Shown here piece after piece: positions 1 to 64,000 of a DNA stretch of 64,000 nucleotides. The stretch is from assembly GCA_030603365.1 (NCBI GenBank), contig JAUVXV010000001.1:32001-96000 (forward strand). Direction: 5' to 3'. This DNA comes from Candidatus Heimdallarchaeota archaeon. Lineage in GTDB: Archaea > Asgardarchaeota > Heimdallarchaeia > Heimdallarchaeales > Heimdallarchaeaceae. The notes beneath the pieces were generated by a model. It had not been told where the DNA came from. It did no database searches and saw only the letters and a program-made list of their open reading frames with translations. The translations under genes and the position numbers were made by a program. How positions within the stretch are numbered: position 1 is the first letter of the stretch; each line of letters opens with the position of its first letter.

Positions 1-262
1 CTGCTTCAATACCTTCGTTATCTCCTTGGTCAGCATATTCAATAGAGACTCCAAATTCGCATCCTTTTTTGAAATAATTGATTATTTGCTCTCCTTTATA
101 ACCAGTAACAATCAAAATATCTGTTAAACCAACTTCTTTTAATTCTTTGATCAAATACTCTAAAATAGGTTTTCCCAATAAAGTTATCATGGGTTTTGGT
201 CTTGTTTGAGTGAGGGGGAAAAGGTCCAAACCTTTGCCACCTGCAAGAATAACTACTTTCAT
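1..262 (-). CDS. Sugar-phosphate nucleotidyltransferase (GlmU-like), N-terminal part; runs off the window edge
   Basis: Manual translation MKVVILAGGKGLDLFPLTQTRPKPMITLLGKPILEY shows the nucleotidyltransferase signature; lies directly downstream of glmS. Confidence 0.85.
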   Translation of the reverse strand, partial: MKVVILAGGKGLDLFPLTQTRPKPMITLLGKPILEYLIKELKEVGLTDILIVTGYKGEQIINYFKKGCEFGVSIEYADQGDNEGIEA

Positions 263-316
263 TTTCTTTTACTCCTTTGTCATTACAACATTATATTCTT
301 TTCTTCATTTGTGAAA

Positions 317-2143
317 CTAAAGTACCGTTAAAGTTTTACTCAAGTTTTTTGGAGTGTCTATAGCACATCCCCTACGCATAGCTGTATAATATGACAGCTG
401 TTGAAGTGGAATTGCGAATGGTATTGTGCTTAATGTCTCTGAATATCCTTTTGGTATTTCGAACTTCCATTTTCCTAGTTCTTCTATATCTTTGTCCCCT
501 TCTTCAATTACAACGATTGCTGTAGCTCCTCTTGCTTTCATCTCCATTATGCTTCCAATCATTCTTTTGTTTGTATGATCTTTTGGAGCAACAAAAACAA
601 CAGGGTAATCTTCCTCAACTAGAGCAATTGGTCCATGTTTTGACTCTCCTGCTGGGTAAGCTTCACTATGAATATATGCTATTTCCTTCATCTTCAAAGC
701 TCCCTCTTTTGCAGTTTGAAGATTTAATCCTCGTCCTAGAAAGAAACTACTGCTTTTCTTAGCAAACCAAGAAGATATGTGATTTGCTCTTGATTCATTT
801 CGAACTATTGTTTGTCTGATAACAGTAGGTATATTCCTATAGAGTTCTCTAGCACTATCATACTCACTCTTATCTAGTTCTCCTGAAATTTTTCCTACTT
901 CAAGACCAATATCCCACATTGAGAGGGTTTGTGCAGTATACGTTTTAGTTGCCGCTACACCTATTTCTGGTCCTGCATAAAGATACAATACTTCATCTGA
1001 ATAGCGTGTGATTGTGCTTCCAATAACATTAACAACCGATAAAACAGTTGCGTCCAACTCTCTTGCATGCTTGATTGCCATAATGGTGTCCATTGTTTCT
1101 CCACTTTGACTTACTGGCAATATTACTGTGTTCTCATCTACTAAACCGCTGATTGCTTCGTATTCAGATGAAATAATTGATGTTGCAGGTTTCTTTGAAT
1201 ACTTTCGAATAAGATTTTCTCCTGTTAAGGTAGAATAATGGGCAGTTCCTGCTGCTAAGAGAAAGACTTTTTCTGCATTGTGGATTTTTTCTGCTATCTT
1301 AATAAGCGATGGTTGATCAATTCTAATGTAATCTGCTAATGAATTGGGTTGTTCATGAATTTCTTTCAACATAAAGTGTGGAAATCCGCCTTTTTGTGCC
1401 ATTTCTGGTTTCCATGAGACTGTATATGGTTTTCTGACTATTTTCTTCATGCTATTGAAATCTATTATCTCATATCCATTACTAGAAATTGTTACAAATT
1501 CGTCATCATGCAACAAAACAACTTTTCTAGTATGTTCAAGAAATGCTGGAATGTCTGAAGCACAAAACATTCTGTCTGAGTTAATCCCTATTACAAGCGG
1601 ACTATCTCGTTTAGCACAATAAATTCTATCTGGTTCTAGGCTGGAAACAACACAAATTGCAAAAGTTCCTTCTAGTCTTCTAACTGTTGTAATAATTGCT
1701 TCCTGTAATGATTGATTTTCTTTTTTCACCAATTGTTCTATCATATGGGGGATGACTTCTGTATCTGTTTCAGACTGAAGAACATGCCCCTGTTTTAACA
1801 GTTCTTCTTTCAATTCCTGGAAATTTTCTATTATTCCATTATGAATTACTGAGATTTCCCCGTTACAGTCTGTGTGTGGATGCGCATTTTCTTTAGTTGG
1901 CGGTCCATGAGTTGCCCATCGTGTATGACCAATTGCAATTTTACCTTGTATGCTATCAATATCAATTTTTTCTGCTACTTCTGATATTTTTCCCTCATCT
2001 TTAGTGATCATAACCTTTCCATCAGAAATCGATGCTATCCCTACACTATCGTATCCTCTGTATTCAAGCTTGGTTAAAGCCTCAATAATTGTTTTCCCAA
2101 TCTTTGTTTCACGCTGCTGAACTATGCCTACAATACCACACAT
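317..2143 (-). CDS. glmS: Glutamine-fructose-6-phosphate aminotransferase
   Basis: MCGIVG N-terminal nucleophile (start set at 2143), EYRGYDS, GHTRWATHG, SQSGET, KHGP motifs. Confidence 0.97.
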   Translation of the reverse strand: MCGIVGIVQQRETKIGKTIIEALTKLEYRGYDSVGIASISDGKVMITKDEGKISEVAEKIDIDSIQGKIAIGHTRWATHGPPTKENAHPHTDCNGEISVIHNGIIENFQELKEELLKQGHVLQSETDTEVIPHMIEQLVKKENQSLQEAIITTVRRLEGTFAICVVSSLEPDRIYCAKRDSPLVIGINSDRMFCASDIPAFLEHTRKVVLLHDDEFVTISSNGYEIIDFNSMKKIVRKPYTVSWKPEMAQKGGFPHFMLKEIHEQPNSLADYIRIDQPSLIKIAEKIHNAEKVFLLAAGTAHYSTLTGENLIRKYSKKPATSIISSEYEAISGLVDENTVILPVSQSGETMDTIMAIKHARELDATVLSVVNVIGSTITRYSDEVLYLYAGPEIGVAATKTYTAQTLSMWDIGLEVGKISGELDKSEYDSARELYRNIPTVIRQTIVRNESRANHISSWFAKKSSSFFLGRGLNLQTAKEGALKMKEIAYIHSEAYPAGESKHGPIALVEEDYPVVFVAPKDHTNKRMIGSIMEMKARGATAIVVIEEGDKDIEELGKWKFEIPKGYSETLSTIPFAIPLQQLSYYTAMRRGCAIDTPKNLSKTLTVL

Positions 2144-2249
2144 AAGTAACACTCAAAGAAATTAACTGCTTTTTACTCTAAAATAGTAAAAACCTACTTC
2201 TTATTAAAACTTTTTGTTAAGCTTCATTCCAGAAAGAACCAGAGATTGA

Positions 2250-3389
2250 TTAACCAATATCCCTCTCTATCCTATTTTGAAGGTTAATCTTCTTTCTTAG
2301 GACCTCTTTTAAAACATCAATACTTGGGGTTATTGAAGGATCAATTTCGTATAAGATGCCAAGATAAATGCTTGTTAAATCAATGAGATAGGTGGAACTT
2401 ATCTGTTTTGATAATTTTGATTTGCCTTTAGGATAAATTTCCAATACCTTTTCCGTTTTCTTCTCGACTTGTTTTTTGAATTCTTCAACTCTCACCTTTA
2501 TGGAATCAGGTTCACTCTTATCTCTGAAAAGAACAACAGCAATATCATTTAACGCTGTTTTCGGATTATCCCAGGCAACTATTCCATTGTGGTTTTGCTC
2601 GGGTATTTCTTCACTAATAGCAAGTAACTTACTATTTTCATTTAATTCACATTTTGCCCTATATGCAATTGGAGAAAGATATGTATGACCTACAAAAACT
2701 GGTATTGTATTGTAAAGTCCATAAGCAATATTCTTAGGCAAGTTTGATTCTGTCTTCTGGTCAATACTGTATTCTTTAGCTAGTTTCTCCAAGATCTCTG
2801 AGGTTTCTTTAAGGTCTGAATCCATATTATCAATCAAATTAAACTTTTCTAGAATTGTAATCAATGCAGTATAAATCAGCGGTAAACCACTTCTTGGGGG
2901 GATACCTTCCTTTATCTTAATGTGGGGAACTTCAATTTTTTTAGATAGTTTCTCTAATAATCCTCCAGAAGAAACAGAAATTATCATTGCAGATTTTAAC
3001 AAAGCATCTTGAAAACATGATAGTGTTTCTTCAGTATTTCCTGAATAGCTCACACAAATGACCAAAGTTTTTTCAGAAACGAAATAAGGGAGTTTATAGT
3101 TTCTATTAACAATAATTGGAATTGAAAGATCTTCTTTGAGTAAGTGATAAAGATAATCCCCTGATATTGCTGAACCTCCCATACCACAAATAACTATGTT
3201 AATTGGAGTGGAATATACTGTTTCTTTTTCTTTCCAGACAATACTGCTAGGAATGTTTAGTTTCAAACTTTGTTCTCTAGCTTCTTTGAATAATGAAGGC
3301 CATTGAGTCAAAATTTGCAGTTGGTTAGATTTGTCTATCTCTTCTACAACGTTTCTATCATCTAAATTTAACATTTTATTCACTTCCAA
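2250..3389 (-). CDS. Bifunctional phosphoglucose/phosphomannose isomerase (SIS family)
   Basis: GMGGSAISGD, SYSGNTEET, ENSK, PEQNHN motifs. Confidence 0.9.
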   Translation of the reverse strand: MEVNKMLNLDDRNVVEEIDKSNQLQILTQWPSLFKEAREQSLKLNIPSSIVWKEKETVYSTPINIVICGMGGSAISGDYLYHLLKEDLSIPIIVNRNYKLPYFVSEKTLVICVSYSGNTEETLSCFQDALLKSAMIISVSSGGLLEKLSKKIEVPHIKIKEGIPPRSGLPLIYTALITILEKFNLIDNMDSDLKETSEILEKLAKEYSIDQKTESNLPKNIAYGLYNTIPVFVGHTYLSPIAYRAKCELNENSKLLAISEEIPEQNHNGIVAWDNPKTALNDIAVVLFRDKSEPDSIKVRVEEFKKQVEKKTEKVLEIYPKGKSKLSKQISSTYLIDLTSIYLGILYEIDPSITPSIDVLKEVLRKKINLQNRIERDIG

Positions 3390-3401
3390 CTAAAAAACTG
3401 T

Positions 3402-4211
3402 TTAGAGTGTAAATTCTTCTCCTTTTTCCCATAGATATTCAAAGTTATTTGAAAAGATTTCAATGATTCCTGAGTTAGAAGAGAAATGGGGTCGATAAAC
3501 ATATTTCTCATGAGGGACAGGAGAAACCCAGATAACAAAAACAACCTGTTCTTGATCGACTAGAGTACCTCGAGCTAGAACATTTCCTTCCGAAAGACTT
3601 GTCACGCTTGCTCCAATCTTCAAAAGATTTTCAGCCACTTTCTTAGACTTATCATCTTCAGTGCTCATTATCACTCTAATATTTACCCCTCTTTCTTTTG
3701 CTTCATTTATTTCTTGTTTAACTTGATCAAACCAGTAGAACACATTTGTAAAAATATTAATTTCCTTCTCTGCTTTTTTGATAATGTCCTTAGTTTTCAA
3801 TTGCATTTCTTCCAATGAAGAATAAGCTTCAAGCAATTCATCTGGTTTGATTATTAACCTTGATTGATAATCTGGATCATTTAAGAGGGCGATAATGTCA
3901 CGAGAAACAACTGCAATCTTCTCTAGTTCATCATGATATTCTTGTTCGACGAATCTGAAGAGATTGTCTAAACCCTTCTTTAGATTAAATGCTTCAAACC
4001 TCATTGGTCTGCCTGATATTGTGCGAGCAAGTCCTTTCTTTGCTAAACTATCAATAGTATCGTAGATTCGGGGTGTAGGTATATCGGTTTGTTTGTGTAT
4101 TTCCTCGGCAGTAGCAGAGGAAAATGCAACTAAAGTAATGAGTGTTTTAACCTCATATTGAGTTAAACCAAGAGCTTTGAGCTTTAAGGTGAGTTCCTCG
4201 GCATCAGACAT
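3402..4211 (-). CDS. TrmB-family transcriptional regulator
   Basis: LGLTQYE..IPTPRIYDTIDSLAKKGL HTH plus PLD-like effector domain. Confidence 0.88.
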   Translation of the reverse strand: MSDAEELTLKLKALGLTQYEVKTLITLVAFSSATAEEIHKQTDIPTPRIYDTIDSLAKKGLARTISGRPMRFEAFNLKKGLDNLFRFVEQEYHDELEKIAVVSRDIIALLNDPDYQSRLIIKPDELLEAYSSLEEMQLKTKDIIKKAEKEINIFTNVFYWFDQVKQEINEAKERGVNIRVIMSTEDDKSKKVAENLLKIGASVTSLSEGNVLARGTLVDQEQVVFVIWVSPVPHEKYVYRPHFSSNSGIIEIFSNNFEYLWEKGEEFTL

Positions 4212-4342
4212 AGGTTTTCTCCAATTTCAAATCTATTAAAAGAAGTATATAAATCAGTCGTATGAGATGTAGAGAGTAAAATTCATTAACCAAAAGTTTA
4301 AAATGAAATCTGTGAGCAAAAAAGATGTAAGAAACAAAACAA

Positions 4343-4420
4343 GGGGCAGTGGTCTAGCCTGGTTATGACAACTCCCTTACACGGAGTAGGTCAGCGGTTC
4401 AACTCCGCTCTGCCCCACCA
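4343..4420 (+). tRNA. tRNA-Val(TAC)
   Basis: Cloverleaf: acceptor GGGGCAG/CTGCCCC, anticodon arm ACTCC-CTTACAC-GGAGT, T-loop TTCAACT, encoded CCA. Confidence 0.96.
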
Positions 4421-4441
4421 CTTCTCAATTTTATTCATTTT

Positions 4442-4894
4442 TTGTTAACAATGCTTAAAATAATACTTAATGATTTTTTGAATATGTGGGACATTATAAT
4501 TGGTATTCTTCTAATACTCCATGGTCTTATTTTTGCAATGTTTCTAGTTTACGTTAAATTGCCTGAAGAGGAGCAATATTTTGGTTGGTCAAGAAAATCC
4601 TGGTTATTGGATAGGGTTCTAGGCGAGAAAGCAATAAAGATAATGGGATTAGTTCTTTGGTCCTTAATCATAGGCGGTTTCATAGTTTCAGGTATTGTAC
4701 TATTCACAGAAACTGAAGCTTGGAGGTTGGTAACTATTATTACTTCATTTGTATCACTTCTCCCATTCATATTCTTCTGGACTGATTTACAACCAAAACC
4801 CAGATATTTTGTTGTTGGTCCAGTTGTTGCAGTAGGCGCAATAATTGCTCTGCTCATATTTAATTGGCCAACAGATGTGATGTTGTTTGGATAA
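4442..4894 (+). CDS. Hypothetical membrane protein (~4 TM); true start probably 4484
   Basis: Four hydrophobic segments, LHGL in TM1. Confidence 0.7.
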   Translation: MLTMLKIILNDFLNMWDIIIGILLILHGLIFAMFLVYVKLPEEEQYFGWSRKSWLLDRVLGEKAIKIMGLVLWSLIIGGFIVSGIVLFTETEAWRLVTIITSFVSLLPFIFFWTDLQPKPRYFVVGPVVAVGAIIALLIFNWPTDVMLFG

Positions 4895-5055
4895 GAAGGT
4901 AGAAGCAAAAATATCAAAACCACAAAGATCGAACATTCAAGGATATGGTATAACCATCTCCAAATTTTTTTGTTCGATGTCAGTCTTTAATTAAATCCAC
5001 GTGATACTAAATGTAGTAAGTTCTTTTCTTTAATTTATGAAGAAGGAGATATAAA

Positions 5056-5601
5056 ATGGCTGAAGAAATTAATTTAGAAACAACTATACTAGGCGGAGGG
5101 TGCTTTTGGTGCATTGAAGCAGTATTTAGTGAACTCCAAGGTGTTCAAAAAGCTGTATCAGGTTATTCTGGAGGAAAAAATGATAATCCTACTTACGAAC
5201 AAATTTGCTCTGGAAAAACAGGACATGCAGAAGTTGTTCAAGTAACTTTTAATCCCAAAATTGTATCTTTCAAGGAAATACTAGAAGTATTCTTCACTAT
5301 ACATGATCCAACCACACTTAATAGACAAGGTAACGATGTTGGAACCCAATATCGATCAGTTATCTACTACCATCTAGATGAACAGAAGGCAATAGCTCAA
5401 AAAACTATAAAGGAATTAGAGAAATCTGCAAAATGGTCTAGTCCTGTAATTACTGAATTAAGCCCTTTTGAGAAATTCTTCGAAGCTGAAGCATATCACC
5501 AGAATTACTTCAAGCTCAACGCCTCTCAACCCTATTGTAGAGTAGTTATAGAACCGAAAGTCAACAAGTTTAAAAAATTGTATTTCAACCAATTGAAATA
5601 A
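5056..5601 (+). CDS. msrA: Peptide methionine sulfoxide reductase A
   Basis: [31 protein letters not shown]. Confidence 0.97.
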
Positions 5602-5603
5602 GA

Positions 5604-6719
5604 TTATTTTGTACTTGCGTATTCTTTAACTTCAGAAACATTCTCGAATATCCTTAGTTCCACCTTCTTTTCTCTTAAATAATCTACAAGCATTTTGTCT
5701 ATTTTCAAAACATCTTTTGTAATTTGTTCAAAGTTTTGTTTTGTAATACTAACACTCAAGTCAGGGAAACCAAGTCTGTTGTAAGTATTGTTGACTTCAA
5801 AGTAAGTGTCAAAACCGATTGAATTAACATCTTTGTTAGTTTCAGTTCTTTCTAATTCATCTGCAATGGTTAATTGAATCTCTGTAGCTGCATAACTAGC
5901 AGCCAAAATATCTTTCTTTGTACAAGCGGAAAGAATCTTGTTCAAATATGATTTGAAATCCAAATAACTCTGCGCAAGTTCTTGAATGTGCTTCTTAGGA
6001 TCTATCTCAACTCTATTCTTCTTTTTGAGGATCTCTCTAATTCTACTATTCAATCTCTTTCTAGACAGGATTAATTCATCAAAATCATCTGATGTTGCTA
6101 ATATAGAAATATCTCTCTCATAGTCTTCTGGTAGAATTTCAAATTTGAATGTTTCTTGCAGATTCGATCCCCAATTCTTGAAGAGTATTTTACTATTTGC
6201 AAAAGCCAGCATACATACAGTTCCATTGATGAAATTCCATGCTGCCCATCGAGCAGTTAAGATGTCATTTTCCTTTTTAGCTAATTGTAATTCATGAATG
6301 AGATTATTGAGATGGTAGAAATTATTCCTTGCTAACTGTATCTGCCTATTCTCTGCAATTGTTGTTGTCTTCTTTATTTCTTCAAATCGTAGACTATCTT
6401 CATCAGATCTAGCATAGATTATTCGATTGTTTAATATTAATCCTACACCAACTGGGAACATAATAGGATTTACTTCAGCATTTGCAATTTTTTCTATTCT
6501 AGACCAAGAAATACACCAAAAGTCCACTGTTTTGTTGTCAAAAACGAATTCTACTGAAAATTTCTTCTCATCGTTGTCAATGATTGCAAACATATCAAGA
6601 TCTGAAAATTCATTATAGTCTCCTGAAGCTCTTGAACCATATATGACTATGATTGCAATTTCCGGATGATTCTTTATAGTTTGTTCCTTGAGAATTTCAG
6701 CGATTTCCTCAAAATCCAT
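5604..6719 (-). CDS. Pol-beta-like nucleotidyltransferase with helical C-terminal domains (kanamycin nucleotidyltransferase-like)
   Basis: YGSRASGDYNEFSDLDM motif (GS..DxD). Confidence 0.7.
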   Translation of the reverse strand: MDFEEIAEILKEQTIKNHPEIAIIVIYGSRASGDYNEFSDLDMFAIIDNDEKKFSVEFVFDNKTVDFWCISWSRIEKIANAEVNPIMFPVGVGLILNNRIIYARSDEDSLRFEEIKKTTTIAENRQIQLARNNFYHLNNLIHELQLAKKENDILTARWAAWNFINGTVCMLAFANSKILFKNWGSNLQETFKFEILPEDYERDISILATSDDFDELILSRKRLNSRIREILKKKNRVEIDPKKHIQELAQSYLDFKSYLNKILSACTKKDILAASYAATEIQLTIADELERTETNKDVNSIGFDTYFEVNNTYNRLGFPDLSVSITKQNFEQITKDVLKIDKMLVDYLREKKVELRIFENVSEVKEYASTK

Positions 6720-6750
6720 GATAACTAAGGTGGAATTGTGCTTTAAAATT

Positions 6751-7848
6751 CTACCTACAATTCAATTTGATTTCTTCACCTGAAGTTAATTTACCTTTTC
6801 CCATAACATTTGCTGCTAGACAAGCATGAACTGGTAAAATTAAAACAGTATCTCCAACGGTTATTTTGTTGAAATATTCTTCACTAGCTTTTACTATCCC
6901 ATGTTCTTGGTTCAATGAAGAGACATATGAATCAGTAATCATGGTACCCCATTTTCCCTCGTTCATCTTTGTAAGATATCCAAAAATTTGTTTACCCTCC
7001 TCATTTATAATGAAATCCTTAGAAAAATGAATGGCTCCTCCATCAATTACTAACTCTAATCTTTCTTCATTCTTAGCAACAACTGGACAAGCAAATCTGA
7101 TTGCAATTTCATCTTCGGTGCAAGAGCTAATTTGAAGTTGTTTTAAATCATAGAAGACAAAATTACCTGGTCTGATTTCATCTACATCACTGAAATCTTT
7201 AGCAATACTTGCTGTAGGTGTATCTCCCACAGAGATTTTTGCATCTCCTAAGTTGTTCTCAACTAGCTTTGATTTGAGTGACAACATTCTAGAAATTGTT
7301 TCTTTATGAATTTCAAGGATCTGAGTATTAGTTCTAGACTTATAGGAATGGCCTGCATGAGTAAGAATACCCATTAAGTTAAGTTGTGACGAATTACTTA
7401 TTTCTTTAGCAATCTCAAATATCTGTTTTTGTTTATCCCATTTGATACCTGTTCTATGATAACCTGTATCAATTTTAATCCAGAGATCTATACTAGTTTC
7501 AATGTTCTTCTGTAGGAATTGAATACTTTCTTTAGTTTCAACAAGAAGATTAAGCTTTACTTGTTTAGCAAGCTTGTTGATTTCTTCAATCTCTAAAATA
7601 TTAACAGGAAAAGCTATAGTAATATCATCCCATCCTGATTCAGCAAAACATTTAGCCATTCTTACAGACGAAACAGAGATTGCTTTAACCCCCAATTCCT
7701 TAAACCATTTACCAATCTCAGCTGATTGATGAGTTTTGAAATGTGGTCTGAGTAAGACTTTGTTTCTTTCAGCTTTTTCAACCATTTTGCTTATATTTTT
7801 CAGTACTAGTTTTTTATCGATAAGCAATGTTGGGACTGAAATTTTCAT
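6751..7848 (-). CDS. PLP-dependent alanine-racemase-fold enzyme (D-threonine aldolase/DSD1 family)
   Basis: LRPHFKTH, KIDTGYHRTG, HAGHSY, GDTPT, RPGNFVFYD, QEHG, PVHAC. Confidence 0.88.
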   Translation of the reverse strand: MKISVPTLLIDKKLVLKNISKMVEKAERNKVLLRPHFKTHQSAEIGKWFKELGVKAISVSSVRMAKCFAESGWDDITIAFPVNILEIEEINKLAKQVKLNLLVETKESIQFLQKNIETSIDLWIKIDTGYHRTGIKWDKQKQIFEIAKEISNSSQLNLMGILTHAGHSYKSRTNTQILEIHKETISRMLSLKSKLVENNLGDAKISVGDTPTASIAKDFSDVDEIRPGNFVFYDLKQLQISSCTEDEIAIRFACPVVAKNEERLELVIDGGAIHFSKDFIINEEGKQIFGYLTKMNEGKWGTMITDSYVSSLNQEHGIVKASEEYFNKITVGDTVLILPVHACLAANVMGKGKLTSGEEIKLNCR

Positions 7849-7861
7849 TGTACCACCAAAA

Positions 7862-8641
7862 CTACTCTAGTAATTCCTTTACTCTTGAATAAACCTGAGC
7901 ACCAATTTTAGCTCTACCCAAGAGATATCCTATTTCAGGAATTATTCCCTCTGCTCTAGTTCCTCTTTTGCAAACCAAACGATATTCCAGAAGCCCTATT
8001 CTTTCTACTTCTTCTATGTCTTCAGTATGGTTAGATGTAATAAGTGCATTTTTTATTGCTCTTCTTGTGATTCCACAAATAATCAAGGCATCCTTCTTTT
8101 CTTTTGACGGTTTTGTTAACCAATTCAGAGATTTTTCAGTTAGTTTCACCCAGACTTTAGAACCTATTACATGTCTCTTAGTAACTTCAAAGAATAAAGG
8201 TAGATTTTCTGTAAACCCATAAGCTCTCATTATATTAACTAGTGAAATCTTTTTCCCATCAGCTAGTTGTTCTCTTAGTTCAAAAAGCGGATATAGTGCA
8301 TCGATTTCTTCTGTTGTGCTTAAAATCCCCCCATCAATAAAGAAACCAAACTTTACTCCACCAACATCTTTACATCTTCCATAAATTTCATCGCCTAACT
8401 TGATATCACTAATGCTACGTTTTGCCCCATAATTCTTGATTAGAAGATTTTTAGCAACTTGCTCATCTTCACCGTCTAGAGTTATTTCAGCATATTTCTT
8501 CTTGTTAAAAGTGATTTCTTTGATTTCTACTTCTAGATTTTTCAATTCTTCAGTTAGTATAAATGTTAAAGCCTTGATCGAGCTGTGTCTAGCTACATTG
8601 TATGTTTTTTCTAAAATAACTACTTTTAACATGTTTTTCAC
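7862..8641 (-). CDS. Conserved archaeal protein (DUF2110-like)
   Basis: GEDEQVAKNLL, VGGVKFGFFIDGG, ERIGLLE..LVCKRGTRAEGIIPEIG; adjacent to aTrm56. Confidence 0.7.
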   Translation of the reverse strand: MKNMLKVVILEKTYNVARHSSIKALTFILTEELKNLEVEIKEITFNKKKYAEITLDGEDEQVAKNLLIKNYGAKRSISDIKLGDEIYGRCKDVGGVKFGFFIDGGILSTTEEIDALYPLFELREQLADGKKISLVNIMRAYGFTENLPLFFEVTKRHVIGSKVWVKLTEKSLNWLTKPSKEKKDALIICGITRRAIKNALITSNHTEDIEEVERIGLLEYRLVCKRGTRAEGIIPEIGYLLGRAKIGAQVYSRVKELLE

Positions 8642-9162
8642 TCTATTTCTTCCATTCTTTTCCCTGTTTCTGAAGGAATTATAACGTTCTTGGCATTCTT
8701 GAATTTTCGTTTTCTTGCTTTGCTTTCTGATATTTGATCCAGAAAAACTGCAAGAGCTGCAACTTCACTATGTGGTTGATTACCTATTGCTATATTATAA
8801 TCTGTGAGTTCATATATTGTACCCGGAACTTTGACTCCTCCAGCTACAACTAGCATCTTCTCTTTCTCTTTTAACTCTGCTAATTTATCTGTTAAGTCGA
8901 TACCATACATTGTCAAATGTACTATAGTTCCTCCAGTATCTTTCCATTGCTTAATAAAACTCCAAGAACTTTTTATGTGAGATACTTTAATTTTCCCTCC
9001 CCATTCTAAACACATTTTTTCTACACTTTCTTCTAAATGTGAATCATGATCACCAGTATAGTAGAATTCGTCAGCTCCAAAAGCTCTAGCTGTAAGCGCT
9101 AAATGGGTTGAGATTCTTCTATCTCTAAAAACTCTATGTGATAATCTTAATACAGCTAGCAT
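8638..9162 (-). CDS. trm56: tRNA (cytidine(56)-2'-O)-methyltransferase aTrm56
   Basis: LRLSHR..RDRRISTH, VHLTMYG, NQPHSEVAALAVFLD. Confidence 0.95.
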   Translation of the reverse strand: MLAVLRLSHRVFRDRRISTHLALTARAFGADEFYYTGDHDSHLEESVEKMCLEWGGKIKVSHIKSSWSFIKQWKDTGGTIVHLTMYGIDLTDKLAELKEKEKMLVVAGGVKVPGTIYELTDYNIAIGNQPHSEVAALAVFLDQISESKARKRKFKNAKNVIIPSETGKRMEEIE

Positions 9163-9339
9163 TATGGGTGATGATAAAGATTAAACACTTAAAGTTGCTG
9201 TTTTTGATGTTCTTTAGGTTTAGGGAGACTGATGTGAAAAAGAGTGATTGACATTAAATCAATGTGTAAGGCAAGGCATGACCAGAAAACAAAAGTTATT
9301 ATATATTTCTGCTGTAGAAAATATTGAGTAAATACGAGG

Positions 9340-10542
9340 GTGCTAAAACTGTCAAAAGAGAGATCTGAACCAGATCAAACCGACCCAGCATATTTAATTT
9401 CTTATGCTCATCATCTTGAGAGACAAGCTAGGCAATTAGAAACAGAAAAGCAGATGGTCGAAAGTGAGAGATTAAGACTCCAAAGAGAAGTGAATAACCT
9501 CAAAGTTGAGCTTGAAAGATTAAGATCCCCACCCCTATTTATGGGAACAATCGTTGAACTTCTTGATAATAAAACAGCAGTGGTACGTAGTACAACCGGT
9601 CCAAATCTTGTTGTATCTATTTCTCGTCAAATTGATATTAATGATTTAAAACCTGATACACGCGTAGCACTCAACCAAAGAACCTTTGCTATTGTCAATA
9701 TTCTACCAACTCTGCAAGATCCAATAGTTCAAAAGATGGAATTAATTGAGAAACCTAAAGAAAAATACGCTGATATTGGTGGTCTTGATGCACAAATTCA
9801 GGAAATCAAAGAAACTGTTGAATTACCTTTATTGAAACCTGAATTATTTGAGAAAATTGGAATTGATCCTCCTAAAGGAATACTCCTCCATGGTGCTCCT
9901 GGAACAGGAAAGACCTTACTTGCAAAAGCAGTTGCTCATGAGACTGAAGCAGCGTTCATACGCTTAATAGGTAGTGAGCTTGTACAAAAATTCATAGGTG
10001 ATGGTGCTCGTTTAGTACGAGAATTATTTGAATTTGCAAGAGAACATGCTCCTAGTATTTTGTTTATAGATGAGTTAGATGCCATAGGCAGTAGAAGAAT
10101 AGATTTAGCTACTAGTGGAGATAGAGAAGTACAAAGAACTCTGATGCAACTTCTTTCAGAATTAGATGGTTTTAATATAAGAGGCGACGTAAAAGTCATT
10201 GCCGCAACAAACAGGATAGATATACTGGATCAAGCTTTATTACGACCTGGAAGATTTGACAGACTCATCGAGATTCCGATTCCTAACGCTGAAAGCCGAA
10301 TGAAAATTTTTAAAATTCACACATCCGGAATGAATCTTAAAGGTGATATTGATTTAGATTATCTTGTTCAGATGACAGAAGGTACTAGCGGTGCAGATGT
10401 AAAGAATATCTGTACTGAAGCTGGAATGTTTGCTATCCGAGCTGAAAAAGATCATGTAGTAAACGATGATTTCGTAGATTCAATAAAGAAGATAATAGGT
10501 GAAAAAGAAACTTCTGCTAGAACAACTACTGGTTTCATCTAA
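9340..10542 (+). CDS. pan: Proteasome-activating nucleotidase
   Basis: N-terminal coiled coil + OB domain, Walker A GAPGTGKT, Walker [17 protein letters not shown]. Confidence 0.96.
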
Positions 10543-10562
10543 TTGTGATCAAGGCTCTCCAT

Positions 10563-11087
10563 TTAATCAGACATTAGCATCTCTTCAACAATTTTTCTCT
10601 GTTTATAGAAACCTTCTACTACTTGGGAATTTTCTCCAAATTTACTAATAAACTGTTCAAGGACTTCCTCAAAAGAACATCTTTTGCTTCCGTAAGCAAG
10701 ATTGTCAGAATAAGAAACCAATACTTCTTCTCGTGTAATCGGTATATAATCTTCATTAGGAAGTCCTAGTTTGACTGCTTCTTCCTTATTTATACCTGTG
10801 CCAATGTGTCGTTTTACTATTGATAGTATTCTTTGATCTAGATTTTCCTGTGCAAGAATCTTAACACCTTTGATTGCATGTAGTATTGAATGATCTACTG
10901 ACCGACCTATATCATGTAACATCGCACCAGCGATGACAAGTTTATTGTTAATTTGTTTAATTTTGAAACAAAAGTTTTCTGAAATTTCTGTTACCAGTAA
11001 ACAATGTTGGATTATATTAGTTGGTGTATTGTATTTTTCCAATATTTTTATACACTGTTCCTTCGAGGGTATTCTTAGGTCGGTCAT
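10563..11087 (-). CDS. HDIG-type HD-domain phosphohydrolase
   Basis: H...LHDIGR...H...RHIGTG...SD. Confidence 0.85.
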   Translation of the reverse strand: MTDLRIPSKEQCIKILEKYNTPTNIIQHCLLVTEISENFCFKIKQINNKLVIAGAMLHDIGRSVDHSILHAIKGVKILAQENLDQRILSIVKRHIGTGINKEEAVKLGLPNEDYIPITREEVLVSYSDNLAYGSKRCSFEEVLEQFISKFGENSQVVEGFYKQRKIVEEMLMSD

Positions 11088-11198
11088 ATTTCTATATCTC
11101 TGATTTCTGCTTGGTTTTTTATAGTTTGTTGAAAAATCAGAAAAACCTCTAAATCAAAACTTTTTTAATGAATTTCAATCGTTGCATCTCGAAGCAAA

Positions 11199-11408
11199 AT
11201 GCCTAGTGAAATATCTAAAGATAGATTAGAAGAAATTATCCAACTTACTATTGATCAAGGTGGAGAAATAAGAACCAAACGTTATAAAGATGATATTAAA
11301 ATAAAATTCAGAACAAAAACAAGACTGTATACAATCAAACTTCCCATGAAAGAAGCTGAATCAATAATCAATGATATCTCTTCTAAAATTGATGTTATAC
11401 CATTCTAA
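11199..11408 (+). CDS. rpl38e: Ribosomal protein eL38
   Basis: 69 aa; KIKFRTKTRLYT resembles the eL38 KFKVRCSRYLYT motif. Confidence 0.75.
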   Translation: MPSEISKDRLEEIIQLTIDQGGEIRTKRYKDDIKIKFRTKTRLYTIKLPMKEAESIINDISSKIDVIPF

Positions 11409-11426
11409 AGAAGTAGTAGAACTGAT

Positions 11427-11960
11427 TTATTCTTCATCATCCTTCTTCTTTTTGATTACTACTATGTCTCCAAGTGTTTGGAAAGCTGGACCTTTTAGCT
11501 GATCTTTCTTTCCAACTGAAAGAACATCTTCTGTTATTTTAATTTTGAAGAATTTTTCAAGCCTCTCTATTAAATTATCAGAGGGTCTCATTTTTCCTGT
11601 TTCTATACTTTGAAGCTCAGAAATTGATATTTTCGTTTGAATAGATACTTCTTTTTGAGTAAGTTTCATCTTTTGCCTTTCAAGTCTAATACGTTCATTA
11701 TAGTCTGTTACTAATTGTTTATCTGCACCTAAATCTCTTCGCTGTCGGGTTGGAAAAGTTCTAGTTGTTGTAGAAGAACGTTGTGTAGAAACGCTTGCTC
11801 TAGCAGTAGGTGGCTTTGGTTTCGGTTTCACTTCTTTCTTTTTCCCATGTTTGGCGCAACCAGGACATACTGATAATTCTGCACCTTCAATTTCTATGGA
11901 AATGGGCCTTCCATATATTTCACGACCACACATCTCACAAGTTGCCAGTCTTATCACCAT
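11427..11960 (-). CDS. mbf1: Archaeal multiprotein bridging factor 1
   Basis: CEMCG..CPGC Zn ribbon, HTH, TLGDIV tail. Confidence 0.92.
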   Translation of the reverse strand: MVIRLATCEMCGREIYGRPISIEIEGAELSVCPGCAKHGKKKEVKPKPKPPTARASVSTQRSSTTTRTFPTRQRRDLGADKQLVTDYNERIRLERQKMKLTQKEVSIQTKISISELQSIETGKMRPSDNLIERLEKFFKIKITEDVLSVGKKDQLKGPAFQTLGDIVVIKKKKDDEE

Positions 11961-12059
11961 ATGGGTTTATTTTTTGTTTGACAAATAAAGACAAATTCAA
12001 AAACATTTTTCTATGAGACTAAAATGAATTAATATTAGTTAATATACTATTCAACAAAG

Positions 12060-12413
12060 GTGATACCTGTGGACTTTTGTCCTGAGTGCGGAAAATTACT
12101 TCATACAGATAAGAACGAAAAAGGCGGAACTATTCTTATTTGTTCAAAATGCGGATTTAAAAGAGATTTAGCGAAAGATGAAAAAGTCAGTCATACTGAA
12201 GAGATACCACACGATTTTGTAAGAGAACTGACCATTGTTATGGATGAAACCCAAACAGACTCAACAAAACCAACAAAGGAAATCTATTGTTCTAAATGTA
12301 AGAAGAATCAAAAAGTAAGTTTCTGGATGGTACAGACAAGAAGTGCTGATGAATCGCCAACACGTTTCTTTAGATGCTCAATTTGCGGAGAAACTTGGAG
12401 AGAATATGATTAA
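12060..12413 (+). CDS. tfs: Transcription elongation factor TFS
   Basis: Two Zn ribbons, QTRSADE acidic hairpin. Confidence 0.95.
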   Translation: MIPVDFCPECGKLLHTDKNEKGGTILICSKCGFKRDLAKDEKVSHTEEIPHDFVRELTIVMDETQTDSTKPTKEIYCSKCKKNQKVSFWMVQTRSADESPTRFFRCSICGETWREYD

Positions 12414-12427
12414 CTGGAGAAATTCTA

Positions 12428-12775
12428 ATGAGTAATTCAGTATCTGAAAATGAGTATAAAATCAAACCATTTGTTGATATAAATATCGCAGAAATCCAAA
12501 AACCTGGTAAATATAGAGTCGTGGGAAAGATTGTAAATATTGCTGAAAATTCTTTGCAAATAGATGATGGTTTTGAACAATTATCTATTACAATTCCTGA
12601 GGAAATTGACTTGAAACTTGAAGAAGGACTTAAAATTCGTGCTTTTGGTTATGTCAATATTCAACCAGAAAAACAAATGAAAACAACATTCATTCAAGAT
12701 TTTAGTGTTGTCGATTTAGATTCATACAGGCAAATCAATGAACTTGAACAATCTTTAAGAAAAGCTAATACTTAA
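12428..12775 (+). CDS. Small OB-fold protein, RPA3/RPA14-like
   Basis: RVVGKIV..IDDG..IRAFG..IQDFSVVDLDSY followed by a C-terminal helix; next to PCNA. Confidence 0.7.
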   Translation: MSNSVSENEYKIKPFVDINIAEIQKPGKYRVVGKIVNIAENSLQIDDGFEQLSITIPEEIDLKLEEGLKIRAFGYVNIQPEKQMKTTFIQDFSVVDLDSYRQINELEQSLRKANT

Positions 12776-12865
12776 GAAGCTTTGATGTGCGATTCCCTTA
12801 TATAGTGAAATAATAAAAAGGAGAATGAGAAAACTTCTAGGTAATAAAAAGAAAATCGGGGTATT

Positions 12866-13651
12866 ATGATGACTTTTGAAATGGTATTAGAGGACGCAAA
12901 ATTAATGTCCAACATATGTTCAATTATAAGTTCAATTGTTGCAGAAAGTAGTATAAATGTGGCAGAAGATGGGATTAGAATCAAGGCTTTTGATGCTACT
13001 CGTATTTCTATGATTGATTTCTTCATGAAAAAAGAAGCTTTCCAGAAATATGATGTAAAGGAATCAGCGATTGTTGGTCTAAGTTTAGAAACACTCAATA
13101 CAATTCTGAAGACTGCAAAAGCAAATGAACATCTGAAAATGGCTTTAGACGATACAACAAAGAGATTCGTCGTAGAATTCCTAGGTAAGAATCAAAAAAG
13201 GAAATTTGCCTTATCTCTAATTGATATTCCTGAAGAAGGTAATATACCAGATTCCATTCATATCGATTTTGATACAAATTTCGAAGTAAAAGCAACATTC
13301 ATACAACAAGTGCTAAAGGATGCAGAGATGGTTAGCGATTATCTAAAGATAAGAGCAAAAGAAGATGGAATTTTCTTTGGAGCTGAAAGCGATACAAAGG
13401 AAATGGATACATTCATAGAGCCAAAAAGTGAAGAAATGGAAACTGCAACTTTTCAAGTAACAGGTGAATCTGAGGCTATGTATTCATTAGATTTTCTTTC
13501 TAACTTTCTCAAAGGTATACGATCATCGGATTATGTCAAACTTTCTTTTAATCAAGAACAACCTATAAGATTGATTTATGAAATTGAAGACAAAGGACAC
13601 TTAATTTATTTCGTAGCACCAAGAATTGAAGAAAGTGAAGAAATCGATTAA
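12866..13651 (+). CDS. pcn: Sliding clamp PCNA
   Basis: AFDATRISMIDF, YSLDFL, YFVAPRIE. Confidence 0.95.
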   Translation: MMTFEMVLEDAKLMSNICSIISSIVAESSINVAEDGIRIKAFDATRISMIDFFMKKEAFQKYDVKESAIVGLSLETLNTILKTAKANEHLKMALDDTTKRFVVEFLGKNQKRKFALSLIDIPEEGNIPDSIHIDFDTNFEVKATFIQQVLKDAEMVSDYLKIRAKEDGIFFGAESDTKEMDTFIEPKSEEMETATFQVTGESEAMYSLDFLSNFLKGIRSSDYVKLSFNQEQPIRLIYEIEDKGHLIYFVAPRIEESEEID

Positions 13652-13711
13652 AAGCATTAAAACTACCTGAGGGAGTAATTTTATTTCATTACAACTGAAT
13701 GAGGAAAAACG

Positions 13712-14302
13712 TTGTTCGATAGAATTCAAAATAAATGGAAAGAAGAAAGAGAAAAAATACAACTCACTCCAATGAACGAAGCATTCTATGGAGCTATGAG
13801 AGACTTTCTAAAATCACGATCCTTAAGGGCTAAGGAAGAGATTAATCCTATAATAAAGAAAGTCCTTGAGGAAAAACTAAGTAGAATGCGTTATGTTATT
13901 GACGATCTTCTTGCAATACGAACAACGAAAATACTTCAAATTGTTTTCAATAAAGAGGAAATCACCTTTAATCTAGCAAGAGAAGAACAGAATTTTTATG
14001 AGAGAATGAAAAAACTTTATGATGTTTATCGAAAAGATGTTTTTTCTCCAAAAGATATCGCTTATACTGACATAGATTCCATTGTAAGCAAAGAAAGTAT
14101 AGATGAAGAGGAAGAAGATATTGAATACGTAGCTATTAAATTTCTAAAACGCACAAAAGACAAAATACAAGGGCTTGATGGTAAAGTCTATGGTCCCTTT
14201 GAAAAAGAAGACATATGTTTACTTCCCAAAGAAAATGCTGTAGGTCTTGTAAGAAGGGAATTTGCAGAAAATATAGAAATGGTAGAACAAATAAAAAACT
14301 AA
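13712..14302 (+). CDS. GINS subunit (Gins51/Gins15)
   Basis: Helical A domain plus B domain GLDGKVYGPF..EDICLLPKENA; follows PCNA. Confidence 0.85.
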   Translation: MFDRIQNKWKEEREKIQLTPMNEAFYGAMRDFLKSRSLRAKEEINPIIKKVLEEKLSRMRYVIDDLLAIRTTKILQIVFNKEEITFNLAREEQNFYERMKKLYDVYRKDVFSPKDIAYTDIDSIVSKESIDEEEEDIEYVAIKFLKRTKDKIQGLDGKVYGPFEKEDICLLPKENAVGLVRREFAENIEMVEQIKN

Positions 14303-14310
14303 GATAGAAC

Positions 14311-14484
14311 TTATAAAATTTCTCCTATAATTTTTGCTTTTCCTCCACGAGGTTGAGTCAAATCCTCGCTGCAAACATTACATTTGACCACAATTTTTGC
14401 TGAATCAAAAACAATTTGCTCATTATTACAACTTGTACATTTGACTTTCAGGAACTTTGTTGTTGGATATGGTATCTTTGACAT
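14311..14484 (-). CDS. rps27e: Ribosomal protein eS27
   Basis: FLKVKCTSCNNEQIVF..KCNVC..PRGGKA; start set to MSKIP. Confidence 0.93.
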   Translation of the reverse strand: MSKIPYPTTKFLKVKCTSCNNEQIVFDSAKIVVKCNVCSEDLTQPRGGKAKIIGEIL

Positions 14485-14564
14485 GGTTGAGTTTTGAGAA
14501 CTACGCTTTAAAAAAATGTTGTTATTAAACAAGTTCGTATTTTATTCACAAATTGAGCAAAAAG

Positions 14565-14675
14565 TGGTGCGGGGAGGGAGATTCGAACTCCCGAACCACT
14601 AAGGAACGGATTTCTCATCTGACTCAGATTTATTGATCTTGAGTCCGTCGCCGTTGACCACTTGGCTATCCCCGC
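14565..14675 (-). tRNA. tRNA-Leu(CAA) with 26-nt intron at 37/38 (14612-14637)
   Basis: Cloverleaf with long variable arm and encoded CCA; BHB motif with CTCA/TGAG helix and 3-nt bulges. Confidence 0.95.
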
Positions 14676-14724
14676 AGGTTTATTATTTAATCAAGCAGTA
14701 TTTGAGAAGTCTTTCAATACTTAT

Positions 14725-15981
14725 TTAATCTTTTCTTTTTCTTGTTTTAAAACGTAGAATAACTAATTGGAATAATAGAAAAACTAGAACTGACACCGTA
14801 AATTCAAATGGTGCTGTATCGGTGTTTCCATTATACTTTACAAGTGTGAAATTTACATTTCTATTTGTCCATTCATCAACTGCTGCCAACGATACGTTGT
14901 AGTTATTATTTGATTGAACTGCTAATTCATACGTGTAATTCCATAATTCCTCACCTGTAGCTGCATGACTGTCCCAATCTACTAGTACTTCATCAACATA
15001 GCAATAATAATCAAAATTAGATTGATCACTGATTTGAAAGGTTATATCAACAAAGCTGTCTTCTTCAGCAAAATACATTATTTCTTGAGAATTAATCTTA
15101 GGACCTTCCAGATCATCTTCCAAAATATATTTTTCGTTATTTAGTATGAATTCAGTTGCATTTAGAGTTATTTCATAATGTAGATTGTTTACAACTCTGG
15201 GATACGGATAATTTTCTGTATAACCTGCAACATTGTCTACATAATCTGCTAAGTCAGGATATAGCTCGAATGTCTCATTATAACACTCTCTAATGGCAGG
15301 TAAAGAATGTTCATACATTTCTTGTAAGCTTACAACACCATCTAGGGAAGTATCAGCATCAATGTTTGTGAGTGATTTTGCCCAAAAATGTGAAGAAATA
15401 CCTCCAGCAAAAGGTGGTTCACTTAGAACCCAAGTTCCATTTTCTCCAGGAAAAACTCCAATTGCAATTTCATATTCACCAACACTTCCCATCGCAAAAC
15501 ATGTACCATAAAAATTCCTAACGAATTCTCCTGCATAACAAGAATCCATCAAATATATTTTGTTTTTCGTGTTTATTTGGAAAAATTCTGTTTGAAACCA
15601 AGTATTAAACTCTAATACATCTCGACAGTAAGTGTGTCCATGAGCCATAACATAAATAAAAACCAGATCATTCTCATCTACTACTTGTTCAAGATAGTTT
15701 AACTGCTCTAGAAAAATCGTTTTAGTTATATTTTCGTCTCCCAAGAACAAAGAGATATTTTCCTCATTCCAACCTAAATTAAGAAGCGTACTTTTGAGTT
15801 CTATAGCAGAACAAACAGTAGTACCATTATCATCGTATGGGAATTGATCAAAAAGAACTGCGTATGTTTCAACAGGATTTTCATTATTTTGATGTTGAAT
15901 AGCAACTGAATTTGAAGTATGAGCTGATAGTGAAATAGAAAATAAAAATAGGACTATAATCGCTAATGAATTCTTCCTCAT
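14725..15981 (-). CDS. Secreted, C-terminally membrane-anchored caspase-like (clan CD) protease
   Basis: Signal peptide; FIYVMAHGH and YLMDSCYAG catalytic dyad; C-terminal TM helix + basic tail. Confidence 0.8.
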   Translation of the reverse strand: MRKNSLAIIVLFLFSISLSAHTSNSVAIQHQNNENPVETYAVLFDQFPYDDNGTTVCSAIELKSTLLNLGWNEENISLFLGDENITKTIFLEQLNYLEQVVDENDLVFIYVMAHGHTYCRDVLEFNTWFQTEFFQINTKNKIYLMDSCYAGEFVRNFYGTCFAMGSVGEYEIAIGVFPGENGTWVLSEPPFAGGISSHFWAKSLTNIDADTSLDGVVSLQEMYEHSLPAIRECYNETFELYPDLADYVDNVAGYTENYPYPRVVNNLHYEITLNATEFILNNEKYILEDDLEGPKINSQEIMYFAEEDSFVDITFQISDQSNFDYYCYVDEVLVDWDSHAATGEELWNYTYELAVQSNNNYNVSLAAVDEWTNRNVNFTLVKYNGNTDTAPFEFTVSVLVFLLFQLVILRFKTRKRKD

Positions 15982-16019
15982 ATTTTTTACCTTGCTTAAA
16001 CACTTATATCATTAGCGAA

Positions 16020-17216
16020 TTATAGCTTTAACAAAAGTAGCTCAAGTTGTCTTTTTGAGAGAAATTCACAACCATCTTCTGTTACAAGAACATCTTCTTC
16101 AATACTGCAATAACCATGATCCTCAACATAGACATGAAGTTCTAAGGTAAATGCTTGTCCTTTTTCCACGTAATAGAAGGGTGATTCACCATATTTTTCC
16201 CATCGTGGACCCAACAAACATCCACCATCATGAACATTTCTTCCTATCTGATGACCAAGAGCATGCATGAATTCAGTATAACCAGCATCGGTGACTATAT
16301 TTCTAGCTATAATATCAATTTCCCAGCCTTGAACTCCAGGTCTTAGTGCTTCTGCACTTGCTGTAATAGCTTTAACTACTGTTTCAAAAGCTCTTATCAC
16401 TTCTTTTGGAGGAACATCCTCATCTTCTCCTAAAACGTAATTCATTCTTTGAAGATCTGATGCATATCCTTCGAAGAAAACACCATAGTCGACATTAATG
16501 AGGTCTCCTCTCTTAACTTTAATATCTGGAGAAGCTTTGCCATGTCCGATAGTTGTTGTAGGTCCAACATGAATTAATGGTGGATATGATACAGTAACTC
16601 CTTCATCTTTTGTAAATTTCAAAAGCATTTCTTCGATGTTTTCTTCCGACACTCCAACTTTAATAGTTTCAGTAACCTTCTTATGACCCTCTTCACTGAT
16701 TACCACTGCTTTCTTTATTCTATCGATTTCAGAATCTGTCTTTCTTCCTCGTAATGCTGCTAACAATTTTTCTGAGGATATCAACCTATCAAGGAAGATA
16801 GAACCTTCTAATATTTTATTTAATCTTAACCACATACCATGGGTTAAACCATCAGCTGCAATATTGTCTTCTGAGTAGTTTATGGCAATACTTTGAGGTT
16901 TAAGTTCGTTCAAAACATTAAGCAACGGTTCTTTTATGCTATCATCATAACCAATGACTCTATCATAAATTCCAGACTTCTCTATATTTTGTGCGTCATA
17001 TCTTCCGCATATAGCTACTTTTTGCCCATCTTTGCTAATAATCAAAGCTGATTGCCATGTTAACCATGAATCTTCTAATAGAAAATATAATGCAGGATCA
17101 TGAATTTCTGAAGTTTTCCTTACATATGTTAGCCATACATCAACATTTTGCTCTTTTAAGATGTTAATTGCTTGGTCTGTTTTTTGCTTAATTATACTCA
17201 TATAATACTGATTCAT
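16020..17216 (-). CDS. Xaa-Pro aminopeptidase (M24 family)
   Basis: DYG..GYASDLQR, HALGHQIG..VHD, TLE, IEEDV. Confidence 0.92.
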   Translation of the reverse strand: MNQYYMSIIKQKTDQAINILKEQNVDVWLTYVRKTSEIHDPALYFLLEDSWLTWQSALIISKDGQKVAICGRYDAQNIEKSGIYDRVIGYDDSIKEPLLNVLNELKPQSIAINYSEDNIAADGLTHGMWLRLNKILEGSIFLDRLISSEKLLAALRGRKTDSEIDRIKKAVVISEEGHKKVTETIKVGVSEENIEEMLLKFTKDEGVTVSYPPLIHVGPTTTIGHGKASPDIKVKRGDLINVDYGVFFEGYASDLQRMNYVLGEDEDVPPKEVIRAFETVVKAITASAEALRPGVQGWEIDIIARNIVTDAGYTEFMHALGHQIGRNVHDGGCLLGPRWEKYGESPFYYVEKGQAFTLELHVYVEDHGYCSIEEDVLVTEDGCEFLSKRQLELLLLKL

Positions 17217-17364
17217 TAGGGACTTTATTTGTTTTTTTCATTATTCATAAATGAACATGATTTTTCTAGGATTTACTCCACGAAGAAAATTACCCCCATA
17301 AGAGAAAATTAAAGAAGGTTTAAATATATAATATTTTGTTGATTGATATCATAATTCTTCAAGA

Positions 17365-17991
17365 GTGATTTTGTCTATGTCTAGGGAAGCAGTAAGTAAT
17401 TTTGATGAGGAAAGTGATGTTGGTGCTAATAAAATGGCATCGAAAATAAATATCTCTGAAAGACAAAGACAAACTCTTATTGAAGTTGTGGATGATATCG
17501 CTGGGGAAGAAGTAAAACAAGTAACACTGGTTCTATTAAATGCTGATAAAGAAACAACAGATGAAGAAATATCGGAAAAACTTGATATGAGACTAAATCA
17601 AGTCCGAAAATCCTTGTATAAACTGTATGACTTACAGTTGGCGACATTTAGAAGAATTAGAGATAAATCAACAGGTTGGTTTGTTTATTTCTGGACATTA
17701 CATCCAGAACGAATCGATGTATTTGTTGAGAAAAAGCAACAAGAAGTCATGTTTAAGCTACAAGAAAGATTGGACTATGAAGAATCTAATATGTTCTTTA
17801 CCTGTAATAATCCTGAATGCCCTCGAGTTACATTTCAAGAAGCGATGGATAACAATTTTGAATGTGAACATTGTAGTGGGCGATTAGAAGCGTTTGATAA
17901 CGAGCAGTTGAAGCAAGTATTGACAGACAAAATCAATGAAATGAAAGAAATAAGGGAAAAGACTAAGAAAATAATGAAAGGGGAAAAGTAA
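17365..17991 (+). CDS. tfe: Transcription factor E alpha
   Basis: TDEEIS..LNQVRKSLYKL, GWFVYFW, Zn ribbon. Confidence 0.93.
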   Translation: MILSMSREAVSNFDEESDVGANKMASKINISERQRQTLIEVVDDIAGEEVKQVTLVLLNADKETTDEEISEKLDMRLNQVRKSLYKLYDLQLATFRRIRDKSTGWFVYFWTLHPERIDVFVEKKQQEVMFKLQERLDYEESNMFFTCNNPECPRVTFQEAMDNNFECEHCSGRLEAFDNEQLKQVLTDKINEMKEIREKTKKIMKGEK

Positions 17992-18005
17992 TCCACTTAG
18001 TTTTT

Positions 18006-18692
18006 TCAACCAGTACTTTTACTCAATCGATGCTGTACATCTTCACTTGTTAATTCTTTAAGTGCATCACTTGCTATCCACTTAGCAGCTTTTGATTCAA
18101 TTTGGTGTACTTCCTTTGATAATTCAACAGTAAGTTTATTCAATCTTAAATTCCTCTTTCCTATCTGTCGAATTGCCCAATTAACTGCTTTTTTTACAAA
18201 GTTTCTATTATCTGTGACCCCCCTTAAGATGTGGGGAAAAAACTCTTGAAATTGTTCATCCTGAGCTTCTTTGTCACTAACAGCCAAACGGGCCATCATT
18301 ACATAACCTGCTCTTTTAACAAATTCTTCATCTCTGAAACTCCATTCAACAGCTTTTTCATATGCTTCTTGCTTCTTTTCAAAGAGATTCATAATAGCTT
18401 GGTCACATATTTCCCAGTAGCTAAAATCTCCAACCCATTTCTCCATTTGTTGTTTAGTTACTTGTGAAGGAACATCAATCATTGATGCTAGTATCATTGT
18501 TTCTCGATATCCAAGTTCCCATAATTCTAGTGCTAGTTCGTGATCTTTACCAATTTCCTTGGCTATTTTTCGTAAAATAGGAATCTTTACTCCAAATGTT
18601 TTGTCTGGATTAATTCCGTATTTTGCCATCCCCCTAATGTTATCTAAATCTTTTAGGGATTTGAGCTTTTGTAGGACTTCTTTTGACTTCAT
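18006..18692 (-). CDS. AlkD-family DNA alkylation repair protein
   Basis: GVKIPILR, WEICD, DNRNFVKKAVNWAIRQIGKR. Confidence 0.9.
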   Translation of the reverse strand: MKSKEVLQKLKSLKDLDNIRGMAKYGINPDKTFGVKIPILRKIAKEIGKDHELALELWELGYRETMILASMIDVPSQVTKQQMEKWVGDFSYWEICDQAIMNLFEKKQEAYEKAVEWSFRDEEFVKRAGYVMMARLAVSDKEAQDEQFQEFFPHILRGVTDNRNFVKKAVNWAIRQIGKRNLRLNKLTVELSKEVHQIESKAAKWIASDALKELTSEDVQHRLSKSTG

Positions 18693-18812
18693 CTAACTTC
18701 TAAGTTATATAGATCAACTAGATAAAAATATTTTTCTTAGGAAATCTTATTTTGGAAATCATAAACTTTCAAATATTACTTCGAATTATGAGATATTGTA
18801 GGTGAAGAATAC

Positions 18813-19361
18813 ATGCTAGAAAGTGTTTCAAAGATTCATAACGAAATAAAAGATACTGGTTTAAAAGATCTAATAATCAAATTAGACCACGTAGCATATA
18901 GAGTTAAGAAAGGTGAAAGAGAAAAAGCAATGGTAGAGTTAGCAAACTTGGTGCCCTATAAGGATTATAAAACCTTCAAAGTTATATCCATGAATGCGAT
19001 TACAAGTACATTAAAACTTCATGAAACGCTACCTGTCATTGTTGTAAGTGAAGGCTTAACCAATGATTCTATTGTTGAAAAATATGTTAAAAAATTCGGT
19101 GGTAGAATTCATCATTTTGCTTATTTAGTCAAAGATATAGAAAAAGTAGTTAAAATCCAGATAGAAAGAGGAGTTAAGTTTACAACGGATCATATTATCG
19201 GTAGTGAAGAAGAAGGAATTAAGCAAATTTTCACTTTACCAACAGAAGCAGCTAATCATATAATTGAGTATGTGCAACGTTTTGGGGGTTTTGATGGCTT
19301 CTTTACACCTTCAAATGTAGGTGCTTTAATGAAATCGACAGAACAACTAGGTGAAGCATAA
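18813..19361 (+). CDS. VOC-family protein resembling the HPPD C-terminal domain
   Basis: LDHVAY, GGRIHHFAY, QIFT, IEYVQR..GF. Confidence 0.75.
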   Translation: MLESVSKIHNEIKDTGLKDLIIKLDHVAYRVKKGEREKAMVELANLVPYKDYKTFKVISMNAITSTLKLHETLPVIVVSEGLTNDSIVEKYVKKFGGRIHHFAYLVKDIEKVVKIQIERGVKFTTDHIIGSEEEGIKQIFTLPTEAANHIIEYVQRFGGFDGFFTPSNVGALMKSTEQLGEA

Positions 19362-19402
19362 CACGGGAAAAACTTATCTTCTAAATTACTTTTATCAGTA
19401 CG

Positions 19403-19912
19403 ATGAACATGAAGAAATTACAGGAAAGACCAGGATCAGCACTTTATCCTAATCCAGTGATGCTAGTAACAGCATCTTATGAAGATAAAGAGTCTATTAT
19501 AACTCTCTCTTGGGGAGGAACATGTAGCTCAAATCCACCCTATGTTGCTGTAGCTATAAGAAAAGAAAGGTTTACATACAATCTAATTTACAATTCCAAG
19601 GAATTTGTTGTAAATATACCCACTGCAGATTTGAAGGAATCAGTAGAATTTTGTGGAACAAAATCTGGTAAAGATTTCGATAAATGGAAGGAGTGTAATT
19701 TTACAAAAGAACAAAGCGTGGAAATAAAAACTCCATTTATCTCTGAATGTCCTGTAAACATGGAATGTAAACTACACCAAATTGTTGAATTGGGTTCTCA
19801 TGACTTATTTATCGGTGAAGTAGTAGTTTTACACCTAGATGAGAAATGGAAAGATGAAAAGTATCCCAATTTACTTACTTATGTAAGAGGTATTTACAAA
19901 ACGAGTAAGTGA
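19403..19912 (+). CDS. Flavin reductase family protein
   Basis: EFVVNIP, CGTKSG, ECPVNMECK, GSHDLFIGEV. Confidence 0.9.
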   Translation: MNMKKLQERPGSALYPNPVMLVTASYEDKESIITLSWGGTCSSNPPYVAVAIRKERFTYNLIYNSKEFVVNIPTADLKESVEFCGTKSGKDFDKWKECNFTKEQSVEIKTPFISECPVNMECKLHQIVELGSHDLFIGEVVVLHLDEKWKDEKYPNLLTYVRGIYKTSK

Positions 19913-19926
19913 TTACAATCAAAATT

Positions 19927-20003
19927 TGGTGATTGAACAGGGATTTGAACCTAAGCTCTTTTACTCCTGAAACAAAAATCGTACCAAACTAGACTACTAA
20001 ATC
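19927..20003 (-). pseudogene. Degenerate tRNA-like gene (77 nt, anticodon position CAG, encoded CCA)
   Basis: GATTTAG TA GTCT AGTTTGGT ACGAT T TTTGT TTCAGGA GTAAA AGAGC TTAGG TTCAAAT CCCTG TTCAATC A CCA: exact tRNA spacing but mismatches in T and acceptor stems. Confidence 0.75.
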
Positions 20004-20080
20004 TGCGTTACGCACGTTATGAAACTTGGTTAAACTTGCAAGAGGCTTTATAACCGTCGTTTAAGTGGATCCCCTCACGT

Positions 20081-20401
20081 GCGTTGAGGGGAAGGGATCA
20101 TGAGGATTATGAGGGAGTGGAGAAGAATCGGAGTTTGCACGTGCTCCAGCTTCTTTACTACTCTTGTGCATAGTGCGTCTTGGTTCTGTTGATACTAACT
20201 GAGGGGCAGTTGTTTGAACAACTGCGAACCAAGCTATAGGTGAGTGTTCACCCAGCACTACTCTCTTATTCACACTTTCATATGTAAACTCGTGAAAAAG
20301 ACCGTCCCATTAGGTGCACTAACTCATCCGTGCTTGTATCCGATTACACAGGTAGTAGAACGCTAATGGTAAGATTGAACAAGTTTTCACCCTTCAGTTG
20401 C
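20081..20401 (+). ncRNA. Unidentified ~320-nt structured RNA
   Basis: GC-elevated intergenic tract, upstream TTTATAA (20047-20053), at least seven nested helices, G-U pairs favouring the + strand, 5'/3' closing helix. Confidence 0.6.
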
Positions 20402-20505
20402 CTATGGTTTAATTCTCTCTAAATATTTTTTATGTTCTGCACCTATCTTGTAAATCCTTCCCTAAATATTTTATACCTTCAATTGGTGCTAAAACTCTAT
20501 TACTA

Positions 20506-20934
20506 TTGGAATCTAATAGTCAGGTTTATCTTGCTGCTCTCGTGAATATGTCCTTTGTCGCACAAGAAATTAGTAGATTAACTGCAAAGATTACTTCTGA
20601 TATAATACTTATTCCAGCTGGTTATCATGATGATGACGATAATTATACTCTTGAAGATTGGATAACAGCTGTGATTCTAGCTGAAAAGATTTCAAAAATG
20701 ACTTCATATCAAATAGAAGTCAAAGATGATTTTTGGAAGAGAACCCAAACAATTCTTAAGAATCAAACAAAAATTGAAGATCTTCTTAAAAACTCAAAAA
20801 ATGGCATATATTTACAGAAACTAGGATTTGAAAATGATGTTAATTTCTCTATTTCTTTAGATAAGATAAACAATTTTTTGAAAGTGAAAAAATGGCAGAA
20901 TTTCAATGGTTTAAGATGTGTAGAACTAGAATAA
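20506..20934 (+). pseudogene. 5'-truncated 2-phosphosulfolactate phosphatase (ComB)-like
   Basis: C-terminal half only (LAALVN, PAG, LED, NG..L..LGF..DV); frame closed by TAA at 20410-20412 so N-terminal motifs are missing. Confidence 0.55.
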
Positions 20935-20997
20935 GTTCAAAATATACAAGATTTAATCTTCTAATGAAGAAATGAAAAAAGAAGGAGATTTGTAAAA

Positions 20998-22440
20998 TCA
21001 GATATCAACTGAATTGAAATCTGTTTTATCGTCTCTTTTATCCATGTGGAATTTATCAATGATTTCTGAAGGAATACGTTTGAGAACTCTGTGGGGATCA
21101 TCGAAAATGGATAACATTTCCCAACCTATGTCTAATGATTCGAATATGGTTCTGTCTTCATGATAATCTTGATTAATAAATCTCTGCTCAAACAGATCTG
21201 CGAATTCTAGAATCTTTTTATCAGTCTCTGAAAGTGATTCATCTCCTACAACAGCAACTAAATCCCTTAGATCTCTACCTGTTGCATAAAGTGCATAAAG
21301 TTGATCTGATACAAATTTGTGATCGCTTCTTGTAGAACCCTGCCCTATTGTGTCCTTCATAAGCCTTGAAAGAGAAGGCAATGGGTTTATTGGTGGATAA
21401 AGACCTTTACGATTTAAAGCAACATCTACATACACTTGCCCTTCAGTAATATACCCGGTAAGATCGGGGACTGGATGAGTAATATCATAGTTTGGTAGAG
21501 TTAGAATAGGAATCTGTGTGATTGATCCTTTCTTATCATGTATTCTCCCTGCTCTCTCATAAATAGTTGAGAAATCTGAATACATATATCCTGGATACCC
21601 TCTTCTACTTGGAACTTCACTTCTAGCTGCTGCGACCTCGCGTAATGATTCTGCGTAAGCAGTCATATCTGTTAGGATTACTAAAACATGATAATTATGT
21701 TCATAAGCAAGATATTCAGCAACTGTTAATGCCAATCGAGGAGTCAATAACCGTTCAATAGCTGGATCATCAGCTAAATTAAGGAAAAGGACTACTTTGT
21801 CCAAAGCACCAGTTGCTTCGAAATCATCACGGAAAAACCTTGCTTCATCAGCAGTGATACCCATAGCTGAAAAGATAACTGCAAATTCCTCTTCTGTTCC
21901 TAATACTTTAGCTTGACGAGCAATTTGGGCTGCGAGCATATTATGAGGTAAACCACTTCCACTAAAGAGCGGTAGCTTTTGACCTCTTACAAGAGTGAGT
22001 AAAGTATCAATTGTACTAATCCCTGTTTCAATGAATTCTTTTGGGTACTGACGAGCTGATGGATTGATTGGAGTTCCAGCTACATCTAATATTTTATCAG
22101 GAATGATGTCTCCTCCACCGTCTATAGATTCACCTCTTCCATTAAAAACACGGCCAAGCATTTCTTTGCTTACACCTATTTTCATTGTTTCTCCGAGAAA
22201 CCTACAAATGGTGTCTTTTGTTTCGAGACCAGAAGTACCTTCAAAACACTGTATTATAGCAAGATCTTTGGACACATCTAATACTTGCCCTCTTCTTCTT
22301 TCTCCTGAGGTGGTTGTGATTTCAGCCATTTCACCATAAGATACTTCTCCCATTCCCCTTAAATTAACAAACATTAATGGTCCTGAAACTTCTGTCACTG
22401 TCTGAAATTCTCTTGCTTCATATCTCTCTTTTATTGTCAT
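20998..22440 (-). CDS. atpB: A/V-type ATP synthase subunit B
   Basis: [36 protein letters not shown]. Confidence 0.97.
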
Positions 22441-22453
22441 TTTTATCCCTCTG

Positions 22454-24250
22454 TTATTTATCCTCTACCTCAAAGTTTTGAGGTGTTAATCCATCAATTT
22501 CTTTCATAAGTTCATTCAAGCTAGTTTCAACTTCACTTTTTTCAATATATTTCATTCTAGCAATTCTTATTACCAAATCACTTTCAAAGATATCAGCAAC
22601 ATTTGTACCTCTTCTGTGAAGATCTTTGGCTTTTTCATAGAAACGCAGAATTGTCTTTAACATAAGGTATTGTTTTTCTAGACTGCAGAAACTATCAGAT
22701 TCATGGAAAGCATTTTGCTGTAGAAAATCTTCTTTCAGCATTCTTGCAGTCTCAAGAATTATTTTCTCACTTGGTGGTAAAGCATCTGGTCCAACAAGAG
22801 CTACAATGTCCTGGAGTTCCTTGTCTTTTTGTAATAATGCGAGAGATTGTGTTCTTAATTCTGGGAATTCAGGATTTACATTCTGTGAATAGTAATCTTC
22901 TAATGCTGACCAATAGAGTGTATAGCTCAATAAGTAATCAATTGCTGGAAAATGCCTGCGACTTGCTAATTCTTTTGAAAGAGCCCAGAAGACTTTGACA
23001 ATTCTTAAAGTATTTTGTGTAACAGGTTCGCTGAAATCTCCACCAGGAGGACTTACTGCTCCTACTACAGTGATACTAGCTTCTCTTTGTTTTGTACCTA
23101 TTGTTAAAACACGACCTGCTCTTTCATAGTATTGGGCAATTCTCGATGCGAGATAAGCAGGGAATGATTCTTCACCAGGCATTTCTTCCAAACGACCTGA
23201 GATTTCTCTCATTGCTTCAGCCCAACGGGATGTACTATCAGCCATCATAGCAACATCATACCCCATATCTCTAAAGAATTCAGCAAGAGTTATACCAGTA
23301 TATACACTTGCTTCACGAGCAGCTACAGGCATATTTGAAGTATTTGCAATTAGAATAGTACGATCCATAAGAGGACCCCCTGTGTAAGGATCTACAAGTC
23401 TTGGAAATTCTTGGAGTACATCGGTCATCTCATTTCCTCGTTCTCCACATCCAACATAAACTACAATTTTCGCATCTGACCACTTTGCAAGCTGATGCTG
23501 ACTGACAGTTTTTCCAGTTCCAAAACCTCCAGGAATTGCTCCTGTACCTCCTTTAGCAATTGGTGCAAAGGTATCAAAAATTCTTTGACCTGTGATTAAG
23601 GGAATATTAGAAGGCAATCGACTATGATATGGTCTTGGTTGTCTAACTGGCCATTTATGATAAAACTGTAAGTCAACTTTGTCTCCACTAGGTGTTACTA
23701 AAGTTGCTGCAGTATCATCAATATTGTAATCCCCTCTTTGTGCAATAAATTCGATTTTTCCGTTTATTTTTGGAGGTACTAAGAGTTTGAAATCAACTGT
23801 TGGTGTTTCTGGTATCTCTCCAAGAATGTCTCCTCCTAAAACTTTGTCTCCAACTTTTACACTGGGGGCAAAATCCCATAATTTCTTATGGTCTAAACCT
23901 GGAATTTCAATTCCTCTTTCTATGAAATCACCAGAAATTTCACGAATTACAGGTAAAGGTCTTTGAATTCCATCAAAAATTTGTCTGATTAATCCTGGTC
24001 CTAGTTCGACTGATAAAGGTGCATTTGTTAGATATACTGGTTCTCCTGGAGTTAATCCATCTGTACTTTCATACACTTGAATTGTAGCTAAGTCTTCAGT
24101 AAGTTTTATAATCTCGCCAACTAGTTTCTCTTCTCCAACCCTAGCTACATCGTACAATTTGGAACCTAACATGTTAGAAGCCTGAACTACTGGTCCTGAA
24201 ATTCTATCGATATAACCAACCTGTTCTGAATTAGCCATAGTCATTTTCAT
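22454..24250 (-). CDS. atpA: A/V-type ATP synthase subunit A
   Basis: [30 protein letters not shown]; no intein. Confidence 0.97.
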
Positions 24251-24375
24251 TACACTCTATATGCTACGCAACTTGTGAATTTCTTTTTTTAAGTTTTGTT
24301 AAATACCTCTATTTGAATAGTTAAAAATAAACTTAAGAAATTTTTGCACTAAACAAGTTGTTATAGTGATGAGGG

Positions 24376-25746
24376 CTATATTTTATATTTTGCAATTGCT
24401 TTTCTAACAAGTTCTAGGCTTTTATTCATAAGAATCTCTGCTCTTTTACTTGTCTTTGCTTCCACAAAAATTCTAAAAATAGACTCAGTACCAGACGGTC
24501 TGATAAGAACCCAACCATCAGAAAAGAACAATTTCACGCCATCAATAGTAATAATTTCATCAGCTTCTTCTACATTATTTTTGATATATTCCATTACTTC
24601 CTCTTTCAAATCTTCAGGACAACTAATCTTATCTTTTCTTTGATAATAATTTGGAAATTCAAGTAGTAAATTGCTTAACCTTTTTTCTGAATTTGCAAGA
24701 ATTTCAGCCATTAAAGCAGCTGCCATCATGCCATCTCTGACACTTTGATGGGGACCATAAAACAGTCCACCATTTTCTTCACCACCTAGGATGCAATTTT
24801 TCTCTATCATTTTACGACTAACATAAATGCAGCCAACAGGTGTCCAGAAAATTTTACCACCAACTTCTTCAATTATATCAGTCATAACTGAAGAAGAGCT
24901 AATTGGGGTTACAAATCTCTTATTTTCATTTTGTTGCAATACCCATTTTTCAAACAGAGCAATTGATTTATCACCGTAATGGATTTTGCCTTTATCATCA
25001 CCGAAAATTGCTCTATCTGCATCTCCATCATGTGCAATGGAGAAATCTGCTCCAGTTTCAGTAGTTATCTTCTTCATTAAACTCAGTCTTTCTGGTACTG
25101 GTTCTACACCTCTCCCTGGAAAACTTCCATCCAATTGGCAGTTTAAACTAATGACTTTAACTCCTAGTTGTCGTAGAAGAATGGGTGTTACTAAACTACC
25201 TACCCCATTTCCCCCATCCACAACAGCTGAAAGTTTTCTTCTTCTAATCTTATCTAAATCAACTAAACCTATCATTCTATCTATATATTCTGATGAAACG
25301 TCAATTTTTGTTATTTCTTTGTTTTCACTCCATCCAACATAACTAAAGTTTTCTTCTTCGTATGTCTGTTCTATTTTCAATTGTTTTGGGGTATCTATTT
25401 CAATACCATCTGAATCAATTACCTTTACTCCATTAAATTCAGGAGGATTATGGCTTGCTGTAACCATTATTCCCATATCTGCTTTCAAAAATGGAACAGC
25501 GAATTGAAGGAGGGGGGTAGGTACTGTTCCTACATCGATTACTTCTGTACCACTTGCTAGGAAACTTGCGATAATAACACTTTTCAGTAAAGGACTACTA
25601 AGTCTCGAATCCGCTCCAATAACCATTGTCCCCTTATCTAACATATAGGAAGCTATAGCAGAACTCATTTTAGATATAAATATGGGGTTCATGTGATTTC
25701 CTACAACTCCACGTATCCCATTGGTACCAAAATACTTCCTTTTCAT
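24376..25746 (-). CDS. Phosphoglucosamine mutase/phosphomannomutase
   Basis: FGTNGIRG, TASHNP, DGDADR, GEENGG, RPSGTE. Confidence 0.93.
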   Translation of the reverse strand: MKRKYFGTNGIRGVVGNHMNPIFISKMSSAIASYMLDKGTMVIGADSRLSSPLLKSVIIASFLASGTEVIDVGTVPTPLLQFAVPFLKADMGIMVTASHNPPEFNGVKVIDSDGIEIDTPKQLKIEQTYEEENFSYVGWSENKEITKIDVSSEYIDRMIGLVDLDKIRRRKLSAVVDGGNGVGSLVTPILLRQLGVKVISLNCQLDGSFPGRGVEPVPERLSLMKKITTETGADFSIAHDGDADRAIFGDDKGKIHYGDKSIALFEKWVLQQNENKRFVTPISSSSVMTDIIEEVGGKIFWTPVGCIYVSRKMIEKNCILGGEENGGLFYGPHQSVRDGMMAAALMAEILANSEKRLSNLLLEFPNYYQRKDKISCPEDLKEEVMEYIKNNVEEADEIITIDGVKLFFSDGWVLIRPSGTESIFRIFVEAKTSKRAEILMNKSLELVRKAIAKYKI

Positions 25747-25900
25747 TAATCACATAAAATCTTGAGAGGTTAAATTTCTTTCGACAACTTAAATAGAACA
25801 GAAATTTATTTTAAGATTCCATTTTTAAGGTGCAACAGAATCTTTTAAAAACGTCTTCAATGCTTATCATTTAACCTAAAGGAAATACCGTGGTCGAAAA

Positions 25901-26209
25901 ATGAGTGTTGAATTTCTTAAAGAAATTAGAAAAGTCGAAAGAGATTGTGAAGAGAAAATCAAAAAAGCTGAAACTGCTAAAGATAGCGCTGTAATGGATG
26001 CTGAGAAAAATAGTGTTTTACAAGTTAGAAACGCAGAAATTCTTGCAAAAGAAGAGGTAGAAAGTATTCTTTCTGGTATACAGGATCGAATTAAAGACGA
26101 ATTTGCTACAATGGACAAAGAGTTTAAAGAAGAAAAAAATAAACTCGATGAAAAAGCAAAGAAAACAGAAAAGAAAGCAGTTGAAGTAATATTCTCTGAA
26201 GTTCTATAG
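25901..26209 (+). CDS. A-type ATP synthase peripheral stalk subunit H/G
   Basis: 102-aa charged coiled coil (LKEIRKVE) directly upstream of subunit F. Confidence 0.7.
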   Translation: MSVEFLKEIRKVERDCEEKIKKAETAKDSAVMDAEKNSVLQVRNAEILAKEEVESILSGIQDRIKDEFATMDKEFKEEKNKLDEKAKKTEKKAVEVIFSEVL

Positions 26210-26211
26210 TA

Positions 26212-26550
26212 GTGATTAGAATGAGTGCTCCCCAAAGAACTAAGATTGTAAGCATTGGTGATGAAGAAACTTCTTTGGGTTTTAAGTTGGCTGGTATATC
26301 TAATGTTTATACAGAAGAGCCAGAAAAAGCATCTTCTTTACTTCGTTCTTTAGCAGAAGATCCTGAAATTGCTATTTTAATAATTACAGAAGAAGTTGCA
26401 GAAGCAAACAAAGATGTTATCAGAAGAATAACAATAAATCCATATCCTGTTATTGTAGAGGTGCCTGGAAAGAAGGCACAATATGCAAGTGCAGAAGATA
26501 AAGTTCGTGCATTAATAAAAATGGCATTGGGCATCGACATAGAAATATGA
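26212..26550 (+). CDS. atpF: A/V-type ATP synthase subunit F
   Basis: IGDEETSLGFKLAGI, P.IVEVP, IKMALGIDI. Confidence 0.92.
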   Translation: MIRMSAPQRTKIVSIGDEETSLGFKLAGISNVYTEEPEKASSLLRSLAEDPEIAILIITEEVAEANKDVIRRITINPYPVIVEVPGKKAQYASAEDKVRALIKMALGIDIEI

Positions 26551-26607
26551 TGGAGGAAAAGCCTTTATAGACTTTATTTGTTTATTTTTTAATGGAGACC
26601 AAGTATA

Positions 26608-26880
26608 ATGAATGATAAAATAATTGGTTTAGTTATGATTGTTGGTTCATTATCAATTCTTGGTTTTCTATTTTACTGGACAATATTGATGCCAATTCTT
26701 TGGCCAGAACGTCTTTTTGATGCTTATCTTGGATTAGCAATAGTGTTTTTCATTATTGCTTTTATTGTATTGATTTTCCTAACATGGGTTGGATGGATTT
26801 TCCTAAAGACAAGAGCTCCAAAAGAAGGGATGCTTGAAGCAAAAATAGAACAAATTAATAATTTTGAAATAAAAGATTGA
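26608..26880 (+). CDS. Small 2-TM membrane protein, DPM2-like
   Basis: DKIIGL..SL...WTILMP...AYLGLAI...LKTR pattern. Confidence 0.55.
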   Translation: MNDKIIGLVMIVGSLSILGFLFYWTILMPILWPERLFDAYLGLAIVFFIIAFIVLIFLTWVGWIFLKTRAPKEGMLEAKIEQINNFEIKD

Positions 26881-26892
26881 GAAAGTGATAAT

Positions 26893-27270
26893 ATGATGGG
26901 CGGTAAGAGACCTATATCTCCTCGTGAAGCAAAAAGAATGAAAGCAAGAATGAGACAAATTGAATTGGAAGGAGTTGAAGAAGTTATTATACGTTTCGCT
27001 GACAAGGAAACTGTGATTCATAATCCTTCTGTAGTTAAAGCCTTTATTCCTGGTATGCTGGAATCTGATACCTTCCAAGTTATGGGAGCAGGAACAGATC
27101 GTCCGAGAGGAAGTGAAGAAGGTACAGTAGCAGGTGTCACTGTCACAGACTCTGACGTTGAACTAGTAATGGCTCAAACAGGTTCTTCAAAAGAAGATGC
27201 TAGAAAAGCTCTTGAAGAAGAAAAAGGAGATCTTGCTGGAGCAATTGTAAAACTAAAAACAAAGAAATAA
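26893..27270 (+). CDS. nac: Nascent polypeptide-associated complex protein
   Basis: VEEVII, FQVMG, UBA domain DVELVMAQTG..GDLAGAI. Confidence 0.93.
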   Translation: MMGGKRPISPREAKRMKARMRQIELEGVEEVIIRFADKETVIHNPSVVKAFIPGMLESDTFQVMGAGTDRPRGSEEGTVAGVTVTDSDVELVMAQTGSSKEDARKALEEEKGDLAGAIVKLKTKK

Positions 27271-27271
27271 C

Positions 27272-27757
27272 TTATTTCTCTTTCTTCAGGCCTTTTCGTG
27301 TAGAAATTGCTACGCCTTTATTCATTTCTTTTATCATTTTTCCTGAAATTCTTGCAGTTCCAATTCCCAGAAATTCATTATTTTGATTAATTATGATTAC
27401 TTCATCTTTGATTGCGATTCGTTGATCAGCTTCTAATACATGTTTTGCGAAAACAGTTTTTCCATCTCTTACAAATGGTTCTGTATCTTGGTTTACCTTT
27501 ACCCTTAGACCAAATCCATTTTGGTGAAGTATTTCTCCTCCTAAGAGGGAAGGAACTAAAAAACCATCACGAACACGAAAAGAGCAAATTCTTTCTTCAT
27601 TTTTGTATATGAAGCGTATCCTGTTTGTTCCCTTAGATCTCTCAACATAGATGTTGTCCGAAAACAAAGCATCTCCTGCTCCTTGTCCAAATTGAAAATC
27701 AGCAATACTTTGAATTTTCTTTAAATCAGAATCATTTGGTTTCTCAAGTTTTGCCAT
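27272..27757 (-). CDS. PUA-domain protein (archaeosine TGT C-terminal-like)
   Basis: IADFQFGQGAG, GKTVFAKHV, DEVII. Confidence 0.85.
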   Translation of the reverse strand: MAKLEKPNDSDLKKIQSIADFQFGQGAGDALFSDNIYVERSKGTNRIRFIYKNEERICSFRVRDGFLVPSLLGGEILHQNGFGLRVKVNQDTEPFVRDGKTVFAKHVLEADQRIAIKDEVIIINQNNEFLGIGTARISGKMIKEMNKGVAISTRKGLKKEK

Positions 27758-27809
27758 ATAGAAAAAACTTATACAATCAAATAATAAGAATTGTTATCAA
27801 GAAGAACAT

Positions 27810-28643
27810 CTATTTTGTTACATACAAATCAGTGCATAGATGATAGTTTTTAGGAGAATATTTCTTTATTTTTCGAATATTCTTAATTTCAATATCATAA
27901 TCTAATCTTTTTCTTATTCGATCTATGTATTTTTTGGGTTGATTCAAATTGTCTCTAGGAGAAAGACTATGATAATGAATCCATCCTTCTCCTTTTATTG
28001 CTTCTAGACCGCATTTCAATTGTTCTTCATCACTATCAAAATATCCCATCAACACCCTTGTAGCAAAATTTACTGGTGTTTTTTTCCTATTGTCACCATA
28101 AATAGGATAATATCTCTTTTCCACTTTATTTGCTTTAACATTAGTTTCAAGAAAATTAAAAGCCACTTGATTCCACTCTATTCCATAAGCAATTACAGTT
28201 GGTTTATTTACAACAACTGGTAAGGATAAATTACCAATGCAAGCAAACATATCACACAAAATCTCGTTATCTTCAACCTCTTGGATTAATCTTTTTCTCT
28301 CACCTTTATTGCCTGGTGATAATGTTATTTCTGCTACATCTATCTGGAATTCTGTTTTGTATTCACGATGTACGGTAGAGGTTCTAGGTTCTCCTGCAAT
28401 GTGAGATATGATTGGTTTTCTATGAGGGGTTACGGTGTTTAGTTGTTCAACGACCACGTTAATTTGTGAATCAATATCTATTATTATATCTCCTAATAAC
28501 TCTTTATACTTACTAAGGCTTTCATCAACATGGTGAAAAATTGCTATATCTCCTATAACTGAATATCCAGCAGGTAGTTTTTCAAGTAATTCAGTATCAA
28601 TTTTTCCTTGAAATATAGTTTGTAATCTGTCTTTGAGTTTCAT
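27810..28643 (-). CDS. Trm5/Taw2-family SAM-dependent tRNA-modifying transferase
   Basis: IGDIAI, DMFACIG, IEWN..A, RVLMGY, GWIHYH. Confidence 0.85.
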   Translation of the reverse strand: MKLKDRLQTIFQGKIDTELLEKLPAGYSVIGDIAIFHHVDESLSKYKELLGDIIIDIDSQINVVVEQLNTVTPHRKPIISHIAGEPRTSTVHREYKTEFQIDVAEITLSPGNKGERKRLIQEVEDNEILCDMFACIGNLSLPVVVNKPTVIAYGIEWNQVAFNFLETNVKANKVEKRYYPIYGDNRKKTPVNFATRVLMGYFDSDEEQLKCGLEAIKGEGWIHYHSLSPRDNLNQPKKYIDRIRKRLDYDIEIKNIRKIKKYSPKNYHLCTDLYVTK

Positions 28644-28710
28644 TAATACTAATTATATCTTTCAACATCAATTTTTAATATTATCTGCTTTTTATAATTT
28701 ATAGAAGAAA

Positions 28711-29253
28711 ATGGTTTGTACTGCAAAGCTCAACAAAAAATACTCCTTAATTGAAGAAAAAAATGCAAATGACATCTACAGTCAAGGTTGGTTTGGATAT
28801 TTCTCTAAAGGAAATAATCTGAGATTAGATCCATTTGAAACGGTTCTATTGCTTGAACGAAAGAAGATTAATGTTATGAGTAAATTAAACCAGTTATTAG
28901 AACTAAAGGATGTTGTTGCTTATTTTTCAGATAATGATTCCGATTTCTTAATTCATTATCTTTTGTATAAAGATTTACGAAGTAGGGGATATATTGTTAA
29001 GAAACAATCTTTCGAAAGTAAATATTTTGAGCTATACGAACGTGGTGCAACACCAAAGAAAGCAAAACATCTAGCTCTAGTTATCCCCATGGTTGAGGGC
29101 GTTCTATTTGATATTGATGACATCGATCAAATATTATCGGAAACAAAGAAAATAAGTAAACAACTTATCTTCGCAGTAATTGATAGTTTGGGAGATGTTT
29201 CATACTATAGTGTGAGTGAACTGGAATTTGAGAAAATAAACGATAAGGTTTGA
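28711..29253 (+). CDS. tRNA-splicing endonuclease subunit (probably structural)
   Basis: LYKDLRSRGYIVK and AVIDSLGDVSYY; catalytic GxKYG tyrosine motif not evident. Confidence 0.8.
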   Translation: MVCTAKLNKKYSLIEEKNANDIYSQGWFGYFSKGNNLRLDPFETVLLLERKKINVMSKLNQLLELKDVVAYFSDNDSDFLIHYLLYKDLRSRGYIVKKQSFESKYFELYERGATPKKAKHLALVIPMVEGVLFDIDDIDQILSETKKISKQLIFAVIDSLGDVSYYSVSELEFEKINDKV

Positions 29254-29263
29254 GTGAACAGAA

Positions 29264-31075
29264 ATGAAGTATGTACCTGATACATCAACCATAATTAATG
29301 GGCAATTCTTAAAACATCTATCTGAGCAAAAAGACGTTGAATCTATAGTTCTTTCAAGAGTTGTTATAGCTGAGATTGAAAATATGGCTAATCAAGCAAA
29401 AACTACTGGGATGGTAGCTTTGGAAGAATTACAAAGAATCAGAGATTTCTGTGCAAAAACAGCTGCTGACTTAGTTATTGATGGATATAGGCCCTCAGTG
29501 AATCAAATTAAAGGTGCTCCAGGTGGTGAGTTAGATGCTCAGATTAGAGACTTGGCAGCTGAGTATGAAGCCATTCTTGTAACTTCTGATCGAGTTATGG
29601 CTGAAATTGGTAAAGCAGAAGGTTTGGCAGTTGTATTTATTAAGGAAGAAACAAGAAGCATCGGTAAGAAAATTGAGGATTATTTTGATGAAAATACTAT
29701 GTCTATTCATTTGAGAGAGGATAATTTACCGCTGGCTAAAAAAGGCTTTCCGGGTAACTTTCAATTAGTACCCATGCAAGATGAAAAAATTCTCACTAGA
29801 GATTTACTAGATGAATTAGCAAAAGATGTGATTGAAAGAGCATCAAGAGAAAAAGACAGTTTTATTGAATCAGATAGACATGGTACATCTGTTATACAAC
29901 TAAAAAACTCAAGAATTGTAATCCTTAGACCACCATTTAGTGATGCAATGGAGATAACAGCTGTTAGACCAATTGTTAAATTAGCATTAAGTGATTATGA
30001 AATCGATTCAAAACTCCTTCAACGAATTGAGTCAAAGGCTGAAGGCATTCTTCTAGCTGGTCCTCCAGGGGCTGGAAAAAGTACTTTTGCTACAGCTCTA
30101 GCTGAAAATTATGCAGATAAGGATAATATAGTCAAAACCTTTGAAAACCCTAGAGATCTTCAAGTTGATAACAGAATTACTCAAATGTCAGGATTCGGAG
30201 GAGATATTTCAGCTTCAGCTGATTTGGTACTGTTAATGAGACCAGATTATGTTATATATGATGAATTAAGAAAGACAAAGGATTTTGAAACTTATTCTGA
30301 TCTTCGGTTAGCAGGTATAGGTTTGATTGGAGTAGTCCATGCTACTCAAGCAATCGATGGTATTCAAAGATTCATTAAAAGAGTTGATTTGGGTGTGATC
30401 CCATCAATTGTTGATACAATTATTTTTATTTCTCATGGGGAAGTTTCCAAAGTTTATACTCTAGAACTAACAGTTACAGTGCCAACAGGCATGACAGAAA
30501 AAGATTTGAGCAGACCAGTGATTCAGGTGAAAGATTTTCACACAAACAAACCTGAATATGAGATTTATACTTTTGGAGAACAGATTGTTGTCTCTCCAGT
30601 AGGTAAGAACCTCAAAACAAGACAAAAAACTACACGCATCTCAAATGTAACCCCCTCGCATATTGAGAAAGTATTGAAAAGATATTCTCTTTATGATTAT
30701 AATTTTGAGTTCGAAGCTCCAAATTCTCTTGTACTTTTTGTATCTGAAAAGGATAGACCTCGAATAATAGGTAGGGAAGGTAGAACTATTGAAGAAATTG
30801 AGCAGAAACTTGGTCTTTCAATAACTGTAAAATCATTAGATCAGCAAGAGGAAATGGAATTTGTTATAGATTTATATCCATCAAAAAACAAAGTAAACTT
30901 AATATTTCCTAATGTATGTATAGGTAAGGATGTCATTGTTACCGCTAATGGGACAAATCTAGTTCAATTAACTGTTGGAAAGACTAGTGAAGTTAGTATA
31001 GCAAAAAACAGTCAAGTGGGAAAATTATTGATGGAAGCTCATAGTAAAGGAGCTACAATCACTGCTATGCTTTAA
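29264..31075 (+). CDS. PIN-domain ATPase with KH domain (PINA)
   Basis: VPDTS PIN domain, GPPGAGKST, ENPRDL, YDELR, IIGREG KH motif. Confidence 0.92.
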   Translation: MKYVPDTSTIINGQFLKHLSEQKDVESIVLSRVVIAEIENMANQAKTTGMVALEELQRIRDFCAKTAADLVIDGYRPSVNQIKGAPGGELDAQIRDLAAEYEAILVTSDRVMAEIGKAEGLAVVFIKEETRSIGKKIEDYFDENTMSIHLREDNLPLAKKGFPGNFQLVPMQDEKILTRDLLDELAKDVIERASREKDSFIESDRHGTSVIQLKNSRIVILRPPFSDAMEITAVRPIVKLALSDYEIDSKLLQRIESKAEGILLAGPPGAGKSTFATALAENYADKDNIVKTFENPRDLQVDNRITQMSGFGGDISASADLVLLMRPDYVIYDELRKTKDFETYSDLRLAGIGLIGVVHATQAIDGIQRFIKRVDLGVIPSIVDTIIFISHGEVSKVYTLELTVTVPTGMTEKDLSRPVIQVKDFHTNKPEYEIYTFGEQIVVSPVGKNLKTRQKTTRISNVTPSHIEKVLKRYSLYDYNFEFEAPNSLVLFVSEKDRPRIIGREGRTIEEIEQKLGLSITVKSLDQQEEMEFVIDLYPSKNKVNLIFPNVCIGKDVIVTANGTNLVQLTVGKTSEVSIAKNSQVGKLLMEAHSKGATITAML

Positions 31076-31793
31076 TGTCCGTTTCCCTAACTATGACTCT
31101 AACCTTATCCTCTTGACCAATAACAATTCTGTTGGAACCTTTTGGAAATAAACCATTTTCAATAATTCCAGGAATATTATTCAGTTCTTTTTCCATTTTA
31201 AAAGGATCATATTCATTCTTGAAAAAGATGTCTCCTATAATGTTTCCATTATCTGAAATAACCGGTCCTATTTTCCCGGTTCCATGTCTAATTCTCAATT
31301 CACCACCCAAAGTAAAGATCGGCTGAATAACGGTGTTTATCGCATCACTAATGATTTCAATGGGTACAGGGTGACTGTTAAGATTTTTAGGATACTTAGA
31401 ACTATCTGCGATTACAATGAATTCTTTGGAAGCACTTGCAAGTATTTTCTCTTTAGTTAAGGCTCCTCCTCCACCTTTGATGAGAACAAAATCTTCAGTT
31501 ATGATATCTGCACCATCAACATAAACCTCAAGTTCCGGATATTCTACTAATGTGCCTACAGGTAGTCCAGCTTTTACTAATTCAAGATGAGTTTCATTAG
31601 ATGAAGGAATTGTAATAATCTCTAGATCATCTTCTTCAATCAGTATCCCAAGCTCTTGAATAAAGTACTTAACTGTAGAACCTGTCCCCACACCTACAAT
31701 AAATTCATCATAAATGAATTCTTTAGCAGTTTTCTGAGCTGATAAGAGTTTTTCTTTCTCCAGTTTATTGTAATTTTGTTCCTTCTGATCCAT
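31065..31793 (-). CDS. rpiA: Ribose-5-phosphate isomerase A
   Basis: GVGTGST, DGAD, IKGGGGALTKEK. Confidence 0.96.
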   Translation of the reverse strand: MDQKEQNYNKLEKEKLLSAQKTAKEFIYDEFIVGVGTGSTVKYFIQELGILIEEDDLEIITIPSSNETHLELVKAGLPVGTLVEYPELEVYVDGADIITEDFVLIKGGGGALTKEKILASASKEFIVIADSSKYPKNLNSHPVPIEIISDAINTVIQPIFTLGGELRIRHGTGKIGPVISDNGNIIGDIFFKNEYDPFKMEKELNNIPGIIENGLFPKGSNRIVIGQEDKVRVIVRETDIKA

Positions 31794-31944
31794 AAAATAT
31801 TCACTTTCATACTATATTTTCATTTAAATTTTTTAAAATTAATGATAAGTGACGTATTCTGCTTTAAATTTTGAAATAGAAGTAAATTGGGCTGAAACAG
31901 TTTTGTCGTTTCAACCCTTATAAATTGCGTTACGACATTAAGCT

Positions 31945-32928
31945 TTATTGTTGTTCACTCATGAATTTTTTGAGTCGATCTAACTCCTTAAGCATTTCTT
32001 TTCGAAGTGCAGCAATTGAAGTGCTCTTTGCGAATAAATCACCTTCCCCTTCCCCTGCTGTTGGTGGAGCTACTGCTGTTGTTGGTGCTCCTGGAGCTGG
32101 TGGCTTTGGTGTGGGGACTGTAGGTGCTGGTATTGAAGGAGTAATTGCTGGTGCTCCTGGTAGAGCTGATGGTATTGGTGGAGAAGGAACTGCTGTTGCT
32201 GGAGGTGGTGTTGTTACTCCAGGTGGAGGTGGTGGTGCTGCTTGTCCAGGTAATGGAGGAGTTGGTGGAGTAGCGACCTTTGCTTTACCTCTATCTCTCT
32301 TCTTCTTTTTCTTTGGAGGTTTAGAAGGTTTGGGAGCTACAATTGGAGTTGGAGTTGGCATTGGTGGTGCTGGAGCAGCTGGCATTGGTGGTGCTGGAGC
32401 TGATCCTACAGCAGGTGGTGCAGGTGGTGCGGTTGAAGGAGTTGAAGGAGTTACTTCAATTTTTTCTTCTCCTTTAATCTTGCTTAAATAATCACCTTGC
32501 ATTTTCTTCAATTCTTCTTCTAATTGGGAAACTTCTGCTTCTCTGGTAGTCTTTTCAATTTCATCTTCAATTTTCTTGACATCAGATGCATATCTTACAG
32601 ATAATCTGCCAAAAATTGATTCACTAATTTCTTTCTTCTTATGTGCATCAGATAAAGCACGTTGAGCAGCAATTGATTTTGCTTTTTCAATATTTAAAAT
32701 AGCAATTCTCTCTGAAGAAGGAATATCAGTGGGAGTTGGCAAATCTGTTTCAAAATCTAAGTCCAATAGAGAAGGAGCGTCTCTTTTTCTATAAAATCGC
32801 GTAGCAAAAAATACTACAAGAGCACTTAGAAATGTGAAAATCACTAATAGATATATAAGCATCTTTACGCCTGTATCAGTTAAGCTTGCTGGAGGTAAAT
32901 TATTAAACCAATCTGTAAATGGGGACAT
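31945..32928 (-). CDS. Single-pass membrane protein with coiled coil, proline-rich region and C-terminal helix
   Basis: TM near residues 24-42, coiled coil, Pro/Ala-rich tract with PPPPP and KKKKKR, ends LRKEMLKELDRLKKF. Confidence 0.8.
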   Translation of the reverse strand: MSPFTDWFNNLPPASLTDTGVKMLIYLLVIFTFLSALVVFFATRFYRKRDAPSLLDLDFETDLPTPTDIPSSERIAILNIEKAKSIAAQRALSDAHKKKEISESIFGRLSVRYASDVKKIEDEIEKTTREAEVSQLEEELKKMQGDYLSKIKGEEKIEVTPSTPSTAPPAPPAVGSAPAPPMPAAPAPPMPTPTPIVAPKPSKPPKKKKKRDRGKAKVATPPTPPLPGQAAPPPPPGVTTPPPATAVPSPPIPSALPGAPAITPSIPAPTVPTPKPPAPGAPTTAVAPPTAGEGEGDLFAKSTSIAALRKEMLKELDRLKKFMSEQQ

Positions 32929-33100
32929 ATCCTTGCCTCTGAATTTTTATTTAACTAAACTTTTTAGTTTTTTCTCTGTCTAGAGAGTATTAGATTATAC
33001 TTAATAAACTCTGTCAAAGTGTCCAATTAAAAAGGACAATAATATCTTGAGAATATGGTCTTTTTCATACTGAGATATTTTGAAACAAAAAAATCTATTC

Positions 33101-33742
33101 TTACTGTTTCTTAGCTTCGAGTATGGCTTTTACTCTCTTTAATCTAGAAAAAGTTTCACGCTCTTGTTCTTCAAGAGTACTTGCAATGAAGTTTGCAGTT
33201 GCTCTAAGTTTTGGTATTAATATGTAGTTCAGAGCATTAACTCTTCTTTTAGTTTTATTAATCTCAGATGCAAGTTTTTCGAGTAACGTCATTTTTTCTG
33301 CAATGATCATTAATGTTTTCAGAGATTTTCTAAAATAGACTATTGCTCGATCTAATTGTGCACTAGAACTAGTTAAACCGTAAAAAATTTCTTCTTCCTT
33401 TTGGGTTTCCTCTACCACAAACTTTGGTGATTTAACTCCCATAATACTTACAGAGTGAGTTTTTATTTCAAGTACTGAAGGTGCATATTGGGCTAAATCG
33501 CGTATCTTATCAGGGCCAAGAGCCATCTCTCCCTTTGCCAAGGATTGATATGCAATTTTCAGCTCTTTTTCCACTTGCATTCTTGCCTCACGAACTTCAT
33601 CTTTGATGGCATACAATTCAATAACAAGACAATCCATTTTTTCTTTAAGCAGATCATGACCTTTTTGAGCTAGTCGAATCCTAGCTCTGGTATTTAGGAG
33701 TTCCATTCTTGTAGCATTAACAACATTAGAATCAAAGGACAT
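33101..33742 (-). CDS. atpD: A/V-type ATP synthase subunit D (5' end apparently island-derived)
   Basis: TRMELL..RLAQKGHDLLKEK, KTKRRVNAL..IP, ERETFSRLK. Confidence 0.96.
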   Translation of the reverse strand: MSFDSNVVNATRMELLNTRARIRLAQKGHDLLKEKMDCLVIELYAIKDEVREARMQVEKELKIAYQSLAKGEMALGPDKIRDLAQYAPSVLEIKTHSVSIMGVKSPKFVVEETQKEEEIFYGLTSSSAQLDRAIVYFRKSLKTLMIIAEKMTLLEKLASEINKTKRRVNALNYILIPKLRATANFIASTLEEQERETFSRLKRVKAILEAKKQ

Positions 33743-33931
33743 TGATTCAGTTGTAAGTAAAGTTATTAAAAGTTTTATTATACAATTATAATAATTGTTA
33801 ACTCAACTAAGATTGGTTACATTTTTGGGTAAGATATTCTGAGGAGGGTGGTTTTACAATCTGTAATTTCAGTTTTATGATATCTTATAACATATTATTT
33901 ATATGCGTTTATTTTATTAAACAAAATCGAA

Positions 33932-34618
33932 ATGAAAAGTGGGAAGATTTCATTTAAATTGGGGTTTTTATTAATAATAGCTCTAGTTTTTTCTCTATTC
34001 TTTATTAATTTATTTTGGTCAATCATTCCTATTTTCCAATATCGGAAAAATGCTATAATTTTAATTATAGGTGATTATGGTCCTTTTAACGATTCTAATT
34101 ATGATGATGATTTTCTGTCTGAAAAATACAGGGAATATTGGGGAGTAAGAGCTGAAGAACTCAAGAAATTCACTAATTGGGAAGTATATTATTGTTATGA
34201 AAAGACATTTAATTTTCAATTAAGTTATTTTAAAAATCTTCTAGTTATTATTGAAGGTCATGGAAGTGTATCAAATTACTATAACAGTCATTATATCAAA
34301 ATTAATGAGCAAAAAAGGATCTATGCTAGTGAATTTAAAATTCAATGCAATAATCTTACTCTTGTTATTGATTCTTGCTTTAGTTATAATTGGTATTCTG
34401 ATTTTAGTCATAAAAATCTAAATTATTTATTCACAAGTGATTTAAGTAACAATGTTTCATGGAGTCGTTATCAATATCTCCCAGAACCATATGACAATTT
34501 GATAATCCAGAGATACAACCGTTTCTTCCTAGATGCTTTTCTTAAGGATTATTCATATCAGAAAGCAAATGAAACAGCTTGGATTAATATGACTCAGTTT
34601 AATCTTATGAATTATTAA
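33932..34618 (+). CDS. Membrane-anchored caspase-like (clan CD) protein
   Basis: N-terminal TM; VIIEGHG and LVIDSCFS dyad motifs. Confidence 0.65.
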   Translation: MKSGKISFKLGFLLIIALVFSLFFINLFWSIIPIFQYRKNAIILIIGDYGPFNDSNYDDDFLSEKYREYWGVRAEELKKFTNWEVYYCYEKTFNFQLSYFKNLLVIIEGHGSVSNYYNSHYIKINEQKRIYASEFKIQCNNLTLVIDSCFSYNWYSDFSHKNLNYLFTSDLSNNVSWSRYQYLPEPYDNLIIQRYNRFFLDAFLKDYSYQKANETAWINMTQFNLMNY

Positions 34619-34760
34619 CAAAAAAGTTGTCCTCTCTCAAGAGAGATTATTTGAAGAATCATCAAGAATACCAGAATACAAGACCAATCAGTAACATCAA
34701 CCCCAATCAATGGAGAAGAAGTTAACCATGTGATCCATACTTTCTCTAAATAGTACCTAT

Positions 34761-35180
34761 TTAAACTAAGTAAGAATGAGAAATTAGTTTAGCTTGTTGA
34801 CTGATAATCAATATCTGATCTACTTCTTTCTGAGTAAATAGGAAGAATTTTTCTTTTTCGCTTTTATTTAAATATTCAACCATTTCAGAGGCAATAGAAC
34901 TAAAGCGATTAGCTACAATTATAGCCCCATCACAATTTATCTTTCTAGTTCTTTCCTCAGTTCTGATAATAGTATTAGAACCCACACTTTTATTCCAATC
35001 AAAAACAAAAACAGCATACTTTTGAGTTTCATCACTAACAATGAAAGGTTTGATAGTATCTAGCTCATCGAATAATTGTTCAACTTTACCATAACGATGT
35101 AAGAAAAACCAGACCTTAGTTTCCATCGTTTTTATAATCATTTTCTCTAATAAACTTCCTAATAAGAGATATTTGTACAT
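34761..35180 (-). CDS. Mrr-like restriction endonuclease-fold protein, probably inactive
   Basis: FDWNKSVGSNTI..CDGAIIVANRFS..A resembles Mrr_cat; ExK/QxK not intact. Confidence 0.55.
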   Translation of the reverse strand: MYKYLLLGSLLEKMIIKTMETKVWFFLHRYGKVEQLFDELDTIKPFIVSDETQKYAVFVFDWNKSVGSNTIIRTEERTRKINCDGAIIVANRFSSIASEMVEYLNKSEKEKFFLFTQKEVDQILIISQQAKLISHSYLV

Positions 35181-35524
35181 ACGTAGTTCACAAATATTAC
35201 AAAAAAACTTTCTAAAGTATCTTCAAAATTTAGTAATTCTAGTGCTATATTGTATAAGATATTTCTTAAAGCGGGGATAATAATTCCACTAAAAATAGAT
35301 TTGATCTTCATATAATATTTGATAATGATGCCGAATAGATTTCATACATGTCTTTACAAAACTTTCTTCATCGAAGACATCAGATTTCATAAATCAAATC
35401 ACTCAATTCATAATAATTTACAAAGCACATATTTCTACTAAATGTTAATTTCTAGAGTAAAGATCTGAGCGAAAATAAATTAATCTATAAGTTTCAATAC
35501 ACCCTCCGAAAAAGTTAAATGTAA

Positions 35525-35538
35525 TACACTATAGTGTA
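35525..35538. promoter_or_regulatory. Perfect 14-bp palindrome, candidate operator
   Basis: TACACTATAGTGTA between a BRE/TATA-like AAAAAGTTAAAT (35509-35520) and the operon start. Confidence 0.5.
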
Positions 35539-35547
35539 ATAAGTAAG

Positions 35548-36228
35548 TTGATTAAAATGTTCAGTAAGGAGGTTGAATTAGTAGACAACTTTTTAACTAA
35601 TATGTTCAAGGAATATGAATTCAATAATTATGATATAATATGTGAGTACCCATATAATTCAGGGAGAGCAGATATAGTTCTTGCAAACATTAACAAAAAA
35701 AAGCTAAAAAAGCGCTTGAAATCTGGATTGATTGAACCATTAAAGAATAAAATTCAGATTCAAATATTGTTCCATCTAGCTAAAAACAAAACTATTGAAA
35801 AAGATAAATTACAAAATATTCTTTGCTCGAAATCTTTCAAATCGAACATCAAAATCCTAATTAAAAATGGTTATGTAAAGGAGAACGCAAAAAACTACAT
35901 AATATCGAAAAAATATAAAATTCACATTAGTGACGTTATCGCTATAGAAGCAAAGATTAAAAATATTAGAAGAGCACTAGAACAAATTCTTCAAACCTCG
36001 TCTTTTGCAAATAAAAGATACATTCTCTTGGATCCTGATTATTCAACTAATATCTACAAATACACTGAATTATTAGCAAATAAAGGAATTGGATTAATAA
36101 TTGTTGAAAAAAATACTCCATTAATTCTGAAAAAATCTAAGACAATTACTCCTTATTCAGAAATTGCTTTACTGCATTTAAATGAATACCACTTTAGGAA
36201 GCGAGGTTCAAATTATGACTGTAGCTAA
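35548..36228 (+). CDS. PD-(D/E)XK nuclease-fold protein with winged-helix insertion
   Basis: E..GRADIV [helical insert] IAIEAK...AL.Q...FA..Y...GIGLI. Confidence 0.75.
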   Translation: MIKMFSKEVELVDNFLTNMFKEYEFNNYDIICEYPYNSGRADIVLANINKKKLKKRLKSGLIEPLKNKIQIQILFHLAKNKTIEKDKLQNILCSKSFKSNIKILIKNGYVKENAKNYIISKKYKIHISDVIAIEAKIKNIRRALEQILQTSSFANKRYILLDPDYSTNIYKYTELLANKGIGLIIVEKNTPLILKKSKTITPYSEIALLHLNEYHFRKRGSNYDCS

Positions 36229-37084
36229 TTTTTCTATCGAAGATATTCAAGTATTTTTTCCTAAGCTCGAAATAAAGAATGTAATTGGAAGGGGTGGACA
36301 AAAACAGGTCTTTAAAGCCCTCTTGGATGATAAAATCGTTGCTTTGAAGATTATTATTTTGAAAAAAGATAAGAACATTAAAAAACAACTCAAAAGGATT
36401 TCAAGAGAACTTAAAGCTATGATTAATGTAAAGTCACCACATTTAGTAGAACTCTTAGCTGCAAATTTTATTGCTATCAATGGGGAGATGTGCTATTACT
36501 ACATTGAGGATTTCATAGAAGGAGACAATTTACGGGACTTAATCGTTAACAAGAAAAATGATTTTACCAAAAAAGAATTCATTCAAATAGGGAAGTGTCT
36601 TTTATTGGCAGCAGAAGAATTGTGGAAATTTGGTATTGTTCATAGAGATATAAAACCAGAAAACATCATTATTACAGAAGATAAGAAAGCATGTTTATTA
36701 GACCTTGGAATAGCACAATTCAAAGATGATTCTACTATAACTATCCCTTTTTTTGGGAGAGGACCAGGAACATCAGGATACATGGCTCCTGAGTTGTTGA
36801 ATTATGACAAAGAGTTACAATCCATTCGAACAGATATCTTCTCCATAGGAATTACACTTATTGAATCTTATACGGGGAAACATCCTTTTGACATTGCTAA
36901 TTCAGAAAATTCAAGAGATGAAAATATATTAATGGAAAAAAAATCTTCTTTTAAAAAATACTTTAAGAATGAATCTTGTCTTTTTGATTCTTTAGATATG
37001 ATGATAAATTATCATCCTTATGAAAGACCAACAAATGCAAAGAAAGCTATAGAAAATCTAGAAAGGTGCTTAGAAAATGAATAA
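36215..37084 (+). CDS. Hanks-type Ser/Thr protein kinase
   Basis: GRGGQKQV, VALK, HRDIKPEN, DLG, GT.GYMAPE; start MTVANF preceded by GAGGT. Confidence 0.95.
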   Translation: MTVANFSIEDIQVFFPKLEIKNVIGRGGQKQVFKALLDDKIVALKIIILKKDKNIKKQLKRISRELKAMINVKSPHLVELLAANFIAINGEMCYYYIEDFIEGDNLRDLIVNKKNDFTKKEFIQIGKCLLLAAEELWKFGIVHRDIKPENIIITEDKKACLLDLGIAQFKDDSTITIPFFGRGPGTSGYMAPELLNYDKELQSIRTDIFSIGITLIESYTGKHPFDIANSENSRDENILMEKKSSFKKYFKNESCLFDSLDMMINYHPYERPTNAKKAIENLERCLENE

Positions 37085-38264
37085 TGAATTCTATTTCCAA
37101 ATGGGACATGGACAGCTAGAAATGATTCCCAATTTAATTAGTCTAGGAATTGGTGATGGAATTATCTTAAGTCCCAAAGATGTTAAATTTAATAGATGTG
37201 AAAAATTTGTGAAAGATGTACGTAAAATCAAACCAGATATTTCTATTATCTTTGATCCACAATTTTATTTTCCAAAATTTGATCATGATAATGTAGTTAG
37301 TTATCCATATTATATAGATAACTTTGAAACAGATGATTTTTATTCTAATAGTTCAAAACAGAAAGAATTTCATAACAAACTTGTTGAAACCCAGTTGATT
37401 TTTGATGCTGATATTATATTAACTCCAGCTATTTATAGAAAAACATTTTCTCTAGCAAATTTCAGACAAAGTCTTGACTTTGCTAACGAATTCAGGGAAG
37501 TAGCTGAATCAGAAGGACGACCTATCTATTTAACATTGCAATTTCACATAAGAACGCTACTAGATAGTGATTACTTTGATAAAATTTTAAGTTTAGTAAC
37601 AAATCTTGGCTATAAAGGTATCTATCTAGTTTTGGAACTTGAAGAAGAAGAGAAATTTCTTTGGACAAATCAAGCAAATATGTATCTTGTTATGAAATTT
37701 CTCCACCATTTAGTCAACAATAACATTGATATTATTATGGGGTATTCTGCACAGAGCATAATACCCATGTTAGTTACAGGAATAACGAAATATGCATCGG
37801 GTCACCATCGTAACTTACGAACATTCGAAACAGAACGTTGGAGTAAAGAAAAAGAAGTGAGAACACCAAAAGACAAATATTATTCACACAAATTACTCAC
37901 AGATCTAGACATTGATTCTGATTTAGAATTACTATTTCAAAGAAAAAATGATTTATATGAACTTATAAGATCACCATCTCCCTTCGACAATAGCTTATTT
38001 GATGGTGATTCTCCTGCTACAATACCTTGGAGAAGATATAGTTATAGACACTACATATATTGTTGTGATCAAATGAAAACAGAAGTTAGTAGTCCTGATA
38101 AATCAAAAAGATACACAGAAGCAATAGAAATACTGGAGAATGCAGACAATCTTTTCTCATCATTGAAAAAAAGAGGAGTTTCCTTTAAAAGACGTGTTAA
38201 TGATGGTTCTCACATAAGGGGATGGATTGCAGCACTAAATGCTTATGAAGACGAATTCATGTGA
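37077..38264 (+). CDS. Uncharacterised protein, putative TIM barrel of the beta/sce7725-like family
   Basis: FQMGHG, GIILSP, FDPQFY, alternating beta/alpha pattern; overlaps the kinase stop codon. Family call is from recall only. Confidence 0.55.
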   Translation: MNNEFYFQMGHGQLEMIPNLISLGIGDGIILSPKDVKFNRCEKFVKDVRKIKPDISIIFDPQFYFPKFDHDNVVSYPYYIDNFETDDFYSNSSKQKEFHNKLVETQLIFDADIILTPAIYRKTFSLANFRQSLDFANEFREVAESEGRPIYLTLQFHIRTLLDSDYFDKILSLVTNLGYKGIYLVLELEEEEKFLWTNQANMYLVMKFLHHLVNNNIDIIMGYSAQSIIPMLVTGITKYASGHHRNLRTFETERWSKEKEVRTPKDKYYSHKLLTDLDIDSDLELLFQRKNDLYELIRSPSPFDNSLFDGDSPATIPWRRYSYRHYIYCCDQMKTEVSSPDKSKRYTEAIEILENADNLFSSLKKRGVSFKRRVNDGSHIRGWIAALNAYEDEFM

Positions 38265-39876
38265 AAGTGGGTTTCAGCTTGGTGGAGAAAAACAACCTGA
38301 TACTGGCTTCAAGGGAACACATTACACTTCTGTAGATAACAAAATTGCAAGAGTAAGCTCTTTAGGTTCGTCTATTGGAAGAGCGGAAGAATATTTCTTT
38401 AAAGATGCGAATAAGTCACCTCTTGGTTCAAAACAACAAATGAAATTTAGCAAACTAAGAAAATTCTATCATGACCCTGGAGCTATTAAAGGAAAAGAAA
38501 CGGATTACAGAACTTTAAAGATTTTAGACGAAGTTTTAGTAAGACTACAGCTTCCAAAGAAAACTCAAGATAGATCACGATTTCTATATAGGGAATATAA
38601 GGATAAATACAAAGGAAAGATAGCTAACCATGTGCTATTATCTGCTGTATGTGTTTTCCAAGCAATAAGAGAAAATAAATGCCCCACTACCCTAAAGGAC
38701 TTGGTAACCACATACCAACAACTCAAGCACAGAGTTTATGCTAGAACAATTATCAAACTAAAGGAAAGGTTAGAAATTAGAACTTCTTTAAGGAGAAGTT
38801 AAGACTATGTTTCCCAGATTTGTTCTGATCTTTGCAAAAGTCCAGTCATTATTGATAGACTCCTATGTAAGTACAAAATAAATGTTAGAGTATATGAAAA
38901 TATTCTCAGATTGCTAAGTTATCGTCTACTCGAAAACATAAGTCTTAAAGATCGTGGAGGAAGAAGACCTCGACCTTTTGCAACAGCTGTTGTCTATGTT
39001 GTCGATAAACGCTTTGCACAGCTTATGTTAAAAGGAGGTAGTGCTCTAACACAGAAACTAACAGCAAAATATACTGGAGTGGCAGAATTTACCATTCGAG
39101 AACATTCTGAATTTGCTTTAAAATACTGCACTGATGATCTATATGCAGATATCAGAACTCACCTAGGTATGGCTAAAGGATTGAAGCCATTACCACAAAA
39201 TGCAAACCAACAGGAACTGATAAAATCTGTCTGTGAGTTCTTTAGTATACCTTCCAAAACAAAGAACAGAGCTTTGTTCTTGTTTGAAAATTACAGTGAA
39301 GTATATCAAGAAAATATCTCAAATACTATCCTCTTATCTGCTTTATGCTTACTTTTTGCCTTAAGAGAACATAAGTGTAATATTATACCCATGGAAATCA
39401 TCACAGCTTTCAAAATTATGGGACAAAGTATATCAGAGAGCCAATTAGTAAAGTTGTTGAGAGAATTAGAATTAAAAGAAGTAAAAACAGTTTTTCTAGA
39501 GAGTGAAGATTATATCCCAACTGTTCTTTCACTTATTAGTTCTAGCCTAAAGGTACGAGCAAGGTTGTTAAATAAATACAAGATGAATATTCAAGCATAT
39601 AAAAAACTTCTACTAATTATAAGTGATCAAATATTGCAGAAAATCCCTGCATCCAAACGCAAACACTATCCCCCTTATACCTTTACTGTAGCGGTTTTTT
39701 ATACTGTGGATAAGTATTTTGCTCAGTATATCAAAAAATCCTCAGTTTTAACCTATGAGATTATTTAAGATACAACTAGAATTACCCATTCAGAAATTTC
39801 AAAACATGTTGATTTTGTCTCTTCTTTCATTACTAAGGATATTTTCAGAATTTTCAAAGATTCTTTCTCCACATAA
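38265..39876 (+). pseudogene. Divergent TFB/TFIIB-like gene with duplicated cyclin-fold core, two in-frame TAA stops and no Zn ribbon
   Basis: ORFs 38239-38802 and 38911-39768 share a frame; reading through TAA 38800-38802 and 39766-39768 gives two alignable repeats; GRRP..A..VY and LTQ...A..TGVAEFTIREH TFB motifs. Confidence 0.75.
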
Positions 39877-40073
39877 CAATATGATCCAAACTTGTGTTCA
39901 AATAGTAGATTTATTCAAGGCTAATATGTTTTCAAAGGAGTGAATATAAGCTGCTCAACATATCTGAAAATGTGTTCTTTGAAACAGGAGTTATTGTCCT
40001 GTTTTTAAGAAATGTTTATATTTCCTTAAACAAATAAAAAGTGTACAAAATATAAAGGAAGGAGAGAAAAGTA

Positions 40074-41255
40074 ATGCGATATAACAAAATCTATTTTTTG
40101 CTATTGATTATACTAATGTGTGTAACACCTTTATTTAGTATTGGAAAACCGCATATGAAAATAACTTTGAATGGAGAAATAACCGAAGATGTTCCAAATC
40201 CATCTGTAAAAGTTGGTCAGCTTCAAGATGGTGCGTATACTTATACTGGCGCAGATATTGTAGTCTATGAATGTGGGATACATATTGATGATCATGTTAC
40301 TGTGGTGGTAATTGACGATGGACTTCATCGGTGGGAATGGAAAGCACTAGAGCAAAACCCAGAAGCTAATGTGGATATCGTTGGATTTGTTACAGAAGAC
40401 ACAGATGATTCAATTAACTGGATTACAAACCCCGATAATCTTCCATATACACAGAAAGTTTATGGTCATGGTTTTGCTGTTGTATCAGCACTTGCAGCAA
40501 TTGCAAGAGATGTAGAAGTGGTTTTTGTTGATCTTCAAATGTTTGTATCAATTTTTAAATATGACACCTATGGATTTGAATTAAACGATGAATCACTTTG
40601 GAATTGGATTGACACATACCAATCATCACTTGATATAGATATTATTTCCTGTTCAGTTGCAACATTTAGTGATTATGCTACAAGTGCAATTTTTGATAGT
40701 TGGGATAGCTTGAATGATAAAGGTGTGATGATGGTTTGTGCTGCTGGTAATGGTGGGAGTTACTTGAACTATGAAACAGCAGTAGGAGAATATATTATGT
40801 ATAATCAATATTATACAGATTGGTACACTATTGGTTCAGTTGACCACGAAAATAGACCAGGTGAGTCTATAAAACACCAGAGAACAGATTTATCATCTTG
40901 GTTTGAAGATTATACAGCTGGAAACCACATAGTTAATTGGCTTGCACCCGGAAACGGAATACCTGTTTTAACACAACCTTATAGAGATATTATACTTGAT
41001 GTTTACAGAGGAACTTGGGTATATATGGCAGGAACTAGTATTAGCACACCCTACTTAGCAGGGATAATTGCATTAATTATAACTGGATACCATAATGGGT
41101 TAGGTTCTTATACAGATCCTACGGTGCAAAAGGTAATAGATATCCTTCAATATGCTAGTTCAAGAAGTATTTTTGACCAAAAAATGGGATATGGATACGT
41201 TGATGCTTACTTAGCTTATGGGAGAGCATATACGGAGGGGAGATTAGCAATCTAA
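40074..41255 (+). CDS. Secreted subtilase (S8 serine protease)
   Basis: Signal peptide; VIDDG (Asp), GHG (His), AAGN, GTSISTP (Ser). Confidence 0.88.
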   Translation: MRYNKIYFLLLIILMCVTPLFSIGKPHMKITLNGEITEDVPNPSVKVGQLQDGAYTYTGADIVVYECGIHIDDHVTVVVIDDGLHRWEWKALEQNPEANVDIVGFVTEDTDDSINWITNPDNLPYTQKVYGHGFAVVSALAAIARDVEVVFVDLQMFVSIFKYDTYGFELNDESLWNWIDTYQSSLDIDIISCSVATFSDYATSAIFDSWDSLNDKGVMMVCAAGNGGSYLNYETAVGEYIMYNQYYTDWYTIGSVDHENRPGESIKHQRTDLSSWFEDYTAGNHIVNWLAPGNGIPVLTQPYRDIILDVYRGTWVYMAGTSISTPYLAGIIALIITGYHNGLGSYTDPTVQKVIDILQYASSRSIFDQKMGYGYVDAYLAYGRAYTEGRLAI

Positions 41256-41330
41256 ATGGTTATATGTGCTATTGTACTAGTATAATTAAAAACCAGTTGC
41301 TAGAATTAGAGAATAAGGAGGAAGGATGTT

Positions 41331-42008
41331 ATGAATACAAAATCTGGTAAATTCTTGGCTATATCGTTAATAGTATTTACACTTTTACTCCCTTGTGTAC
41401 TGGTAGTAGAAGGGGAGGAATCAACTATTGCTTCTAGAGTCTCAGAAATTTCTGAAGTTTCTGAACTTCACAATTCATATTTTAGCAAACCCAATACCAC
41501 TTTGTTTGGTATCAATGTAACAGTAGAAATTTTAAATAAAGAAACTGAAAATCAAACAGTCACTGAAATATCTGATTATTTACCAAAGGTTATCATCAAT
41601 GCATCACTTGAGAACCAATCATTGGAATTTGAACGATTAGGATATGTACACTCAACAGTTATGAAACATACTTATCAACCGGGCATTACAGTTGAATATA
41701 GTTATGTTATGTTCTATATTAATCAAACGGATTTAGATCAACTTCCAGATGGCAATTACACTCTTTGGAGACCAATCAATACTGCTTATCAGTGGTTAAA
41801 TACTACTAAAGCAGAAGTATTACTTACAACAATTAACGTATCTTCTGGTGTGCTGAATATAACTTACATAGAATTCGATTATAATCCTACAGAAGTAACG
41901 AGTATCTCATTCATATTCCCAATAGTATTCTTTTTGCTATTTTCATTAATGGTTGCGAATAACACAAGGAAAAAATCACTGTATAATCAAAAAGAAGTAT
42001 CTAAGTAA
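41331..42008 (+). CDS. Secreted surface protein with C-terminal membrane anchor
   Basis: Signal peptide, many NxS/T sequons, C-terminal TM + RKK. Confidence 0.75.
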   Translation: MNTKSGKFLAISLIVFTLLLPCVLVVEGEESTIASRVSEISEVSELHNSYFSKPNTTLFGINVTVEILNKETENQTVTEISDYLPKVIINASLENQSLEFERLGYVHSTVMKHTYQPGITVEYSYVMFYINQTDLDQLPDGNYTLWRPINTAYQWLNTTKAEVLLTTINVSSGVLNITYIEFDYNPTEVTSISFIFPIVFFLLFSLMVANNTRKKSLYNQKEVSK

Positions 42009-52175: not shown

Positions 52176-52973
52176 ATGAGTAGAAGAAACCTTCCAGAAT
52201 ATGGAGATTTAGTTATAGGTACAGTAAAAACGATTTTCGATCATGGAGTATATGTTGATCTCGATGAGTATGAAGATCTTCAAGCATATTGTCACGTTTC
52301 AGAAGTAAGCTCAACCTGGGTTAGAAATATCAGAAATGTAATGAGGATTGGGAAGAAAGTTGTTGGCAGAGTTATGCGAATAAAAGAACATCAAATTGAT
52401 ATTAGTATAAAACGAGTTTCAGACGGTTTAAAAAGGTCAAAAGTTGAGGATTGGAAACGATATAAAACAGGATTGACTCTGTTAGAAATGGCAGCAAAGA
52501 AAAAGAAAGTAAATTTGGAAACTGCTAGATCCGAAGTGGAAGATCTACTAACTGATTTTTATGGAAGTTTGTACAATGGTTTCGAAGACGCCTTATTTCG
52601 AGGAGAAGCTTCATTTATAGAAGCTGAACTTCCTGAGGAATGGGCTACTATTCTCACTTCAATAGCAAAGAAAAATCTTACTATTCCCAAAGTTAACATC
52701 ACTAGAGATTTAGAGATTATGTGTTGGGAAAGTAATGGAATAACTTTGATAAAGAAAGCTTTGAGTGAAGCAAAAAAAGCGAGGGAAGAAATAGATGCTG
52801 AAGAAGAAGAACTTAGTATGAGTGTCTTTACTAGAGGATCACCAATGTACAGATTTAAAATTCAAGCTAGAGATTATGAGCTTGCAGAAGAATTAATGTC
52901 AAAAGCAGTTGAGAATATAGAAAACTGCCTTTCAGATTACAAAACTTCAGTAAAAGTTGTTGAAGTGAAATAA
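52176..52973 (+). CDS. eif2a: Translation initiation factor aIF2 alpha
   Basis: PEYGDLVIGTV S1 domain, HVSEVSSTWVRNIR, GSPMYR. Confidence 0.95.
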   Translation: MSRRNLPEYGDLVIGTVKTIFDHGVYVDLDEYEDLQAYCHVSEVSSTWVRNIRNVMRIGKKVVGRVMRIKEHQIDISIKRVSDGLKRSKVEDWKRYKTGLTLLEMAAKKKKVNLETARSEVEDLLTDFYGSLYNGFEDALFRGEASFIEAELPEEWATILTSIAKKNLTIPKVNITRDLEIMCWESNGITLIKKALSEAKKAREEIDAEEEELSMSVFTRGSPMYRFKIQARDYELAEELMSKAVENIENCLSDYKTSVKVVEVK

Positions 52974-52975
52974 TA

Positions 52976-53140
52976 ATGACTAAATCTATATATCGTTGTC
53001 TTAAGTGTGAAAAATATACTTTGAATGAAAAAACTTGTCCTCACTGTAGTGGTCGAGTTGTGTCTCCACAACCAGCACGATTTTCTTTGGAAAAGGAGAA
53101 AAAATATTCAAAATACAGACGACAATTACTTAAAAGTTAG
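52976..53140 (+). CDS. nop10: H/ACA RNP protein Nop10 (not in ORF track)
   Basis: MTKSIYRCLKCEKYTLNEKTCPHCSGRVVSPQPARFSLEKEKKYSKYRR; follows aIF2alpha. Confidence 0.92.
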   Translation: MTKSIYRCLKCEKYTLNEKTCPHCSGRVVSPQPARFSLEKEKKYSKYRRQLLKS

Positions 53141-53167
53141 TAAAAGTGGAGCTAAATCTCTTTTCTT

Positions 53168-53767
53168 CTAAACAATTCGTAGAATTGCTGCTTCTATCAC
53201 ATGATATTTTTTCTTGTGAAATTTATAAGATTTAGGAATTTCAAATTCAGCTTTTATTACCTCTTTTACTTCTCTCTTTTGTCTTCTAACATAATTTGTT
53301 AAAAAGTCAATATTTTTTTCTTGATAAAGATGAATTGAATATACAACTTTGGACATTTTTAGAGCTGAGAATAAAAATTCCTGATCTTTAACAATTCCTT
53401 GTATTCCAAAAGGAGCATTCATGAATACAGTATCAAATGACTTCTCTACCTCTCTGACATCCTTGTTAATGAAATTAATTTTTACGTCTGCTTTTTTTGA
53501 GTTTTCCTTAGCAATTTCAATAGCATCATTATCTATTTCAATTCCATGAACTTCTTTTGCACCTAGAAGCTTTGCACCTATTCCAAATAATCCTGTTCCA
53601 CAACAAAGATCTCCCACTATTTTGTTTTTTAAATTTTCTAGTTGAAGAGCTCTCCATAAAATCATGGCAATTATGCGTGGAGGAGTTTGGTATTGTTCAA
53701 GATGTAATTTAGGATTCTTAAAAGATTGAAGTTGAGTTAAAAAAATCTCAATATCCTTTTGTTTCAA
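53168..53767 (-). CDS. METTL5-family N6-adenine methyltransferase
   Basis: LEQYQTP, DLCCGTG, MNAPFG, VYSIH. Confidence 0.9.
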   Translation of the reverse strand: MKQKDIEIFLTQLQSFKNPKLHLEQYQTPPRIIAMILWRALQLENLKNKIVGDLCCGTGLFGIGAKLLGAKEVHGIEIDNDAIEIAKENSKKADVKINFINKDVREVEKSFDTVFMNAPFGIQGIVKDQEFLFSALKMSKVVYSIHLYQEKNIDFLTNYVRRQKREVKEVIKAEFEIPKSYKFHKKKYHVIEAAILRIV

Positions 53768-53773
53768 ATATTG

Positions 53774-54517
53774 TCACTCCTCTATTTTTTCAGAACAATT
53801 TTGCTTAATGGTTTTAAATATGCCAATTAATGAATGGATTTCTTCACTAGTAGAGAAACTTCGATTTATCATTGTTGTAAAACTATGAAAAACAATAGGT
53901 TTCCTATGTTCTTCATAAGGTAATGCTTCCACTATCTCTTTGAATGTATCAAATAGAATTTCTCTTTCTTTACTATTTGAACTCTTTTCTTCAGTTAATT
54001 TCACTTCTTTTTGAAAAATCAGTTTCCAAATTTCATACAGAACGACTGCCACTGCATGTGAAATATTCATCACTTTAAATTTGGCAGGAACAGGAATATT
54101 CACAAGAAAATCACAGTTTCGTAGCTCTTCATTTGATAATCCTCTATCCTCTCTTCCAAAAACAAGACCTATTTTTCCTTCCGTAACTCCTAGCATTTCA
54201 TGCAATTCCCATGGATAGGAAGGCTGTCTAAGAACATTGTAGTTTCTTCCAGCTTTTGCTGATGTTCCAATCAAGAAAGAGTAAGTATCTCTTATACTTT
54301 CGAGAGATTCCCATATTTCAGCGTTTTCTAAGTAATAATGTGAATGTTTTGCCCTCTGTCTCGCTTCATCATTGTTGTGATCAATTTGAGGTGCAACTAA
54401 TACTAATTTGTTAACATTGAAATTTTGACAGAGCCTAGCTATTGCTCCAATATTTCCACCAATTTTAGGTTCTACTAAGATGATATCAAAATTTAGTTTT
54501 GCTTTATTATTTATCAT
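53774..54517 (-). CDS. TrmJ-family SPOUT tRNA methyltransferase
   Basis: VEP..GNIGAIAR, FGREDRGLSNEEL, MNISHAV. Confidence 0.9.
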   Translation of the reverse strand: MINNKAKLNFDIILVEPKIGGNIGAIARLCQNFNVNKLVLVAPQIDHNNDEARQRAKHSHYYLENAEIWESLESIRDTYSFLIGTSAKAGRNYNVLRQPSYPWELHEMLGVTEGKIGLVFGREDRGLSNEELRNCDFLVNIPVPAKFKVMNISHAVAVVLYEIWKLIFQKEVKLTEEKSSNSKEREILFDTFKEIVEALPYEEHRKPIVFHSFTTMINRSFSTSEEIHSLIGIFKTIKQNCSEKIEE

Positions 54518-55139
54518 TATTATCCCAAACTTTTACTTTTACCAAATATAGTTTTTCAAAGAATATTTTTACTTCATCGTAAATTTCTAAATCAATTCCT
54601 TCATTCTTTAATTTGTTAAATGTGTTGTCAGTTGTGCCTACAGAAGAGAATATTGTATAAAAGATAGCTTGATTCTTTTGTGACTTAAGATATTTAATGA
54701 ACTCATGAGCTGCCTCAAAACCCTTATTTCCTCCTATGAGCATTAATTTCTCAAGAGCTTTTAGGTTATCTGTTTCTTCATCTTTAGGTAAGTATGGAGG
54801 ATTCCAGATAATTATATCCGGATTAAGGTGATTACTTGCATCAAGTTTATCCATGCAGATTAAGTCAATATGATTTTTAATTCCGTTCAAATTGATATTC
54901 TTTTTAATCATTTTTACAGCTTTATAGGAAATATCTGTTATTAAAAATCTAACATCCGGATATTTTTTAGCGAGAACAATTGATATTATACCGGATCCTC
55001 CCCCTAATTCAACAACAAATGTTACTTCTTTGTTAAATCGAATAGAATCTATTAGAGCGAATGTATCCTCTGCAGGGAAATAGATGTCTTCATCTATTTC
55101 AAGAACTATCTGGTACTTAGGGAAGTCATAGCTGACCAA
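54507..55139 (-). CDS. HemK2/PrmC-family release factor glutamine methyltransferase
   Basis: IYFPAEDT, ELGGGSG, NPPYLP. Confidence 0.88.
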   Translation of the reverse strand: MVSYDFPKYQIVLEIDEDIYFPAEDTFALIDSIRFNKEVTFVVELGGGSGIISIVLAKKYPDVRFLITDISYKAVKMIKKNINLNGIKNHIDLICMDKLDASNHLNPDIIIWNPPYLPKDEETDNLKALEKLMLIGGNKGFEAAHEFIKYLKSQKNQAIFYTIFSSVGTTDNTFNKLKNEGIDLEIYDEVKIFFEKLYLVKVKVWDNNDK

Positions 55140-55990
55140 AGATCCTCACCTAATTTAGCTTTTAAAACTGAATATAAATCAGCAAGTTCATCTATTGTTA
55201 AACTGAAAATTCTTCTTTCTAGATGTGGTAAATTATCCATTACAACGTAATCTATTAGTATGCTTTGTTTTGATTTTCTTTTAATCAAGTTAACAAGTAC
55301 ATTTCTAACTGTTTTCTTTCTTTGAGTAAAGAGTAAGGTTATGAACTGTCCAAAATCGTTGTGATCTATATCAAGAGATTTTTCCTTTTTCTTAACTGAA
55401 ACAATGGATGAAAAAACTTGAGGTTTTGGGAAAAATAAAGAAGGATTCACTGTTTTAAGATATTTACAGCTAGCTTTTAAGTTCATCATCACTGAAATTC
55501 TTGAATAATCTCGTGTTCCTGGAGATGCAAAGAATCTTTGAGCAAACTCTTTTTGATACATGAGTATAGCTATTTCAAAATCATGTTCAAGAAGTTTAAA
55601 TGTAATCGGGGAAGAAATTTGATAGGGAAGATTAGAAACACACTTCGTAAAACTAGGTAATTCTGTCTTCACGGCATCTCCTTGTAATATTTCAGTGTTT
55701 GAATAGCAACTCATAAACTCTTGAAGAAAGCTAACCATTCTTCTATCTACTTCAATTATGAATAGCTTCTTTGCTTCTTCTGCTAAGCATCTAGATAGAT
55801 TTCCAAGCCCACCACCAATTTCTAAAACAGTATCATTATGGTTGATTTCAGCTTGTTTAACCTGGTATTGAATTATATTTGAATCAATTAGGAAGTTTTG
55901 TCCTTTGTGTTTTGAAGGACTTATATTCAACTTTTTTAAACTATCAAAAACATGTTTCTTAATAGCAGAAGAAGAGTCCCAACAGCCCAT
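55106..55990 (-). CDS. rsmA: 16S rRNA dimethyladenosine transferase RsmA/KsgA
   Basis: GQNFL, EIGGG.G, SNLPYQISSP, QKEFA. Confidence 0.95.
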   Translation of the reverse strand: MGCWDSSSAIKKHVFDSLKKLNISPSKHKGQNFLIDSNIIQYQVKQAEINHNDTVLEIGGGLGNLSRCLAEEAKKLFIIEVDRRMVSFLQEFMSCYSNTEILQGDAVKTELPSFTKCVSNLPYQISSPITFKLLEHDFEIAILMYQKEFAQRFFASPGTRDYSRISVMMNLKASCKYLKTVNPSLFFPKPQVFSSIVSVKKKEKSLDIDHNDFGQFITLLFTQRKKTVRNVLVNLIKRKSKQSILIDYVVMDNLPHLERRIFSLTIDELADLYSVLKAKLGEDLWSAMTSLSTR

Positions 55991-56014
55991 TACTCAAACC
56001 CTATACCATCAATA

Positions 56015-56680
56015 TTATCTTTTTTGACCTGAATCAGAACTTGCAGTAAATAATCTGTGCTTTTCATCTTCTTCTAGTTCTTGCTTGATTCTATTAAGAA
56101 TCATTTTTCTGATGTCAGATATCTTGACTCTTTCTTCAATATCACTGAAAGAAACAAAAGGCATACCTTTTCTTGCATCTAATATCTCCCACATTAGTTT
56201 CTTTCCTATTCCAGGTATTAACTGCATAGAATGTATCCTATTTGTTATCGGTTGTGCTTTATTGAAGAATGATACAAAGCGTTTTTCATTTCTATTAATG
56301 ATTAGAAGAACAGCTTCCTCTAACGATTCATAACCTGTGTTAGTCAAGTCGTTTACTGTTACTCTGCGTTTAACTTGCTTAACAGGAGTTTTTTCACTTG
56401 TTTGTGGCAAATCTAGTTCAGAGAATTTTGCGTAATTTCCTTTTCGGTCAACAACAACATCAAGCAAACTGAACCATTTTGTGCCTATACCTTGTACGAT
56501 TGGTTCTCTTTGTTTAGTTTGCCCAAATCCTTTACCTTCTGGCAAATAATCAAGTACCAAAATACGAGATTCTACTTTTTTGAATTGCTTTATGTGAGTT
56601 ACTGCTCCAAGTATGAATTCATCACCATCAGATTGTTTTTCAGGACGTCTATTTGTCCTTGGATTTTGCTTGCTTGCCAT
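56015..56680 (-). CDS. DUF655 family putative RNA-binding protein
   Basis: VLDYLP.G, FFNKAQPI..R.H, IPGIGKK HhH motif. Confidence 0.9.
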   Translation of the reverse strand: MASKQNPRTNRRPEKQSDGDEFILGAVTHIKQFKKVESRILVLDYLPEGKGFGQTKQREPIVQGIGTKWFSLLDVVVDRKGNYAKFSELDLPQTSEKTPVKQVKRRVTVNDLTNTGYESLEEAVLLIINRNEKRFVSFFNKAQPITNRIHSMQLIPGIGKKLMWEILDARKGMPFVSFSDIEERVKISDIRKMILNRIKQELEEDEKHRLFTASSDSGQKR

Positions 56681-56759
56681 ATTGTTCTCACCATATATAA
56701 TCTCGAATACAAAAAAAGTTTTTGTTTTCTTTTAAATGAACCCTAAAAACTCCATTTCT

Positions 56760-57113
56760 CTATTTTTGGTTTTCGTACTTATCAACAAATGGTTTTATGA
56801 TATCATAAATATCTTTGATATCTTGATCTGTTAGTATCTTGGGTTCTTTTGAAAGTAGATCTTTCAATTCTTCAATTGATGGGGGTAGAATATTTGCAAT
56901 TGTAAATGCTGAAAGCTTGGAAATTTTGTGCTTCTTGATAAGCTCTTTAACAATTTTTCTGGATTCTTCTGGCTCTATTCGAGCATTTTGCATAGCGTGC
57001 TCAAATGCAACTCTTTGCCAATAGGATAGTTCAGATTCTTCACTTCTTGCTTGTAAAATACCCATTGCTTCTGATATGGTTAATGGTTCCTTATTTAGAA
57101 CTTCTCTTGGCAT
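56760..57113 (-). CDS. rpoF: RNA polymerase subunit F (Rpo4)
   Basis: LTISEA, ELSYWQR, IANILP; canonical eL21-rpoF-DUF655-ksgA order. Confidence 0.9.
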   Translation of the reverse strand: MPREVLNKEPLTISEAMGILQARSEESELSYWQRVAFEHAMQNARIEPEESRKIVKELIKKHKISKLSAFTIANILPPSIEELKDLLSKEPKILTDQDIKDIYDIIKPFVDKYENQK

Positions 57114-57125
57114 AAACTCACTTCA

Positions 57126-57437
57126 TTAATTACCTGTTTGAATAACAGAACGACTTAAGCGCAAATGTTCTTTTGACGCAATAATCTTTTTTATTGCATT
57201 TCCTTGTTTTATTGCAACAATGAATGCTTTTCCTTGTTTCTTTATTATTTCCCCAGTTTTTCCATGATATCTTCTATGTGGCATAGCCTTGTGTTCACTG
57301 GAGTCAATGATAATGTCAACTATATCTCCTTCGTTGAAATCACGTAATAGGTAATCCAAAGGTCTAATACCTTTTTTTCTTGTGTGTTTTTTAAAGAGAT
57401 GTCTGGTTCTGGCACGATATCCTCTAGATTTACGCAT
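57126..57437 (-). CDS. rpl21e: Ribosomal protein eL21
   Basis: SRGYRARTR, MPHRRYHGKTG, EHLR. Confidence 0.96.
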   Translation of the reverse strand: MRKSRGYRARTRHLFKKHTRKKGIRPLDYLLRDFNEGDIVDIIIDSSEHKAMPHRRYHGKTGEIIKKQGKAFIVAIKQGNAIKKIIASKEHLRLSRSVIQTGN

Positions 57438-57562
57438 CTAATGTACACCCTTTTAGTTATTTAATACATATAAGTGAGCAAAGTCCCTCGATGTAACTTT
57501 TAATCTTTTCGTTTTACGTTTCCGTAAAATAAAAAAAAAACCACTTTAATTCCTTTTTACTT

Positions 57563-58882
57563 TTAATTGCTTTCTTTTCTAACCTCTACAACATCAAGCT
57601 CTTTACAAATTGCCTTAATTCCTGCAATTTTTGATATACTCGGATTCGTTCTATCTTCATCCCCCGATATCAATTCTTTGACATAACATCCTCCATCACA
57701 GGTAATTGTAGCTTCAATTTCAGTGTCGTTTGTTCTTAAACATTCTACTGAAAAGACTTTCTTTTTTCTGATTTTGTCGGCTCTTCTATGTAATACTCTT
57801 TGAGGTGTTTGTTGTTCTATTTCTTTATTATTGAAAAAAGCCTCAATTTTAGTTAGTGTCCCATTAGATATAGTTTTATCAAATAGAATCTTCGCTCGAT
57901 ATTTCTTTACAGTGGTTTCTGCACTCCCTTTCAAATCTCTTAACTCCTCTTTTGAAGACCACCGATATCCTGTAACTTCTATTTTTCCGCTTGCATATTT
58001 GTTTATACTCATTTGGAGCTCACCTAAATCAATAGCACGTATCTTAGGTGCTACAACCTCAAAAACAAAAGGCCGTCCATTTCCCAACATTAACGCATCT
58101 ATATCTTCTCGTCCTGCTCCATGAAGAACACCTTTTTCTCCCTCAGTAATTTTAATTGTTTCATACTCAATTAATTCCTCTATAGACTCTTGGTATCTTT
58201 TTCCTGTCTGATTACACTCATTACAACCTTTTCCCTTACATTTAAAACATGGCCATCTTGTTTGAGGTATCGTACGAAGGTATTTTAGATATCTTCCATA
58301 GATATACAGTGATCTAATTCTAGTATTGAATTTATATGAGATAGGATTAATTTCAATAACAACCTCAGGTGCATTAAAATCTGTTATAACTGCAAGTTTT
58401 TGGGCAATTTTCTTCCCTATGATTCTGTTAAATTCTTGTTTAAGAAACTCTGTTTGAGAAACATCAAATTCTTCCTTTAACTTCTTCTCTCTCTCATGAA
58501 ATTCTTTGGGTAGAATTGTACCAATTAGAAAAGTTTGAAATTTAATTTCTTCTAGGGTTGGTGTTACAATATCAACAATATCATCTATGTGTTCAAGCGT
58601 ATCTTGACAGATGAAACATTGCTGTGTTTCTTCAGGAATGTATTCTTTTTTCCTTAAGGTGCTTTTTGATAATTCTCCTCCTGACTTGGATAGTATCTGC
58701 AGAAAGGATAAATCATTCTCTTCAACTTGAATAACTGTATTCATAGTCGAAAATTCCTTGATTATAATTCCTCTCCTTTCATTTGTTGTCCCTGTTGCCA
58801 AATTAGAAAATTGTCTCCCTAGACAATGATTGCACAATGAATGTTTATTTAGAATTTCTGTAGTTCTTTTTATTAAATTCAA
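57563..58882 (-). CDS. pus10: tRNA pseudouridine(54/55) synthase Pus10
   Basis: CNHCLGR, GRYLK..R.IPQTRW, GAGREDIDALMLG.GRPF, QTPQRV. Confidence 0.95.
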   Translation of the reverse strand: MNLIKRTTEILNKHSLCNHCLGRQFSNLATGTTNERRGIIIKEFSTMNTVIQVEENDLSFLQILSKSGGELSKSTLRKKEYIPEETQQCFICQDTLEHIDDIVDIVTPTLEEIKFQTFLIGTILPKEFHEREKKLKEEFDVSQTEFLKQEFNRIIGKKIAQKLAVITDFNAPEVVIEINPISYKFNTRIRSLYIYGRYLKYLRTIPQTRWPCFKCKGKGCNECNQTGKRYQESIEELIEYETIKITEGEKGVLHGAGREDIDALMLGNGRPFVFEVVAPKIRAIDLGELQMSINKYASGKIEVTGYRWSSKEELRDLKGSAETTVKKYRAKILFDKTISNGTLTKIEAFFNNKEIEQQTPQRVLHRRADKIRKKKVFSVECLRTNDTEIEATITCDGGCYVKELISGDEDRTNPSISKIAGIKAICKELDVVEVRKESN

Positions 58883-58883
58883 G

Positions 58884-59471
58884 TTATTTCACACTCTCTA
58901 TCATGAAATTTGTCATAATTATCTGTTCATCTATATCTAATGGACCTAAGGAACGCTTTGTGATTTTATTTTCTAATTCAGAGAGATTTTCAAATCCATA
59001 AAAAAATACATTTGAATTGGAGGACATATTTAGTGATATGTTTTTGCTTATAGTTTTAGATGCTATAATTTGGAAACATCTTTCATTTCTATATTTATCG
59101 AAAACCCACTCCATTTTTCTTCTATGAACAGATATACCAGGTGTCAGTTTTCCTTTTTTGGAATCAGGGTTAATAATGTGGTTTTTTGCTCTTAAAAGTA
59201 AATGACCTGCTGAGAAAAAACTAGGACCTAGAAAACGTAATTCATCACCTTTGAATGTAATTTGATAAGACTCTCCTCCAAAATCAGTACAATAGTAAAC
59301 TAAATTATTTTTACGAAAATGGTTAGAAAGGAAAAAAGAATCAGCTATCGCTTTGATATATTGATTAAGCTTATTATGAGAAAATTCTGTACTATACAAA
59401 TCTGGTTTATCAAACGAGAATGAAGGTGCATTAATAATGAATACAGTTTTTGACATGAAGTTTTCACACAA
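58884..59471 (-). CDS. Divergent TrmY-like tRNA m1Psi54 methyltransferase
   Basis: FFLSNHFR, GDELRFL.P, TPGISV, SLGP; adjacent to pus10. Confidence 0.65.
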   Translation of the reverse strand: MCENFMSKTVFIINAPSFSFDKPDLYSTEFSHNKLNQYIKAIADSFFLSNHFRKNNLVYYCTDFGGESYQITFKGDELRFLGPSFFSAGHLLLRAKNHIINPDSKKGKLTPGISVHRRKMEWVFDKYRNERCFQIIASKTISKNISLNMSSNSNVFFYGFENLSELENKITKRSLGPLDIDEQIIMTNFMIESVK

Positions 59472-59482
59472 AGTGGGTTCTC

Positions 59483-60826
59483 TTATCCTCCCAGTAATCC
59501 AGGGGGCATTCCAGGAATTTGCATTCCTCCACGACGTCCTTTACGCATGCGTTTTACGAGATTTGTCATCATTTTGTGTTGAGCTATCAGCTCTTTAACT
59601 TCTGCAATTGATCTACCACTGCCTTTTGCTATACGTTGGATTCTTGAGCTTCCTAGTTTGGTTTTTCCATCTAATTCGTCATTTGTCATCGAAGACATAA
59701 TAACTTTGAATTTTTTCATATTATCCTTTGAAAGATCCATCATGTTATCGTCTATAGTCATTCCAAGACCTGGAATCATAGACATCATCCTTTTCAAGGA
59801 ACCCGTTGAACTAAAATTGTCAAGCAATTCCATCATCTGTCGATATGATATCTTTCCACTTAACATGCTCAAGGCTTCTTCTTTTGAAGGGAGCACTTCT
59901 AGTTCTCTAACCTCTTTTAATAAACCTTCAAGATCTCCAACTCCTATTAATCTACTAACAAAAGAAGTTGGATTAAACTCTTCTAAAGCATCTATGTTTT
60001 CTCCATCTGCAAGAAACTTAATGGGGACTTTAACAGCTGCTGCTGCAGATAGGCTTCCACCACCTTTTGCAGAACCATCCATTTTTGTAACTATGACAGA
60101 ACCCACTTGAGTAGATTTTGAGAATGCAAGTGCTTGTTGATGAGCACCCTGCCCCAGATTACCATCTACTACTAAGATTATCTCATCAGGTTTAATTTTA
60201 TCTCCAATTTCTTTCATTTCTTTAAGTAGAGCTTTTTCTTCTTTGTGGCGTCCAGCAGTATCAATAAGAATGACGTTATGCTTTTCATCTAAGAATTTTT
60301 TAACACCATCAACTGCAATCTTAACTGTGTTTTTATTTTCTGGTTTTCCATAAACTGGAACATTGATAGGTGAACATAGCTGTTGAAGTTGCTCATATGC
60401 ACCAGGTCTAAAGTTATCAACAGTAACAACAGCAACTTTTTTTCCGCGTTTTTGAATATATTTTGCAAGCTTTGCGGTTGTTGTAGTTTTTCCTGAACCC
60501 TGAATACCCACAAGCATAATAATTGTTGGTTTGTTAGGGTGTAATGTTAATGGATGAGATTTTGTACCCAGAAATTTTGTTAGTTCATCATGAATAATAG
60601 ACAATACACTCTTTTTACGAGAAAGACCATCTGGAAGTTTTTTATCCATAGACTTACTTTCAACTTCATTTACTACTTCTGCTGCTAAATCAAATTGAAC
60701 ATCTGCTTCTAATAGAGCTTTAAGCATAGCATTCTTGAGTTCACGAATTTGTTCTTTATCAGGTGGCCCTCCTCTAATAATTTTAGAGATAGCTGTATTA
60801 AGAGCAGATCCAAGTTTCCCTAACAT
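59483..60826 (-). CDS. srp54: Signal recognition particle protein SRP54
   Basis: GIQGSGKTTT, DTAGRH, TKMD, M domain SMT..EL, RIAKGSG. Confidence 0.97.
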   Translation of the reverse strand: MLGKLGSALNTAISKIIRGGPPDKEQIRELKNAMLKALLEADVQFDLAAEVVNEVESKSMDKKLPDGLSRKKSVLSIIHDELTKFLGTKSHPLTLHPNKPTIIMLVGIQGSGKTTTTAKLAKYIQKRGKKVAVVTVDNFRPGAYEQLQQLCSPINVPVYGKPENKNTVKIAVDGVKKFLDEKHNVILIDTAGRHKEEKALLKEMKEIGDKIKPDEIILVVDGNLGQGAHQQALAFSKSTQVGSVIVTKMDGSAKGGGSLSAAAAVKVPIKFLADGENIDALEEFNPTSFVSRLIGVGDLEGLLKEVRELEVLPSKEEALSMLSGKISYRQMMELLDNFSSTGSLKRMMSMIPGLGMTIDDNMMDLSKDNMKKFKVIMSSMTNDELDGKTKLGSSRIQRIAKGSGRSIAEVKELIAQHKMMTNLVKRMRKGRRGGMQIPGMPPGLLGG

Positions 60827-60912
60827 GAATAATCAAAAGAAGGAAAACAAAGAGATTAAAGAATATTTTGTTTAAAGTTAAAAGAAAAAGAGTTGAAGCT
60901 CAAAAAGCTCCT

Positions 60913-61809
60913 CTATAATTTTAATTCTTCTGGTTTAATTCGAATAGGGTCGCTAGATAGTTTTGCACTGCGTTTAACTTTAATAGAATTTACAAAATAG
61001 ATTTGTCCATTTACTTTGGTTTTCCTACCTATTTTGACATCAAAACCTTTTACATTTCCTTCCACAAGTGTTTTTGTCAAATCCACTTTATTTTTTCCAA
61101 AAACACTTCCTTGAATTTTGTATGGGTGTTTGAATGCTGAAGATATTGTTAAACTCAAAAAGCTATACCAGCGTCTTGTCCCAACATCAATGTTTTCAGC
61201 AACTAAGTTTCCACCTAATATAGAACCACCTAATATTGAAACGTCCTTTTGGGATAGTACGTTTCCATCTACTCCTAGAAATCCTGAAGTTGATAATCCA
61301 CTAACCGCTTGTAAATTGCTTTTAATTTTAAGTGACCCAGATGCTTTTGTGAAACCTTGTATGGATGTTTCACCACCAATTTTTGTAGATCCACTAAATT
61401 TTGCATTATTTCCTAAATCTAGTTCACCATCCACTTTGAAAGATCCTGAAGATTTGACTGAACCGACAATTGTTACATTCTGTCCAATCCTTACTGAACC
61501 TGAGAATTTTGCGTCAGCACTTCCCTGAAGACTCCCTTCAGTTTTAAATGATCCAGAGCTTTTTACATAACCTTGGGAAGTTATACTTCCTGCACTTTGC
61601 AAGGAGCCTGAAGATTTTAATCCTTGACATCTTAGGTCTCCTTCTATTCTTCCTGAACCAGATATTCTCAATTGTTTTGGAATCTCTCCGCCTGATATGC
61701 TTGCTGATCCAGAAACTTTAACTTCTGTATCAGATTCTCTTAAACTTCCTGCAGAGCTAATTAATGCTCTTTCATAACTTTTAGATGTTTTTTCTTGTGT
61801 GTTTTCCAT
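60913..61809 (-). CDS. Bactofilin-like beta-helix repeat protein
   Basis: Repeated [K/R]xSGS/xxG.V units with ~17-aa period. Confidence 0.75.
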   Translation of the reverse strand: MENTQEKTSKSYERALISSAGSLRESDTEVKVSGSASISGGEIPKQLRISGSGRIEGDLRCQGLKSSGSLQSAGSITSQGYVKSSGSFKTEGSLQGSADAKFSGSVRIGQNVTIVGSVKSSGSFKVDGELDLGNNAKFSGSTKIGGETSIQGFTKASGSLKIKSNLQAVSGLSTSGFLGVDGNVLSQKDVSILGGSILGGNLVAENIDVGTRRWYSFLSLTISSAFKHPYKIQGSVFGKNKVDLTKTLVEGNVKGFDVKIGRKTKVNGQIYFVNSIKVKRSAKLSSDPIRIKPEELKL

Positions 61810-61840
61810 TTTAATCTCTCCTTTACAACCTGTACTATAA

Positions 61841-62749
61841 TTATAATATTAGATCCTCTCTTCTGATTTGAACGGGTTCGTGTTCAAGCTGAGCTTTATT
61901 ACTTAATTCAATCCTGTCAACATAATATATGACACCTTCAACTTTAGAATATGGACCAATTTCCACATTTAATCCTTTAACATCTCCTTCTGCACGGGTA
62001 TTTGCTAAATATACTTCACCTGTTCCGAAGATATTTCCAGAAATTATAGAAGGCATTAGTTTCTTCCATCTATGTCCATAAGTGTGTCTTCCTTTGTTAA
62101 TTAAGACATCTTCCCCAACTAAATCTCCATCGACTTGTATTCTTCCTGCAATTTCAACCAATCCTTGAGATAATAGACTTCCACGTATATTAGCTGAACC
62201 TGAGAATTTAACTCCTCTTTCTGCTTGAGTGAGACTTCCACTAGAAAAGCTTCCAGCTGCAGAAATTCTTCCTTGAACTATTACTTCTCCATCTATCTTA
62301 GCAGATCCTGAGAATTTAGCATCCTTATCCACATGTAGTGATCCTGCACATTTGAAGGATCCAGCACATCCAACATCTCCATGAGCAAGTATGTTTCCAA
62401 AGCATTTCAAAGATCCAGCAGATTTTAGATTATTACATTCAACATCATTATCTATTTTTCCAGAACCTGCAATACGAATATCCTTCCTTACTTCACCGCC
62501 AGAAATTCGTGTAGAACCAGCTGCGGTTAATGATTTTTCTGTAACAGATTTAACTCCAGAAGTATAAATTTTTGATGCTTCTTTGTGTATCTCTTGATTC
62601 TGCTTAGATACCTCAAGCTTTTGTTTGTATCTTGTTTTTAACTCCACATAATTGCTTTTATCAATTTCACCATCATCAAACCTCTTTTCCAGAAGTTCTA
62701 AGAGTTCTTCATACATTTGCATTTCGTGTTTTGTCACGTTTATCACCAC
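61841..62749 (-). CDS. Bactofilin-like beta-helix repeat protein with N-terminal SHOCT-like helices
   Basis: xAGS/xSGS repeats; LEKRFDDGEIDKSNY N-terminus; paralog of neighbour. Confidence 0.75.
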   Translation of the reverse strand: MVINVTKHEMQMYEELLELLEKRFDDGEIDKSNYVELKTRYKQKLEVSKQNQEIHKEASKIYTSGVKSVTEKSLTAAGSTRISGGEVRKDIRIAGSGKIDNDVECNNLKSAGSLKCFGNILAHGDVGCAGSFKCAGSLHVDKDAKFSGSAKIDGEVIVQGRISAAGSFSSGSLTQAERGVKFSGSANIRGSLLSQGLVEIAGRIQVDGDLVGEDVLINKGRHTYGHRWKKLMPSIISGNIFGTGEVYLANTRAEGDVKGLNVEIGPYSKVEGVIYYVDRIELSNKAQLEHEPVQIRREDLIL

Positions 62750-62907
62750 GATACCTATTACAGCGCTTTATTTAATCATTTTTTTAATTGGTTAGAACAA
62801 GTGCTTAATCGCTTGGTTAAACAGTTTTAATTTCAAAGTAGAGAGAATAAACCATATAGCTTAACATTAAACCAAACTGTCTGAAAAAAAGTATAGAAAG
62901 AAAAGAA

Positions 62908-63034
62908 TGGTGCGGGGAGGGAGATTCGAACTCCCGAACCACTAAGGAACGGATTTCTCATTTTTTCTAACCCTTATCTTAGGCTTAAACCAAGATCTTA
63001 AGTCCGCCGCCGTTGGCCACTTGGCTATCCCCGC
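62908..63034 (-). tRNA. tRNA-Leu(TAA) with 42-nt intron at 37/38 (62955-62996)
   Basis: Cloverleaf with encoded CCA; BHB helix CTTA/TGAG; 3' exon identical to tRNA-Leu(CAA). Confidence 0.95.
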
Positions 63035-63114
63035 TTTGAAATTTAATTCACTTGCTATTATTATGAAACATGTTCATTTTTTAAGATTTTTCATGTTGAT
63101 TGAATTATTAACTA

Positions 63115-64000
63115 TTATGGATGTAACCTTGATGGATCTCTTGGAAGCAATCTTGCTTCTCGAACATTTTGTAAATTCAACACTTTTTGTACAAATCTTT
63201 CTATTCCTGTACCACTCCCACCATGAGGTGGAGCTCCATTTCTAAAGAATTGAAGGTAACTGTCTACTTCTTTCAATTTGAAGTCTTTTTCAGTAGCCTG
63301 TTTAGTTAGAATGTCCACCCTATGCTCTCTTTGTCCACCTGTTGTTAGTTCTTGCCCTTTGTATAAGAGGTCAAAAGATTTTGTCAAATTAGGATCTTCA
63401 TCATCTTTCATAGTATAAAATGGTCTTACTTCCCATGGGTATTGATCAACAAATACAAAATCGGAATTCCATTTTTCCTTTGCATACTGACCAATTATCT
63501 TCTCTGCTTCTGCATCTAAATCTTCATACAATCCAAGTTCTTTTCCTTCATTACTTAAAATCTCATTACACTTTGGAATAGAGATTATGGGCCATTCTTT
63601 TGGTTGTTTATCAATTACAACATCTAATTCTTCTAACACTGCTCCTTTGGTTTTACTTATTGTATCTAAAGCATAATCTACTGCACCTTGAAGAACTTTC
63701 ATTACATCAAGTTGATTTTTAATGTACGATATCTCAAAATCGATGGAAGTATACTCGCAAAGATGTCTTGAAGTATGATGTTTTTCAGCTCTAAAGACAG
63801 GTCCAATTTCAAATACTTTCTCGAATCCTGCCATTAACATCATCTGTTTGTAGAACTGTGGTGATTGAGCCAAGTATGCTTTCTTATCAAAATAACTTAT
63901 CTCAAAGACATTCGCTCCACTTTCAGTTGCAGAACCCACAATTTTAGCGGAAAAGAATTGCAGAAAATTGTTTTTGTTGAAATATTCTTGCAATGAATAG
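63115..64000 (-). CDS. aspS: Archaeal-type aspartyl-tRNA synthetase, 3' part; 5' end outside window
   Basis: YLAQSPQFYKQ, FRAE, GGQREHR, PPHGGSGTGIER, PRDP.RL.P. Confidence 0.95.
   Translation of the reverse strand, partial: YSLQEYFNKNNFLQFFSAKIVGSATESGANVFEISYFDKKAYLAQSPQFYKQMMLMAGFEKVFEIGPVFRAEKHHTSRHLCEYTSIDFEISYIKNQLDVMKVLQGAVDYALDTISKTKGAVLEELDVVIDKQPKEWPIISIPKCNEILSNEGKELGLYEDLDAEAEKIIGQYAKEKWNSDFVFVDQYPWEVRPFYTMKDDEDPNLTKSFDLLYKGQELTTGGQREHRVDILTKQATEKDFKLKEVDSYLQFFRNGAPPHGGSGTGIERFVQKVLNLQNVREARLLPRDPSRLHP

What the first reader, a model, noticed from the sequence alone, without database searches (positions are those of the whole stretch)
20047..20401. Unidentified ~320-nt highly structured RNA
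Seen: an intergenic tract with clearly higher GC than its flanks, downstream of TTTATAA. Nested helices: 20081-20091/20390-20401 (closing), AGTGGAGAAG 20116-25/CTTCTTTACT 20150-59, TAGTGC 20171-76/GCACTA 20255-60, CTTGGTTC 20179-86/GAACCAAG 20226-33, GCAGTTGT 20206-13/ACAACTGC 20218-25, GTGAAAA 20292-98/TTTTCAC 20384-90 and CCATTAG 20307-13/CTAATGG 20363-69. G-U pairs favour the + strand. It is the size of RNase P or SRP RNA but lacks their universal motifs. Inference: a novel or very divergent ncRNA.
Basis: partly seen in the sequence, partly recalled or inferred. Interest (0 to 1): 0.72.

Follow-up and report, generated by a model that had tools for sequence, protein, structure and literature searches.

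The report
Gene-less IS607 transposon with extended guide-RNA
The "new structured RNA" is one copy of a roughly 400-base, protein-less jumping element of a Heimdall-group (Asgard) archaeon; it keeps the ends, promoter and guide-RNA scaffold of an IS607/TnpB transposon, and carries in place of the lost genes a conserved folded RNA module that matches no described family.

Summary
The fold is real, but this is not a stand-alone host ncRNA. Window 20010-20405 is a non-autonomous IS607 derivative, most likely read on the minus strand. Its right end (20010-20094) is 86-89% identical to three tnpA+tnpB elements in this genome and folds as the TnpB guide (omega) RNA scaffold, with nexus hairpin and 3' pseudoknot. 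It inserts at ACCGT and duplicates GT (ogt empty-site test). It keeps the tnpB promoter (TATA 20281-20288, mutated in this copy). Between promoter and scaffold lies a 168-nt module with compensatory changes and a pseudoknot; full-size elements lack it. Two module architectures share a 57-nt helix/19-nt-bulge core, found only in two genera of one Heimdall family. RNase P and SRP RNAs exist elsewhere, and Rfam has no match. Best reading: a self-promoted pre-guide RNA loaded in trans on TnpB, with the module as a protective or recruiting leader (inferred; no RNA data). This scan found the element before, including another copy in this genome (e1-5503744). Gene-less guide-RNA elements are known; the covarying leader is the open part.

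The parts
20010..20405 (-). Non-autonomous IS607-family element (396 bp including both core dinucleotides), no protein gene
   Evidence: Same sharp right boundary in about 30 loci with unrelated flanks; left end shared with full tnpA+tnpB copies
20010..20094 (-). Right end = TnpB omega/reRNA core scaffold
   Evidence: 86-89% identical to right ends of three tnpA-tnpB copies in G000; 92% mean identity among type A mini-elements; P10 pair UA/UG/CG
20070..20092 (-). Nexus hairpin; its 7-nt loop (20078-20084) pairs with the terminal 7 nt (20010-20016) as a pseudoknot
   Evidence: 99% of cells paired; both sides change together in L015 and L033
19990..20009 (-). Predicted guide (flanking host DNA; runs into the 5' end of the decayed tRNA)
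   Evidence: Position 3' of the right end; inferred from TnpB systems, length not tested
20095..20262 (-). Conserved structured 5' module (type A): P1 closing the 5' end, hairpin P2, P3/P4 with 19-nt bulge, pseudoknot PK1, P5-P7. Its 3' few bases are a remnant of the tnpB 3' end
   Evidence: Covariation on 24 copies; z -4.5 here; model R1 finds no counterpart in 27 tnpB-bearing loci
20178..20234 (-). 57-nt core motif shared by both module types (P3/P4 helix plus 19-nt bulge with conserved CCCUCAG at 20199-20205)
   Evidence: 43 sequences: 95.6% paired, 7 pairs with double changes, score 0.464 against 0.220 shuffled
20136..20170 (-). Pseudoknot PK1: 20166-20170 with 20136-20140
   Evidence: Pair types CG, UA and AU at one position; both arms change together in this copy and L012
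20281..20299 (-). Retained tnpB promoter: TATA box 20281-20288 (TTTACATA here, TTTATATA in most copies) with conserved upstream tract
   Evidence: Same motif lies upstream of tnpB in full and tnpB-only elements; region 87% conserved against 49% for the spacer; TATA start 26 nt before the module start
20366..20405 (-). Left end with subterminal motif that is an imperfect inverted copy of a right-end motif (putative TnpA sites); core dinucleotide 20404-20405 (AT here, GT in most copies)
20404..20408 (-). Target motif / predicted TAM (family ACCGT; ACCAT here)
   Evidence: 22 of 31 left junctions read ACCGT; ogt empty-site test keeps exactly 5 nt
19927..20003 (-). Decayed tRNA-Pro(CGG), now reading CAG, separated from its upstream region by the insertion 6 nt before it
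   Evidence: Syntenic orthologs read CGG with intact stems

Best explanation
A gene-less IS607 derivative of a Heimdallarchaeia archaeon. SHOWN: it has the left and right ends of full IS607 elements (MerR-HTH serine recombinase TnpA plus an about 640-aa TnpB) of the same genome, sits at an ACCGT-type target with a duplicated GT core, occurs at many unrelated sites, and retains the tnpB promoter and the omega-RNA scaffold. A covarying 168-nt module replaces the tnpB ORF. INFERRED: TnpA from a full copy moves it in trans. The retained promoter makes one minus-strand transcript (module + scaffold + flank-derived guide). TnpB from a full copy binds the scaffold, perhaps trims the leader, and targets the empty ACCGT site, favouring retention of the mini-element. 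The module most likely acts as a compact 5' leader (first bases buried in P1, plus a pseudoknot) that keeps the untranslated precursor stable until TnpB is captured; this last step is about 45% likely. This copy is ageing: TATA and left core are mutated and P7 is weakened.
For: Multi-copy with fixed boundary. TnpA passes the IS607 equivalog cut-off, 167.5 against 110 bits. TnpB has a Cas12f1-like TNB domain and weak matches to Cas12f/TnpB structures. Empty-site test: 5 nt kept is colinear across the junction with six ogt orthologs. Promoter shared with tnpB and kept even in L033, which lost most of the module. Covariation: 62 cells with double changes against 21.5 shuffled, 0/500, slid controls at 35-41% pairing; the changes fall on several branches. 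G-U excess on the minus strand. The nexus/pseudoknot and core-dinucleotide architecture match the IS607 IStron paper (10.1101/2023.11.20.567912). Gene-less omega-RNA elements acting in trans are discussed in PMC10055086.
Against: No transcript evidence was obtained. The partner TnpB has His instead of Asp at RuvC-III (D433-E532-H617), so cutting is not assured. Full elements work without the module and L033 moved or persisted with most of it deleted, so the module is not essential. A few helices (P6, P7, PK1) show A-C mismatches on the minus strand. Related copies inflate covariation counts.
Confidence: 0.85

Rival explanations
1. The 5' module is an active element (conformational switch or processing ribozyme), not a passive leader. 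The conserved bulge CCCUCA repeats the 5' strand of the nexus stem and could displace it, keeping the scaffold inactive until TnpB binds or the leader is cut.
For: The 19-nt bulge has constant length and conserved first 9 nt in two otherwise different architectures. It is complementary to the invariant nexus 3' strand, and most variants are C-to-U, which keeps pairing as G-U.
Against: The partner strand is invariant, so covariation cannot test it. No match to any ribozyme family in Rfam. A hammerhead-like reading on the plus strand lacks stem I and the invariant A15.1-U16.1 pair in type A.
Confidence: 0.2
2. Stand-alone host ncRNA on the plus strand, for example a divergent RNase P or SRP RNA.
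For: Folds well on the plus strand (z -2.96); a TTTAAG hexamer upstream is conserved.
Against: RNase P (163.5 bits) and SRP (91.2 bits, full length) RNAs exist elsewhere. Syntenic relatives lack the element at this locus. It is multi-copy, with transposon ends, and G-U bias favours the minus strand.
Confidence: 0.04
3. A plain MITE whose hairpins matter only as DNA or are neutral; no functional RNA is made.
For: No RNA data; this copy's TATA is mutated; the neighbouring spacer is unconstrained.
Against: G-U-tolerant, strand-biased compensatory changes and pseudoknots are RNA signatures. IS607 transposes as double-stranded DNA. The promoter is conserved.
Confidence: 0.1
4. IStron-like element: the module is a group I intron remnant that splices the element out of host transcripts.
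For: IS607 IStrons exist and carry a structured RNA upstream of the omega RNA; many copies here sit inside genes.
Against: No Rfam intron match. The element ends in T, not omega-G. The module begins about 140 nt inside the left end, behind its own promoter. No P7-like catalytic core was seen.
Confidence: 0.03

Closest known systems
IS607 family with TnpA(Ser), TnpB and omega RNA (CboIStron; Zedaveinyte et al., 10.1101/2023.11.20.567912)
   Same: MerR-HTH serine recombinase partner, duplicated core dinucleotide, short target motif at the left junction, right-end scaffold with nexus stem-loop and 3' pseudoknot
   Different: Core GT and target ACCGT instead of GG/TGGG; no genes in this copy; no group I intron; partner TnpB about 640 aa with D-E-H triad; ends share an imperfect subterminal inverted motif
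PATE-like gene-less IS200/IS605 elements encoding omega RNAs used in trans (Meers et al., PMC10055086)
   Same: Protein-less, mobilised in trans, retain both ends and the omega RNA
   Different: IS607 (serine recombinase) rather than Y1 TnpA; own retained tnpB promoter; an added covarying 5' module in two architectures
Archaeal sotRNAs / omega RNAs of IS1341-type tnpB (PMC4615843, PMC12558985; titles and abstracts only)
   Same: Archaeal non-coding RNAs at the 3' end of tnpB elements
   Different: Those overlap a tnpB gene; no Rfam match of any family to this element
RNase P RNA (RF00373) and archaeal SRP RNA (RF01857)
   Same: Similar size and multi-helix fold
   Different: No model match; true genes lie elsewhere in the genome

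Membership tests
IS607 family (non-autonomous derivative) | Cognate MerR-HTH serine-recombinase TnpA in elements with the same ends | tested here: met
   NF033518 167.5 bits, cut-off 110; ends shared
IS607 family (non-autonomous derivative) | Core dinucleotide at both junctions, no longer target duplication | tested here: met
   GT core, ogt empty site keeps 5 nt; this copy's left core reads AT
IS607 family (non-autonomous derivative) | Multiple insertions at unrelated sites with a target motif | tested here: met
   ACCGT in 22 of 31
IS607 family (non-autonomous derivative) | TnpA-dependent excision and integration | not testable with these tools
   Needs a transposition assay
TnpB omega/reRNA | Scaffold at the right end overlapping the tnpB 3' end, guide from the flank | tested here: met
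   tnpB stop lies within the nexus region of full copies
TnpB omega/reRNA | Nexus stem-loop with pseudoknot to the scaffold 3' end | tested here: met
   (few but coupled changes)
TnpB omega/reRNA | Expressed and bound by TnpB, guiding DNA targeting | not testable with these tools
   Needs RNA data and RIP-seq
TnpB omega/reRNA | Partner with canonical D-E-D RuvC triad | tested here: not met
   D-E-H in all six aligned homologs; His at RuvC-III is a described variant (PMC10691335)
RNase P RNA / SRP RNA | Match to RF00373 or RF01857; single conserved locus | tested here: not met
IStron (group I intron + IS) | Group I core at the left end and terminal omega-G | tested here: not met
   element ends in T
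Hammerhead ribozyme | CUGANGA and GAAA core with stems I-III and A15.1-U16.1 | tested here: not met
   Plus strand reads CUGA-NN-GA and GAA(A/C); the fourth base covaries as a Watson-Crick pair; no stem I; no Rfam hit

The most novel reading that the evidence does not exclude
The 57-nt helix/bulge core, kept in two different scaffolds only in gene-less copies, is a new functional RNA motif (switch, TnpB-recruiting aptamer or processing ribozyme). It would let parasitic mini-elements capture TnpB in trans from autonomous IS607 elements: an evolved RNA device of a transposon's parasite in Asgard archaea.
Probability: 0.2. Interest if true: 0.7.

Novelty: new variant of a known kind. Interest (0 to 1): 0.36.

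Why it matters
It removes a candidate novel housekeeping ncRNA and reassigns it to a mobile element. It defines the boundaries, target motif (ACCGT), promoter and an 85-nt scaffold for a large D-E-H TnpB from Asgard archaea, enough to test activity directly. The open point is the leader. Gene-less omega-RNA elements are known, but I found no description of a covarying extra domain confined to them. If it stabilises the RNA or improves loading, it would show how non-autonomous elements compete for TnpB in trans and could be a portable part for guide-RNA design.

Tried and rejected
Rfam at E<=10 on the window region and on seven homologous loci gave only the tRNA and chance hits. The look-up of sequencing runs: no RNA holder listed, so no reads were laid; this is no evidence either way. 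The corrected pattern found nothing in viral contigs. Model R1 found no counterpart of the module in tnpB-bearing loci; short resemblances to the tnpB 5' and 3' ends were seen by eye only. Pairing of the bulge with left-end DNA (bridge-RNA-like) was considered and rejected by inspection: left-end bases do not follow the bulge. Hammerhead, kink-turn/C-D box, HEARO/IscB and group I/II readings were considered and not met. I first thought the element caused the comB truncation; the intergenic DNA next to the left end resembles the orthologous intergenic region, so that deletion appears separate. ARAGORN with introns at low threshold was uninformative noise. Single-sequence folding and RNAalifold energies did not decide the strand. 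The Altae-Tran 2021 paper was not held. A search for Heimdallarchaeota + transposon + TnpB found no paper.

Full report
Observation. The tract is GC-richer than its flanks and folds better than shuffles on either strand. Six of the seven helices pair as written; the closing helix is weak. Rfam gives no match except a degenerate tRNA at 19930-20003. Canonical RNase P RNA (163.5 bits, over cut-off) and a full-length SRP RNA (91.2 bits, just under the 96.5 cut-off) lie elsewhere in the genome.

It is a repeat. A search of the genome gave eight strong copies of the segment starting at window 20010, plus a 30-bp remnant. Among 61 genomes, 29 matched, up to ten listed copies each, nearly all in one family; some of these matches are only the neighbouring tRNA. 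Three copies in G000 continue as elements of about 2.7 kb with two minus-strand ORFs: a MerR-HTH serine recombinase that passes the IS607 transposase cut-off and a 640-650-aa protein with a Cas12f1-like TNB domain whose stop lies inside the shared segment. Close homologs of this TnpB come from Candidatus Heimdallarchaeota genomes such as AB_125. The window copy, C1:432503 and C15:200737 have the same right and left ends only 360-400 bp apart.

Boundaries and target. On the minus strand the right end closes in GT with unrelated flanks; the left junction reads ACCGT in 22 of 31 cases. One full copy interrupts an ogt gene: keeping five bases gives an in-frame junction colinear with six orthologs, so the host site is ACCGT and GT is duplicated. 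This is the geometry reported for IS607, where the core is GG and the target TGGG (10.1101/2023.11.20.567912). The window element is therefore 20010-20405, with a left core that reads AT. Syntenic relatives carry the flavin reductase, tRNA and comB genes without the element.

Promoter and strand. All mini-elements examined share a minus-strand TATA motif (20281-20288 here, one base off consensus). A homologous motif precedes tnpB in full and tnpB-only elements. Mean identity among type A copies is 92% (scaffold), 77% (module), 87% (promoter), 49% (spacer) and 78% (left end). In the shared motif G-U cells outnumber A-C cells 67 to 11 on the minus strand, though by columns only 7 to 5; one pair takes G-U, A-U and G-C forms. 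The type B consensus shows the same bias. Some 3' helices of type A show A-C cells, so the strand call rests on the combined evidence.

RNA anatomy. Scaffold (20094-20010): nexus hairpin whose loop pairs with the last seven bases, then nested stems with a UA/UG/CG pair. This is the described omega-RNA architecture. Module (20262-20095): P1 closes the 5' end, hairpin P2, coaxial P3/P4 with a 19-nt bulge, pseudoknot PK1, P5-P7. On 24 copies 95.6% of cells pair, 11 pairs have double changes (62 cells against 21.5 shuffled) and slid controls fall to 35-41%. Parsimony on a tree places these changes on several branches, mostly one to four events per pair; relatedness still inflates cell counts. A second architecture (type B) has different outer helices and a palindromic loop but the same 57-nt P3/P4/bulge core. 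Model R1 matched 18 of 71 genomes and model R2 7 of 151 phylum genomes, all in two genera of one family; it was not found in the others searched, with limited candidates scored per genome. R1 does not match the tnpB-bearing loci tested. In the loci inspected the motif sat upstream of an IS607 scaffold or at a contig end, with one exception (L154, in front of a tnpA remnant).

Mechanism. Shown: element identity, ends, target, retained promoter motif, conserved fold. From established knowledge: TnpA moves gene-less derivatives in trans, and their omega RNAs need TnpB from another element (PMC10055086); TnpB processes a longer precursor. Inferred: the retained promoter yields an RNA of about 270 nt whose leader protects the untranslated precursor or helps capture TnpB, which then targets the empty site. 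The TnpB triad is D433-E532-H617; His at RuvC-III is a described rearrangement presumed, not shown, to retain activity (PMC10691335), so binding without cutting remains possible. The conserved bulge copies the nexus 5' strand and could act as a switch; this cannot be tested by covariation.

Local effects. The insertion lies 6 nt upstream of a tRNA that is tRNA-Pro(CGG) in orthologs but is decayed and reads CAG here. Loss of its promoter contact is a plausible cause (inference).

Prior findings and verdict. I reached the IS200/605-or-IS607 reading before the first look-up and settled IS607 by my own tests. The scan had already reported the sister copy and others as gene-less IS607 mini-transposons; these are unchecked notes and not independent support. 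Verdict: new variant of a known kind; the covarying leader is the only unexplained part. Interest 0.36.

Noticed in passing
window 19927-20003 (-): ARAGORN's tRNA-Leu(CAG) is a decayed tRNA-Pro(CGG): syntenic orthologs read CGG with intact stems. No other close copy was found in G000 by blastn.
   Followed up: yes
window 20470-20934 (+): 2-phosphosulfolactate phosphatase (comB) lacks its 5' about 118 codons compared with orthologs; the deletion appears separate from the insertion.
   Followed up: partly
L154 (G025:C21:23600-23760): A type B module, from about the predicted start to just before the scaffold, sits without promoter or left end in front of a tnpA remnant and tnpB: rearrangement, or a hint that the module can move separately.
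   Followed up: partly
L138, L140, L155-L158, L163 (mostly genus g2): These scaffolds carry an extra hairpin inserted right after the nexus stem; L135 has a different insert at the same place, marking a tolerant position.
   Followed up: no
L091 (G000:C16:51276-53990) and L092 (G000:C14:340819-343540): Full IS607 copies interrupt an ogt gene and a predicted secreted or membrane-protein gene; tnpA of L091 appears broken near its start.
   Followed up: partly
L100, L102, L106, L113: tnpB-only intermediates of about 2.13 kb (left end + promoter + tnpB + right end) outline the route from full element to mini-element.
   Followed up: partly
Type B module (L010, L024, L138-L170): Invariant palindromic loop CUAGCUA; type A pseudoknot arms also contain palindromes, so kissing-loop dimerisation is possible.
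   Followed up: no
G000 contig ends C2, C3, C6, C7: Halves of near-identical type B copies lie at contig ends, suggesting recent spread and assembly breaks at these repeats.
   Followed up: partly
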